DNA of 63,627 nucleotides, counting the filler, from Reticulomyxa filosa (Eukaryota; Protista; Foraminifera), in assembly GCA_000512085.1 (NCBI GenBank). It is 18 parts of 18 records of this genome, joined end to end, with 100 filler letters (N's around TTAATTAATTAA, not from the genome) between each part and the next. Parts side by side here need not be neighbours in the genome. Positions count along the whole stretch, not along the records: positions 45,262 to 50,539 come from ASPP01013654.1; 17 more parts are not named here. The stretch is one strand, 5' to 3'. Shown in pieces: positions 1 through 63,627 of the stretch. The translations under genes were made by a program, and so were the position numbers. The notes beneath the pieces are model-generated. The model saw nothing but the letters and a program-made list of their open reading frames with translations, did no database searches and was not told the origin of the DNA. Every line of letters starts with the position of its first letter. The first letter of the stretch is position 1.

Positions 1-1835
1 CTTTTTTCAGTTTTGTCGCTTTTTTCACTTTTTTCAGTTGCTGTGGAATCACGAGTGGAAGACTATAGAGTGACATAAAGCAATCAAAACAAATGACAGT
101 ACAGTAATCAAAGTAATCAAATCACAAACTCTTCAAAAAACATACCACGACGTTGGAAGCTTCATTGCCTTTGGTCTTGTTTGATTTTTGAGCAGTTCCG
201 TTCCAAATCTTAAAAAATTTCACACCGAATAAGAAAAACAACACGGATTCGGTGACAAGGAAGCATCCAATTGCAACGAATACTCGCTGAGCAACAAAGT
301 GTACACTATGAAGCACAGCCAAAGGAATAACGAACAAGAAGACGATCGAAATGGTGTAAACACTGGCCCCAAGCCAACGCGATTCATTGAAATTTTTGGG
401 AACGCTACGTACACTTACAGCCAACTGAACGATCCATAACAAAAACCCAATGCCAACCACCATAGATATAATGGTGAAAATGGATATGTATTGACACTTC
501 TGGTACACAACGCCATCTGAGTCCAAGGCGAATTGTTTGCTCCAATCTTGTAGCAAAGTCCACACAACCAGATAAGCCGCCACGATAATAAATGGAATCA
601 CCAAGAATGTGGCAAATAAGCGAGAAGTACTCCAGTTGGTACTTTGCAATTTCTTTCTTGCTCTCTTTTTTTTATATTTTATTTTTAATAAAAAAAAGCC
701 AAAAGTTCAAAATATACGTATACATACCTTTTGTCTCACCTCAAAACAGTTTACATAAAATACTTAACAAAAAAAATATTGTGAATTCTCCATGTCTTTC
801 CAGCAATTGGAAATATAATCAGCATAAGACCAAGATGAATAAGCCACATTTGGGAAATGCAATCGGTCATTTGTGGCGCTAATGGTGAAATGAAGACAAA
901 CGCTCCCATCAACAAGCATCCCAACAGAATCATCCACAAGAATGGCAGCGTAGCTCCTCGAATAATTGGTTGTTTTGAATATTTCCAGGTAAATATTCCA
1001 GTGCAAATGACGGTGAAGGCAATGATAGAGCTCAAGAGGATGGCCAATGCCCAAAGCCAATCCGGCACCTTCCACAACACATTTTCAAAAGTGATATCAT
1101 AGGATTCAACAAAGCTCTTGTCGACGTTGGTTGTGATGGACAGCGAAAGACCAGTTTGAAATGCCTTAAACTTCAAGGAGTACACAGGAACGAAATAAAA
1201 GTCAAACTGCGCAATCCCGTTTGTAAAAGTAGGATTAGTTGCACCGCTGATGGTAACCAAATCGGTACCCACGGTACTAAATTTCACATATGCTACTGCA
1301 GATTGATCAAGCGACGTAACCAATGTTCCAAACGCATCGTACAACCGGCACGTCGGGCGAAGTTTGGTCCCTTGCAGTATACGGCTGGGTTGGGTCCATT
1401 TGCACTATTTAAAACATGTCATCGCGTTATTGATTATATATACATATAGCATGTGTATGTATTTGTAACACAATTGTTTGTGTGTTTATTATAGCAAAAA
1501 AAAACACAAAGTAGATCAATTAAATTCCAAACTTCCATTTTCGTAGGAGCTGTCGACTGATCTGCACCAAAAGCGGCATTATTATTTTGATACGTGCATT
1601 TGGTACACCATGTGTTGCAAGTGACAGGCATTTGAATACCCCCACCAGAGTACTGAGCAGAATTTTGGACAAAAGAAACAGTGCTGTTGTATTGCAGACA
1701 TTGTTCTAGGAACATTCCTCCACCATAGAGACCATTGTTTCCAGTGAATGTGGTTTGATTTAATTGTATGTCAGATCCAGTCGCGTGAATTCCACCACCC
1801 ACATTGCTCGCTATATTGTTGCTAAATGTACTTTT

Positions 1836-1868
<33 letters not shown>

Positions 1869-4800
1869 GTGTGTGCGTGTGGCGGTAATTGAAATCATAT
1901 TTGTATATTTTGTAACTTAACTTGTTCGTCTTTATACCATCCATCTCCAAAGCTCAATCCTCCTCCATTGGCTGCCTTGTTATTGCCGATTGTGCATTGT
2001 CTCGTCTTCAGCGCCCCAATGTCGATAGTAACGCCACCTCCACTCGTGCTGGCATTGTTTTCACTAATCGACACATTATCCATAAATATCTCAGCTGCAG
2101 TGTTCCACGTAAAGAAATTTTTATCTGATTCGATAGTCACACCTCCGCCTGAAACAGCCTATCAAAGTAAAAATGTTATTCTTATTCATATGCATACATA
2201 TATATATATGTATATGTCCTGTATATAACTTCATTGCCAGTGATAAAAGAATTTTCGATTTGAACAGTAAGACTCCATCCCTTTGTGGCGCGCACATAAA
2301 TACCTCCTCCATTTTCAATGGCCACGTTATGGGCAATGCGTGCATTACTAATCTGCGGATTTCCTCCGGTGACGGAAAGACCTCCTCCACTTCGTCCCGA
2401 TTTGTTGTTTATAATCGTCAAATTCGTTAAGATCGCCACCCCACTTGCAGCGTCCACAGCCAAAGCACCACCGATCCCGGAGGCATAATTACTGTCAAAA
2501 ATGGAGTTAGACACTGCAGCATTGCAGCCGCGAATGAATAGACCCCCTCCCTTGAAAAGCAAACAAAGCAAAAAGGGATAGTATTTTTTTTTTATTTGTT
2601 GGTTTTAAGACGAATAGAAATTGAGGAGAGGGGAGAGGGGGAGAAAGGAGAAAAAGAACAACAACAAACAAACAAACAAACAAACAAACTTGTTGAGCAA
2701 GATTGGATCGAAATTGGCAATTGGATAGATAGGAGCGACTGGCCTTGCAATCAGCATAGCCATTGCCATCGTAAAGTCCACCACCGTCAACCTTGGCCAC
2801 ATTTCCTTCAAAGATGCAGTAATGAACATCATATATTCCGGAAAGAGGCAAGCCTATTGCCGCCCCACTGCTCGCAACGATGTTGTTTCTGAAGATTGAT
2901 CCATTCACGGTCAGTTTCTCTTGTGCAACAGGTTCAAATACTGTTGGATGATTTTTTTTTTAAAATTGTAGGATCAAACAATCAATTTTTCTCAAGAGGA
3001 GAGGAAGGAGGGGGGAGAAAAAAAAACAAACTGGACCAACTAACCAATTCCTGCACCACTGTCAGCGATATTGCCGTCGAACAAACTGTCAATTACATCC
3101 ACACTTCCACCGTTCATAAGAATGCCTCCACCTGCTTTGTACGCAAAATTATTAATAAAATTACAATTTCGGAGGACGGAAAATCCTCCTTCGATTGCAA
3201 TGCCACCACCAGCTCGACAGCCACAGCCGTAAAAATTGCAATTGGTGCAATGGAGCCCTACGACAAAATCATAGCTGTTGAAATAGATCCCAGCGCCGAA
3301 GGAAGACTCGGTGATGAGGCAGTTCGTCATAGACACATTGGAGACATACATATCTTTCCTACAGTACGGGCATGAAATGGCTCCGTAAAAGCTGCCTGTG
3401 ACATTCTGAGCAATCACATTTTGCACCACATGTCGAGCCTGCGAATTTATAAATATCAGTCCGCCACTGAACAGTGCTCTCGTATTTTCAATGTACACAT
3501 CCGACATAAAGACCTCCCCTTCCGCAAATATTACTACCACACACGATGCGTATGTTATTACACCCTGTCGTATACATAAATACATATTATATGTATATGT
3601 ATGTATATGTCTATTCTTTCACTTCCAAGCCTCTGTATCCATCCTTTAAAAAAATAAATAAAAAAAAAAATGTTCACGAACAAATTACCTCAGTATTGTT
3701 TTTACAGGTCACATTCGATATTATTGTGGAAAAGACTGTGGAAAGGTAAATATTTCCAGTGTAGGAAAAGCTTCTTTCGGTCCACAGACCATCAATCCGC
3801 ACTGGCCCATTTCGAATATAGATCGGCCCTCGCGTGGAACCGTTGCTCCCTGCATCAAATATCGAGACGTTCAACAGCTGTGTCTTTCCCCACGTGTAAA
3901 GTACTGGGTCCATGGAACTGAAAAGGTTACCGTTCACCCACACGGTCTGCAACGTCAACTCTCCTCCGGAAGATACGTGGTACAGTGGTGGATTTTCCAA
4001 CTCGATATACAAATCAATTTGGATATCGTATAACGTCGTGTTGATTTCGTGAAAGTCCGCCGTTTCAAAATAATATACCCCTCCAATTGACTGGGTATAA
4101 ACGTCGAATTGGAAGCCTAATTTTTTGTTTGTTTGTTTATTTGATTTGTTTATTCAGTGTACAAACAATAAAAAGAAATAATTTACAAACGAATTTTTTA
4201 TTTTTAATAAGTTAATATTTCGTTAGTCAAGTTTTTTATTCATAACCTTTAATAAGAATAGCGATGTTTGCAAATATGGCCAACGGCTCAACAAGTAAGA
4301 ATTGATTGTCAATATCCGCACTGATTTCCACAACACAAGGACGACCGATAATGGATGTGTTACAAGCAATGGTCAGAGCTGAATTCTTGTCGGTCACGTA
4401 TAAGATATTTTGCCTATTTACGAATATGTCTGTCAGTACGATGACATTGAACGATTTGTATGCGAGTGACAATTGATAGGCTTCTTGCAAATCATCTGTC
4501 GTCAGAACATTCCCCAAACTGTATTTCGACAGGTTCTTTGCAGCTCCGGTGCGTCGTACACGTATACCACGTCCGTGTTACCTAGTTATATTGCATTTGT
4601 ACCAACGAATTTGGTTGTTTTTTTTTTTTTGTAAGAAAAGGAGAGAAAGAGAAAGAAAAAAAAAAAAGAAATAAGAGAACAATCACGGTGTGCATGTACA
4701 CCTGCATTGTTGTTCCTCGACAAATGTACACACCTGTCACAAGATAGTCTGTGATCTGTTGTTGTCCCAGATCCAAATACTCCCAAGTCATTGTTCCAGC

Positions 4801-5031
4801 TCCTTGGTCAAATCCGCCGACGACAAATAGTAGTTTTTGCGTAGGATGGTAGGCAACCCCACACCCATGGCGAGATTGAAACAAAGAGGTGGCAAAGCCG
4901 AGATAAGTATCGTTCGACAAATCGAACATTTCGGTCAATGCAAGAGAGTGGTATGTGTTATCAACAGACATGCCCCCAACCAGCAGTACAATCGAGTTAA
5001 TCAAAATAGCTTGACCTTGAAAACGTGGTAT
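1..5031 (-). CDS. Multi-exon class C (GABA-B/glutamate-type 7tm_3) GPCR-like protein with Kelch-like and parallel beta-helix (Pmp-like) ectodomain; partial at both ends
   Basis: 7TM exons 751-1344 and 122-649 carry class C motifs: QPIIRGATLPFLWMILLG, GKTWRIHNIF, VRSVPKNFNESRWLG. Exons at 1533-3565 carry repeated FxxN..GG(G/A)(I/L) motifs. Exon ~4700-5031 has Kelch-like VGG...RHGCGV...LFVVGG. GT-AG AT-rich introns lie between exons. Confidence 0.8.
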
Positions 5032-5161
5032 CTTTTTTTTTTTTTTTAAATTTAAAACTAAAAAAAAAAAAAAAAAAGAAGTAGAATGTGTTGTATGATG
5101 AAATAAGATAAAAAGGGAACTGGATATTATTCTTATATATACATGTATATGTGTATGTATA

Positions 5162-5261
5162 NNNNNNNNNNNNNNNNNNNNNNNNNNNNNNNNNNNNNNN
5201 NNNNNTTAATTAATTAANNNNNNNNNNNNNNNNNNNNNNNNNNNNNNNNNNNNNNNNNNNN
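5162..5261. other. Artificial contig linker N44-TTAATTAATTAA-N44. It recurs starting at 9426, 12537, 14140, 18883, 20260, 22244, 23357, 25610, 35367, 40952, 42796, 45162, 50540, 55472, 56913 and 61213
   Basis: Identical 100-nt unit with stops in all six frames, present 17 times. Confidence 0.99.
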
Positions 5262-7225
5262 TTAAATTAAATTCTAAAAAACAAATCTTATCACAATCAG
5301 GCACCACAAAAAATTTTTTTTCTTTTTTATCTTACTGTATTATCCAAGGAAAATAAAGAGCACAATTCTCTCCCAAAAAAAAGAAATGTACCAAAATGCT
5401 ATTTTCAACACTGTCAAAATCCACAACTGAGACTCAAACGTCATATCTGTTTTAGACTAAAAACTGATGAGTTTGTTAAAATCATTTGATTGTAACGAAT
5501 TTAAAGTGTATTTTTCAATATTGTCATCAAGATATGACTCTGCTAATATTTGAGCAATATATTTGCAATTTCTTCAGTAGACGATTATTTTATATATTTG
5601 TGATGTAAATGTTAAAACGGACAAGTAATAATCAAAAAATTATTAATTCATCAATACAGAGCCAGTTATAAATATAAGGAATTTGAATGCCCGCTCAACA
5701 AATTGTTTTTTCAAACATGTCAAATATAAACAGACTTAATATTCATATGTTTTGTACGCATACGTATTGTAAGATACATAAAATATTATTTTTTCAATTT
5801 ATCCAATTGTATTGTTCATCTTGACAAAATGTTGTCAAGAAACTATCATAATAATCGATTGTGTCATGTACTTTAAAAAATAAGTCCTTTTTGAATGTAA
5901 TGAGCAATCTTTCAACAATTGAAAGTCTTTGCAACATTTATAAAGGATACTTTGGACTTATTTTTAAAAAAGTCTGTATGTGTGATAATTTTTTTTATTA
6001 ACGAAAAGATTTTAATTCTTTCAAAAAGAAAATTGAAGTGAAAATCTTGAAAAAGAAAATAGACTAGATTCTCTGAGCGCTGACTTATGCTTATTTATTC
6101 AATCTTTGGAAATATCTATCTTGGCATGCAAAGTCTTCAAAAGCTTCATTGTGGACATGACCATAAAGCAATACGTTTTCTTTTTGATAATTTGATCGTA
6201 TAATATATACATATATATACATATATATAGAACTTTAAAATATGTGTAGTGAATGGCGTTCCATAGTTTATCATCTTTTGTTAATCCGATACATTTATAT
6301 AATTCGGCTATTTCCTCTAACTATGTTGTTTTATATAGTGCATTTAAATATATAAGATAGTGTAAGTTTGTATCATTATTATTATCAGCACCAATGATAT
6401 ATATTTGTGCACTATCGTTCAAAACTGCTACTGATGAATATAAGCTCATTTACACTTTAAATTTGCATTTTTTCCATTTATAATGCTACATTTGCCAAGC
6501 CTTGATTTTTTGATTTTGACATTATCTTTTAATTTTTGGTTTGTTAATTTTTAAAGATATTTATTTCAATCTATTTTTGTTTCATCATGAAAAATATCAT
6601 TTTTTACGATAATTTACAATTTGGTATTTATGCCCGTTTTAAGTTCGAAGATCACATATTATAACTATTTTTTAATCTTAGCTTTTTTCTTAGTTGTCGC
6701 AATAAAAGTACTTTATGCCAGTGTCTGTGTGATGATATTGCCAATCCTGTTGTTTTTATTATTGCAATTTCGCCAAGCAACAGCGCCTTGAAACGACTAA
6801 GGATTCGTTTTGTGTAGAGCGAGCTAGAGAAAATTTTGTTGGGTGACTGATATTACATTGGACTCGAAGATTGCAACGTACTTTCGAGTTCGAACCAGAG
6901 ATGTAGGATCCTCTAGTCTGAAAAATTGGTTCCTTTTTGCTTAATTGAGTGAATTTTTTCAAAAGTAAATATAAAAAACTGATTCTTCAATATCTTTGAT
7001 CAAAAAATCAAGTTGGTCATTTGAACAATTTTGTTGAGGAACATACTATTTCACAAAATCTTGTTAAATCCAGTCAAGCATTTAAATAGAGTTGAATTTA
7101 TGCTATTAATTGGAACAAGCAGAAAGTAAATGTTACAACTCCTTTTTGTTGTCTTCAACGTTAAGGGTCGAAGATTTTTTTTTTTGAAAAAAATATGCTC
7201 ATGTATTGAATTCACAAGCCTCATC

Positions 7226-8238
7226 ATGTTTTGTTGCTGCTGTTCTTTTTTGCGAAAGCCACCTAAAGCTTTTGATCCTAGCAATGATGGTTTTTCAATT
7301 GGCGAACTTGAACTGTTTGATACCGTGTTGATTATTCCTTCAGGTTTCACCTCGTCGATCTCAGGAACTGTCGTAGCAATAAATGACGATGAAACATGTC
7401 GAGTTCGCTTCTTGCCGAAAGAACAAGAGTTGTGAATTGTGTGTATGTGCAGCGAACAGGATCAATTATTTCAAAAAAAAAAAAAATAGTTCACTAATAT
7501 ATTAAAATTTGCATATACAACATAAAAAAAAAAAAACATCTCTGAAACTCTTTGAATCAATCAAGGAATGATGAATACAAAGAAGAAACATTTGAGATTG
7601 GATTTGTAATGAAACCCCAAAATTTGAAAACTTCAGACGCGAAAAAATTGTATCGAAAAATTGAAAAATTGGACATACAAGAGGTATTGTTGGGTGGACG
7701 GGACAAAAATGAAACTGAAGAATTTTTGTCAATCTGTAGGGTACTATTGAAACGTTATCAGAGTGTATTGATGAGCCATGAGGAAACGGAAGAATACCTT
7801 GTCCATCAAGGCACTTTTACTGCTCGTTTTATTGCTTACAATGTGACTGAGTTTTTGAGTGCACCAAAATATCGCTGGAAGGTCAAATGCATGTTTTGCA
7901 AGGATTCGGTCATGAGCTTTGAATCTGTTGGCCAACGCAAAATGGCTTGCTTTCGGAACCCATCCGATTGCAGGGGCTTTTATTATATGGGCTTGTCCGC
8001 AATCACTATTTATTGTGATTTTTGTAAAAGAAAAATTTATCAAAGTGAACATCAACTTCGATGTGGTGATATGCACGATATGTGCTTGAATTGCTTCGGC
8101 GATATGATTCGAGAAAGTCAAAATTTTTATGCACTCTTGACAGATTTGATGGCTGGATTGTTGGACAGAGATTGCATTTTCGAAATCACTTGTTTTGTCA
8201 AAGGATACATTGTTAAATTTGACATATCTGGTAAATGA
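7226..8238 (+). CDS. Hypothetical protein: N-terminal Cys cluster, Tudor/SH3-like segment, ZZ-like zinc finger
   Basis: Starts MFCCCCS; GTVVAINDDETCRVRF; phase-compatible intron ~7429-7565; CDFC...CGDMHDMCLNC. Confidence 0.55.
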
Positions 8239-9699
8239 TTTCTTTTTCTTTTGGGAACTAGTATTCGCCAGTTCCTTATTTCTTCAGTCCAAAAAAAACA
8301 AAGGATCATTTGAAATAAATATCAACGAGTCCATGACTTATAAATGTTTATATTCAGCTCATTTTTCATATAACATGATTATAAAAAAATAATAAGTCAT
8401 TTAAAAAAAAAAGGTAAATAACAATAAAACATGTTTCGGTTATTTGTTTGAGAACAGACCAAACAATTGTTAAAAAAAGGCGGAATATGGATTGTGATGT
8501 TGAAAAAAATTGTTTGTGAATACTCGAATATAATTTTTTTTAATTTCCTAATAAAAGTACAAATAATTTGTTGTATTTGTGGCAAAATATACTATCAGCA
8601 TAACTCGCTATTTTGCTTCGATATTGAAGATCAATCTGTTAATAAATAAACTTTTTCTCTAATGATATTTACACATGCTGGATTTTTTTAAAAATTAGGA
8701 TTAATTGTTTGTTTTTCATGGAGAAAATAAATTATCTTCATAAAGTAGCATTTTAGGTGTCCTTTTTCTTTTGCAAACTACTGTATTTGATCCATTTTAA
8801 GAATTTTTGCATCCTAATGGAAGAAAGGGCTTTGCTTCAATTGATGCGTTCTATTTTATCAAATACTTTTGTAAAATTGATGATAAATTTTGGAATGATG
8901 CATAATCTCGTCAAAATTGTTTACTCCTTTTCTTTTAACACAAAAACAACTAACTCTTCAACAAAAAAATAATGAAACTAAAATAACGTTTAGAGGTAAC
9001 ATAAAAAAAATTGTTTTCAAAAGGAGAAACATTAGTTGAAATACAAAACACTTGATTTTAAAAGTGATATTAAAGCATAGTTGATGACAAGTTGTTCAAA
9101 ATATTTTAACTTAGTAGTTAACAAATATGAAAGTAATTTATGATTTAAAATTGCAACATACCGATCGTAACGAATCGCAAATCTAAAATTAATTTTAACA
9201 ATCTTTTTTGGAATAATTATTACATATATTCGTATCATTCAATTTTTTTTCAATCTTTCAAGTTAAAAAAAAGGTAAAAAAGTTGATAACTTTCATAATT
9301 ATGAGACTGACACAAATGAAATAAAAAATCAAAATGTAAAGGAAAAATGATTTAGAGATATTTGAATTCTGCTTCTTCATCAAAAAACGAATTATCTCTA
9401 TATGTAAAAATGTATTTCATTTACTNNNNNNNNNNNNNNNNNNNNNNNNNNNNNNNNNNNNNNNNNNNNTTAATTAATTAANNNNNNNNNNNNNNNNNNN
9501 NNNNNNNNNNNNNNNNNNNNNNNNNAAACTAAAGTAGCTCCAGTTCTTTTGGTCAACAATGTTTTGACAAAAATTGGATGTTGCAATTGAAGACTCCAGA
9601 ACAAATTAGTTATTTTATTAATTTGATTTGCAATCAAGTTGCAAACAATTCAGTTGACCTTTTCTTTTTTTTTCTTAAATGACAAAAATTTACTTTACT

Positions 9700-10000
9700 T
9701 TCTTTTCAATGATATAAATTTAAATATCTTATTCCATTGTTTCCTTTGATCACATATGATTCATTCTTATTTGATTGAATATCCCAAAAATAAGTTGTTT
9801 TGATAATGATATGGCTAAAATTTCACGATTCACATAACTTGAATGTCCATTGAATGATTGAATCTGTTTATTGTTATCAACATCATCTGATCCAGAACAA
9901 ATGAATTGACAATCATCAGACAATATTATTCACAATTAGTATGTCCAGTGAATTTATTGATTAATTTGGATGATGAACGATACAGATTAAAATTGAAGTT
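9700..10000 (-). pseudogene. Degraded WD40-repeat family copy
   Basis: Fragments SSKLINKFTGHTN, ICSGSDD and NNKQIQSFNGHS match the paralog at 21670-22243 but contain stops and deletions. Confidence 0.7.
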
Positions 10001-10429
10001 GATAATACAATAAAAGACTCACAAGATTTTTTTTTTGTTTGTGTTAAAGATTTAATTTTTGAAGTAATTGTTGATAATATTGAGTCAATTTTGGAATTAT
10101 TTTCTTCCAATGATTTAATTATTGTTTTTCTTTATCATTAAAACTTTTTTTTATTATTTCAATGTTTGCTTGTTGCTACTTTTGTTCATTCGATTATCTT
10201 TCAATTCAATTTTTTGTCTCATAGATTGTAATGATTGAATTACTATACATGATAAAAAAAAATGTTTTGGAAGAAAACTTGTTTGTTTTCCTTCCATTTA
10301 ATAATTTAATCCAAATGATCTATTAACATATTTTATTAAATAAAAACAACGCAAGTTTTCCTTTTATAAACAAAAGCTCAACCATTTTTTCATCAAAGAT
10401 CATCTCAACAAAAAAACTAAACAAGTTAC

Positions 10430-10912
10430 AAGAATGAACTTGAACTTATCAATAAAAGTTAAATCCAATTTGTCTTATGTTTTATTATTAATTTATTTAT
10501 CATTGTTATGTGTAACTGAAACAGTCAAAAGAACAAGTTCAAATAATTATTCGACATTTGATTAGAATGTTACATATCAGATTTGAATGGATTAAAGATT
10601 TCGACAAATTTGTTGTCAATTATGTTAGTTCATTTATTTTTTCTTTTCATTTGTGTCAATCAAAGTCCAATATTTATGTAACATAGGCACAATAAACAAA
10701 TTCAATCATTCAATAAACATTTAGATTATGTAAATTGTGTAAAATTTTCACCATATCATCATAATTATCATCAAAATATCATTTGTTCTTCGTTTTTGGG
10801 ATTTCAAACATAATAATCAATTACAACTACTCGATAAATACACTAAAAGTGTTTCTAGTACGAATTTTCACCATTTAATGATGGTAGATATTTGTGTTCT
10901 GGTTCACAAACA
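10430..10912 (+). pseudogene. Degraded WD40-repeat family copy
   Basis: IIRHLIRMLHIRFEWIKDFDKFVVNY, the same intron position as the 21406 paralog, VKFSPYHH, GRYLCSGS; frameshifted. Confidence 0.75.
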
Positions 10913-12636
10913 AATTGATGTTTGGAACAGATCTTATCATTTCAATATTTCATTATAGGTAATTTTCTAATCTCTTTGTGAGACTTGTGAGAAGACTAAG
11001 TGTAATACGAAAGGAACTTGGTTCCAAAAGAACAACTTCGGTAAAAGAAAGTAAATTAAAAAAGAATAATAACAACTAAAATGAAAGAAACAAGTACAAC
11101 GAGAGAAAAGTGAGTTGTGTTGAGAAGGGTTTTAACCCACTGGGGGTCCCACCGTTCCGTTAGTAGTTGGGGATTTATAATAGGGACTTTCCCTACATCT
11201 TTGAACTGAAAAAAAAATCCTTAACTTATCTCATTTGATTTTTTTTAATTAATTTGTTCACATGTTATTTGAAAGCCTTTGTTTGTTGTTTAAAGCTGTT
11301 TAACTTAAAATTTGTTTTCGTTTCTCACGATACAACATATCTTCAAAAAGAATCATTTTTTTAACATGAAATTCTAATTTGTCGAGTTCATTCTTATCAA
11401 ACGTTTCTATCATTTTCAAATTTTTTACTCATTTCGACCGTATCAAAGTTTATATCTTCAAGTTAATATTAATTATTTTTTAAAGTCAAGCTTGAACCTG
11501 GTTTTTTAAAAAATCAAAACCTCTGCCATTAAATAGTCATTGTATATTGACTAAAATAATTCTGTCTCCCTCGTTTGTGTACACTTAACGTAGAATTGAC
11601 TGAAATTATATAAATTATTTCATTTTCTCTTAAATGATTTCGCATTTGTCAATTTGTCAGTAGTCAGGTAACGATATGCCATATCACGTCTGTTGAAAGT
11701 TTTAATCTGCTTGATCATTTGTCGTTTGATATTTTATTATCAAATTCAAAAATTGAACTTTTGCTCACTTTTAATTGTTGTTAATTTTGGATAGAGTCTG
11801 TTTAAAATGTTTTTCAAAGATTGATAATAAGTTATTAGATTACGAAATAAAGAAGCCTAATAAAAAACTTCAAATGTAAATATTATGTCATTTCAGTCCA
11901 CAACGTTGCTTTCAAATAAAAATAAAAATAACATCCAAGTGGCCTTTTAAAGTTATTCAATTGTAGAAGAAGTGAAATTACTGAAATTTGAAAAACAAAT
12001 AATTTAAAAAATCCAAGTTTTATTTGATCAGTTATAAGTTAATATTAAAACTGCAATGTGACATGTGTGCTGTTGATAAAATAGACCGTTAATCAAAGCT
12101 TGCGTTTGCTTCTGATGTTATAAAGCTTTCTTGTTCGAGATGGTCACCCGATGTTGGAAGAAGGGAAAGAGACTTTTAGTTTTAAGTCAAGATGCAAATT
12201 TTGCATTGAATTGACCCCAATTATATTTGTTTTTTCGAAATTTATACAAAATTGGAATATAAGCCGAAGTTTTCCAAAAAACTCAGTTACGTTCTCATGG
12301 TCACCTTTGCAGAGGAGGGCCAACAGGCCACGGACAGTTGGAGTGAATATGTTAACTACCTCTAAATAAAACAACTTAATAAACTACAAAGAGAGGAAAA
12401 AAAAAGGAGGGACCAGATTACACGTATCCTTAGAGATATGTGTACATATATTTTCTTTATTGTTATTTTTTGTTCTACACGATATTTTTTTGTTGTTGTT
12501 TCGAATTTGACACAATGATATTTAAAAAAAAAAAAANNNNNNNNNNNNNNNNNNNNNNNNNNNNNNNNNNNNNNNNNNNNTTAATTAATTAANNNNNNNN
12601 NNNNNNNNNNNNNNNNNNNNNNNNNNNNNNNNNNNN

Positions 12637-12672
<36 letters not shown>

Positions 12673-12712
12673 GTATATGTGTATATGTGTATATACACTT
12701 ATATGCGAATAG

Positions 12713-13388
12713 AATGAAATCCAACTCAAGGATAAAACCTCAAAACCGAAAATCCGTAAATTGGGCGTGCATAGCGACGATGGATTTGAAGAGTATGACG
12801 TAGACTTTGGCGAGGAAGAAGAAGAAATGAGAGCCACAGAAGAAAATAGCATCACCAAGACTGGTGACAAGGAGAAGGACAATAAACAATTGCGCCATCA
12901 ATTGTTGCAAGAACAATTGCAAGTGGAAGATTTGAAAGTGAAGCGACGGAAATCGGTATTCAAAGCTCATGTGTTTCAAGAGGAATTGAAAAAGATTAAA
13001 GCGATGACGGCGGAACAGTTTGAACAGTACAAACTCGCTCAAACGTCTCCTCAGCTTCAAGACCATTTGTTCCCTCCTTTCGCTTGTTCTGATCATTGTG
13101 AGTGCCATCCTTTGCGCCATCTCATCCAATCCTTGCTATTGCAGTTGGACGACGCTCATCAACAGTCCTCCCTCCCTTTCACTCGTGAAAAAAGGGACAT
13201 CCTCGCGCAAATGGCTCAACAGGCCTTTCAACAGCTATCGCATTCCCAGCCGTCCTCGTCACTGCCACTTGGGCATAATATCAATGATAACAACTTTCCA
13301 TTCAACAGCTTCACACACTCAATTCTCGTTTGGTCGCTGAAAAGTGCCAACTGCTGCAAACCACTTGTGTCACGATTGACCGTCTCAG
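12713..13388 (+). CDS. Hypothetical protein exon, acidic and coiled-coil; partial
   Basis: 214-aa ORF with coding-like GC content, flanked by intron-like (TA)n and poly-T. Confidence 0.55.
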
Positions 13389-14281
13389 GTTTGTTTTTTT
13401 TATGAGTAAGGGGGAACATTAGTCTTTTTGCTCTTTTTCAACTGTATTTTTTCTCTCTTCATTACAGAGAACAAATCAAAGATTTATCGATTCGATTGAA
13501 TATTTCCAAGTAAAAACAATATTCTTTTTTTTTTTTTTTTTGATATTTCAAATTTGTTTGTTGTTTATTTTTTGTTTGCTTCTTGCTTTTGTTTTGTTTA
13601 TTGCTTGTTATTGCGCCGTTTTTTGTTTTTTGTTTTTGTTTTTTTTGCTTGTTCGTTCTTTGTTCAATTTCTCCTCCCATATTTTTCGCAAGCTGTGTTA
13701 AATAAACTTGGGTTTTTTTTCCTCTGGATCAATTGTCGGTTTGTATAAAAAAAAAGAATATTCCTTTTAAATGGACAGTTCTTCATTGTTGCAAACATTA
13801 CACACAAAAAAAGAACTGCTTTTCCATATACCATTGACTTATGTCTATATACATTTGTCATCTTTTTCACAATTTCGACTTCGAAAGACTGATACAAAAT
13901 TTGTAAATAACACAACTAACTTTAAAAACTTTGTAAGTTCGTTTTAAAAAAGAAAAAAAGGGACAAAAAATATGATGTTTTCTTTTTGTCTTTTTTTCCA
14001 ACAGTAAAAATTTATAAGCATATTTCCAAACAGCAAATCTTAAGAATATTTTGAGTATTAATATTTATAATGTTTGCTTTATGCGTAGTAAATTAGACTA
14101 GTCTTAAACTTGATAAAAATTATCATGAAAAGTTAAACCNNNNNNNNNNNNNNNNNNNNNNNNNNNNNNNNNNNNNNNNNNNNTTAATTAATTAANNNNN
14201 NNNNNNNNNNNNNNNNNNNNNNNNNNNNNNNNNNNNNNNGTTTGCTTTTTTCAAGTTTTTTCGTCAAAATATTCACAAAAT

Positions 14282-14806
14282 TGCAACTTCGGTATCTTTT
14301 TAAATAATATTTATGAGTTGCACATTAAATCTTAATAAAAAGGAAAAGGGGTTTTTTTTTTTTTTGTTGTCGTTCGTGTCAACTTTGAAAAATAAAAAAA
14401 AATGGTGTTTATCTTTGGATGATCTGCATCCTTCAACAAAAGGAAAAAAAAAAGAATAATGGGGTAAGGCTTCCCCGTCTCCGCAAGGAGTCAACAAGGT
14501 CTGTTGTGTAAATATTTTTTAAATATATAATCAATTATTTGTGTTTGAATCACAGCCTCAGCCCGTCTAACGAAAAAAAAAAACGTACCTCCACTACAAA
14601 GAAAAATTGGGGTTGAAGCATCTCCCGCATTATAAAAAAAATGGTTTGAATTTTTATTTTTATTTTTAAATTTTATTATCAAATGTTTATTTATTTTGTG
14701 AACAGGCATGCCCCCACTACACAAACAAAAAATCAACTCTCCTGTGACAAAGTAAAAAAAAAGATAGTAAAATTGGATTGGGGCGTAGCTCCATTGTCTC
14801 CAATGT
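14282..14806 (+). ncRNA. Candidate structured non-coding RNA or cluster of small RNAs; family unassigned
   Basis: Series of GC-rich hairpins separated by A/T tracts, including CTCC-GCAA-GGAG (GNRA loop) and a G-U wobble stem TGGGGC/GCTCCA; no credible ORF. Confidence 0.35.
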
Positions 14807-14939
14807 TGTTTGTTTTTTTAAAAAAATGAATAAATTGTTTGTTTTTTTTAATTGTTATATTGATTGAAATTGTGAAAATGAAAAAGGAAAGTGAAAAAAG
14901 GGAATTGAAAAGAAAAAAAAGGGTTTGCCACAAAAAAGT

Positions 14940-17520
14940 TTCGTCGGAGACTTTGGCCGTTTAATGACTATCAAGCATTTGGCGTATGTGTCAAGGAGTC
15001 TAGCAAGTTTTCGTTGAACAATTGATTGCAAGACTAGTTTGAGTTGGATTGCTTTCAAAGTATGAATCGACATGTTTCACGATATATTGTAAGAGCGTTT
15101 TGATGTTCACTTCAAGACTAACTTCATTGCTACTTGTCATCCCATAGAACATCAAATAAGTTTTGTATGATAGCGTTATAAACAATGTTATATTTACATA
15201 GTTTTATAACTTGTAAATATATCGCAATATCATAAAAACTACGATTAAACAGCCAAAAGATCGTTAGTGTGGTGCCGACCATAGGAAAACGTTGGGCGAG
15301 ACTGTATCAACTAGTTTGACAATTATCTTGGAAAGTACGTGCGAACTGTCGACGATAGCAGAAAATATATTTCTAGCACAACGAGACACGACGGAGAAGC
15401 GGTAGATCAATTTCAGGACGAAAAGAACTTTGGCATAAAAGCGCACTTATCGCCGCACCAACACATAAAGACCGATTGATAAAGGTGCCGATCACGCAGA
15501 GCGAACAAAGAACCAGTTCGTACCAGACAATCGAAAAAAAAAAGTAGAAAAATAAAAATAAAATAAAAGAAATAGTGGATGTCAAAGTATAGGAAAAACA
15601 ATAAAGATGGATCAAGTCGCTGGAAGAAAATCTAGTAAACGAAGCCTAGCAAAAAGATTATGGAAAAAAGTACATGATAAAAAGAATAAAGATGCCAAAA
15701 TCGAGATTGCGCAAAAGCGCAATAAAAACGAACATCAATTGTTGGCCCAAAGTGATAGAACCACGAAGAAAAAAGTTGGCGCGCCACGACCAAAGCGAAC
15801 TGCCTTGAGCGAAGAAACGTTCTTGTGGACAAGGTCAAGTTGTCCAAGATATTTGCGCGGGGATTGAAACTTATTGAGAGTTTTTGTGAAAAATCTTGCA
15901 GTGTCAACCTGAAGTATTGGAAAGACTTGTTCATCATCAACGTAAGAATAGACAAGTATATGCAGATCGCCTTCCCTTTGCAGGTAACAGCAGCAACAAA
16001 ATAACAATAATAATAACAACAGAAGTAGCACCAGTTCGGATAAAGCGCAGTCCTCCACTTTAGCTATACACGGCGTTGCAAAGCACCAGAGAGGACGTAG
16101 AACTGCGATCTGCCGGCGCCGATGAACAAGGGACAATCGAGCGTTGTGGAAGCGGCACTAAGTTTATGAACGATGCAACAATCGAAACGGAGAAATTGAT
16201 CGTGTTAGTGATTGCGCTTATGCGTAGCTTTGCGTGGTGTGCCGATGGAAAAATGTGATAGCGACATTGTGTATCCTGAATTGATGCACTTTTTGACTAT
16301 TTCGTACTTTGCATTTGTCGGACAAGCGCCAAGTATTTTTGCTAGAATGTCTTTGGGATCGACTATGGGCCGACGGAAACTTGCTGGATGCGACGCAATA
16401 TTGTATTCGTTTGCGTTGGGCTCGAGTTAACGTTAGTTGAATGGATGCCTTGTATGAACTTTGGCGCAATCAAAAATACTCGAATCTTGGCACACATGAA
16501 AGCAATAAAGGATAAGCCAATGCGAAAAGAAAGAAGAATAAGAACAGCAACGGTATGTCCAAGACCGAAAAAGAAGAAAATAGCGCATTTGCGATCCTAT
16601 GATCGATATTGGGTACTAAACGTCAGACATGGTCGTTATTGAAAACGCATGCATCCATGACCATGTATCCTTCTATCATCACAAGGGCGACGAAAGCGTA
16701 TGGGCTTCGTATTTGGAAAAAATCAGTTATGATGTTCAAATGTTGCACAAGATCTATCAAATCAATCCCGACAACCTGGATCTTGGGTGCCTCAATTGTC
16801 TACAGTATACGGAATCAAGTCCGTGCGATATCAGCAAGTCTTCGTTTTCTTTCTTGGCAAAGTGGCAACAGTTTGCAACTGCAGCAACGACTCGACTAAT
16901 CGAAGAATCGAAAGACAAGTAAAAAGATTGCGAATATGTATTAGGAAATAGTACCCACATGGTCGTCGAGCAAACCACGACGTTGGAAGAATCACTATGT
17001 GCGAGTGGAACTTTGCGCATTCTCGAACAATGTGCTGGCTTCCCATATTGCGTCGCAATTAAAGCTGCTGGCGAGTGTGATATAATCTCACAAGGACTTG
17101 CTGTTATTCAGTTGGACATTTTTGTGCGCCAGTTCACCTTTCATATCCATGATATTATAAATTGTGCATGTGTCCATTCTTGAAAAAGTTTAATTATTTT
17201 ATATATGTAAATATATATTCAATTACATAACATCTTTATACGTGTATATACTTAAGTGTTGCTTGAAATTTGTAATATATATTCGAAAGTGCACAAATGT
17301 AGATTGAATTGCGCCATGGACACGTCGCCGCTGTTTCAATTTCCATTGATGCTGCATAGAATCCCCAGCAGCAATGCAACAGTAACAGCAGTGGTAACAG
17401 TAGCAGCAGCATCGATTGTTGCAGCACGTGAAAGAAAAAGTGACAACTAAGTCGAATTATTGCTGATAAAAATCCAATAGTCAATCCTGGAGCCACGATA
17501 CAAAGAACGCGTGCACCTGA
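14940..17520 (+). pseudogene. Disrupted coding-like region, product unknown
   Basis: Coding-like GC content but broken into short ORFs (15607-15867, 16076-16258, 16212-16430, 16388-16642, 16629-16922) by stops and frame changes. Confidence 0.4.
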
Positions 17521-17799
17521 TTATTGTCATGATGATGTGCGCAACCTAAGTCTTGAAAATATATGTTATACGTGTGCATTGATCATACATGTTGCAAATA
17601 TTTTTCAATCACATTATAAGAAAACATCATAACTTGGACATGTCTATCAGCAATTTGGAAATTGTTGAGGTTCCATCAAGCAAAGCGCCAAGTGAAAGTT
17701 GGTGGTACATTTGATCGCAAGGTGTTGTCATATTTGCACTTACGTAAAGAATGGTAACACATACAAACAACTAAGTTAGACCGATGAAACTTAAAAAAA

Positions 17800-18401
17800 G
17801 AGTAAAAGTTGTTTTTGGACTGTTCAATCTCAATAAGTTGAGTCGCTTCATCGTTTTCCAAAGTTTTCCTAGTAGAAACTCTTACTTTAGCATTATTGTA
17901 ATTTTATATTGTCGTTGACTCAAAAAGCTGTAGTCATTTTCACACTTGCCCAAACGGAACAGCAAGTCTGTTTTCAAGTTGTTGGTTCTTAAGTTCCAAT
18001 TCTTTGAACTGCACGGTGAACGATTTGATTTGTAGTTGCAAGTCCTCCACTACTTTTTCTTTTTGTGTTGAATTCAATCAAACGGACGTCGATCACTACT
18101 CTGTGTTTGTGCTAACAGCGGTAAACGCTAAGACGTCTAATAACATTTCTTTTGTTAGGTGCTTGTCATTTATCATTATGTTTTTTTTTGGTTCGCTGCC
18201 CTCTTCACCTAAGAGCTTGTTTCCAAATGGGTATTGATAAGCCAGACATGTCTGAGGCTTGGATATAAAAGAGGTTATCTCATCAAAATTCCATTTGTCA
18301 GTGTTTGTAGAAACCATCACTACTGGTTTTTCATTCTCTTTGTCTGTATCAGTTACTCCTTTGACGACTTGGGACGATTCTATCAACTGTTCTTGTGACA
18401 T
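17800..18401 (-). CDS. Hypothetical protein, possibly disrupted, with downstream coiled-coil
   Basis: ORF MSQEQLIESS... (107-aa track ORF) followed after stops by the coiled-coil-like EKVVEDLQLQIKSFTVQFKELELKNQQLENRL. Confidence 0.35.
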
Positions 18402-18982
18402 TTTTTTTGTTATTGTCAAAGGCTAACTGAAAACGAGTTTTTTTGAACTTTTTGATCTTAGAAGTGTTTTTTTTAATAATTGTTAATTTACGTGTCTACA
18501 ACAAGACAATACTCGTTCAAAAATACCATAGAAAAGTACAACCAAAACACAATGAATATCATCTTTTGCTAAGACGATATCATGAATAAAAAAGATGCAC
18601 AAATCTATTTTAAAGAGTCTGTCTCCTTAAAGACCTTTCCTTTTTGCTTTTTGGGGGGAACTCAATACAAAAAGATGATTTACTGGAGTGTATAAAATGG
18701 TTTTGCATTGAAAAAGTTATCAATCCGAACGTTACATGTTACATCAAAACAAAAAAAAAATTTAGAAAAAGAAAATCAAGCTTAGTCAAACTGCATACAC
18801 ACGCCCAAAAAAAAAGCATTCGTGATCAAACATTTGACCAAGGCATATCAGAAATGCTTTGTTCGACCATGCCCTTTTTGGGNNNNNNNNNNNNNNNNNN
18901 NNNNNNNNNNNNNNNNNNNNNNNNNNTTAATTAATTAANNNNNNNNNNNNNNNNNNNNNNNNNNNNNNNNNNNNNNNNNNNN

Positions 18983-19263
18983 ATTGGGTGAATGCTGTTG
19001 AATATTCACCATTTGTAATAAAGAATAGTATTGGTAATTCAAATGTGATATGTTCTGGATCAGCTGATAACACAATTCGTTTTTGGGATATTCGATCAAA
19101 TAAGAATGAATTGTATGTGATTAAAGGAGATAAAGAAGAAGAAGATAAAATATTGTGTCTTAAATTTATTATATTGAAAAAGAAAGAAAAGACAAATGGT
19201 ATCAACTATGATTTGAATTTGTGTTATGGTTCACATAAAGGTCACATTCGTATTTGGGAATGA
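18983..19263 (+). CDS. WD40-repeat protein, C-terminal fragment
   Basis: VICSGSADNTIRFWDIRS...LCYGSHKGHIRIWE*. Confidence 0.85.
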
Positions 19264-20359
19264 ATTTACTTTTTGTTGAATAATAAATGAAGTTGTTTTT
19301 TTTAAAAAGTTTAATTAAAAGAAAAGTAAGGTGATATTAAACTTGTTTGATTTGATTGAATGCAAGCATTGAAGGATGTGTTTTATTTTGCTTTGTTGTT
19401 TCAAAAAATTGGAATAATTGCATTCAATGTTTTTTAAAGACTTGAAAAGCATAATTAATAAAAATTGCAAGATATTTCAAGTATTATATCTTCTGTATAG
19501 AATGAAACACGATTGTTTTTGTAATAATTCATAATATATTTCTTTTTTTTTTTGAAGAACACTTGATATTTAAATTTGAAATCTTTTGAAAGAATATAGC
19601 AATAGATATAAGAAAGAGAAAAGATGTCCTAAATTTGAAAGGCAGACAGCAAAGTGAGGACATTTCTTTTGATAAATGAATTATATCAAATATTTTATCC
19701 AATTGTGAATTACTGCAGATGGGACATTGAAAATATAAGAATATTGTTTAAAACGACAAATGTGTGACTTTGATGAAATGATTTTTAAATATGCTAAGTT
19801 ATTTAATGATATAATATTTAAAGCATTTAAAGAAACGAAAATTCTATTGAAAGAATGCATTTTGATCATGAAAATAGAGCTGATGGGCATATTTATTATT
19901 AAATTAACTTTTAAATATCTTAAATGCACATCTTGTTGAAAATAATTTTAATCAATTTTTCTTTCAAAAACATGAAAAACTGGATATAATGTTTTTTATT
20001 ACAACTGATCTAGGCAGAGAAAATTGAATAAGAGGTCAATCTGAAACCTCATTCATTGTGTGCTAATTAAATAGCTTTTCCATTGAATTGAATTTACAAA
20101 GTTGATCATAAATAAATTTAATCAACTTTAGTTTGATATCATTTTTGGCATTTGGGTCTGTCATTTGCTTTCTTTTTTGTCAACTTTTAAAATTTGTTTA
20201 AAATATCATCTAATGAAGATAGATTATTATCAATATGTCTGAAATTTGTTGTCTCGAAGNNNNNNNNNNNNNNNNNNNNNNNNNNNNNNNNNNNNNNNNN
20301 NNNTTAATTAATTAANNNNNNNNNNNNNNNNNNNNNNNNNNNNNNNNNNNNNNNNNNNN

Positions 20360-20558
20360 GTGTATGATAAGAATAACAAGTTCTTTTGTCCCAACCCCCA
20401 CAAATGAGGAGTTCGTGTTTGTGTAGCACACATTGAGAGCCAAAAAGAGGAGTAGGCAACTTCTTCAAAGTTTGAAAGGGGGTAACAAGATGTTGACTTT
20501 GTTCAGTTTGCTTAATTTGTTTTTCCGGATGTTTTTGTGTTGTAGTTCGATTGCCCAT
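20360..20558 (-). CDS. Kelch/galactose-oxidase-type beta-propeller protein, N-terminal fragment
   Basis: MGN start; FQTLKKLPTPL..SQCVLHKHELLICGG...CYSYH. Confidence 0.7.
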
Positions 20559-21405
20559 GTTATTAATGTTGTCGAAGTTTTTTAAGTTTAATTTTTAAAA
20601 AAAAAACGGAAAGTGACTTGATCCTTTTGAAAAAACAAAAACAACAAAATGTATTTTACATGGACATTTTTTGTTTGGTTTATGAAACAAAAAAATTACA
20701 CACAATTGAAAAAAGAACTAATCAGTCATATCTCTTTGAAACATAAACAATGTCAAAACATTCAATTATTGTATTGAGAATATTCCACAAACTATCATAC
20801 AAAAAGCATAATCATATTACAACAAAAGATCTTTAAAGATACAGATAACAAATATTATTACAAAAATTGAATTTAACTGGAATCAATTTATTAACTATTT
20901 CGAATATTGATGAAACAATTCATTAAGTTGTTTTGTTTTACACACTGTGGTAGATTGTAAACATTACATGAGAAAAGGATAGAATATAGAAATAATATCA
21001 ATCGTATATTGGCATTGATGATTCATCATCTTAAAAAACTAACTTCCACGTTTCAAACAAAAAAGTCTTTATTTGAATAAGTTTTCAAAATCACAACTAT
21101 CAATTTGATTGATATGATTTCAAATTGTCTTATTATTTGAAATATGAGAATTAAATTATCTTTCTCTTGTACAAATAATTCATTGCACTTTATTACAAGG
21201 TTGTCCTATTAATTGTTTTAATATTTTAAATACATCGAAAAATTATAATGTTTTACAAAATGTAACATCTATATCTTTCATTAAACAGATACAACAAATA
21301 TGATTCAATCCAATTTTTCGTTAGCCCCTTCGTTGAGCTAAAAAAAAGGAAACGTTTTTTTTATCTAGCATTATCCAATATCATCATCTCAAGAGAAAAG
21401 GCAAA

Positions 21406-22243
21406 ATGAACTTAAGCACACCAATGAAAGTTTTGCTCGAGTTTTCTTTAGGTTTTTCTTCTTTATTGCTTGTTCATCATTTTTACTTCATGATTAAAAT
21501 AGTCAAAAGAAGAAGACATCAAAAAATTATCCATTATTGGATTCGAATATTAAAGATTAAATTGGGATGGATCAAAGATTTTGATGAACTTGTTGTCGAT
21601 TATGTCAGTTTATTTGTTTTTTTTCATTTTGGTGTAAATTAAAATATTCCAATATTTATTTAACATAGGCATCTCATGTCTTCACATTTGATTCGTTTCA
21701 TTCATCATCCAAATTACTCAATACATTCACTAAACATAAAAGTATTGTGTGGAGTATTGATTTTGTAAAATTTGATGATCGTCAATTAATTTGTTCTGGA
21801 TCAAGTGATAAAACAGTTCGTATACGGGATATTGATAAAAACAAACAAATTCAATCATTGAAGGAGCATTCATCTGATGTGCTATGTGTGAAATTTTCAC
21901 CACATCATTATAATAATCATCGTCAATATGTCATTTGTTCTTCATCAAGTGACAAAACCATTCGTTTTTGGGATTTCAAACATAATCAGCAATTGCAAAT
22001 ATTGAAGAAGCATACTAGTTATGTTTATGGAATTGAATTTTCATCATTTAATGGTGGTAGATATTTGTTTTCTGGATCTAATGACAAAACAATTCGTTTA
22101 TGGGACGTTGAAACATACAAATCATTACATATTTTCAATGGTCATGAAGATGCAGTTAGATGTGTTAGTATTTCACCATTACAAAGTAATAAAAAAAATG
22201 ATGATGATAATAATAAAATGAATAATATTGGTGTGATTGGTGG
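21406..22243 (+). CDS. WD40-repeat protein, 3' partial
   Basis: Repeats SGSSDKTVRI, SSSSDKTIRFWD, SGSNDKTIRLWD, GHEDAVRCV; intron ~21604-21669; one -1 break near 21521. Confidence 0.9.
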
Positions 22244-22343
22244 NNNNNNNNNNNNNNNNNNNNNNNNNNNNNNNNNNNNNNNNNNNNTTAATTAATTAAN
22301 NNNNNNNNNNNNNNNNNNNNNNNNNNNNNNNNNNNNNNNNNNN

Positions 22344-22935
22344 TATATATATAAATAAAGAGTCAATCAAACCATTTGTTACAACATTGGACCAAGAATC
22401 ATCGCTATAATTGGCAAGTGTCCACATTCCATCGGGAGAAATGTAATATTTCCAAGTGGTATCACTGACTCCAAATATATTGGCATGACTTACACTCCAA
22501 TAACACATGAATGCACCATGTCCACTTCCTTTGCTTGTTGCATTTATTGCGATGACATTATTGCCAGAAATGACTGATACTTGTTTTGAATACCACATTT
22601 TGGGATCATCGGTGGTCATTGCCTTTTCACCATTAACATAGATTTGACTTGCACTATTCACGATACATTTCAAGTACAATTCATTGGTTGGTGAAATATT
22701 ATTTGTGTGAATCGTATTCGAATATTCAATTGTATTGTTTACTGTTTTTATATTTGATATACTTTTCACAAATCCATTTAATATGTACAAATGATTATTT
22801 GCTATTGCACTGCTTGCATACATTCGATCCACTTGAAATGACACTCCAGTAGGTTGAATATCTCCAGTTTCCATATCTTTGATTATTTATTATATTATAT
22901 TTATATTTATATTTATAATATTATTTATTTATTTA

Positions 22936-22967
<32 letters not shown>

Positions 22968-23305
22968 TATTTTAAATAAATGACATACCAAAAGCCAATA
23001 TTTGAGTGGTAATTCCATGAGTAAATGTTTGTGGAGCACTTGTTTTTGCAATTTCCAAATCAGTAGTTTGAATGATATATACCGACTTACCATGAGATTG
23101 ACATACAAAACTCCCTTTTGCAGAACTTGAAAATTGTGTAGTCTGTCCCCATGGAATCCATTGTCCAATTGTCTCACGTCCATTCATTTGGATTCTCCAA
23201 CTTTCTATTGTTGAATAAGGTCCATCCAATGCAATTAAATAGAGCCATTTATCCCAATAGGTTATACATGGAGTCCTTCCATACAAATTTGGTATTGAAA
23301 TTTCT
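22344..23305 (-). CDS. Fragment of a probable extracellular protein with Kelch-like blades and a jelly-roll/lectin-like domain
   Basis: LYLIALDG and LYILNG blades; IYVNG...GNNVIAINA...VSDTTWKY...W...YSDDSW; many N-x-S/T sequons. Confidence 0.5.
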
Positions 23306-23501
23306 TTATTGTTATATACATATATACATATATACATATATATATATATGTATATANNNNNNNNNNNNNNNNNNNNNNNNNNNNNNNNNNNNNNNNNNNN
23401 TTAATTAATTAANNNNNNNNNNNNNNNNNNNNNNNNNNNNNNNNNNNNNNNNNNNNGTTTTTTTTTTTTTTTGCATTCTTGGCACCTTTACCTTCCTTAA
23501 G

Positions 23502-23831
23502 GTCGTCCATTGGGACATTGGAAAATTTCCAAAAGAAAAACCCACTTTGGAAGGGACCGTTTCTCTGCCCAGTGATTTCCCAGGTGTTGCCAGACCTACT
23601 TTGAAGTTAGCTTTCCTCTTCTTATTCAGTGCTCATTTGCTTGTTTATTCGTTCTTGCTTAAAATCATTGTGTGGCATGTTTTGATTTTGTGCAGGGTTG
23701 GATTTGAGATCAAAGGATTGTCGATGACCGATTTAAAAGTGGACAGCTTGGCAGTTCATGGTGTGAAATACAAGCCATTCAAAGGTGTTCGACATATTAC
23801 AAGAGCTGGTGCGTTTCACGTTCGTTCTTAG
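23502..23831 (+). CDS. AP3M: AP-3 complex mu subunit, C-terminal exons
   Basis: VHWDIGK..PTLEGTVSL and C-terminus LKVDSL...YKPFKGVRHITRAGAFHVRS*, typical of mu3; intron 23606-23695. Confidence 0.85.
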   Translation, partial: VVHWDIGKFPKEKPTLEGTVSLPSDFPGVARPTLKLAFLFLFSAHLLVYSFLLKIIVWHVLILCRVGFEIKGLSMTDLKVDSLAVHGVKYKPFKGVRHITRAGAFHVRS

Positions 23832-24349
23832 TGTTTTTTTATTTTTTATTTTTTGTTTTTAAAGTAAGTAATCATTTATGCAAGTGAGTTGTGTGCCAAA
23901 TTTGCTGTCACCACATGAAAGTTATTCATCTACATTTGAGCCATTTAAAACATTCTTTACTTGTTCATTTTTTTCCTCATTAAATGCAAGTCCAGTTTCC
24001 AGCGCTAAATTTATATTACTTTTGGACACGCACAAACTGTTGATCCAAATCACCATCATTTTTTCACAGAAGAAAAAATTTTCTTTTTGTCAACTTCAAC
24101 TTTTTCTTTAGTCAAAAAAAAAGGGGGTTCGGTATATCCTCAATATTTGTATTTCACTCCGCTCGCAGCGATGAAAAATCGTTTACGTAACAATCCCATA
24201 AGGCAGGTGGTTTAAATTTGTTACACCTAAAAAAAAAAACTCAATGACAGTGATGATGCTTATTATTGCTTGTGTTGCACTGGACGGATGAGCCACATTT
24301 GTTAAGAGGGGGGAAAAAATGTAAAACATATGAACGTAACAGAAACACA

Positions 24350-25609
24350 ATGCCGGGGGCCCTATCCGAAACAAGAGCACTTCATTGTCGTTCGCATTGG
24401 CTTTGGTTGTTTTTATTCGCATTACTGTATTGTATTGTGACATTGGTGTTACTTCCCTCGCCTTCGATCCATACAAATGAAGATCCAAGCCGAAGAAAGA
24501 CCGTGATAAAATCAAAGGCATCGCCGATAACAGCAAGCATGCATCCATATGACGAAGACTATGAAACAGACCCAAACTTGCCTATCAATCATCCGCAAGT
24601 GGCTTCACGACTCGTGCCATTATCACATCCTTGGGGGACTATCTATCAGACGAGAATTTTGTGTTTAATTTTGTCTCTATGGCCAGATCGAAAAGAGAAG
24701 TGGGACGTTATGACCAGCACACAAATACATATACACACATATATCTTACACACCAATTTCTTCAATTACAAAACAATATGTATCTATCTTATATATGTAC
24801 AGATATATATGTATGTATACATATATACATGTACATACATATATGTATGTATGTATACACATATTCGAATAAAATGACCAAAAAAAATAATAATAAAAAA
24901 AAAAAATAATATATATATATATACATATATAAATTGAACAGTTGATAATTGACACATTCGGTAAAGGGTGTACCAAACTGTACTTTGTGTTGGACGAAGC
25001 AAGCAGCGGCCCCAAAGAATATCGTGGCTTTCAAACCCTGAATATCGCACTGTCTCGTGAACAAGGAAAAGAAATAAAGCAACGCAACATTTGGGAAAAA
25101 GTCCATCGCATGTGGAGTCATATCTATCAAGTTTGGTATTTTTTATTATTATGTATACACCCATACATATACGTATACATATATGCATATATTAAATGTG
25201 GCTTATATTTGTCAATTTTTTTTTTTTTTTTTTTTTTTTGCGTGTTGGGATTGGATGAGCTAGAACGAGTTAAACAACTATGACTGGTTCATAAAAGCAG
25301 ATGATGACTCATTCATAATGACGGAGAATATGCGTGGCTTTTTGCAGTATTACGACCCTGATTATCCTCATTTCTTAGGACATACGCTACGCGCGAGATG
25401 GCTGGACGAAAATATGATTTTCAACAGTGGTGTGTGCTATGTCATGTCGCGCGCAGCTTTAAACAAATTAGGTCCGTACATATCGCATTTGCCATCGTTA
25501 TCTTCCAACGCTGCAAGGTCTCATTGTATCGATCGAGAAGGAGCCGGTGAAGACCCTACTATGGGAGTTTGTATGGCTGGAGTGGGAATTAGACCAGGTT
25601 TTTTTTTTT
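24350..25609 (+). CDS. GT31 / core-1 beta-1,3-galactosyltransferase-like protein, 3' partial
   Basis: Type II TM anchor; YDWFIKADDDSF (DxD motif), DPDYPHFLG, YVMSRAAL, EDPTMGVCM. Confidence 0.85.
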
Positions 25610-25709
25610 NNNNNNNNNNNNNNNNNNNNNNNNNNNNNNNNNNNNNNNNNNNNTTAATTAATTAANNNNNNNNNNNNNNNNNNNNNNNNNNNNNNNNNNN
25701 NNNNNNNNN

Positions 25710-25923
25710 TTTTTACCTCCCATTGTGTAGTTTTATCATTATAATTTAAGTAATAAGGAGTCCCATCAACATCATATGCCTTTTTCCAACCTGGAGGCAA
25801 TGGTGGTTCAACAGAATGATGAAATTTATGAATATCTGTGGGTCTTTCATCAAAATGTTCTGATGTTGTTTTCATTTTTGGTTCCTCAGATTCTTGAATC
25901 TCAAAATCAGAGTCTATATTTTT
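25710..25923 (-). CDS. WW-domain exon, probably the C-terminal extension of the copine
   Basis: PLPPGWKKAYDVDGTPYYLNYNDKTTQWE; lies less than 120 nt from the copine end on the same strand. Confidence 0.75.
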
Positions 25924-25989
25924 CTAATCATTCACAACATTTCAATATTTTTTTTTCCTTCTGTTTCCATTAAAAAGTATAAAGATCAC

Positions 25990-28229
25990 TTACCGCAATT
26001 GTCCGTTTTGGTGGTGTAATTGATGAAAATTTGCATAACTCATGAATTGTAAAGGTACCTCTTTCAAAGTTTCTCGCGATAACTGTGCAAAATTTGTTTC
26101 AGCCAGTCCAATAGGTTCTCCTTTTTCGTTTGTCAGTATTTTTGAATAGTCTTGGAAAGACACGAATTGTACAATATCTCGTTTAGCTGTCTGACCAGTA
26201 GAAGCTTGAAGTGCTCCACTGTCTGCATCCAATTGTTTCATTAAATAAAAATCTGCCATTCCAACACCAACAATAATTACCGATAACGGCAAATACTTAT
26301 TGGCAGCCATTACCAATCTAACAAGATTTTTTAAAACTACTAATAATGATCAAGTTTTTTTAAGACTTCAAAAGCAATGGTTGTATAGAGGAGGATATAA
26401 TACAAAATTGTATAAAGAGAAAAACTAAACAAATCCTTTGTTTCTTGAAAATCCTCAATCACACCATCCGTTAAAATTAACAAAGTGTAATATTTAATTT
26501 TATGTTTGACGTTGGAATGAGCCATCTCTGCAAGGTAACAGCTTTCTTTAAAATGGGATAAAACAGCGTTGGTCCAAATAGTTCAACCTTTGCCAGTGCA
26601 TTCAAATATGCTTCTTCAATGCCATAAACTCCACGGACTTCAGGATTCATATCATTACCGTTTAAAGGGAAGACATGCATTACATCTCCATGTGGAATTT
26701 TTCCACCCTTATTTCCAACGCAAGGTGTGCATAAAACAAGCAAAAAATTAATTGAAAAAAAATGAACAATTTTTTTGCTTGCCTACAATCTAGAATACAT
26801 TAAAAAAAAACAAACTAAAAAAATACTTAACAAATCCCCAAACCGGGAACCTTTGATCTGAGTCGTAACACGACACAGTGTTTGCAATAGTTCGAAGTGC
26901 AAGTTGATATTGTGTGCCTTGTGCAGACAAATGGTGTAAACTTTGAGAATGAGATGGTTTGCCATTTGATGCAGTAAAATCAATGGCAACCATTAATGAC
27001 AAATCTATTCCTCCCATCACATAATCTAAAAACGAGAAAAAAGGTGTGGATCTAAATTCTACTACTTTCAGAGTACCCACTTTTTTTCCTTTTTTCTTGC
27101 CATTTTCTAATTCAACATTGAAATTTTTTCGCAAAGCATTCAAAGTAGTTTTGACTTCACCAATCAATTCATGCGATCCATTGCTATCCCAATCGAGTAC
27201 TCTGAAAAAAGTATCCACAATATATAATAATGTTATTGGCTCATTTCATTGCATCAGCCTACACACATGCACACAAATACCTCAAAAGCAAAGATCGATC
27301 TGGATCTGAATTGCACAATTCTTGTGAACTGATGGTGATAGGTTTCCAAACTGGCTTTTCCGTATTGTCAATCTTTTCGGTCCTATACACCAAAAGTGGT
27401 TGTGTATTGGTCATACGATAAATCTCCAAGAACGGATCTGATTTTCCAAAGAAATCCATGCTGGCCAAATGCTCACCTCCAAATGTAATCACTATTCCTT
27501 CATGTCCACATTTAGCTACAACTTCTATACGAGCTGTCAATCGTGAACACATTTTTGTCGATCCATTTTTCATTGATTTCCCTTTGTGCAATAACATTCT
27601 CGTCATTTGCTGACCTATACATGTCATTCATACCGTATTTGTTTAAATAACCAATATAACAACATCATTAAACAAAAAAATATACAAATTACCAGAAGCA
27701 TGCATAATCTCTCCCAATGTCATATTGCAACATCCGATGAAATCCTGTCCTTTTAGACTTTTGGCGTTGTTTTTGTCTTGATCGTATACGTCAAATCTTA
27801 CCTCTTGCTCTTCTTCAAATGCAAAATCGACTACAAATGATTTTCCAAAACTGGGATTGTATTCATCCCTTTCGTTCACATGCACAGCAAAAAAAAAAAT
27901 ATTGAAAAAAAATAAATTTTGAAAAAGAATGTCCATGTGTTTTTTGTAGTGTGATGATGTTACTCTCAACTTGATTGTTTCTGTTCGTCCAATTTCCTCA
28001 AATTTTCCCGTTTTTGAATCTTTTATGGATACTGCAAGTATACAGTGTTAGTATCGTGTGTGCAATATTTTTTAAAAATGTGCAAATATTGGAGCAGACG
28101 TATAACTTTACCTACAACAAAAGCATCTGTCTTGCTGAACATATCCTTGCTCACGAGATCTTGACATGACAAAAAAATTTCAATTTTTTCTTTGTAATCT
28201 CCTCCAGCTGATTTTGGATCTTGCGTCAT
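25990..28229 (-). CDS. Copine (C2A-C2B-vWA)
   Basis: SCQDLVSKDMFSKTDAF, MDFFGKSDPFL, VAIDFTASNG, YDSDQRFPVWGF, GPTLFYP, LLILTDGVI, PLSVIIVGVG, RDIVQFV. Confidence 0.95.
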
Positions 28230-28574
28230 TTTTGGATAACAATAACAAAAAAGAAGTAAAGAACTGCTTACTAGATAAAAAGTTTTTCTTTTGTCTTTTT
28301 TTCGAAAAAAAAAAGGGAAGAAAAGGGCAAGGAACGTCGAAGAGAGAAGATACATGTGGAATTGCTTTGCCGAAAAAAGCAAAATAAAAGATATCAAAAT
28401 ACAAAAGGTCTAGACTTGCTTTCTGTAGCAAAAAAAACCCCTACACATAGAGAGGGTAAACGAATCATTACAATGTGAACATCACCACTCATCACTTGGA
28501 GAAACAACAAATAAACAAAAACAAAGGAGAAAAAAAAAGGGAAAAGCAACAACAACTAAAGAAAAATTATTTTC

Positions 28575-29977
28575 TTAGGTAAGTGAGGCATTGGCATTCA
28601 TTTCAGCATTTATATTTTCGGAACTAGAGACAGAAAGTTCATCCTGACTTTTCCTAGGACTTTCAGTGACCGGCGGCAAAGACAAGACTTCTTTCTTTTT
28701 GCCTTCATCTGTTTTGGACTCTTCGCTCTCCACATCGGCAGCAACCAAGATGGGCTGAGAAGATTGGGACAACAAGAACGGGATATTGGCCGACGAATAG
28801 GTGCGCCTGGAATTGATCTGTTGGACATGCGCCTGAGTACGGGAGTATATGACCTCAACAGCACGTTGATGAATGGATTGGTTGGAATGTGCTTCCAAAG
28901 TCGGGAAGGCGATCAAAGTTTTGGCATCCGAAATGCGATCATCAGCGGACATGATGCCTTGAGGATGTTTATGCAAAAGCTTCAAGTTGTCCATATCCAT
29001 TTGCTGCATGGCATTGAGTTCTTGTTTGGACGAGTCTTCGAGTTTGAAGATGGTGTGTTCCAGGACGATTTTGGGAACACGTTCATTGGAGCGATAGCGT
29101 TCGACAAAAGCGGTGATATTTTCATCGACGTGGAATGCTTTAAGTTATTTTGGAACGAGAGCAAGGTCTGGTCCATTTTGAAGCACTGTTTTTCCAAGGC
29201 AATGGTATAGCGGAAGAAAATGACACGACTAATGTGCAAACGAAAGAGTTCGACTTTGATGAAATCAGTGACAATTTTGGAATGAAGCATATCACGATAG
29301 TTGTGTTTCTGTTGCAGTTGCACTTGCAACATGTCCGGTTGTTTTCTTCCATGGACAGCTTTTCTTGATTGATTTTCAAATCTTTGTTCAGTTGTTCGGT
29401 CGACCGTTTGAAAAATTTGAACCCTTTGCGACGATTGTCATTGTCCTTTTTTTCGGAATTGCGTTGCTGCAGCTTATTTTCCAATGTCGTGACTATGGTC
29501 TTGAGTTTGTTCACTTCGTGTTTGGACTTGTTCAAGCTGGCCTCCAAGCGATTGTACTCATTGTTGCACTCGTTCAACAAGGCCTGCGAAGAGCCCTGGA
29601 AGTCTTTTAGCTTTTGCTTGGTGTCGTTCAGCGCCATTTCCACCTCACTGTGGATTTGGATTTGACTGCAAAACTCGTTCGACAGCTTGCTGAACAACTG
29701 CACCACATGCACGAAGGCGTTCATTATGTCATTCAACGCGAAGCCGTAGTCGAACGCCAATGGATTGCTGCCCCACTCTTGCAACTTTCTCGTGTACTGT
29801 CTCAGTACCTCCTCCTCCACGCCATGGCGCATATTCATAAACTCGATCATCGCTTTCACCGTATTCGCACCCTTGTCATTGCAAGCCCAGGCCATTTGCA
29901 CACTTTTTTCATTCCACGGGATTGCCATTTGATTATTATTATTATTATTATTATTGTTATTATTATTGTTATTATTA

Positions 29978-30021
<44 letters not shown>

Positions 30022-33000
30022 GCTATTACTATTAGTACTGCTATTGCCTGTACTTGATCCAAGGCCATGAGTGGTGACAATAGCCTTGTGTTCATCGACG
30101 ATCTCGACTTTGTTGGGCAATGTGTTTTCGTGACAAGCCAAGATGAACTTGTCGGTTTCTTGATCGGAGCGAATTAAATGGGTGGCATCGTAGAGTTGTC
30201 GATTGGCTTTGTTGATTTTTTTGAGCGCGGAAAATAGCACATCGATGACTTGCGCACACGTTTTGATGAGCAGATATTCCCTTTCCACCTCTTTCATTCG
30301 AAACGTGTCCAGAATCACTCCATTGCAAATGTGCTCTTTCTTACGCACCGCCTTTAGCAGCTTCTTGCTCGTCTCCCACGCCTCGTCGGTGCGACGATAA
30401 TTGTACTGTGTCTCATGCATTTGCTGCAGCAAGGTCAGCAATGTATCTTCCATTGACGTCTGTTCCACCGCCTGCTTCCACGCGTTCTGTGCCGTTCGAA
30501 ACAGTTTCTGACATGTGTTTCTCTCCTCGTAGCACTGTTCTACGTGCTTGGTTGCAAACTGCACTTCCGTCGACAGCGTCATTTTCTTGCGCTGCAACAT
30601 GCGCGTTATGTTGCGCAACTCGGCCTTCAACACTTTCAAGGGAATGACAACGTCTTTGATTTCGATTGCGCTGTTGCGATAGGCCTGGCTTTGCACCTCC
30701 GTCACACTTCGCAATTGGTTCCAACACGTTTGCTCGCATGAATTCGCTTGCGGTAATGTCTTCATTTGCGTGTGACACGTTTGCAACTTTTTGCTATGGT
30801 TGTCCCATATCAGCGACAGGTCTTCCAACACCTTTGACATTTGCTTGATTTGGGCTCGTCCGTCCTCGCTCTGCTTCAGCACCGTCTCGAACGCCTGCGC
30901 ACCCCACAAATTGTCCGCGTAATGATTCACGCTCACCTGGTCTTGGCCAGGCCCCTTCTTCTTCAGGTTTTCCTTTGGGATTAGCAGCGACATTGATCGA
31001 GGCTTCATCCCACTCTCTTTGAATGAATGGCGTGCTTCCATTTCATTTGCACTTGCATTTGCATTTGCATTCACATTTGCATTTGCATTTGCATTTGCAG
31101 TTGCATTTGTGGTAGGGTCCTCTGGCAATGGCAGTGACTCAAATTTTTTTAACACAACCTCAGACGTCTTTTCAGAATCAGATGCACCTTCACTTGTTGA
31201 CTTGCTCGTTTTCTCGTATTTGTTCTCACCCTCGTCTCCATCCTTTTCTTCCAGGACCGGTGGCAATGTCAAAATTTTCAATCCGGTGGTGTCCTTGTGT
31301 TCCTCATTATCATTGACATTGGTATTGGCGTTGGCGTTGACATTGACATTGCGGTTGGGGTCAATTGTGGTTGATTGGTCTTTGGAATCACTTTTGTCGC
31401 GACGATGGCCTTGACTATCAAGAACGAGGTTGTCATTTGCAATACCGGTGTCAGTGTTGCTGTCGGTGGTGATGGCGACGAGGACGGAGGACAAGGTGAG
31501 CGCTTCGGCATTGCGTTGGGCCTTGTCGTCTGTTGGAAGAGACGCACTGCTGCTGCTGCTGCTGCCGCCGTCAGTTTGAGTCGACACTTTCAATTGAGTG
31601 TTGTCTCCAGACGGAGCAGGTACGCGGCGTGACGAAGAGGACGAGGATGAGGATGAGGATGATGAAGCCGATGCTGAGGTGGCCGCTCCGGATGATGACG
31701 ATGATGACGTGGACAGTAAAGTATCTTGCAAGTCAACAATGGACAGATTGTACTTTTCGACGACTGAAGGAAGCTCAATTCTTTGGACAACGAGTAGCGC
31801 CTTTCCAAAGTCCCACTTTGTGGCCCTTTGATATTATCTGTGTTGTTTTTCATTTCAACACCAGCACCACTTTCATTGCCACGTTTCTTTTCCTTGATAT
31901 TGCTATTGCTATTGCTATTGCTGTTGATGGGAGCATCAGAGTTGAACTTTTGATCATAGCCATGCTCGTCACTATCTGCATTGGGCGTGGACGGTCTCTC
32001 CAGCACGTCTCCGTCGATACTGGCCTGACGATTTTGCGGGATCTCATTTCCTTCGGAAAACGACTCAATGTCCATTTCCGGCGAAATTTTTTCCAAGAGG
32101 CGACGCAACTGGGCAAACTCATCGACATAGGATTGGTGCAGTTGCTGTTGGTTGGAGGCAAATTGCAGCATGAGGTCTTTGAACATTTTGATGCGGTCGC
32201 AGCTGTAGCGCTTCACATCCGCTATCATCTGCGGCATCGACTCGGTGAAGATGTCCAAATTCGTCAAAAACGCCGTCGTCGATTCCACATGCTCGATATC
32301 CGCTTGATCGCGATTGTCTAGCGCTGTTACCATGGTCGTCATACGCTTTGGATTGCTCGTCAAATCTTTTTGCGCGGACTTATTGTCCCCCATGTTGTTA
32401 TTACTATTATTATTATTATTATTAATAGTATGATCATTATTATTATTATTATTATCATCATCATCATCATCATCAATGGTATGGTTTTCATTGTCGTCAT
32501 CATCATTGTCGACTTGAAGATGATATTGTTGCGACTGAGTGGCACCAGTATTGTTATTGCGATTGTTGATATCGGCCAGCCGTTTGATGGATTTTGTCCT
32601 CGTCTTGTTGGTGAACTCGACGTCGCACTTCCTAGTGGCCGTGCGCTTTTCGCACTCTTTAGCGGTTTCGAAGAGCACTTTGATGTTGGACTTGGTGGTG
32701 TGTATCATTTCGATGAGAGGGATGGCGCACCCTTTTTTGCATTGGCCAAAGGACTGTTCGGTCATGGAAGACATTTTCTGGAACAGCTGTCGACACTGGA
32801 GCCAGGGCAGGTCAATGGACGTTTTGGTGTTGGGCAGAGTGGAGTGGAAGGCATGCACCAGCTTGGACATGTGTGTCATATGTTCGAAATGCACGCTTTG
32901 CCAGCGCGTGAGAAACAGCGATATTTCGTCAAACAGCACATTTTGAGCTTCGATGCGAGCGTCCAAAGAATGCCAATGGCGATCGTACAGACGTTTCTTT

Positions 33001-34314
33001 TTGAAGAACTCCACAGACATCCAGCTAATGTGCATGACGGGTTGTTCGATCAAGTCTTTTTCCGTCACGAGGATATCAGTGGGACGAGGAGTCCCAAACA
33101 ATCCAGGATCCAATGATAATGGAAAGCCATTGGGATAAGTAAAGGCATACCCACTACTATTACTATTGCTATTGCTATCACTACTAAATATAGTATGTCT
33201 GGTATGACTTGGACTACGAGAGTGGCCATGACCATGGGTAGTAGAAAAAGGCTTGGCGACGATATAAGGGTTAAGCTTGTCCCACATGAACGTGGAGTCA
33301 TTTAAAAAAGGGGTAACCTTGCCATTAGTCTCGTCGATTTTTTCATCGAAATACAAGACTTCGTAGTTGTGTCCTGACGCTTCGAAACGCTCGTCGATGA
33401 AGCATTGGAACATTTGCGACTCCACGAACATTTCAAAGAAGGTCTGGTTTTCCGTGTTGGGACAGTTGTCTCGAATCCACTTGTCTTTGTTAAACTTTTC
33501 TTTGGAAAAGTCGTTGTTCGATGGGTTCATATAATTCTTATAATCGCGGAATAGCTTGGCATAAAATCGCACAAACGCTTCTCTCATCTTTTCCTCTTCC
33601 ACACTCATGTTGGGCTTCAAGGGTTGGCTGGGGTCTTTGATCAACTTGGATGTATACCGGTCCAACTTTTGTCTGGGGAAATACGGAATGGGGTCATTGC
33701 GATGATGCGAAATGCTATTGTCATCCAAGTTCACAAAGATCACCCCATCCAATGTCTCCACGTCCGGCATATACTCGGGCAACACTCCACACAGAAATGG
33801 CATCGGTGCCGTGATAAAGTCGATAAACTTGCTTGGTAATACTGGCACGTATATATGCTGCCAATAAAAAGGGTAGATCAATGTCGTCAGCCCTTCAATG
33901 CACGGGGTCAACAACGACAGATTGTTACTGAAAAACAGTATACGTTTTTCACACAAAATCGCGCCCATTAAGGTTATTATGTTTGAAATGCTCATCACGT
34001 GAAACAACGTGTCCAGGCTGTGTCCTCGCAAAGGGAGCTGGTTCGGAGGGGGTCGCACGAATTCAATCCTCTCGTTGTACACTTCCAACTGCACAATGCG
34101 ACGGCCCAATGGGGGCAATGGCGTTTCCATTATTATGTTTTGCAACACCTTTTCGATCGGATATAACACTGACTTAGTTTGGCTCTCCTCCTCCTCTGTC
34201 ACCTCGTACAGCTTTGTTAAGATTTTATTGAATTGCTCATAAAATGGCCAGTGCGATGATATTACTAATGCGATCGGTTCGTAATAGACTTCGTTGTCAT
34301 CATTTTCATTGTCA

Positions 34315-34385
<71 letters not shown>

Positions 34386-34972
34386 GTCATTGTTGTTACT
34401 ATTATTGTCAGTAGTAACGTTGTCATTCGTACTATCCTTTTGTAACTTTAGCTTGTCCTGTTTCTTGGATAGATTATGTCCTTTTGCTCGGTATTGCCTC
34501 TTTGTTTCCTTGCTCAACTCGCGATTGTAACGCAAGGCCGAACAATACACTCTTGAACCGTCTGCTTCCGTTAGCACGAATGAATATTGCTGGGGTTCCA
34601 TTTTGCTGCTTGCAAAACGCGCCCCGTCGGGATATGCAAATGCTCCAAAGTCTTTGGGAAACTCACTGTCATTGTGATCAGTGGACGGATACCGAAGGCA
34701 TGGAGACATTGGGATACCTCTTTGCTGAACTAAAAACATACAGCATGTACAAAATTCATTCTGACTAAAGGGTACTCATATTTTTATCTTTCCTCTCCCC
34801 CCTCGGTATTACATGCACTCAAGGGTTAAAAAAAAAACAAAAAAAAAATGTGGAACATTGAGTCAATAAGACTGGTAAATGAAACTACATTACATCTTTG
34901 AGTCGTTGTCACATGGTTTATATCCAATCTAAGGACCGCAAAATAATCTGCAACACGAAATGGAGCTGGCAT
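28575..34972 (-). CDS. Large DENN-domain (Rab GEF) protein with three F-BAR-like coiled-coil units; interrupted by three frame breaks
   Basis: uDENN RVADYF, FAYPDG, SFVLTEADGSRVY; cDENN LCEKRILF, PFYWQHIYVPVLP, APMPFLCGV; dDENN FVESQMFQCFIDER; F-BAR-like YADNLWG..FETVLKQSEDG. Confidence 0.85.
29931..30025 (-). repeat. (AAT/AAC)n microsatellite encoding poly-Asn; similar tracts at ~34310-34400 and ~39765-39850
   Basis: Trinucleotide repeats directly visible within ORFs. Confidence 0.95.
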
Positions 34973-35812
34973 CACTTTGCATCGAATATTAAATCACAAT
35001 TCAAATGATTTTTATATTTGCACTTTTTGTTGTTGTTTCCCCTCTTTTTTTTTCCTCGTTGATAGTATTGAGAAATAACTTTTCATGGTAAACTGGCCAC
35101 AGTGGTGCCAAACAAGAAAATGACAAAGAAGTCATTATAAATTGTCAAAATTTGCTTGGCAATGCGTAATTACACAAAGTTCACAAAAAGGGGCAATTTC
35201 ATGGGAGTATTGAACGTGGGGATATACACGTAAAAAAAAAAAAAGCAAATTTTGATTTGATTTGATATATCCACACCATGTAAAATAAAAAAAGACAATA
35301 ATTTGACATAGGCAAGTGTGATTGGTATTATAAAATTGTATTTGATTAGGATGCGAAGACAGAAAANNNNNNNNNNNNNNNNNNNNNNNNNNNNNNNNNN
35401 NNNNNNNNNNTTAATTAATTAANNNNNNNNNNNNNNNNNNNNNNNNNNNNNNNNNNNNNNNNNNNNTCCACCTTTTGTATTTTTTCTTCCCTTCTTGCCT
35501 TTTTGATGAAAACCCTGAGCACATACAAAAATTAATTTTTTTTTTTTTTTTTTGGGTAACAAAAAAAAAAAATTTCTCTTGCACCAGTACGTTTATGAAT
35601 AAGATACCTCATGCATTTTAAAAATAGTACGTATACATAAATTTTTTTTGTTTTTTTTGAGGAAAGAAAAATTTTTAAAAAAAATGAAGATTACAAGAAA
35701 ATATTTTTTGAACAAGAACGTTGGAGGGAAGAAAGGCTAACAATGTATTTGGAAATGTAAGTAAGCTTGTATGCATACGGATGTGTTGTGTGTATATGCC
35801 GCTTGCAAATAG

Positions 35813-36108
35813 TGAAGGATGGTGTGTTGAACTCAATGTTTGATAAAACGGAATGGGAATTGGTGTCCATTGGTGATGCAGAATATGAAGCAGCGGCGGC
35901 ATTACAAGTGGGATGTACGGTAAACTCACATCCCCAATTGTATCGCAGCGTGACCACGAAAGTGGTGAAGGTACCGCGCATCGCATCCGTGACAGGGATG
36001 ACAGAACAATTGAAACTGCTTCAAGGATCTTTGTCCAAGCTGCTGGCCTGTGAGTATTCCATTTTTGTGGACAACTTTCAAACTTTGTTAAATGAAGATG
36101 AAGAATAA
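35813..36108 (+). CDS. C-terminal exon of a HAD-like protein
   Basis: LVSIGDAEYE (HAD motif IV-like) followed by TKVVKVP...QL. Confidence 0.5.
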
Positions 36109-38058
36109 CTGTAACGACGAACAATAACAATAAACAAACGACAATAAGATGAAATAATCGAATAATTAATGACTAATAATAACACGTTCGATAACACCTC
36201 TTTTTTTTTTCTATTTCTTTGGTGTCATTTCATTTCACTTCCATTTTTTATTTTTATTTTTTTTAAAAAATGTGTCTTCCCTTGCCTTCTTTCTTTCTTT
36301 CTTTGTCACATTAAAAGGGAGCTCTCATATTTGTGATGTGAACATAAGACTGTGTACGTGAAATTTGTATGTGTTCACATCAAACATGTTTGATCCAAAG
36401 AGGATCTAATGCTGAAATGATCCAATACAACCCGAGAGGTGTTTACTTTGTATTTTTGTTTTTTTTTTTTTTAATTATTTGTTTGTTTTGCTCTGTTTTA
36501 GTTTTGTGGTGAGGGGTATTATTAATCATTAACTATTTCTCTTATTTTCACAGACAAAACATAATGTCTATGTTTTTTGTTTTGCTTGTGCCTTGCCACT
36601 TACTTTTTTCTTTTTGAATGGTGAATGTTTGCACATTGCATAAGCTAAAAAAGCCCACTATCATTTCACCCTTTTTATGAATGAAGGGGAAAAAAAAAGT
36701 AATATCAGGTTAATTTTTGTTGTTGTTGGTTGTTTTGTTTTTTATATTTTCCCCGACTCGTTTTTTTTATTTAGCTCTTTAAAAAGTTGTTTGTTCCCCG
36801 GCATGAACCTTGATATTTTTTTTGTTTTTGAAGTAATCGTATTTAACACACATTTTTAATTCAATGATTTGTTTGTTTGCTCTTTTTTTTTTTTTTTTTT
36901 TGCTTGTTTGTAGCATTTTAGTGGGGGTGATCACAAGCAAAGGATTTGAAGACAACAAGAATGAAGCAAGATCGACACAAAACACTTGACTTGTTTCACA
37001 AGATAAAAAAAGGATTGTTTTTTTATTTTGTTTCTGTTAAGTTTTGGGAACTGCTAAAAAGGAATTCATCCATTGTTTGATTAATTTGGTTGGTGATAAA
37101 AGCGGATAAAAAAAGGACAAGTCTTATTTGAGCACGGTGGATCAATTCCTTTTTTTTTTTTTTTGTATTGGAGTTGAAGGAAGGGCTTTGGATAAATGAG
37201 CAAACATTGACGTTTTTGCAATCCTTTTTTTGTTGTTCTTGATCACTCTTTTCAAGAATATTAATGATTGAAATTACTTTGAACTTTTCTATTCGTTTCA
37301 AAGAAAAAGATGCAAATCTCAAAAATGATTTTAGGGTAAAAATTCCGAAGAATGTTAGTTTTTCAAGAGGAAAAGGTTTACGTTGATGTCCCAACAACTC
37401 CCCTGCTGAACAAAAAAATTGAAGATATTTACAACCTTGAAGAAAATGGACATTGATTTGTGTTATTTTGACTTTGAATTTTTAGACTCATGTAGTACTC
37501 ATGATGTCGTAATAAGTAATTCGCGCACTACAAGTGAACTTTGGAACCCTTTATTCTAAAAACACACTACTCACTTTCACGACTTGTCTTTTCTCTTTCA
37601 CTTGTTGAATCTTGTTGTTTATTGTCTCTTTTATTTAAATCATTAATCTTTTGTTTAAAATTGCTCGAAAGAGCGAAAACCTTTCGTATTACAGTTTGCA
37701 CACCTCTTTCAGCAGCAAGAAAACTCACAAATTTTTATTTGTCCCATTGAATTTGTTTTTTGATATTATTACAATTAAAATTGCTCTTTGTTGCTTTTTA
37801 AAGATCAAACTTTATATGTAATTTTTAAAATAAAATTTGTGCTAAAAACCATAATATAAAACTTGGAAAAGCATTGTTTAAAATATTTTTTACGCTTAAT
37901 TTCTGTGAATACGATATTTTTTAAATAATCATATGCTTTTTACTTTTTAATTGTTATTTGTTGATTTGAACAGAATTAATGCAAGGTTTGAAAGTTTTAT
38001 TTGCTATTGTACAAAAATATTGAAAGATTGATACAAGCAGCCAAGTCATCTGTTCACT

Positions 38059-38952
38059 TCAAAAGTCAGAAAAGTGTAATATAGTACCACACGTTCGGCA
38101 ACATGGTCCCTGTTGATAATATTTTTCAACGACAAATTGTATAAATTCAAAAATATTTTCTTCTGTCTTGGCACTTACAAATCCACCAAAAATAACATTT
38201 TGATCTTTTTTGCTTTCACAAAATGCTTTGGCTTTGGACACAAAAGTTCGTCTCTGTTTATTTGAGATTAAGTCAACTTTGTTTCCACAAACTACGATCA
38301 AAGGTTGTTTCAAATGTTTTTTTTTGCAGAGTTGCTGAATATAAGGCAATTCCAAATCCAAGCTGTGAAGAGTTGTTTCATTTGTGAGGTCATAGACCCA
38401 CACAAATACACTTGATGTCGTGTAGTACTTGCGTCTGATGTTTATAAATGGCTCTTGTGCTAAACTCCTCAAAAAATAGATTAAAAATTTACACAGTGCA
38501 AGCAAATGCTCATTAGCTGTGCGTTCCTGACAAAGACTCCATAACAATGATAGTGATAACAAAATTTCTAAACTGCAAGAGTCCCACACTCGTACTCTAA
38601 AAAAAAAGTTCTGAAACTGCTCGAAATGCGTGACCACGTCCACTCCTATTGTGGACGAATGATCAGTTGGAAATGGATGACGGTTCCATCTTTGCATAAT
38701 TGCTGTTTTTCCAACACCTGTGTCACCAACAAAAAAAAGTGACACTGAGACATTGTACTTGTCAATAAGTTGTGCACGTTCAAACGCAAACTGGCAAATC
38801 ATTTCCATCACTTCCAGTGGAAATCTGTGCGTCACCTTACAAATTTTTGTCCAACGGTGCAGAATCCGCATTATATCATCAGAAGTAGCACGATCACTAC
38901 ATAAATGTGATTTCTTTGAGGCAGCCTGATTTTTTGAAGAGAAGAGTCCCAT
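38059..38952 (-). CDS. Divergent Rab-like small GTPase with N-terminal myristoylation motif
   Basis: GDTGVGKT, TIGVD, WDS..QE, VYDLT, GNKVD, SAK; MGLFSS start; intron 38460-38573. Confidence 0.9.
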   Translation of the reverse strand: MGLFSSKNQAASKKSHLCSDRATSDDIMRILHRWTKICKVTHRFPLEVMEMICQFAFERAQLIDKYNVSVSLFFVGDTGVGKTAIMQRWNRHPFPTDHSSTIGVDVVTHFEQFQNFFFRVRVWDSCSLEILLSLSLLWSLCQERTANEHLLALCKFLIYFLRSLAQEPFINIRRKYYTTSSVFVWVYDLTNETTLHSLDLELPYIQQLCKKKHLKQPLIVVCGNKVDLISNKQRRTFVSKAKAFCESKKDQNVIFGGFVSAKTEENIFEFIQFVVEKYYQQGPCCRTCGTILHFSDF

Positions 38953-39438
38953 ACGGTTTAATATGCGAACTTCAACTCTCACCTTTTTTTTCTCTTTTCT
39001 TCCCTGTTGTAGTCTTTCAAATTGGCTCTAGATCTTTTTTCGTTGTACGTCACAATTGTCCTTAAGTAGCTGAAAAAAGGCATTGTACACCAATAATAAT
39101 AATCGATTGGCCTGTTCGTAAGGGGGATTTTTTTGAGTATTTGCTGGAGAAAGTGCACATCTGAATGTCCGCCAAAAGATCAAATAGAGATTTAGAATCG
39201 AATTCCGAAGGTGAATTGATATTTTTTATTAACATGTTGCATGTAACTTGACTGATGTTCATGTCGATGCCTCATATTGTTTGTGTGTTTTTGTTGTTCT
39301 CCTTCCTCTTTCCCACGCTGTTTTTTTTTGGAAGGAGGAGAGAAACACAAATGCGGACATAAATTTGGAAGAGACCTCTGTTTTTTTTTTGTTAAATGAA
39401 TTAATATTCCAACAAACGTTGCGGTTAAAGCGGGATCA

Positions 39439-39818
39439 GATGAACAACAACGAAAGCAAAATGCAACAATGCGTCACTCGACACCGTTAACAATAATATC
39501 TGCGGTAAGCGGAAGCGACTCTTCCACAGTGAATTCGCAAAGTTCACCGGCCCCACGGATTGACAGTCACCCTGCAAATAGTGAAGAGGAAAGGGGAATA
39601 GAAGAAGAAGAGGGAGATGAGGAAGATAAGGAAGATGATGAAGAAGAGGAAGAAGAGAAAGAAAACGAAGAAAAAAAAAAAGCATAGCAAATTCATTTTC
39701 TCATTCCCCTCCAAAATCACATCCAATTGAATCTACATTTGCACTTATTATTACTGCAATGACTAATAATAACAATAATAACAATAATAATAATAACAAT
39801 GATAATAATAATAATAAC

Positions 39819-39854
<36 letters not shown>

Positions 39855-40488
39855 CAACAAAGCTTGGAAAGAAATTTTATATTTCCGAGAAATTCTTATT
39901 CTCGTCATTTGAGAAGCAGGACAACAATGATCACATCAACGTCACATACGAATCCAAACGATGACGACAACGATGACGATATTATAGCGGACCATCTTAT
40001 GTCTACTTTTACAATTGCACAGCAACAGCAGCAGCAACAACAACAGATTGGGTCGTTGGGGTCTCGTCCAACTCGCAGTATACGTAACGGAACACAGGAA
40101 GCAACACCTTATGTGGTGACGTCCACGACCACATCGACCCCTTTGACGATGTCGGCAGACACATTTTCGTCCTCGTCGCAGTGGTGCGGTCATGTGCGTT
40201 CGTACTCGTGTTTACAGCCGCAGTCAAGCCGTTTGGAAAAGGTAGTAGGAGCGAACAAAAGCAAGGACAGCATGTGGTCTCCGTCCCCAACCTCGATCCC
40301 GACTTGGACTCATGTAAGAGCAGGCCACAGTAAACGTCTTTCATCCTCACATATCCATGTGGATGCTCCTATCCATGCCCATGCTCAAAATAATAATACT
40401 GTTACTCATATCCATGCCCCGATTCATCGACATCGCCGTCATCGCTATCATCAATCTCAACATCAACAGCAGCATCAACATTATGATC

Positions 40489-40519
<31 letters not shown>

Positions 40520-40951
40520 TCATTCTCAACGTCGTCATCTGCGTAGTGAAAGTGTCACTATGCAGCGTCATCAAGCCTCTTTCAAGTTTGCTTGTTTTGT
40601 TTTTGTGATCTTGTGAGAGTGATAATGCCACACAATATACAATAATTGTCATTATGTGTCTTTTATTGTACCAGAAACACGGCGATGAAAATTAATGCAA
40701 ATGCATATGTAAAGGAGAGCCTAAGGACGCACGAGATAGAAGAATGGATAGCAAACGAAGATAATGATCGACTCAACGAAGAGATTGACGATGAAAATGC
40801 AAATGAAAATGAAGATAGGAATGAACCTGTCACTACACGAAGACGAAGAGAAAGAATAGAAGCAGATGAAGAAGAAGAAGGAGAAGATGATGACAATGAC
40901 AATGGCAATGGCAATGATAATGGTAATGATAATGATAATAATAATGATAAT
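39439..40951 (+). CDS. Low-complexity (poly-N/Q/E/H) protein, partial
   Basis: Co-oriented ORFs 39469-39687, 39759-40616 and 40646-40951 with homopolymeric amino-acid tracts; no recognisable domain. Confidence 0.45.
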
Positions 40952-41099
40952 NNNNNNNNNNNNNNNNNNNNNNNNNNNNNNNNNNNNNNNNNNNNTTAAT
41001 TAATTAANNNNNNNNNNNNNNNNNNNNNNNNNNNNNNNNNNNNNNNNNNNNGGGGGGGGGGCGGGGGGGGGAATCGGTCTGTTGATGTTGTTTGGATCA

Positions 41100-42006
41100 G
41101 ACGGTCGATACGACCGCCTCACAACAGCTTTGCATTGGAATCAGACTTGCGCTCGTCGATGCCCACTATCGTGTTGGGTGAGGACACAAACGCTAATTTG
41201 AAAAAACCAAAGACGCTAGAAGGGAGATACCGAACGCAATCCTCGCCCGAGGCTTTGCAAAGCCAACAGACCAGAGACAGAGACAGAGACTCATTTGCTA
41301 CCACTTACTCTGTAGTTTGTGTGTTTCGTGTTGCCACGTCCTTTCCACTCCACTCCACATACACTACTTTATATTATACTTATGTCTTACTGTTTTATAC
41401 GTGTCCACTATTTTCATTTCTAATTGTATGCTTACATTGATGATAATCATTATAATGATAATAATGATAATAATGATAATAATAATAATAATGATCAGAC
41501 GTCAAACAATAATGTTACCCCTGCTACCAATGTAGTGGTACAACGCAAAGAACATTCATCCACTATATTTAAACAAGTATATACATATACATATATATAC
41601 ATATACATATATATATATATATATGTATATGTTATGAAATACTCCACCTTTTTTTTTTTTTTTTTTTAACTAAAAAAAAAAAATAATGTGTCAAGCGCAA
41701 ATCGAAAGTGCAGTCGTTTAAACAAATGCCCGATTCAAACGCGCAGAACAGTGAGAAAGTGAGCGCGCGGCCGTCGGTGTCGATATCGCAAACCGTGCCC
41801 GCCATCGGCCCCACGACGAGGGGCTCATCTGGCGTCTGGCTGTCCAGCGAACGGGATCAGCGCGCACCCTCCCTATTTTCTCGGTTCCACGGCAATGCGC
41901 AACGTGAAGACAATCGTCATGAGGAGCAAGAGATGGAAGTGGAGATGGAGATGGAAGTCGAGGTGGACATGGAAACAGAGATGGAGGAAAAGATGAGATA
42001 TAGAGC

Positions 42007-42037
<31 letters not shown>

Positions 42038-42795
42038 CAAGAGCAAGAGCAAGAGCAAGAGCAAGAGCAAGAACGTAGAAGAAATAATGTTGATGAAGAT
42101 GATGAGTGCTAATGGAGTGATGACGTCAGTAGGAGATATGCTATTAATGGACAGCCAAGAGAGAATCAAAAAGGGATATATCGGACGAAGATGTATCGTG
42201 GGAAAAAGACCAGAACTGACAGCGGACAATCAGATTCGTTCGTCTTCTCTTTTTCTTTCGTGATAATGATAGTCTAATCACTCACGTCCATCGTCCCAAC
42301 AAAAAGAACCACTTTTTGGAACAGATCAAATCTTCTCCTCCACTCTTGGCATCATCCTCGACACAAAAAGATAAGAAAAGGGACGTCACTCATGTGAACC
42401 AAGACTCGACAAGTGCTCCTTCCTCTTTTCCATTCTCGTTCTCTTTCCCTGTCCAATCTTTGGAAAAGAAACAGAGCCGGCACAGCACACATCCCACGAC
42501 AATGTCTCTTCACTTTGACGTCGAAAGCCAACACCATCATTCCACTAGCACTGTCCATTCCACATTAAGTCCTTCGTCTCACCGGCCATTGGCCTATGTT
42601 GGCCTGCACACTGACGCTTGCAAACCCAAAGAAAAGGAAACCGAACAAAAGTATGACGTCAAAAGATTTACTCGCCCATCGCCCAATCCTGACTTGCGCT
42701 CTTCTTCTCGTGGTCGTTCTGAAGATATCGATATTGACCAACGCCCTTCGCATAGCTTGAAAACTGTTCATTACAACTTTTTTTTTTTTTTTTTT
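41100..42795 (+). CDS. Low-complexity Ser/Glu-rich protein fragment
   Basis: Co-oriented exon-like ORFs 41135, 41424, 41708 and 42316 separated by intron-like sequence. Confidence 0.4.
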
Positions 42796-42895
42796 NNNNN
42801 NNNNNNNNNNNNNNNNNNNNNNNNNNNNNNNNNNNNNNNTTAATTAATTAANNNNNNNNNNNNNNNNNNNNNNNNNNNNNNNNNNNNNNNNNNNN

Positions 42896-43600
42896 TCAAC
42901 CATGTGTGATAAGGGCTTGCCCTACAAATGTATTGTTTCAGTATATTAATTTCATCGTCTATATTTTTATTGTTTTTTAGTGGATCAACTTCAGTTTCAA
43001 TGACGTCACTTTTATTTATTTTGAGTCTTAATTTATCATTTTCTAATTTCAACTGATTTAATTCAGCCTTAATGTATTTTATACATTAATATTATACAAA
43101 CATGAAATATAACGAAAACAAACTCGATATCTATTGTTTTGTTTTGACACGTCATGATTTGATTATCTTTCCTTTCTAGTTCTGTAAGTGAATGTGTCTT
43201 CCAATATGTTTTTCTTTTTCAGTTGAATCTTTTTTTAATAATTCAAAATCTGCTCGATATTTGATAGATTATTGTTGTAGATTATTTTGCGATCTTTGTA
43301 CTTATTTTCCTTTTTCGTCACATTGTTGTCTTTCTTTCAAGATTTTCAATTGCAAATGTTGTTCAAATTGAAACAAATAAAATATTATCACAATCAAATT
43401 CTTTGAATTTGCATTCCAAAGATTTCAAAGAACATTCACTTCCTAAGTGATCTTTCATATTTTCAATCATTCCTTTAAATGTACAATATTGCCTTGTTTT
43501 TGTGATTGCGTCCTCTTCTTTTAATTTGTTTTTATGTTTAATTGAATTGCAAATTGTCGATTGCATATTACTGTTAATTCACTAGTGTACTTTCTTGTTG
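42896..43600 (-). pseudogene. Degraded TRAF-type zinc finger plus coiled-coil gene
   Basis: CTFKGMIENMKDHL..ECSL...ECKFKEFDCD, followed by a broken coiled-coil. Confidence 0.6.
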
Positions 43601-45261
43601 TTTGTGCCACAAAAACTCAATCTGTCTTATTTCGATTTTTTTTTAGCAATAGGGACAACAAATTTATATTAAGTTTTTTTTGTTCTAGAGTAGATTTTTG
43701 CTGATTAAAAAAACTCGTTTTCTACTCTATTTTTTAAAAAAGTCTTGCTTATTCATGTTTGAAAAGCATCTTTCATCTATTACAAAGAATTAATTGTTTT
43801 CACTTTCTATATATCACATATGAGGCAATTTAGTACCGTTTCTTTGTCGAAAGCACATGATCTTGAAGAATTTTAAGTTTGATGATATTGAATATTTTCG
43901 TTGTTTTGAGATGTTGTTCAAAAGAAGATATTGCATTGAATTAATAAATGGCATCACAATCATATACGCTCTTTTCGTTTTACTTTGTCTCTTTTTCATT
44001 CTGCAATCTCATTCCTTTCATGAGCGTGCTCTTTATCTAATAATGTTAGTATTGTATGTAGTTGATAAATGCGTTTGTGTATCAAAAACTTGACTTTGAT
44101 TTTATTTTTTATAAGCTTCATTCCACAAATTTACAAAAGAGAATTTCCATTGAAAAACTGATTTTTCTTTATAAAAATAGATACATTAAATAAAAATAAA
44201 AATTTTGCTTTGAAATTTTTGTTATCATCAACTAGTAGATGTTCAAATATTTCTGCAATAAAAAATTAAATAAAATAATATCACATTAAAAAAAGTGTTG
44301 TGCATGTGCGTTTACAGTATTTAAAGTAATTTTTGTACAAATATATTCATTATATTATTGAATAGAGTCACATGTGCTTTACAATAAATACGAATAATTT
44401 GATTTTGCTGATTTGTGTATGGAAAATATATTATTATAAATGTTTAAAAAATTTTCTCATATAAATCGAAAAATTTACTTTTTTTTAATTAATTTTTATT
44501 TATCTGTTACTAAAAATTGTCAAATTATTATTTTTTTTTATTTTAGTCTTATTTATAAGTTCATATGTTGATAGTAGAAATAAGCACAGCTATGACACTT
44601 TTTTTTTTCAATAAATATCTTCATAAAAAGTAATTATATATTTTTTTCTTCGATTGTTTGCAGTTTCCAAAAGAGTCCTAGCCTCTTCAAGGTGTTTGGT
44701 GATATTACAATTTAATTTAGAACAAATAAATGTTGTGGAGAAAGTAAGTGGAAACTTTTAAGAAAAAGGGGCAACATTACCACTGGGCGGTAGGTATCAC
44801 CTAACAAAGCAATCAGTGCTAGAGAATTTCATTAAAGTCATCGCTTGACAAAACAAAGCAACTTTCGGACTGAGAGTACATTGACAACAAGATGGGCAGA
44901 AAAAAAATCTTGAGGGAAAAACATTTGTTATGAAAGAAGATGTCTTTATTGAGTAGATATCGTATTTTGAGAAAGAAAGTTGAATAATGTTTTGAGAAAA
45001 GCGGATGGAAGGGAGGGGCAAAGAAGAAAATTTTTTTTTTTTGTTAAACAATTAAAGATTTATTAAACGAACAAAAAAAATAAAAAATGTGTCATTTGTA
45101 ATAAAAAAAGACGTGACAACAATCGGGGTATCAAAATCCAGAAAGCATCATGCGATCATCANNNNNNNNNNNNNNNNNNNNNNNNNNNNNNNNNNNNNNN
45201 NNNNNTTAATTAATTAANNNNNNNNNNNNNNNNNNNNNNNNNNNNNNNNNNNNNNNNNNNN

Positions 45262-47117
45262 ATGCAAAGTGCAAACAAACAACTACTTTTTTTTTTTTTT
45301 TAAAGCATGATGTATCCCAATATAAGAGTAAGGAGGATACGTGTGTAAATTTTTTTTTAGGTAACAAAAATTCAACACGTGCCCGACCAAAAGTTATGTA
45401 ACTGTAAAATATTCCTTGCCTTTTACTGTTCCTTTATGGGTTCCGGTGCTTCCCCCAGTCAATTCGATTCCATAAAATATACCTTGAGCATAATGCACCT
45501 CTCCAATGTACCTTTATTTTTTTGAAAATATCTGATATATTTTTATCCAAATAAAAAAAAATTTAAAAAAAAAAAAAAACCTGATGTAGCCCTCTCTATC
45601 TTGTGTTAAGATGACCAAGTCTCCAACTTGGTATTCGTTTTTTTTTTGCTCCGATGCATCAGCTCTTTTATTGGAATTACGTTTGGGATGCTGTCGATAT
45701 CCAAAACCAATCTTTGTAATTGCATTTTCATCGTCAAAGTATTCGGCGTCGAGTAGATTAGTGTCAGGTTTATTCGAACGTTTCAATTTGAGGACTTCGT
45801 AAATTGACGGAAGAGAGTCCGATTCAATAATGTATCGCTGTTCTTCTTCGTCATATCTGATCATCATCTCACCTCCTTTCCAATGATTGCTGCCATTCGC
45901 ATTGATTGTTATGTGTCCATCTTTTCCATCCGATTCATTCAGACCATGTTTGCATAAACATGTGGACATTATAAAAAAAAAAAAAAGGAGGGAAGATAGA
46001 GTGTACATTAATTCGAGCAAAAAAAAACAAAACAAAACAAAAAATAATAAGCTTGTGACTGAGTGTTTAATTTTGCGTGATGCTGACCTGCAGAAATGTC
46101 ATATCGACACTGAGTCCCATCATCATAAGTGAGATTCCATACTCCATAAATTATTTCCATGGAGCTGTTATTCGATGAATTGGAAGGAACAATACCCAAC
46201 TCTTCCCCTTCTTCTTTCAATATCTTACCTGTTAACTTTTTTAAAAAATAAATAATAATAAAAATTGAAATTGTAACTTTGTCTGTTCAAAAGGGGATAT
46301 ATGTACATGCACATATACATGCGAAATGTATGTGTATGTGTAATAACCCAACATCAAATTTAATTTGCAAAGACTCTTGTCTTCTTTGTCTATTCGGAGA
46401 CGAATTGTCTTTGTTTGTCATTTTTCTTCGAATGTTATTGTGGTCAACAAAAATGCATCTTTGATCTGTTCCTTGGAAATAATTCTTTCCTTGGTAGGTT
46501 CCATTGTGTTCTCCAAGGCTTCCGGCTATCAATTCTATTCCATATTGCAATGTAGATTCACTAATCCCGGATACAATCCCAATATATTTCACTATCCCCT
46601 CTCGGTCTTTCGACAGCAACACGCGATCACCAAGTTCATAATTATTTGCGTATTGCGTCATTTTACCTTTGATTTCGAGCTTTTTTTCGTCATCAAAATG
46701 TACCAATCCTAATGTTCTATTTTGAATTTGACTTTGATTTGATTGTGATGGCTTATGTCCTTTTGCTTCGTTACTTGGCTTTTGAGGAGGCGAACCACCA
46801 CTCACTACTTCAAATATGCTTCGAGACAACGCATTTTCTATGCAATATTCATTTGCGTCTTTATCATATGCAATCGTCGTATTTATATTATCCCAATTGT
46901 TTATATTCGATGGAATTGTCGTCACATGTCCGTCTTTTTTTTTTTTTTTTTGTTGAGTTGTTTGTTTCTTTGGTTAAGTTTACAGAAAAGTTTTTTTTGG
47001 GGTATCCAGCTCACCACGAGCAATCATATAAGTTGCAATGGAACCATTTTGGAGTCTCACTATCCACGTACCACTAACCATGGAAAGTGGTCCTACCACT
47101 TGTATAGTTAGTGACAT
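45262..47117 (-). CDS. Tandem CAP-Gly domain protein, 3' end uncertain
   Basis: YELGDRVLL..REGIVKYIG..YGIEL..GEHNGTYQGKNYF and YQVGDLVIL..REGYIR/YIGEV..YGIEL..GTHKGTVKGKEYF. Confidence 0.85.
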
Positions 47118-47461
47118 TTTTCTTATCAGATTGGTTTTTTTTCAAACTTTTTTTCTCTGGTTAACATTTCTTTGACGTCCGTACCCACTTTTTTTGTTGG
47201 TATGCAAAAATATAACAGTGGTCAAATAAACTATGCTTTTAAATCATATCGTATATCTTAAGCTTGTCACATTATTTAACTTTCAAAAATAGTGACCTTG
47301 TCATATTAACAGTTTTCTTTCGGAAAAACAAACACAAGAAGATTTTGACTATTTCTTTCAGCGAAATAAAGTCAAAAGTAAATGGCCATACATCTCCACT
47401 GACGAAAATAGTAGTTAATGGAGATACATAGACAGCACAAAAGAATGCGTGTTCATAAATA

Positions 47462-48930
47462 TTATATCAACAAAAATCTGCTGTAAGCACACAAGATTGA
47501 CAAGAAAATAAAGATCTCCGTTTGTTGAACTTTTTTTTTTAAATCATTCATCCTTTTTAAAAAAAAGTGAAAGTAACTTGAAACAAACAAAAACAAACAA
47601 AGCAATGCAAAACAAAAAAAGGAAAAAAACACATTACCATTGTTCAATAAACGCTTTGGTGCCTCCCGAATATGAAGCTCCTTGAATTTGGAAAGGAGAT
47701 TCGTTGACCAACTCACCTTTTTCATTACAATAAACAACGGATCGTATATGCAAACCCCTCAGCACTGACAAACATTGAGTGCATGGACGAGAACAACCCA
47801 GTTGCAAGTCCAATTCGCTTTCACAATCATCAACTTTTTCATTGAAAAGGCGAGCCCACTTTTTTTGTGGTGGTGGTTCGATGAAACGAATGACAACAAG
47901 TGTGCATCGTTTTAAGTAACGAAATTGACGACACTTTGGCGGCAGACCATTGATGGCACCTATTTCTGCATGCCTCGTCACCATATTCGATATATTGTCT
48001 CCCAATTTCGACAACAACTTGTGAAAATTGCTGTGTGCGCGCACGACACGATATAGTAAGGACAAGTTATGAAAAACAAACAAACAAACAAAAAAGAAAT
48101 TTTCTTTAGAAATTTCCACTCCACTCTCTACACGTTTGTGCCAACAAAAAAAAAAAAAAGTTAGGAATAAATTTAAAAACTGATGTAATTTCGGTGAGGC
48201 CATGCCACAAAAGCGAATAGGTGTAATTCGTTTTCCACCCTTAATGATAAATGCGCACAACTGAATGTTTTTATTTTTTAATGGCGAAATGTGGTTGAGA
48301 CCTAATTTCTTGCGACGCTTGCTTCGATTTGCGGCATATATACTCACGTTTTCTATGCTTACGTGTGACTTTGATTTATGTTTTTTGGTCGGAAAGGAAA
48401 TGCTTGTTCTTCCCCTTTCTTTTGATTCGGGTGCGAGTGCTGACGTAGATGTGGATGAAAATGCGGGTGTGAAATGAGTGTGGTATGATGAACTTGCTTG
48501 CTTGGCTCTGTTATTCGCATACGGGACAGCCCCATAGAAGACAGTCCCGTACCCCACTCTCATCATCTGGCGTATTACCGCTTTCCTCGCTACCACAACT
48601 AATACTAGGGCTTGAGCTGCATGTGCTCTCCGTCGCTGATGCTGTCGATATGGTTGATGCTGTACTCCACGTGTCCTGACAGCCAGGCGAACATGATAAA
48701 CGTTGCGGAGCACCTTGTTTGGGTAACTTTTCTTGATACTTTTGTCGTCTTTCTTCCAAACAGTGCTGCTGCAAATGGGAGATGGTCGTGTACACAATTG
48801 GCGGGACATTTGCCCTGTTGTTCTTGTTGTGCGAAGCGTAATGCAGCTTAAACACCAACGGGTCCAGTTCCACGTCCACCATTTTCTCTTCTTCATTTTT
48901 TTCTAACAAATTTTTTTCCTTATTCAGCAT
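47462..48930 (-). CDS. Zinc-dependent cytidine/CMP-deaminase-fold protein with long low-complexity N-terminus
   Basis: HAE (47964-47972), CTLVVIR, SRPCTQC (~47772-47792), IRSVVYCNEKG; intron 48031-48180 and a terminal intron. Confidence 0.85.
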
Positions 48931-49518
48931 TATACTGAGCAATGAAAACTTATTCAAATCTCGCAAAAATGTTTGAGTTTGTGGCTCCTGTTTCTTCTTT
49001 ACTTCCTCTCGACTTTGCTTAACAGTACTACATTTACAATCAGAAAAATTTTATCTTTTTTATCAATTGGGAAGACATACAAATATGACTTTGCTTTCAA
49101 ATTTAATGCATGCTTGATATGTTCAACAGAAAAAATAATTGAGAATTTAGAATATGTATGTGTGGTTCACAAAATTCTGTGCAGAATGATCTCAAAAGTC
49201 CGAAGCCATCATTAACTTTTTCAGTTTTAATTTTGAAATATTTGTGGATAGATAATATCATAATTAATTATTTCCTTTAAATTACCAAAGGCAAAACACG
49301 AAACATTTATTACAACGTTTATAACAAATAAAAAAAAAGATTATAGTACATGAAGTGTAAGCGGCTTTTTTGTTATTCTGCGTTATCTATTCTCTTAACA
49401 ACTCAATAAATTTTTACAAAAAGACAATGAATTTTACAACCCACCAGTCACGAAATACCACAGCAGAGAAAAAAGAAGAGAATACAAAAAAAGATAAACG
49501 GGAGAAAAAAGAAAAGCC

Positions 49519-50421
49519 TCAAGGAATTTCAAAGTTTCCAGAGCTTTGGGCCGGAACATGTCCAAATAGTCGGCGTTTCTTCTGTGACTTTGCGTCTTTT
49601 TTTGCAACTTTTGATGCTAGTGTGTACAATTCTTCTGGTTTGACTATGTCTTGTTTTTGTAGCTCTTTTTCCAAAAAGTTATACAAAGAAAGCTCTTTGT
49701 CGCATGTGTACGGAGTCTGAACAAAAAGACACACACACACACACGCACGCATGCACACGCATACGAAAAAGATGTCAGAGCATGTATCATAACAACTCAT
49801 TTGGATAACAGAATGATGTAAGACATAACTTTTTGATACAACAAACTATTTTCAATTTGAGTATTCAATCGAATCAGTTTGCTGAAATTAACAGTGCCAT
49901 CGTCTTTACGTTTGCGTGTTCCTTCTTCGATGGAAACAAGATCGGACAGGAAAATACCGGTGTAAGGGATCATAGGTGCGCATGCCTCTCTGTGAATCCT
50001 TCGAAGGTTCGACATGTTGTGTGCGGTCCTAAAAATCACTTTCATTCTTCGAATCTTGCCAAATGTTTACTTGGAACAAATTTCCAGGCCGCTTTCAGTT
50101 TGTGGATAGGTGCACTTGTCAAGGCACCGTGCACAGCACTCAGGCTTTGAAAATTGTGTAGTAAAAATAATTCCTGTAAGAAAGCAACAAATAAACAAAA
50201 CTAAAAAATGAAGCAAAAAAAAAAAATAAAATAAAAAAATGAAAAATAAAAAGAGACCATACATTTGCAAGCTTTAAAAATTTTTTAATCAAGCGCCCAC
50301 GCTTTTTCGCATCAGGAGCACTCAAGATAGTTGTCTGCACAAATTTAGATGTTCGATTGAATTGATCAATGAATTTGCAAATGTTGGGTGCCAACTGTAA
50401 CTTATGTTCACTTTTCCAAGC
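49519..50421 (-). CDS. RasGEF (CDC25 domain), C-terminal part
   Basis: APNI..FIDQFN, NFQSLSAVHGALTSAPIHKLKAAW, PMIPYTGIFLSDL..IEEG, VNFSKL. Confidence 0.92.
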
Positions 50422-50960
50422 CTAAATGAATATACGTATATATCATTTATTAAAAAAAAAAAAAAAAAAAGTTAAATTTGTAATGACTATTTTTATTTGT
50501 TGTTTTGGTATTTTTTTTTAAAGAATAAAAAAAAAAAAANNNNNNNNNNNNNNNNNNNNNNNNNNNNNNNNNNNNNNNNNNNNTTAATTAATTAANNNNN
50601 NNNNNNNNNNNNNNNNNNNNNNNNNNNNNNNNNNNNNNNTTGAAAGAATGATATCTATCTCCAACATAAAAAAAAGTTATTCAAAAATCAATATTATATT
50701 TAAAAACTACAAGAATTTTTTTTTTTTTAAATTAGCTTTAAATGTTTATTTTTCATTTAAGAAAATCTATCATCTTCATAAAGGTGGTGTTCAGTTTGTT
50801 TTTTTTTTTTTGCAACATACTGTAGTACAAATTTTGTTTTGCAAATAATCGATTCAAGGAAAGTCCTTTTAACAATTTGTGACATAAATATTAAAATTTA
50901 ATGCATTTATTGTAAGAAAAGATATAAAAAAAAGTTGTATATTGTCCAAATCTTTGATTT

Positions 50961-52618
50961 TTATTGCTCCAATAAGTTAGGTTTGTTTTCAATTAATTTA
51001 GGCTCATTATTTGTGATCTCTTGAATATGTTGACTCCAAACACAGTCTTGAAGAGAGTCTAAATCAATGGAAATAAAAACATTTCCGTTTGAAGTCTGCT
51101 TTGTGTCGATTTTCAAATGTGGAAACCAAGTGAGTAAAAAAGTTTTGCATTGAGACAATTCGGAAGATGAAATGGCAGTGTGTGATAAGCGAACATTGAT
51201 CACATTTGTAATGGCTTGCAAAAATTGTTTCTGTTGAATGTTCAACAGCAGACATAATAAGAGGGATTGTAGTTCTATATCGCCCCATCCTGCCAAATCC
51301 AATGATGAAATAACTTCATCAGGCCACAAATATTTCTGAATGTGATTGTTGTCAAGCCAATATGTAATTAATCCAGACAACCACATTCGGTTCTGTTGCA
51401 AGTCTCCCTCCAATGAGAGCAAGCATTGTAAAACCGGTACGAAAAAGTGTGTTTGCAAATGGAACGGAATGTGCATATTGTCTTGTTTAGCATATCGATT
51501 ATACGCATATTCCAAGTGAATGTGTTGCATCTGAGAAGGTAAATGTTGCAGCACATGAAATAAGGAGTCGTCACAAGTTGAAATTCTAGAGACAGTTTGT
51601 CGAATCAAGTGAACATATCGATGCAAGTACATTGTGTCTTGGATGTGGAAATCAGTCCTCCAGCGCAGCAGTTCCACAAAGCGATACGTGAGTATGAGTC
51701 TTTCAACATCCATCGCAGTAGTCGTATTTGTATCTATTTCCTTTGGCAAGAACGCCTCCAGACACTGTCTGATCACACGTGAATACACAGGCATGTCCAA
51801 TACGTCTGTCATCATCTCAAAGTAATTTAGAATTCTCTGGCGATCATTAGCAGCACACAAGATGGATAGTACGGTGGTCATGATCGTAGAAGAGGGTATC
51901 ATCTGCAAATTTTCAACACTTTTCTTGAACACATGTTCGACCACTGTAACTATTGTATCCTGATATATTTGATCTCGAAACGCCAAAGTATCATTCATGT
52001 CCTTTGTATGTGTCGCTATTTTATACTGCAACAGACTATCTTGACAGTGCTCAATGCATCGCAACAGCGACAATACCAACGTAGTATGATTCTGCTTCGA
52101 CTTGTTGGCATTTGAAAATAGTTGTGTCTCGGCCTGCAGCAGCAGAAGCCACACAATCTTACCTTTGTTACAATTGTGATATAAACGCATCAGCTCGATA
52201 TACGTCTGCAGCGTCGGACACATCCCTTTCAGCATGTGCAATGCATCTGTGATAGCATGCAGATATTGCGACTGTGACATCTTTCTGTATCGCAAGGCGA
52301 TACCACGCAGATATAAATTTGCCATTGCCATTGTCAATTGCACTCCATCCCGTTTCAGGTCTTCCAACAGTATTGTTTTCATCTTTTGCAATGTCATGTC
52401 CACCTCTTCGCTTGTCGTTTCTGTCGTATTCATCGCCAATGACCTCACGTACCATGTATAAAACCCTTTTGTTTTTTGCACTTTGTTCTCCTCCATATCC
52501 TTTTTTATTGCTTCCAATGACGCGAAATCGCGCAATTCCACCAGTTCTTTAGACTGCTGTTATACACTGACGTCTCTCGTGTTGTTGTTTTCTGCAACTG
52601 TTCCCTGCAAGATCACGA

Positions 52619-52654
<36 letters not shown>

Positions 52655-52912
52655 GTATTTATGTTTATGTTTTTTTTTTTTAAACTTCAAAAAAAAATCC
52701 TATTCGTATTACCAGACGTCTTCTGAAGATCTTACTTTGAGCACGTCGTGCTTGCTTGATTTCAGGTACATGTCCAACGAAGAACGCAGTGAAGTCAATA
52801 CTGCTGTGGAAATGCTTCGCTCACTTGTTCGCAGCCATAAGCGACCCTTTCTTAGGATTCCCAACCTTAATGCTGGACACAAGACTGAAAAGTTGTAGCA
52901 ATATATCGACAT
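50961..52912 (-). CDS. Divergent PPR-like helical repeat protein, possibly mitochondrial, with possible degenerate SMR-like C-terminus
   Basis: PPR-like segments PTLQTYIELMRLY, PSSTIMTTVLSILC, LLEDLKRDGVQLT; Arg-rich N-terminus; LDLAGW near the C-terminus. Confidence 0.55.
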
Positions 52913-53227
52913 TATTTACTAGTTTTTTTTTTTTTGCCTCTTCCCCCCCCCCCCCCTCACTTGCCTTTGCGTTCTTTTCTTGGGTTAGTCCAACGTGCAA
53001 GTAGCAACCTAAAAACAAAACATAAATGCGTGTAATAAGAGACTTCTCGCAACTTACGTGGACTTGAAGAATAATCGTACATCAACAAAGTTTTAAATCA
53101 GTTAATAGACAGCTTTGAATCAAACTGATGTATAAGTATCATCAAAATGGACGTTTTAGCACAGACCAAAAGAGTGTAGAAAGTGTTTTTTTTTTTGCTG
53201 AAAAAACTTGTGTGAAGTCTCTTAATC

Positions 53228-53737
53228 ATGTCTGCGACAGCCTGTTACAAGTTCTTGCAATTTTGCGCCTGGTTTTGTTACTTGGGAATTATTGTGGGAG
53301 TATTTTGGTCTTGGCTCACAAGTTCGTTGTACGACAGTGGTGACGCTAGTAGCGTGGATTGTAATTCGTCCTTCGACTTTGACAGCAAGAACAGACAAGT
53401 GGATACCTATTCATTTATTACATTTGTTATCGGGATAATATATGTTGTGGTAGTCGGTATCTTGTTTTGCAGCACGTTTTGCCGTAAGGACCAGGAATCT
53501 TGCAAACGTACCTGTAGCTTGTTGCGCCTGTTAATGCTTGTGCTCACTGTTTTAGTCAGCTTGGGGGCAATGTACATATTGTACATGGACTGGGAGATAT
53601 TGCGGAATTGCGATGACTCGAATTCAGACACTTGGCAGCAATATAACACTGCGAGATGGATATTGGTTGGATCATCTGCGCTTTCTTGTGTATTTTCTTT
53701 TTTGGCGTGTTGCACGAGATTCTTTTTTGAAGACTAA
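53228..53737 (+). CDS. Small four-TM Cys-rich membrane protein
   Basis: Intact 169-aa ORF with four hydrophobic helices. Confidence 0.75.
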   Translation: MSATACYKFLQFCAWFCYLGIIVGVFWSWLTSSLYDSGDASSVDCNSSFDFDSKNRQVDTYSFITFVIGIIYVVVVGILFCSTFCRKDQESCKRTCSLLRLLMLVLTVLVSLGAMYILYMDWEILRNCDDSNSDTWQQYNTARWILVGSSALSCVFSFLACCTRFFFED

Positions 53738-54101
53738 TCCAATATATGTTGTACCTTTAGGATTTGTTTTAATTTGAATTGTTTGACTTTTTTGTAACTT
53801 TTCGGCGCTTTTAAAATGAAGCAAATGCATCCTGAAGGTCTTTTTTTATTGATCTATTTTTTTAGCTGAAATGAACCACAAAGTAAATAACAATCTTCTG
53901 GGATCTCACATGAACCACTTCTTAATGTATTTTATTATTTCCAAACAGATTTGGTTTTACAATTCTTCACTTGGCACAGAAATTACGTACTTGATGTCGC
54001 TTTTTTTTTTTTGGCAAATAATGGCGGTCATTGATTGGAATTTTTTAAAAAAATCAAAAGGACCTGCCCAAAGTTTTTTTTTTCTCCCAAATAAAGCTGG
54101 A

Positions 54102-55148
54102 ATGGAGGAAATCCAAAAAGTACACAAGCAGCAAACGAAAGAATATCTAGAGAAAATACAATCATCAGAAGCCTGGAAAAAATTGGTAGCAACAATGCAT
54201 TTGAAAGACGTCAGGATGGAAGTGTTTTCAGATAGACATTATCCAGAGGCGTTGACGCTGTTGTCATTCCAATTTAGTATGTATGGAGGAACGATAAACC
54301 ATGCATCTTTCCATGTCTCTGCCGAAGAGAACCTGGCTCGATTTAAGCCGCTATTGCGCTTTGCAATCGAAACGGGGACGTCATTGGCCACAGTGAAAGT
54401 GGACACAAATCGTTTAGTGGCCATAACGATAATGTACGACCTGCTCGCCAAAGTGCCAACAGAAATTAATAGTACATTTCAATTGTTTAGGAAAGAGATC
54501 ATTAACCAGTCGTTGCTAAGTCTGCCCTCTATAAAAAATAATGTATTCGACACGAATATGCAGCCCTTGCCGTTTGTATATGTGTACATGTATATGTATA
54601 TGCATATATAATACGTGTATGTATTTGTATATATCTGTCCATATATATATATTCGTAGACATATCAAATATGGAGAAGTGCAATGGCTCGATGTATTCGC
54701 TGTCGATCCTTTCTTTAAACACCAAGGAATAGGAATATTCAATGCCTTCATATCCACACTGCTAATGTATTGCATCGGATACAAGCAGTATCTGGGAGTC
54801 GCGACGAATCCAGCATCAAGTCTGCTAATGGTGACCACGACGCAAAAAACAAATGCCACTTTAAATTATACAATCTTTGATTATAGTGAGTGTGAGCTCA
54901 TCACAAAGAACGACGAACATATCTCACGTATGAGTGATGTGTACAATAGGCTGATCACGAAATTCGGATTCACCGAAAAATATGTGCAACAGCTCAAAGA
55001 ATCCTCCAAAATGTTAGTGTTTTTGCAAGACTTGCAAGACTACAAATGGTGGACACGCGTAGCTGAAAAGAATTTTTTCAATTCCAAAGCTGTGGTCGAC
55101 CAATTTGTCCTTTCGAAGATGAAGACAAAGTCAAGGGCGAAACTGTAA
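54102..55148 (+). CDS. GNAT-family N-acetyltransferase-like protein
   Basis: Motif A-like LDVFAVDPFFKHQGIG; GYKQYLGVATNPAS; one intron ~54572-54658. Confidence 0.7.
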
Positions 55149-55582
55149 ATTATGAGCTGGATCATAGACCGATTTTTTATTGTTGTTGTTGTTGTTGGGC
55201 TTGTTTTATTTGAAATCTTAAATATCTCTACTGTAAGTTTGAGTCGTAACATAACATAAAATAAAACACTTTTTGATAAATCGCAATCCTGCTTTTTCAT
55301 TAACATTTCAGAGCTTGGTCATTTGCCTACTGTTCACTCTTTGCTGTGGAACAATTCAAACTGCCATATTACATCAAAAATATTCTTTTTTTTTTTTTTT
55401 TTGTTTCTTCCTAGCTATCTCGAAACATTGATGTGTAGGTAGATAGGATAAGCCGATAAATAACAAAAACTNNNNNNNNNNNNNNNNNNNNNNNNNNNNN
55501 NNNNNNNNNNNNNNNTTAATTAATTAANNNNNNNNNNNNNNNNNNNNNNNNNNNNNNNNNNNNNNNNNNNNATGTACATTTT

Positions 55583-55615
<33 letters not shown>

Positions 55616-55779
55616 CCCCCCTGCCCCTCCTCTCAGACGGACAAAGATTGATTGGAGGCGAAGGAGTAGAGGCCGTTTTGGGTGGGTTTATTGCCCACGT
55701 TGAAAATGTTACGTCTTTTTTTTTTTAAAAAAAAAAAATATGACAAGTTTTGAAGGGAATTACAAAAGGGAGAAAAAAA

Positions 55780-56912
55780 GAGATTAATTGGCAACAACAC
55801 AACTGCAGAGTGAAGTGGTGAACGCTGCGCTAGGAACATTGATCAATCTCTGCGCATTGTCGGCCAACGCAATATCGTTCATCGAAGAAGGCGGTGTGGA
55901 ACACTTGCATACGCTGTTGCTAAACTCTGATCTTTCTCCTCAATCCAAACTGGAAGCAACCAAGATTCTATCAAACATTGCCAATTTACCAGGTTATATA
56001 CATATATTTATTCACACGATATGGTATTGTTTTGTTTTTTTTTTTAAATATAAAATAAAAATAATTTTTTTATACAATAGACGCAGCTCCGGCATTGTCG
56101 GAGAGCGAACATTTGGTACCTGTGATAATAACGGTGCTCAACTCGTCGACACCAAGCTCGTCGGTGCACATTCAGGTGCTGAAACTGATAAACACGTTGG
56201 CCATACGACTGACCAAACCTGCGCAAAAGTTAGACTTTTTGCGTGCCTTGGCGCAAGAAGACCTGCTCGAGATTGTGAGCAAGCAATTGGAACACGAGTT
56301 TGAAAAGGAAATCGACCCCAGCATGACACAAGCGAAAATCGATGCGAAAAAAAACAGATTGGAGAATGCTTCAAAGAGTTTGCTGCCATGCTGTCATTTG
56401 TCGTGCAAGCCGGAGACGAACAATTAAAGGAAGATGTGAGCATGCATCAATTGCCGTGTAAACTGGTCGCTCCGTGCATCGACTATCCCACTCCTGCCTT
56501 GTTGTATCATTCCATGGCTCTCTTCTTTCATTTGTGTGACAACTCAGGTTCATTGGCATGGTCCACTTTTACTATGTTTAAATAATAATAATAATACGTA
56601 TACCGACAAACACGAGTCGTTTTTTTTTTTTTTGGATTTGTTGGGAATAGATTTGCAATCTGGGCTAATCGAAGAGGGAATTGTGTATTGCTTATTTGAG
56701 AGTGAGTGGTACATGACTCCTGGCCTGGATGATACCGCCTTACGGTTGGGCTGCGGTACCATGGTCAAGTTGTTGGCAGAATATGGCAATCACATTGAAA
56801 ATTGGGATATCAAAGACACTCAACCACATATTCAAAAATTCGTTAATTGGGTTGGAAGAAACAAACCTCAAATCAACAACTTGGCACAAGCACTTAATGT
56901 TTGTTTGTCTTT
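55780..56912 (+). CDS. Armadillo/HEAT-like repeat protein fragment
   Basis: AALGTLINLC..NAISFIEEGGVEHLHTLL; EATKILSNIA. Confidence 0.65.
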
Positions 56913-57012
56913 NNNNNNNNNNNNNNNNNNNNNNNNNNNNNNNNNNNNNNNNNNNNTTAATTAATTAANNNNNNNNNNNNNNNNNNNNNNNNNNNNNNNN
57001 NNNNNNNNNNNN

Positions 57013-59984
57013 CTTTTACTTTTACTTTTACTTTTACTCTTGCTTTTACTAATGAGTCGCGGCAAAGACAGATCGTCTTTGCTTTGACGCGCTTGGCCAG
57101 ACCTTCTGATGCGTTGATACGACTGCGCGTGCACATGCTGTATATGCGGCTGTTGTGACTGCAGCTGTGACTGCAGCTGTGGTGTGGCGTGTTTGCCATT
57201 GGACCGAGTGGAAACGCCTTGTTGACGCACAGACAGTGACTGGGTGGACACGAACGCATTCGCGACGGAAGATATGGAAGAGTCGGAGATTGGGACATTC
57301 AAAGTCGCAGAGGGTGGTTGTCGATACTGCTGTTGATACTTTGGTATATTGGGCAGATTTTGTTGAATTTGCACTTGCAACTGTGATTGTGATCGTGATC
57401 GTGATTGTAATTGTAATTGCGATTGTGATTGCAATTGCAATTGTGATTGGGTTTGTGCTTGAGTAAAAGTTTTTTCATCATCAGAGGAGAGTTGATGACT
57501 GGGCTCATTGAAAAAGGCCTTGCTTGGCCAAGTGGCAGTGGGATGCTTCATGTTGACATGCGGTGGCAGCGGTGCGAACCGTTGACGAAGGTCAATTGAC
57601 ACAACTGGATTACTCAAGGCGTGCTTCACTGTCTTTTGTTCAGACGAGGGTGTCGTCTCTCGAAATTGGCCTAATTGAGGAGTTACCATCGCATTGCGAT
57701 TTGTGCGTCTCGGTTGAAGCGTCTGCGTTCCTAATTTCCCCATTCCACCAATCCTTGCTGTTGATATCACCCAATATAATATCTATACTTTTGTATGCAT
57801 ACATTATACTATACATTCGAAATACATACAATATTCACAATTACTTCTAAATATTATATAAAATTTGAGAGAGAGAGAGAGAGAGAGAAGGAAAAAAAAA
57901 ACCTAAACATCATCGAATAAAGAAATAATGGATGGCCACAGATTCATGGCGAATGCGGTTAATTTCTCAAATGCTTTGTCTTCAGACCAACCGGTCAAGC
58001 ATGTCAAATATTCTCCTAACTAATGCAAGACAATTGTTAATAAAGCCATTGCCAACAATCAATCAATCGATTAATCAATTGATCAAATAAACAAACAAAC
58101 AAACAAACAAGCAAATAAAAGGTAAATAGAATAAATGAACGAGTGCGACCCAACTCGGACAATGTTTGGCTTGGGCGTTGCAATACTAAGTGTGTCTGCT
58201 GTTCCTTGCTTTCGACACAAATTCACGCACATACGAATGTCATTGGTCCACGCGATTTGTTCGTCTATCCAATGTTGTGTGCATATGATCATAAGTCGGG
58301 GATATTGTCGCAAAATATTCCCATCCCCCTCGACTTATCCATCCACACTCACACAATCCTTTTTCTTAAAAAAAAAAAAAAAAAAAAAATAGTAAGTATC
58401 AAAGCAAGTCCTCTATTTCGTAAAAGTATTAAACATATATCATATATATATACATATATATATATATATGTATATATATATATTGAAACTGGAGGTAGAT
58501 AAGACTTGAATGAAGCAAGACTTGTCACTACCAAAAGAAAAGCCCAGCTTATCGCCGGAAGTGCTTTGGAATTGAAAGTGCGGCAAGTTTAAATATTGCA
58601 TTCCTTTCCAAACTAAATGTGTCCATGTTTATTTTTTTTTTGGTGTCCGCACCACACCAAGCAGTCGTTAAATAGCATCAAGTGTCTCATTTTCTGCGTC
58701 TTTCGCCGCGTGATGCGTCGCATCGTTTCCATTTTTAAATCACCACTTCGAATCAACACACGTCCACGTTTTACCAACGTCTCGTTCTCCGTGCCTGATA
58801 TCAGTTTTTCCAACGGAATTATTTGCATTTGGTTCTCGATGCTTTTCAAGCCTATTTGCGAATTTTATTTGTTTGTTTGCATATTTCTTTAAGTGGCATC
58901 AATTATTATATTTTTTTTTTTGGAGGTATGTATACATCATACAAAAATATATTATATTATATATACATATATGCATATGTATATATTAGGGCATTACATC
59001 CCGCCACAAAAAAAAAAAAAAACAAACAATTCTTCGATTGGATAAAGAGTGATTCGAATAGCTTGATTTTAGAAGCCAGCTCGGTGTGACTCCTTTTGAC
59101 AAAATCAAAAGCTGCGTTTTGACATTGGATTAGCAAATGGCGGTATTTGTTCATTCGAGATGTCATCACATACACAAGATATACTGGCAATGTTGGCTCA
59201 CCAATTATTTGTCGCAATTCATGGTGCAAAACATTACTTTTTTTCCCCCCCCCCCCAGCCATCACAATTCAAAAAAAAAAATTCTAACCTTTCATTCTTT
59301 TTTTTTTTTTTGTCTCAGCACTTTAAAAAAAAAAAAAAAAGAAAATAATAAAAATTTTTTGCGGTCTTACGCATTTTCGGCTGAAGGTGTAAGTGATGGG
59401 AGAAGGGACGACTTTTGCTGATGCAAGAATACTTTGAAAGTGTCATTAAAAGTAGTCGTCATTTTTTCTTGGAGTTTGATATTGCTGAATACGTATTTGA
59501 ACCACAATGCAAATTCTTCATCAAACCATTTCATCATTTGCATGTGCATTGACACATGGGGGTGCATCCATTCTATGAATTGTTGCAACCACACTTGTTG
59601 CAAATATTGGTTTTGTTCTCGTTCTTGCTCTTCTTGTTCCCGTTCTGGTTCTCGTTCGGATTCGGGTTCTTGCTCTTCTTCTTCATCGTCCTCCTCGTCC
59701 TTTTCATTCTGATTTTTCCATGCCGATTTCAGTTGGGCCAAAAAAGTATCATGAATTTTCTCTGCATTTAGTAATTCTTTGCACACGTTTGCATAAAACT
59801 CATTGGGCAGATGCCATTGACTACTTCCGTGTTCCAACAAAGGTTTACAAATTCTTTCACAAACCATTTTCAATACTACATTGTACTGTTCTTCTTCCAA
59901 TAACCAATCACATATTACCAGTTTTTTACTCTTTGACGATGATAACAAAAGTGAGCGAATATTCAACTGCTCTTTTGTTGTCAT
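57013..59984 (-). CDS. DH-PH RhoGEF-like protein, possibly with a degenerate SH3 and low-complexity tail
   Basis: DH-like LLEEEQYNVVL and RMNKYRHLL; PH-like LVKRGRVLIRSGDL..RHLMLFNDCLVWC..EQIAWTNDI; DWWNGE. Confidence 0.65.
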
Positions 59985-60584
59985 TTATTGCAAATTGCTT
60001 TTGATTGCGTGTATTTTTTTTTTAAGCAAAAAAAAAGCTTGTAAACACAAATTGTATTCCCTCTGGCACAAGAATCATTGTTGCAATCCATCAATTTGAG
60101 TCCATAGCGTTTCTATTAACAGTCTTGCAGAAGGAAAAAAGAAAATGGACCTCAAAATTTAGTTTTTGGATCTATTCAATTACATTGTTTTCAATATTCT
60201 CCAAAAAAAAATAATACTTTTCACACATTGTACACCATTTATTTTATTTTTGAGGGTCTTTTAGAGCAAGCAATGGTGTGCGCGCGACATCAATCTTTTT
60301 TTCCCTTTTTGGAAAAAATTTATCTATTCGCCGAACAAGAAATTTCTGAACATTGGGGTGCGTCAAACATGAAACTCATTGCTCTGAAAAATTGACAACA
60401 AAAAAAAACTCACAATCAAAACAAAGGACCAAAACATGAACTCAAAAAAGACAAAAAAAAAAAGAAACAACAAAAAAATGTTTATTGAAAAAAAAAACAT
60501 TGCATCATCTCAACAAAAAAATTTAATTGAAACAATAGGTACTGTTACTGTCACAGTTTTTTTGAAATATTGTCATGACGTCTG

Positions 60585-61090
60585 CTACACTTGCGAATCT
60601 TCGAGAATAGGTTTCGAAGGATCAACCACTCCCTCAGTGGCATCAATGGCATGGACTTGTGTGGAATCTGGTTGGATAGATGTTCCCGTGGTGGCGGTGC
60701 CGAAAGAACGTAAGCCATGCGCGTCATCATTGAAGAGATTGTCGGTGTGATCGTTAATCTTATCTTGCGACTCTTCTTCGTTTTGTGGGACTCGCTCCGC
60801 CAACATTCCCGTGCGGTCAATTTTCGTTTTGATGAAATGCGACGCGTGCGTGCTATAGAAGATCCACACGGCGCCAATGGACATCAAGACGATCAACACA
60901 ACCGTCACGGAAATAGCAATCACTGCATTTTTGGACAGACCAGAGCTGCCACTGCTACCACCGCCTTGGTTTGGACAAGCAATGTTATACTTGTAATAAG
61001 GCAGAGAGGGATTGTTGTTAAAGCGCTCGCATCCTTCCGCCACTTGCATGTGATCCGAAGGCTTGCGTGTGCAAGTGCTGTCATTCAAAT
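60585..61090 (-). CDS. C-terminal exon of a single-pass membrane protein
   Basis: Cys-containing ectodomain end, Gly/Ser linker, TM AVIAISVTVVLIVLMSIGAVWIFY, cytosolic tail. Confidence 0.7.
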
Positions 61091-61312
61091 AGCTTCATTG
61101 CGCAATCAATTGCACATTTATTGTTACCATTCAAATAAAACAAAAAAAAAACATTAAGATTTTTATATACATATAAATATAAATATAAATATAAATATAT
61201 ATATATATATATNNNNNNNNNNNNNNNNNNNNNNNNNNNNNNNNNNNNNNNNNNNNTTAATTAATTAANNNNNNNNNNNNNNNNNNNNNNNNNNNNNNNN
61301 NNNNNNNNNNNN

Positions 61313-63570
61313 CTGTTTGTGTGTTTACAAAAACATACTTTGGTTTTTTGAAATCTTGAAAAAGGATCTCTTAAATTTGTGTATACTTCAGCCAAACTTC
61401 GATCGATGGCACGTATAACACTTTCCACTAATTGATTGGGCATATTTTCGACATTGTGTTTGGCCCCAGCAGATAAAATATGTTTACTCACAGCTTTTTG
61501 GGAAGGCTTGATGGCATTGCCCTTTCCCATGAAATAGATAGTCATTGAACGAAGATTTTCAAATCCTGGTCGTGTATTGAGTTTGTGCGCGCCACTACCG
61601 ATGCTCGAGCCAGGACTATGTACAGTTAAATGCGTGGTTCTTGTAGTATCGACAACATCAAACGGAGAGCCATTTACAATCGGATGGTGCGTATTCGAAG
61701 CTAAATCTTCGATTTTGTGGTCACTCAAATGTTTATCGGAAATCGTTCGATTGTTGGAATCGTCGTTGCCATTGCGTGAACTGTCGTGATGAGAGGATTG
61801 ATTTGGAGTCACATTATCTTTCGGTTGATGAGGTGGCGGATCCCCCTGTTCCATGTGCGTCTCCTGAGGAGAGTGTTTGGTGTTCCCGTTGGCAGAAGTG
61901 ACCTCGGGTATCCTCATTGTGCCACTGACGTGAGTGTAATTCGATTGCTCCATTGTCCTCGAGTGACTTGTATTGTTTTGCTCTTCTTTGTCCAAGAACG
62001 TATTGCTTGGCTTAGCATTCAATAAAGACTTTGTATTCGGACTTGTTATGTTCTCACCCGTATTATTGTCGTTGTTATTATTGTTGTTGTTGTTGTTTTA
62101 TTGCCACTGCCGTTAATGCTGCCATTGACAGTGGTCCGTTGCGTGTCACCACCGAAAAAATCTGATCGCACTGTCATATTTTCGAGCTTATCTTCAAACT
62201 CACTCAGCTCCTCTTCGATTATTTTATCTTGAACTTGTCCAAAACTGTCCACTGTTTCTTGTGTCCTTGGCAAAGGCGCAATTCGAATTTTACTTCCTGT
62301 GTATAAGCCACACCACGTATACATTCACGTACACACTTTTTTTTTATTTATTTCAATGAATACGTATGTATGTATATGTATATACGTGCCTTTGGTCGTG
62401 TCCATCCTCGCTGTTCTTGTGAAAAAATCTTCGTGACTGACACTATCTTCCGTGGCAACTTCCACTATCCCGTCGAGTTCAGCGTCTTCATCGTCGTCAA
62501 TACCGACGATGTAGTTTTGCGGACGAGACAAGTTCAGCATTTCGTTATCGTTGGTTTGGACCTTCGGCTCCGTGTATTCCTGGTCATTGGTCAGATCGGT
62601 CATTGTCACTACTGCAATGTTCTTGTTCATTCGCACAGCATGCTGATCCGATTGAGGAACGTCCAAAGTGCTTGTTGTTCTTTTTTTTTTTTTTTTTTAT
62701 TTAAAAAAGCCTATTTACTTAATTTATTGATTATTTTTATTTTTTTTTTTCTTGTGAAAAAAAAACAGAATAAAACCTCTTTGTATTTTGGGTCATGTGT
62801 GGGCTGGTCGATGGTGGCTGCTCGCTTACGTTGGACATCGGGCAGGTCCTTTTGCGGCGAAGCTGGTGCTTGTGAGTAGGTCCTGCCAAGATTAGGAGTG
62901 TACATTGAATTCGGACTGATTTTGGAAGGCTTTACTTTCGTTTTTTTGGCAACCGTCGCGTGTGGCGACTGCAGAGAGAGGTTTCTCGGACCGTCTGTCT
63001 TATGATCACCGACATCATTTGCAGTTTTGGTGATTATGTTTGGGGGTTTGGAAAAGTCTCTCACCACCAATTTGTGATGTTTTTCCAACTGTTGTCTGTG
63101 ATGGTCCGCTGAAGACATGGACTTTTGTTCGGAAAACGTTTCACGGAGCGTGGTTCTCCCTTTCGTACCTCGTCCCTCATCCATGGGCTGTCCTTGTGTG
63201 CTGTGAATCGAACTGCCCGCCGAGTATTTATGCTTCGTGTCATTTGGACGAAGACTGTGTCCGATTCCAAACCAATTGGTGGTTCCATCGAACGCCTCAT
63301 TCACAGATGGCTCGATAATGTCATCACGAGTGTCGAAATCTAATGTTATCCCAAAGTGGTTACACACTGCCACGTATACTTCCCTACAAGCAAAACGAGT
63401 TTCCCAGCTTACATTGATTTGTGCTGGAGCTGCTGAAAAATGTCCATCGTCAATGTATTTCTCATACAGTGCAAGGAAGCGCAGTCCAACAGTCGGAAAT
63501 TGCTTTATTATGCGTGACTCTGGCAGCCCTTGCGGAAGAGGATATAGTATTGTGTTGTCGCACGCTTTAG
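61313..63570 (-). CDS. RGS-domain protein fragment; domain split by a long low-complexity insert
   Basis: LYEKYI...APAQINVS (~63400-63470) and IDRSLAEVYTNLRDPFSRF (~61350-61410). Confidence 0.75.
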
Positions 63571-63627
63571 GGCTGTGTGCAAAAAAAAAAAAAAAAAAAG
63601 CAAACCTTTTTTTTTTTTTTTTTTTTT

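What the first reader, a model, noticed from the sequence alone, without database searches (positions are those of the whole stretch)
1..5031. Class C GPCR whose ectodomain is Kelch-like plus Pmp-like beta-helix instead of a Venus flytrap
Seen: one co-oriented exon chain runs from Kelch-like repeats through many FxxN-GGAI-type repeats and a short Cys-rich/beta-rich stalk into a 7TM with class C signatures (KTWRI, PKNFNES). Known: animal class C receptors use a Venus-flytrap periplasmic-binding fold, and FxxN/GGA(I/L/V) repeats typify chlamydial Pmp adhesins and pectin-lyase-like beta-helices. Inference: an adhesion- or glycan-sensing receptor, possibly for substrate or prey contact.
Basis: partly seen in the sequence, partly recalled or inferred. 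Interest (0 to 1): 0.78.

Follow-up and report, generated by a model that had tools for sequence, protein, structure and literature searches.

The report
Foraminiferan beta-helix class C receptor
This gene of the giant amoeba Reticulomyxa encodes a glutamate-family (class C) G-protein-coupled receptor whose outer part is a long, rod-like beta-helix, likely topped by a Kelch propeller, instead of the usual clamshell; the beta-helix design is already published for gut fungi and other protists, and the receptor likely senses surface sugars or polymers, which is untested.

Summary
Real gene, mostly known design. The stretch is one contig (1-5161) of the foraminiferan Reticulomyxa filosa (protein ETO23444.1); the gene is cut at both ends. 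The 7TM is class C (7tm_3 E 6e-33; mGlu8 E 2e-12). Fourteen Pmp-like coils (shuffles: at most 2) fold as a right-handed beta-helix, followed by a beta-sandwich stalk. An independent single-ORF homolog spans six of the introns (39% over 764 columns), so beta-helix and 7TM are one chain. Beta_helix+7tm_3 and Kelch+7tm_3 are each already listed (de Mendoza 2014 supplement; Seppala 2016, about 30% of gut-fungal class C receptors), I found the former in forams, amoebozoans and filastereans, and this scan found it before in Rozella. The Kelch exon is real (Kelch13 E 1e-5), but its link is only likely (about 0.7): the best splice pair runs into a stop and needs a one-base frameshift or a weaker acceptor; no RNA was available. 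New are the Kelch+beta-helix combination, seen in no homolog, and a foram-centred receptor clade lacking the TM7 proline (0 of 16). Ligand unknown.

The parts
4734..5031 (-). Exon A: two Kelch-like blades (likely the end of a propeller whose other blades lie beyond the contig end); donor 4733 preferred, 4729/4701/4699 possible
   Evidence: (Kelch protein 4yy8 E 1e-5, KLHL20 E 0.01); codon-usage score favours this frame (9.0 against -13.6 and -30.5)
4512..4581 (-). Unresolved junction zone: coding-like (53% GC) but the frame opened by acceptor 4582 stops near 4502; needs a one-base frameshift or an inner acceptor (4544, 4536, 4519)
4247..4511 (-). Exon B, certain part: likely N-terminal cap of the beta-helix
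   Evidence: codon score 10.0 against -34 and -28 in the other frames; likeness to the mature N-termini of P0006/P0058 by eye only, not significant
3689..4116 (-). Exon C: irregular N-terminal coils of the beta-helix
   Evidence: (pLDDT 27-51 in the first third, 50-87 later)
3045..3564 (-). Exon D: beta-helix coils
   Evidence: Z 25.8 to AlgE4 A-module, rmsd 3.1, 310 aligned
2690..2940 (-). Exon E: Pmp-like coils with a conserved Asp/Cys side loop
2230..2550 (-). Exon F: Pmp-like coils
1917..2158 (-). Exon G: Pmp-like coils
1533..1830 (-). Exon H: last coils and Cys/Trp C-cap of the beta-helix
769..1404 (-). Exon I: beta-sandwich stalk plus TM1-TM3 (KTWRI)
   Evidence: the NCBI model drops 43 codons of this stalk; paralog fragments end or begin at this same intron
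146..664 (-). Exon J: TM4-TM7 (PKNFNES; TM7 lacks the class C proline)
1..62 (-). Exon K: start of a Ser/Thr/Lys-rich cytoplasmic tail, running off the contig
   Evidence: open frame; aligns to the Ser/Thr tail of P0002; P0005 aligns across the junction

Best explanation
The gene encodes a class C G-protein-coupled receptor of Reticulomyxa filosa in which a right-handed beta-helix and a beta-sandwich stalk replace the Venus flytrap, likely with a Kelch propeller at the tip, and it likely works as a contact sensor that binds a polysaccharide or other repetitive polymer on prey or substrate and signals to a heterotrimeric G protein. Shown: class C 7TM with the TM3-ECL2 cysteines and the TM3 Lys/Arg and TM6 Glu; beta-helix, stalk and 7TM in one chain; membership of a foram-centred receptor clade. 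Predicted: the folds. Inferred: export by a signal peptide beyond the contig end; binding along the beta-helix, perhaps at a conserved Lys/Asp/Cys-Cys/Asp/Trp cluster about ten coils above the stalk; transmission of binding or pulling through the rigid rod and stalk to ECL2 and a receptor dimer; G-protein coupling.
For: 7tm_3 114.9 bits, E 6e-33; 58 solved chains matched, the listed ones all class C receptors, best mGlu8 E 2e-12. P0002, one ORF of 786 aa on a 2490-nt contig, aligns with the spliced model across six introns at 39%. Its model (pLDDT 88.9) matches GABA-B 7TM (Z 28.5, rmsd 2.1, 252 aligned) and beta-helices (Vag8 Z 28.0, AlgE4 Z 26.6, pertactin Z 25.4); most beta-helix rows are polysaccharide-binding or -cleaving proteins. 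Gut-fungal class C receptors with this fold were called putative carbohydrate-binding (PMC5168858). Conserved non-structural residues in close homologs: D585 9 of 11, C592 9 of 11, C620 11 of 12, D644 10 of 12, W703 7 of 11, K577 7 of 11 (model numbering). Rhizaria have the machinery: Bigelowiella 12 7tm_3 and 35 G-alpha genes; G-alpha motifs in the foram Ammonia.
Against: No ligand, expression or coupling data. A shared beta-helix fold shows no function: adhesins that bind proteins (Vag8, pertactin) tie with the glycan enzymes. In chlamydial Pmps the repeat motifs are structural and adhesion sits in side loops (PMC11166332 abstract). The 570-705 region is not more conserved per window than the rest (0.16-0.27 against 0.16-0.34), and the cluster was picked after the fact. 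The TM7 proline is absent in 16 of 16 clade members and the TM3 Arg is kept in only 7 of 16, so canonical activation is not assured. The Kelch junction is unresolved, and no homolog carries Kelch before the beta-helix.
Confidence: 0.45

Rival explanations
1. Protein-binding adhesion or self/non-self receptor: the beta-helix side loops (as in Pmp, pertactin, Vag8) and the Kelch propeller bind proteins on other cells or on the cell's own fusing reticulopodia.
For: Best beta-helix match of the homolog model is the protein-binding Vag8 (Z 28.0), pertactin Z 25.4; repeats are of the Pmp adhesin type; the family is expanded and divergent in forams; Kelch propellers commonly bind peptides (general knowledge).
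Against: Glycan-active beta-helices score within 1-3 Z units and fill most rows; conserved Asp/Trp/Lys residues fit a glycan or cation site.
Confidence: 0.25
2. The beta-helix is only a spacer that lifts the real sensor (here the Kelch propeller) above the glycocalyx, or acts as a lever for mechanical sensing.
For: Very regular coils with mostly structural conservation; ectodomain length varies widely among homologs; Kelch//7tm_3 receptors exist without a beta-helix.
Against: The Bolivina homolog P0006, which looks full-length, goes from a hydrophobic N-terminus straight into the cap and helix with no room for another domain, so in that receptor the helix must be the sensor.
Confidence: 0.13
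3. The Kelch exon is not part of the receptor (separate or nested gene, or a transcript ending at the stop near 4502), or this copy is a young pseudogene with a real frameshift.
For: Best-looking splice pair leads to a stop; frame tests did not favour the frameshift reading (profile 2.1 against 2.2 bits, 106 of 200 shuffles as good; codon score -1.2 against +2.4 for the downstream frame); no homolog has the Kelch part.
Against: Exon B has no Met or signal peptide in frame, so it needs an upstream exon and exon A is the only one on the contig; 11 canonical splice pairs join A to B in frame; the other 3.6 kb of coding sequence has no stop; the NCBI model also joins them (same DNA, not independent).
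Confidence: 0.27
4. The ectodomain is an active polysaccharide lyase or hydrolase whose product or conformational change is reported by the 7TM.
For: Fold matches to PL6 lyases, epimerases and tailspikes; conserved Asp, Lys and Arg residues in adjacent coils.
Against: Identity to those enzymes is 6-15%; the sequence search of solved structures listed no beta-helix enzyme; no pectate-lyase Pfam family hit.
Confidence: 0.07

Closest known systems
Class C GPCRs with pectin-lyase-fold/parallel beta-helix ectodomain of anaerobic gut fungi (Seppala et al. 2016, PMC5168858)
   Same: 7tm_3 with a long beta-helix ectodomain, no ANF and no NCD3G domain; carbohydrate binding proposed, untested
   Different: Rhizarian host; likely Kelch module; no EGF domain seen here; gut-fungal sequences were not compared directly
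Beta_helix//7tm_3, Kelch//7tm_3 and Bmp//Kelch//7tm_3 architectures (de Mendoza et al. 2014, PMC3971589, supplementary figure text)
   Same: Each module is listed with 7tm_3
   Different: No Kelch+Beta_helix+7tm_3 entry in the passage seen; Reticulomyxa and Foraminifera not named in the 3 files searched
Foraminiferan paralogs and homologs: ETO25434.1, ETO11886.1, ETO31328.1 (Reticulomyxa); Bolivina argentea P0006, P0016/P0152, P0017, P0020; unnamed P0002, P0005, P0008, P0009
   Same: Same coils, stalk and 7TM (24-66% identity); one clade, SH-aLRT 99; shared intron position in Reticulomyxa fragments
   Different: None has a detectable match to the Kelch exon; most are N-terminally incomplete
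Animal class C receptors mGlu, GABA-B, GPR156, GPR158
   Same: 7TM fold and most signature residues
   Different: No Venus flytrap, NCD3G or Cache domain; TM7 proline missing; Phe where mGlu8 has the TM6 Trp
Chlamydial Pmp and archaeal adhesin-like beta-helix proteins (PF02415)
   Same: FxxN and GGA(I/L/V)-type coil repeat
   Different: No autotransporter barrel; ends in a GPCR; the repeat is common in unrelated bacterial, archaeal and eukaryotic proteins, so it is no sign of chlamydial origin

Membership tests
Class C (glutamate) GPCR, PF00003 | 7tm_3 profile above curated cut-off | tested here: met
   114.9 bits against 33.5
Class C (glutamate) GPCR, PF00003 | Seven TM helices with class C fold | tested here: met
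   seven hydrophobic segments in the model; homolog P0002 model has seven long helices, Z 28.5 to GABA-B; the window protein's own 7TM was not folded
Class C (glutamate) GPCR, PF00003 | TM3-ECL2 cysteine pair; TM3 Lys/Arg and TM6 Glu (ionic lock); ICL3 P-x-x-F-N-E | tested here: met
   all present and aligned to mGlu8; the position labels are recalled
Class C (glutamate) GPCR, PF00003 | TM7 xPKxY motif | tested here: not met
   reads GVKFF; Pro in 0 of 16 clade members, 57 of 80 others; Lys kept in 14 of 16. Typical, not universal (23 of 80 others also lack it), so it does not remove the protein from PF00003
Class C (glutamate) GPCR, PF00003 | G-protein coupling and dimer formation | not testable with these tools
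   needs experiment; no complex prediction was run
Venus-flytrap class C subfamilies (mGlu, GABA-B, CaSR, T1R) | ANF_receptor ectodomain, with or without NCD3G | tested here: not met
   no ANF or NCD3G hit; the available ectodomain folds as beta-helix; the missing 5' part cannot be seen
Beta-helix class C GPCRs (Seppala 2016 type) | Pectin-lyase-like right-handed beta-helix N-terminal to 7tm_3 in one chain | tested here: met
Beta-helix class C GPCRs (Seppala 2016 type) | Common descent with fungal, filasterean and amoebozoan beta-helix receptors | tested here: inconclusive
   7-8 label changes among 60 labelled rows, but the AU test does not reject one clade (p 0.14); no identified gut-fungal rows
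Kelch repeat (PF01344 clan) | Kelch blade motif (Arg ... hydrophobic-GG ... E-x-F/Y-D) | tested here: met
   two blades; E 1e-5 to a solved Kelch propeller; Atlas 0.96; under Pfam's cut-off; the terminal Trp of the blade is not kept in blade 1
Kelch repeat (PF01344 clan) | Complete six-bladed propeller in the same chain | tested here: inconclusive
   contig ends 130 nt upstream; pLDDT about 30 for this part; junction unresolved
Adhesion GPCR (class B2) | 7tm_2 domain and GAIN/GPS cleavage motif | tested here: not met
   no 7tm_2 or GPS Pfam hit; no GPS-like motif by pattern. It may still work like an adhesion receptor
Chlamydial Pmp autotransporter | C-terminal autotransporter beta-barrel | tested here: not met
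   C-terminus is 7tm_3

The most novel reading that the evidence does not exclude
Foraminifera independently built and expanded their own clade of class C receptors with a polymer-binding beta-helix rod and a rewired TM7 (no proline), and this member adds a Kelch propeller, giving a two-site contact receptor by which reticulopodia tell prey, substrate or self: a class C receptor that works like an adhesion GPCR and is switched by tethering or force rather than by a closing clamshell.
Probability: 0.15. Interest if true: 0.65.

Novelty: new variant of a known kind. Interest (0 to 1): 0.32.

Why it matters
How a rigid beta-helix rod, which cannot close like a Venus flytrap, switches a class C 7TM is an open mechanistic question, and no ligand for any such receptor turned up in my searches. 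How foraminifera recognise prey and substrate with their reticulopodia is, to my knowledge (recalled), unknown at the receptor level; this clade is a concrete candidate. But the design itself has been in print since 2014-2016, and the one new element, the Kelch tip, rests on an unresolved junction in a fragmented assembly.

Tried and rejected
No whole genome is held for this window, so the 5' and 3' ends and the full paralog count could not be recovered. No RNA holder was listed; this is no evidence either way, and no reads were laid. A scan of metagenome contigs with P0002 gave 44 pattern matches, none confirmed. Word-based searches: stalk/TM exon 1 hit of 1387 candidates, 7TM 2 of 1450, Kelch exon only P0001 of 198; weak evidence of absence. 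Frameshift against inner-acceptor reading: pairwise scores to 10 N-termini, a two-sequence profile and codon usage did not decide (one search had the frames shifted by one and is used only for exon A). A Kelch profile from six blades of P0124/P0056 failed its positive control (it did not find exon A), so it says nothing on Kelch in homologs. Foldseek on the N-terminal model gave no match at E 0.001; VIA did. The stalk had no fold match of its own in the whole-model search and was not folded alone, so 'Ig-like' is a reading of its strand pattern. The TM6 Trp column was badly aligned in the other rows and is not used. The Reticulomyxa genome paper is not held; figure S2 of PMC5168858 is a picture and could not be read; only 1 supplement of PMC12716839 was searchable and had no hit; file 1 of PMC3971589 was not searched; these may list the Kelch+beta-helix combination or foram receptors. 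Rejected: chlamydial gene transfer (repeat is widespread, gene has ten spliceosomal introns); two separate genes for beta-helix and 7TM; link to neighbouring contigs (joined by artificial spacers, no similarity).
Full report
Setting. The window is a chain of 18 contigs joined by N-padded spacers. The finding fills the first, 1-5161. A protein search with one exon returned ETO23444.1, 'adhesin-like protein, partial [Reticulomyxa filosa]', 1310 aa, on a contig of 5161 nt, so the host is this foraminiferan and the public model already joins all exons. That model is a prediction from the same DNA and reads through intron sequence at three places. The other contigs have no similarity to the gene and give no context.

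Gene structure. I rebuilt the gene from splice sites. Eleven exons lie on the minus strand: 5031-4734, about 4581-4247, 4116-3689, 3564-3045, 2940-2690, 2550-2230, 2158-1917, 1830-1533, 1404-769, 664-146 and 62-1. Nine introns are GT-AG, 71-139 nt, AT-rich and in phase. The corrected model aligns better to the homolog P0002 than the public one (469 against 410 bits, 41 against 66 gap columns). There is no start, signal peptide or stop on the contig.

One chain? P0002 is a single ORF of 786 aa on a 2490-nt contig, too short to hold the six introns (611 nt here) that it spans; it is colinear with model residues 551-1279 at 39%. A full HMMER search with P0002 gave 4404 hits at E 0.001, of which 150 were listed. 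I scanned 87 proteins with Pfam (42, 45; chosen for a 7TM match and length, or as likely close fragments): 18 of 87 carry 7tm_3 together with Chlam_PMP or Beta_helix. Of 20 looked up by name, such proteins come from Reticulomyxa (2, plus a stalk/7TM fragment), Bolivina argentea, Pigoraptor chileana and P. vietnamica, Vermistella antarctica (Trinity transcript names) and Trichosphaerium. The query biases this sample towards the design. Beta-helix and 7TM in one polypeptide is therefore established for the family and, by colinearity, for this gene.

The 7TM. 7tm_3 scores 114.9 bits; the solved-structure search lists class C receptors only, best mGlu8 at E 2e-12. The TM3 and ECL2 cysteines, TM3 Lys and Arg and the ICL3/TM6 PKNFNE are present (labels recalled). 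TM7 reads GVKFF instead of the usual xPKxY: the proline is in 0 of 16 members of the gene's clade and in 57 of 80 other rows.

The ectodomain. Fourteen regular coils of the Pmp type lie in model residues 490-865 (shuffles: mean 0.23, maximum 2). The P0002 model (56 rows, pLDDT 88.9) shows a beta-helix (1-345), a beta-sandwich of about seven strands (346-473) and seven helices; it matches GABA-B (Z 28.5), Vag8 (28.0), AlgE4 (26.6), GPR156 (26.6) and pertactin (25.4). The model of P0001 1-639 (40 rows, pLDDT 62.1) is confident from about residue 290 and matches beta-helices over 260-638 (best Z 25.8); residues 1-220 are below pLDDT 50. Together this gives a rod of roughly twenty coils (my estimate). 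Among 16 close homologs a few non-structural residues are kept in neighbouring coils (K577, D585, C592, C620, D644, W703), a candidate binding site, though that region is not more conserved per window than others.

The Kelch exon. Exon A has two blades: E 1e-5 to a solved Kelch propeller, 0.96 to Kelch clusters, 16.3 bits in Pfam, under the cut-off. Its link to the rest is the weak point. Donor 4733 and acceptor 4582 look best and are in phase, but that frame stops near 4502; the downstream frame opens at 4577. Either one base is missing in 4577-4503 (a homopolymer error is plausible; that the assembly used 454 reads is recalled) or an inner acceptor is used (11 of 44 pairs give an open frame). 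Tests did not decide. For the link: exon B has no in-frame start or signal peptide, and A is the only upstream exon. Against: none of the other 154 stored proteins matches exon A below E 0.19, and P0006 and P0058 begin with a hydrophobic leader followed directly by the cap region. I put the link at about 0.7.

Phylogeny. A quick ML tree of 96 7TM domains (7 of 103 dropped as short or redundant) puts the gene in a clade of 16 rows (SH-aLRT 99) that holds all 8 named foram rows; its 10 rows with enough ectodomain are all beta-helix type, the other 6 are fragments. Seventeen more beta-helix receptors are spread among ANF, Bmp, LamG, RCC1 and other ectodomains. Of the 27 beta-helix labels 17 rest on Pfam and 10 on my motif count. 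The label needs 7-8 changes on 60 labelled rows, but one clade is not rejected (p-AU 0.14), so independent origin is not shown.

What is known. Seppala 2016 (PMC5168858, passages): 107 gut-fungal class C receptors, none with ANF, about 30% with a pectin-lyase fold or beta-helix repeats, under the heading of putative carbohydrate-binding domains. De Mendoza 2014 (PMC3971589, passages and supplement hits): the supplement lists Beta_helix//7tm_3, Kelch//7tm_3 and Bmp//Kelch//7tm_3. Krishnan 2012 (PMC3251606, passages) and PMC12716839 (passages) describe varied non-animal class C ectodomains without naming beta-helix or Kelch in the main text. I found Kelch+7tm_3 directly in P0056 and P0124. PMC11166332 (abstract), PMC4758236 (passages) and PMC10284544 (passages) give background only. 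Paper searches showed no report of foram class C receptors or of Kelch+beta-helix+7tm_3; subscription papers, among them the Reticulomyxa genome paper, are not covered. This scan noted the same beta-helix design earlier in Rozella (e1-7126395).

Mechanism. Most likely (0.45) a contact receptor for polysaccharide or similar polymers on prey or substrate, signalling through stalk, ECL2 and 7TM to G proteins; rivals are protein adhesion or self-recognition (0.25), spacer or lever (0.13) and enzyme-receptor (0.07). Separately, the Kelch exon may not belong or the copy may be broken (0.27). Identity as a beta-helix class C receptor gene is about 0.95; everything on ligand and coupling is inference.

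Verdict. A real, correctly read receptor gene of a design published in 2014-2016, here in a lineage where I found no report, with a probable new Kelch add-on and a clade-wide TM7 change. Interest 0.32.

Noticed in passing
window 5162-5261 and 16 further places: Contigs are joined by 44 N + a 12-base AT spacer + 44 N; the window holds 18 unrelated contigs, so neighbourhood has no meaning.
   Followed up: yes
window 22344-22886 (-): Open frame with one Kelch-like blade (domain E 0.003 with my six-blade profile) followed by a Trp-rich beta-sandwich-like stretch; no good Pfam hit; no similarity to exon A. Possibly another foram surface protein with Kelch.
   Followed up: partly
window 29143-34775 (-): Two long overlapping open frames (1061 and 897 aa): uDENN-DENN-dDENN, then a weak F-BAR hit; the overlap at 31593-31833 suggests an intron or frameshift in one DENN/F-BAR gene.
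   Followed up: partly
window 26793-28047 (-): Copine gene exons.
   Followed up: no
window 21669-22241 (+): WD40 repeat protein, of a kind recalled as highly expanded in Reticulomyxa.
   Followed up: no
window 38062-39027 (-); 46290-46973 (-) and 45517-46098 (-): A Ras/Roc-like GTPase frame; a CAP-Gly protein with a short N-terminal segment that seems repeated in the next frame.
   Followed up: no
proteins P0038, P0043, P0063, P0074, P0079, P0080: Further class C ectodomains among the hits: RCC1+Calx-beta, LamG/pentraxin+Ig, hemopexin+CUB+filamin+fn3, 5'-nucleotidase C; the RCC1 and hemopexin/CUB ones were not in the passages I read.
   Followed up: no
proteins P0012, P0014, P0007: Fragments that end or begin exactly at the intron between window 1533 and 1404: paralog genes split by annotation or assembly, so the family is larger than whole-protein searches show.
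   Followed up: partly
protein P0006 residues 1212-1332: Marginal FKS1_dom2 hit (27.5 against 27 bits) inside the 7TM, probably a hydrophobic false positive.
   Followed up: no

Follow-up and report, generated by a model that had tools for sequence, protein, structure and literature searches.

A zinc deaminase encoded in two overlapping reading frames in Reticulomyxa filosa and its relatives: a probable case of programmed +1 ribosomal frameshifting

The deaminase gene RFI_17775 of the foraminiferan Reticulomyxa filosa (minus strand; NCBI record) is laid out in two overlapping reading frames, in that its first ATG opens a frame (ORF1) other than the catalytic one and the catalytic frame (ORF2) lies at +1 to it. 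We propose that a conserved programmed +1 ribosomal frameshift, here at AGU-GGG-GUA (48558-48550), rations the enzyme, a reading that we consider probable and for which we infer the shift, its codon, the docking of the two protein parts and the regulation from sequence and models. The gene lies in a stretch of 63,627 nucleotides, made of 18 parts of 18 genome records joined end to end and called the window below; the two-frame layout, its main feature, had been missed in the initial annotation of this DNA.

All five deaminase motifs lie in a single open frame (47634-48902, minus strand; Table 1), and both the intact catalytic set HAE...PCxxC and the five-motif layout were borne out where the initial annotation had placed them. 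The resemblance is not due to chance, as 18 of 93 candidates in a homolog search scored at E 3e-44 to 8e-22; the named ones among these 18 close homologs belong to Bolivina, Ammonia and Nonionella. The 50 residues between PKLH and NFHK are missing in all 8 of the 18 that span both sides, which defines a GT-AG intron of GC 0.31 with a T14 run. P0008, P0030 and P0031 end or start at its position, like unspliced copies, and the NCBI model P0022 reads through it, while a predicted intron of that model bridges the two frames and removes the junction between them. The 150-nt intron is confirmed by the homologs, and the frame change is probably no intron. The claim of a resident nuclear gene holds, given an intron conserved in position and the NCBI record of R. 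filosa. At the 3' end, a candidate terminal intron could plausibly bring the end of the gene to 47462; without its splicing the frame stops at 47636-47634.

Table 1. Features of the R. filosa deaminase gene, in positions of the window
Feature	Position	Strand	Remarks
ORF1, 139 codons	48511..48930	-	ATG 48930, second in-frame ATG 48882, stop 48513-48511
Conserved ORF1 helix (PPIVY..ERR)	48745..48804	-	Helix 1 of the fold, by prediction
Putative site of the +1 switch, GAG AGT GGG GTA CGG	48547..48561	-	Would slip from P-site GGG (48555-48553) to GGG; exact codon putative
RNA hairpin, 9 bp + 5 bp	48519..48552	-	Begins at the junction
ORF2, first part (+1 frame)	48181..48551	-	Linker, basic patch, strands 1-2
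Basic patch RSKRRKK	48326-48306	-	K/R clusters alike in many foram homologs; putative NLS
LCAFIIKGGK	48260-48231	-	
In-frame GT-AG intron, 150 nt	48180-48031	-	Absent from 8/8 spanning homologs
Catalytic exon	47638..48030	-	HAE 47972-47964, PCTQC 47786-47772
HAEIGAI	47972-47952	-	
LVVIR	47900-47886	-	
LGCSRPCTQC	47801-47772	-	
IRSVVYCNEKG	47747-47715	-	
Candidate terminal intron, 157 nt	47637-47481	-	GTAATG donor, TACAG acceptor, GC 0.26
Candidate short last exon	47462..47480	-	Stop 47464-47462; from sequence

ORF1 consists of a conserved helix followed by a Ser-rich linker, and the match of this helix to the N-terminus of the Ammonia homolog P0020 (E 5e-6; 0 of 500 shuffles as good) indicates that it is real. 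An independent codon model, for which 3298 codons from other parts of the window served as training set, favours the ORF1 frame as far as the junction and sets the best switch point at 48558, on the junction motif described below, in a shallow optimum (top four positions 48558-48549). In the core frame, an AUG AUG stands three codons ahead of the junction. The RNA hairpin that starts at the junction is stable against shuffles in 56 nt (z -2.85, 1/200) and not in 91 nt (z -0.58, 52/200), and it begins in the would-be A site, which is too close for a classical stimulator. Back-translated foram rows can form a hairpin of at least 10 bp in 4 of 8 cases, or 3 of 7 once the window is set aside, compared with 141 of 1984 in the null, a compatibility that is no more than suggestive of a conserved hairpin; Rfam gave no match near threshold.

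A profile search of 1.84 billion representatives returned 86 hits, comprising forams, a second tier at E 1e-13 to 1e-8, in which the dinoflagellate Abedinium is the one member with a species name among those checked, and then short stand-alone proteins. The offset seems to recur in two foram homologs without the 150-nt intron, P0019 and P0007, which were called in the core frame and carry the ORF1 helix in the -1 frame of their N-termini (80/110 and 68/110 with the P0020 motif, 0 of 500 shuffles each, with a positive control run), P0007 being weaker with the window motif (20 of 500 shuffles). Seven other proteins gave no -1 signal in this test, six of which start after the helix while P0020 has it in frame; P0003 was too short to count. 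The Ammonia record P0020 is one contiguous protein in which a stretch occurs twice, each copy beginning in a different frame, and we read it as a frame-corrected prediction, records of this type being presumably the product of a frame-tolerant program.

The point at which the core frame takes over is marked by a junction motif, [MVIRL]G[YFL], which is carried by 9 of 15 foram rows and, in the second tier, by 10 of 19 proteins, and most rows that lack it start further downstream; most forams have an AUG at the junction. In 7 of 12 second-tier proteins the dinoflagellate ORF1 motif was found in the -1 frame exactly at the junction motif, six of them at no more than 10/300 shuffles and Abedinium P0032 at 0/300. 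About 21 of 33 third-tier proteins, judged by eye, have helix 1 within a single frame, and the split thus does not extend to the whole family. Several others (P0069, P0071, P0076, P0082, P0087, P0095, P0101 and several BFVD viral entries of 107-121 residues) begin no earlier than strand 1 and may be core-only calls of further two-frame genes. An ORF1-only search found no homolog among proteins of 76-244 residues, a third-tier protein profile did not detect the ORF1 helix, and none of 161 stretches in a metagenome contig scan for foram relatives was related, so that the foram junction DNA is known from the window alone.

The relatives' DNA, four loci (L001-L004) from 52 stretches, includes three intron-free contigs of dinoflagellate-type mRNA, L001-L003, in which the two-frame offset can be read directly. 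L001 and L002 open with the last 6-7 bases of a dinoflagellate-type spliced leader, as identified from a portion of PMC3101222, and ORF1 runs for 62-72 codons from the first AUG in all three. A 21-nt invariant block, the longest word common to the three contigs (the next longest has 11 nt), separates two regimes of conservation: upstream of it the peptide is conserved in the ORF1 (-1) frame with synonymous changes (ISAQV, IPASI, IPAQV), and downstream in the core frame (REDN, QEDN, CQDN). Its codons are identical in 7 of 7 cases against 16 of the 96 conserved core codons, the latter figure indicating purifying selection; the nominal chance of the block identity is 1e-7 if no more than one frame is constrained, and dual coding explains part of it. 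In L003 a core-frame stop lies 18 nt before the block, with no AUG from that stop to the HAE motif, and L001 and L002 have one upstream core-frame AUG each. Strong hairpins lie 25-28 nt past the block in L002 (~312-345, z -2.07) and L003 (~271-305, z -2.25), with z -1.06 in L001, and those of L002 and L003 are possible stimulators. The fourth locus, L004 (57-254), is a genomic contig with a single exon of a second-tier relative, its upstream part being off the contig.

Across eight viral scans two distinct records, L005 and L011, had the layout; the other scans were empty, returned the same records or yielded the three unrelated loci L006-L008. The two have homologous 32-codon ORF1s (0 of 500 shuffles) that end in UGU UUU UAA in L005 and AAA UCC UAA in L011. 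In both, the core is read on in the +1 frame past an in-frame stop, with no AUG. Neighbouring genes (L005 299-5896, L011 1230-1381) look by motif like RNase H, dUTPase and exonuclease, and by eye a small similar ORF ends just upstream of ORF1 in both records.

What ORF1 might contribute is suggested by structure prediction. In the model of the isolated core no helix precedes strand 1, and the match to solved deaminases begins only at about residue 16-25. Against the cytidine deaminase 3dmo, the core alone aligns from residue 20 (Z 7.2, rmsd 4.0, 98 aligned) and the P0020 model, which includes ORF1, from residue 1 (Z 8.0, rmsd 3.9, 110 aligned); the latter also matches 5jfy, likewise from its first residues (Z 8.8, rmsd 3.3, 107 aligned). 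The ORF1-equivalent helix of this model has a pLDDT of 88-94 in surroundings of about 40. In forams the ORF1 helix is therefore predicted to be helix 1 of the deaminase fold, on docking without a control, and any amphipathic helix may fill the helix-1 groove. Position and helical pattern suggest a helix-1 role for the viral ORF1 as well.

Taken as a mechanism, ribosomes would start at the ORF1 AUG and most would stop at codon 140, releasing a short product without an active site, while a fraction would slip at AGU-GGG-GUA, with tRNA-Gly re-pairing from GGG to GGG. The frameshift product would have about 380 residues, in which the ORF1 helix would pack on the core across a long disordered linker. 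Much as with antizyme and RF2, dependence on the shift would limit the amount of enzyme or subject it to feedback control. Since the protist ORF1 reads past the site, the site there is a sense codon and not a stop; the slip codon would be GGG-G in the window and UGG-G or GUU-A in L001-L003. It is likely that the complete enzyme is made only via a one-base forward slip. The two-ORF layout with ORF2 in the +1 frame is found in the window, L001-L003, L005 and L011 and apparently in P0019 and P0007, a start of its own for ORF2 is absent in L003, L005 and L011 (AUGs occur in the window, L001 and L002), and slip-compatible sites (UUU-UAA, UCC-UAA, GGG-G) are present. The ORF1 sequences show no significant likeness between forams, dinoflagellates and viruses, and given this and the different sites, sense codon in protists and stop in viruses, common descent of the shift does not follow.

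The offset could also be explained by an ORF1 that is merely an overlapping upstream ORF, regulating the start or giving helix 1 as a separate peptide, with the core initiating by itself at the junction on AUG, GUG or AUU. Such an own start would fit the junction residue (M, V, I, L or R, then G), the sequence context that the window and L001-L003 have there (a purine at -3, G at +4) and the hairpin at the site, and dual coding would account for the invariant block. We nevertheless regard it as unlikely: R, a poor or impossible start, stands at the junction in 6 of 10 motif-bearing second-tier proteins, eight AUGs lie from 48930 to the junction, the first counted, and the viral ORF1s stop exactly where core-frame conservation begins, with no AUG. 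The foram AUG itself is an automatic by-product of the Asp-Gly codons of ORF1.

We hold it to be very unlikely that the frames are joined in the RNA, be it by an overlooked intron, perhaps a regulated one, as the NCBI model has it, or by editing. Mechanically 155 GT-AG pairs could do so, one of them being GGG|GTACGG at the junction; P0022 and P0020 each run through as one contiguous record, and the hairpin could mask a 5' splice site. However, these candidates look exonic, with a GC of 0.42-0.57 and no long T run in contrast to the confirmed intron, and the offset is kept in homologs that are spliced at that intron, in L001-L003 and in the viral records; in addition, all 9 motif-bearing foram rows have an open core frame from the junction on. 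That the gene has decayed or was misassembled, conceivable in a draft assembly with gaps and given that indels can occur in assembled transcripts, is largely refuted and hardly credible, as the +1 offset is alike in five DNA records of unrelated source and inferred in several more proteins, and both frames are under purifying selection.

A frameshift of the proposed kind has parallels. Like the genes of antizyme and bacterial RF2, the present one has a short ORF1 and its functional part in the +1 frame without an AUG of its own, and the antizyme shift at UCC-UGA, the usual site according to part of PMC5009743, recalls the UCC-UAA at which the viral ORF1 of L011 ends. It differs from both in that the product is a deaminase, the protist ORF1 runs 12-27 codons beyond the site with no shifty stop, and part of the catalytic fold is predicted to come from ORF1. 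The class-I release factor of Mimivirus and Megavirus is likewise a case in which a giant virus needs a +1 shift at a stop codon to complete a gene (readthrough and +1 shift at CUU-UAG/UAA, as described in sections of PMC3521657), but the protein is unrelated and the present layout also occurs in cellular nuclear genes. The cdd gene of Bacillus subtilis is a deaminase gene with frameshifting, but the shift is -1 and, in the relevant part of PMC5009743, incidental, merely extending an already complete enzyme. Published literature, mostly open-access and supplements aside (e.g. the tables of the 2011 deaminase survey), held no report of the gene family or its frameshift. Going further, we entertain as a doubtful possibility that an ancient +1 frameshift, passed among giant viruses and two protist supergroups, splits the fold, and that the deaminase autoregulates by editing an RNA on which the rate of the shift depends, either a tRNA or the hairpin at its own junction. 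Autoregulatory editing, if true, would join RF2 and antizyme as the third cellular circuit that regulates itself through a frameshift.

As to the enzyme itself, HxE and PCxxC are invariant in 70 of 70 aligned rows (fragments left out), and 66 of these match Pfam PF00383 at E 0.1, the window falling under the curated cut-off. The foram core model (pLDDT 79.8) has a predicted deaminase fold, and the top structural rows for it and for the P0020 model are deaminases at Z 7.2-8.8; Foldseek returned 15 viral entries (BFVD) at E 1e-7 to 1e-3 and none from the PDB under 1e-3. Together with one short stand-alone relative that shares 94% identity with a gene of a giant-virus MAG, these viral matches support the previously noted resemblance to stand-alone giant-virus deaminases. 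In the model, strands 4 and 5 (E167-171, E177-180) are predicted to form an adjacent hairpin with no helix between them and no helix 4, which places the family in the C-terminal hairpin division, as defined by Iyer et al. in part of PMC3239186, apart from Tad2, RibD, dCMP deaminase and AID/APOBEC.

The clade motifs point the same way, so that the exclusion of Tad2/3, RibD and dCMP deaminases stands. The TadA/Tad2/Tad3 motif EPCxMC occurs in 0 of 30 rows, strand 2 being FCG.ASP and not N, with no helix 4; HxExNA of dCMP deaminase/ComE occurs in 0 of 11 foram and 1 of 19 second-tier rows, again with no helix 4; PCTQC lacks the His insert of RibD, and there is no C-terminal domain that could match its reductase fusion; and AID/APOBEC features are likewise missing (strand 3 LVVIR without the W, CSR before PC in place of SxS, no helix 4). 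CDD/CDA, blasticidin S and DYW deaminases (features from Table 1 in the consulted part of PMC3239186) are alike in the predicted strand 4-strand 5 hairpin, in the E that ends strand 5, present as LVNE in the window and most forams, and in giving the best structural matches; they differ in that PCxxCR is found in none of the 11 foram rows and none of the 19 from the second tier, HxEK in 0 of 30 protist rows, and identity is 9-16%. Nearest in fold and sequence are the stand-alone CMP/dCMP-type deaminases of giant viruses, which share HxE, PCxxC, VVIR and V.Y, whereas the protist members lack G-x-N and have long inserts, introns and a long linker; many viral stand-alone deaminases also have an in-frame helix 1.

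In a quick tree of 69 rows, a phylogenetic check of the kind first suggested, forams group at 99 and forams plus second tier at 87, the four references fall outside this protist clade, deeper nodes are unsettled, and most third-tier rows carry no origin label. A PDB sequence search and a phage tblastn with P0004 were empty, NCBIfam gave no match, and PHROGs gave a weak dCMP deaminase match only; PMC5889660 and bioRxiv 10.64898/2026.01.13.699255 deal, in the sections at hand, with other deaminases. Judged by these motifs, the clade is none of those listed and is best called unclassified.

Our best guess for the substrate, about evenly balanced and on weak grounds, is cytidine in RNA or another polynucleotide, because the core is basic (25 K+R, 13 D+E, against neutral or acidic E. 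coli CDA, TadA and RibD), G-x-N is lost and a basic patch is present. Independently of the frame question, the enzyme might deaminate a free nucleoside or nucleotide, with the shift sensing nucleotide or tRNA status, a possibility that we hold tentatively and somewhat below even. The best solved folds are those of cytidine and blasticidin S deaminases, the viral gene of L005 lies one ORF from a dUTPase-like gene (by motif), and a phage gene annotated as dCMP deaminase is equally basic (20 K+R, 11 D+E); against this stand PCxxCR in 0 and HxExNA in 1 of 30 protist rows, Z values tied across substrate classes, and a core charge unlike that of the E. coli enzymes.

The mutator or defence role envisaged initially is weakened by the slow evolution of the core (45-56% identity between R. 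filosa and other forams, purifying selection across L001-L003), which argues against an arms race, and by the searches, which gave no further R. filosa copy among the 93 candidates or 86 profile hits. A housekeeping or regulatory role appears to fit better than defence.

Several other genes are recognisable in the window, all on the minus strand. A 532-residue helical-repeat frame (50961-52559), PPR-like by eye and with a weak ATP13 match (E 0.013), lies 2 kb upstream of the deaminase along the joined stretch, with a RasGEF gene (domain exons at 49519-50421) between them. Elsewhere are a CAP-Gly domain (45514-46973; E 2.5e-13) followed by a second similar repeat seen by eye and, also by eye, a 1061-residue DENN-like frame (31593-34775), a copine-like gene (25993-28409) and a beta-helix-repeat protein with a 7TM-like region at its end (125-4577). 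The gaps at 50541-50640 and near 45200 hold the TTAATTAATTAA linker, a scaffolding artefact.

To our knowledge, conserved frameshift-dependent nuclear genes are rare in eukaryotes. The present case, if true, would extend their short list by a new family, with two types of site, a shifty stop in viruses and a sense codon in protists. The two-frame layout explains the mis-annotation of its members, namely an invented intron and N-terminally cut calls, and a core-only construct could test inactive if ORF1 is needed. As an unclassified deaminase clade, the family is of interest for RNA editing in forams and dinoflagellates and for the discovery of base editors.
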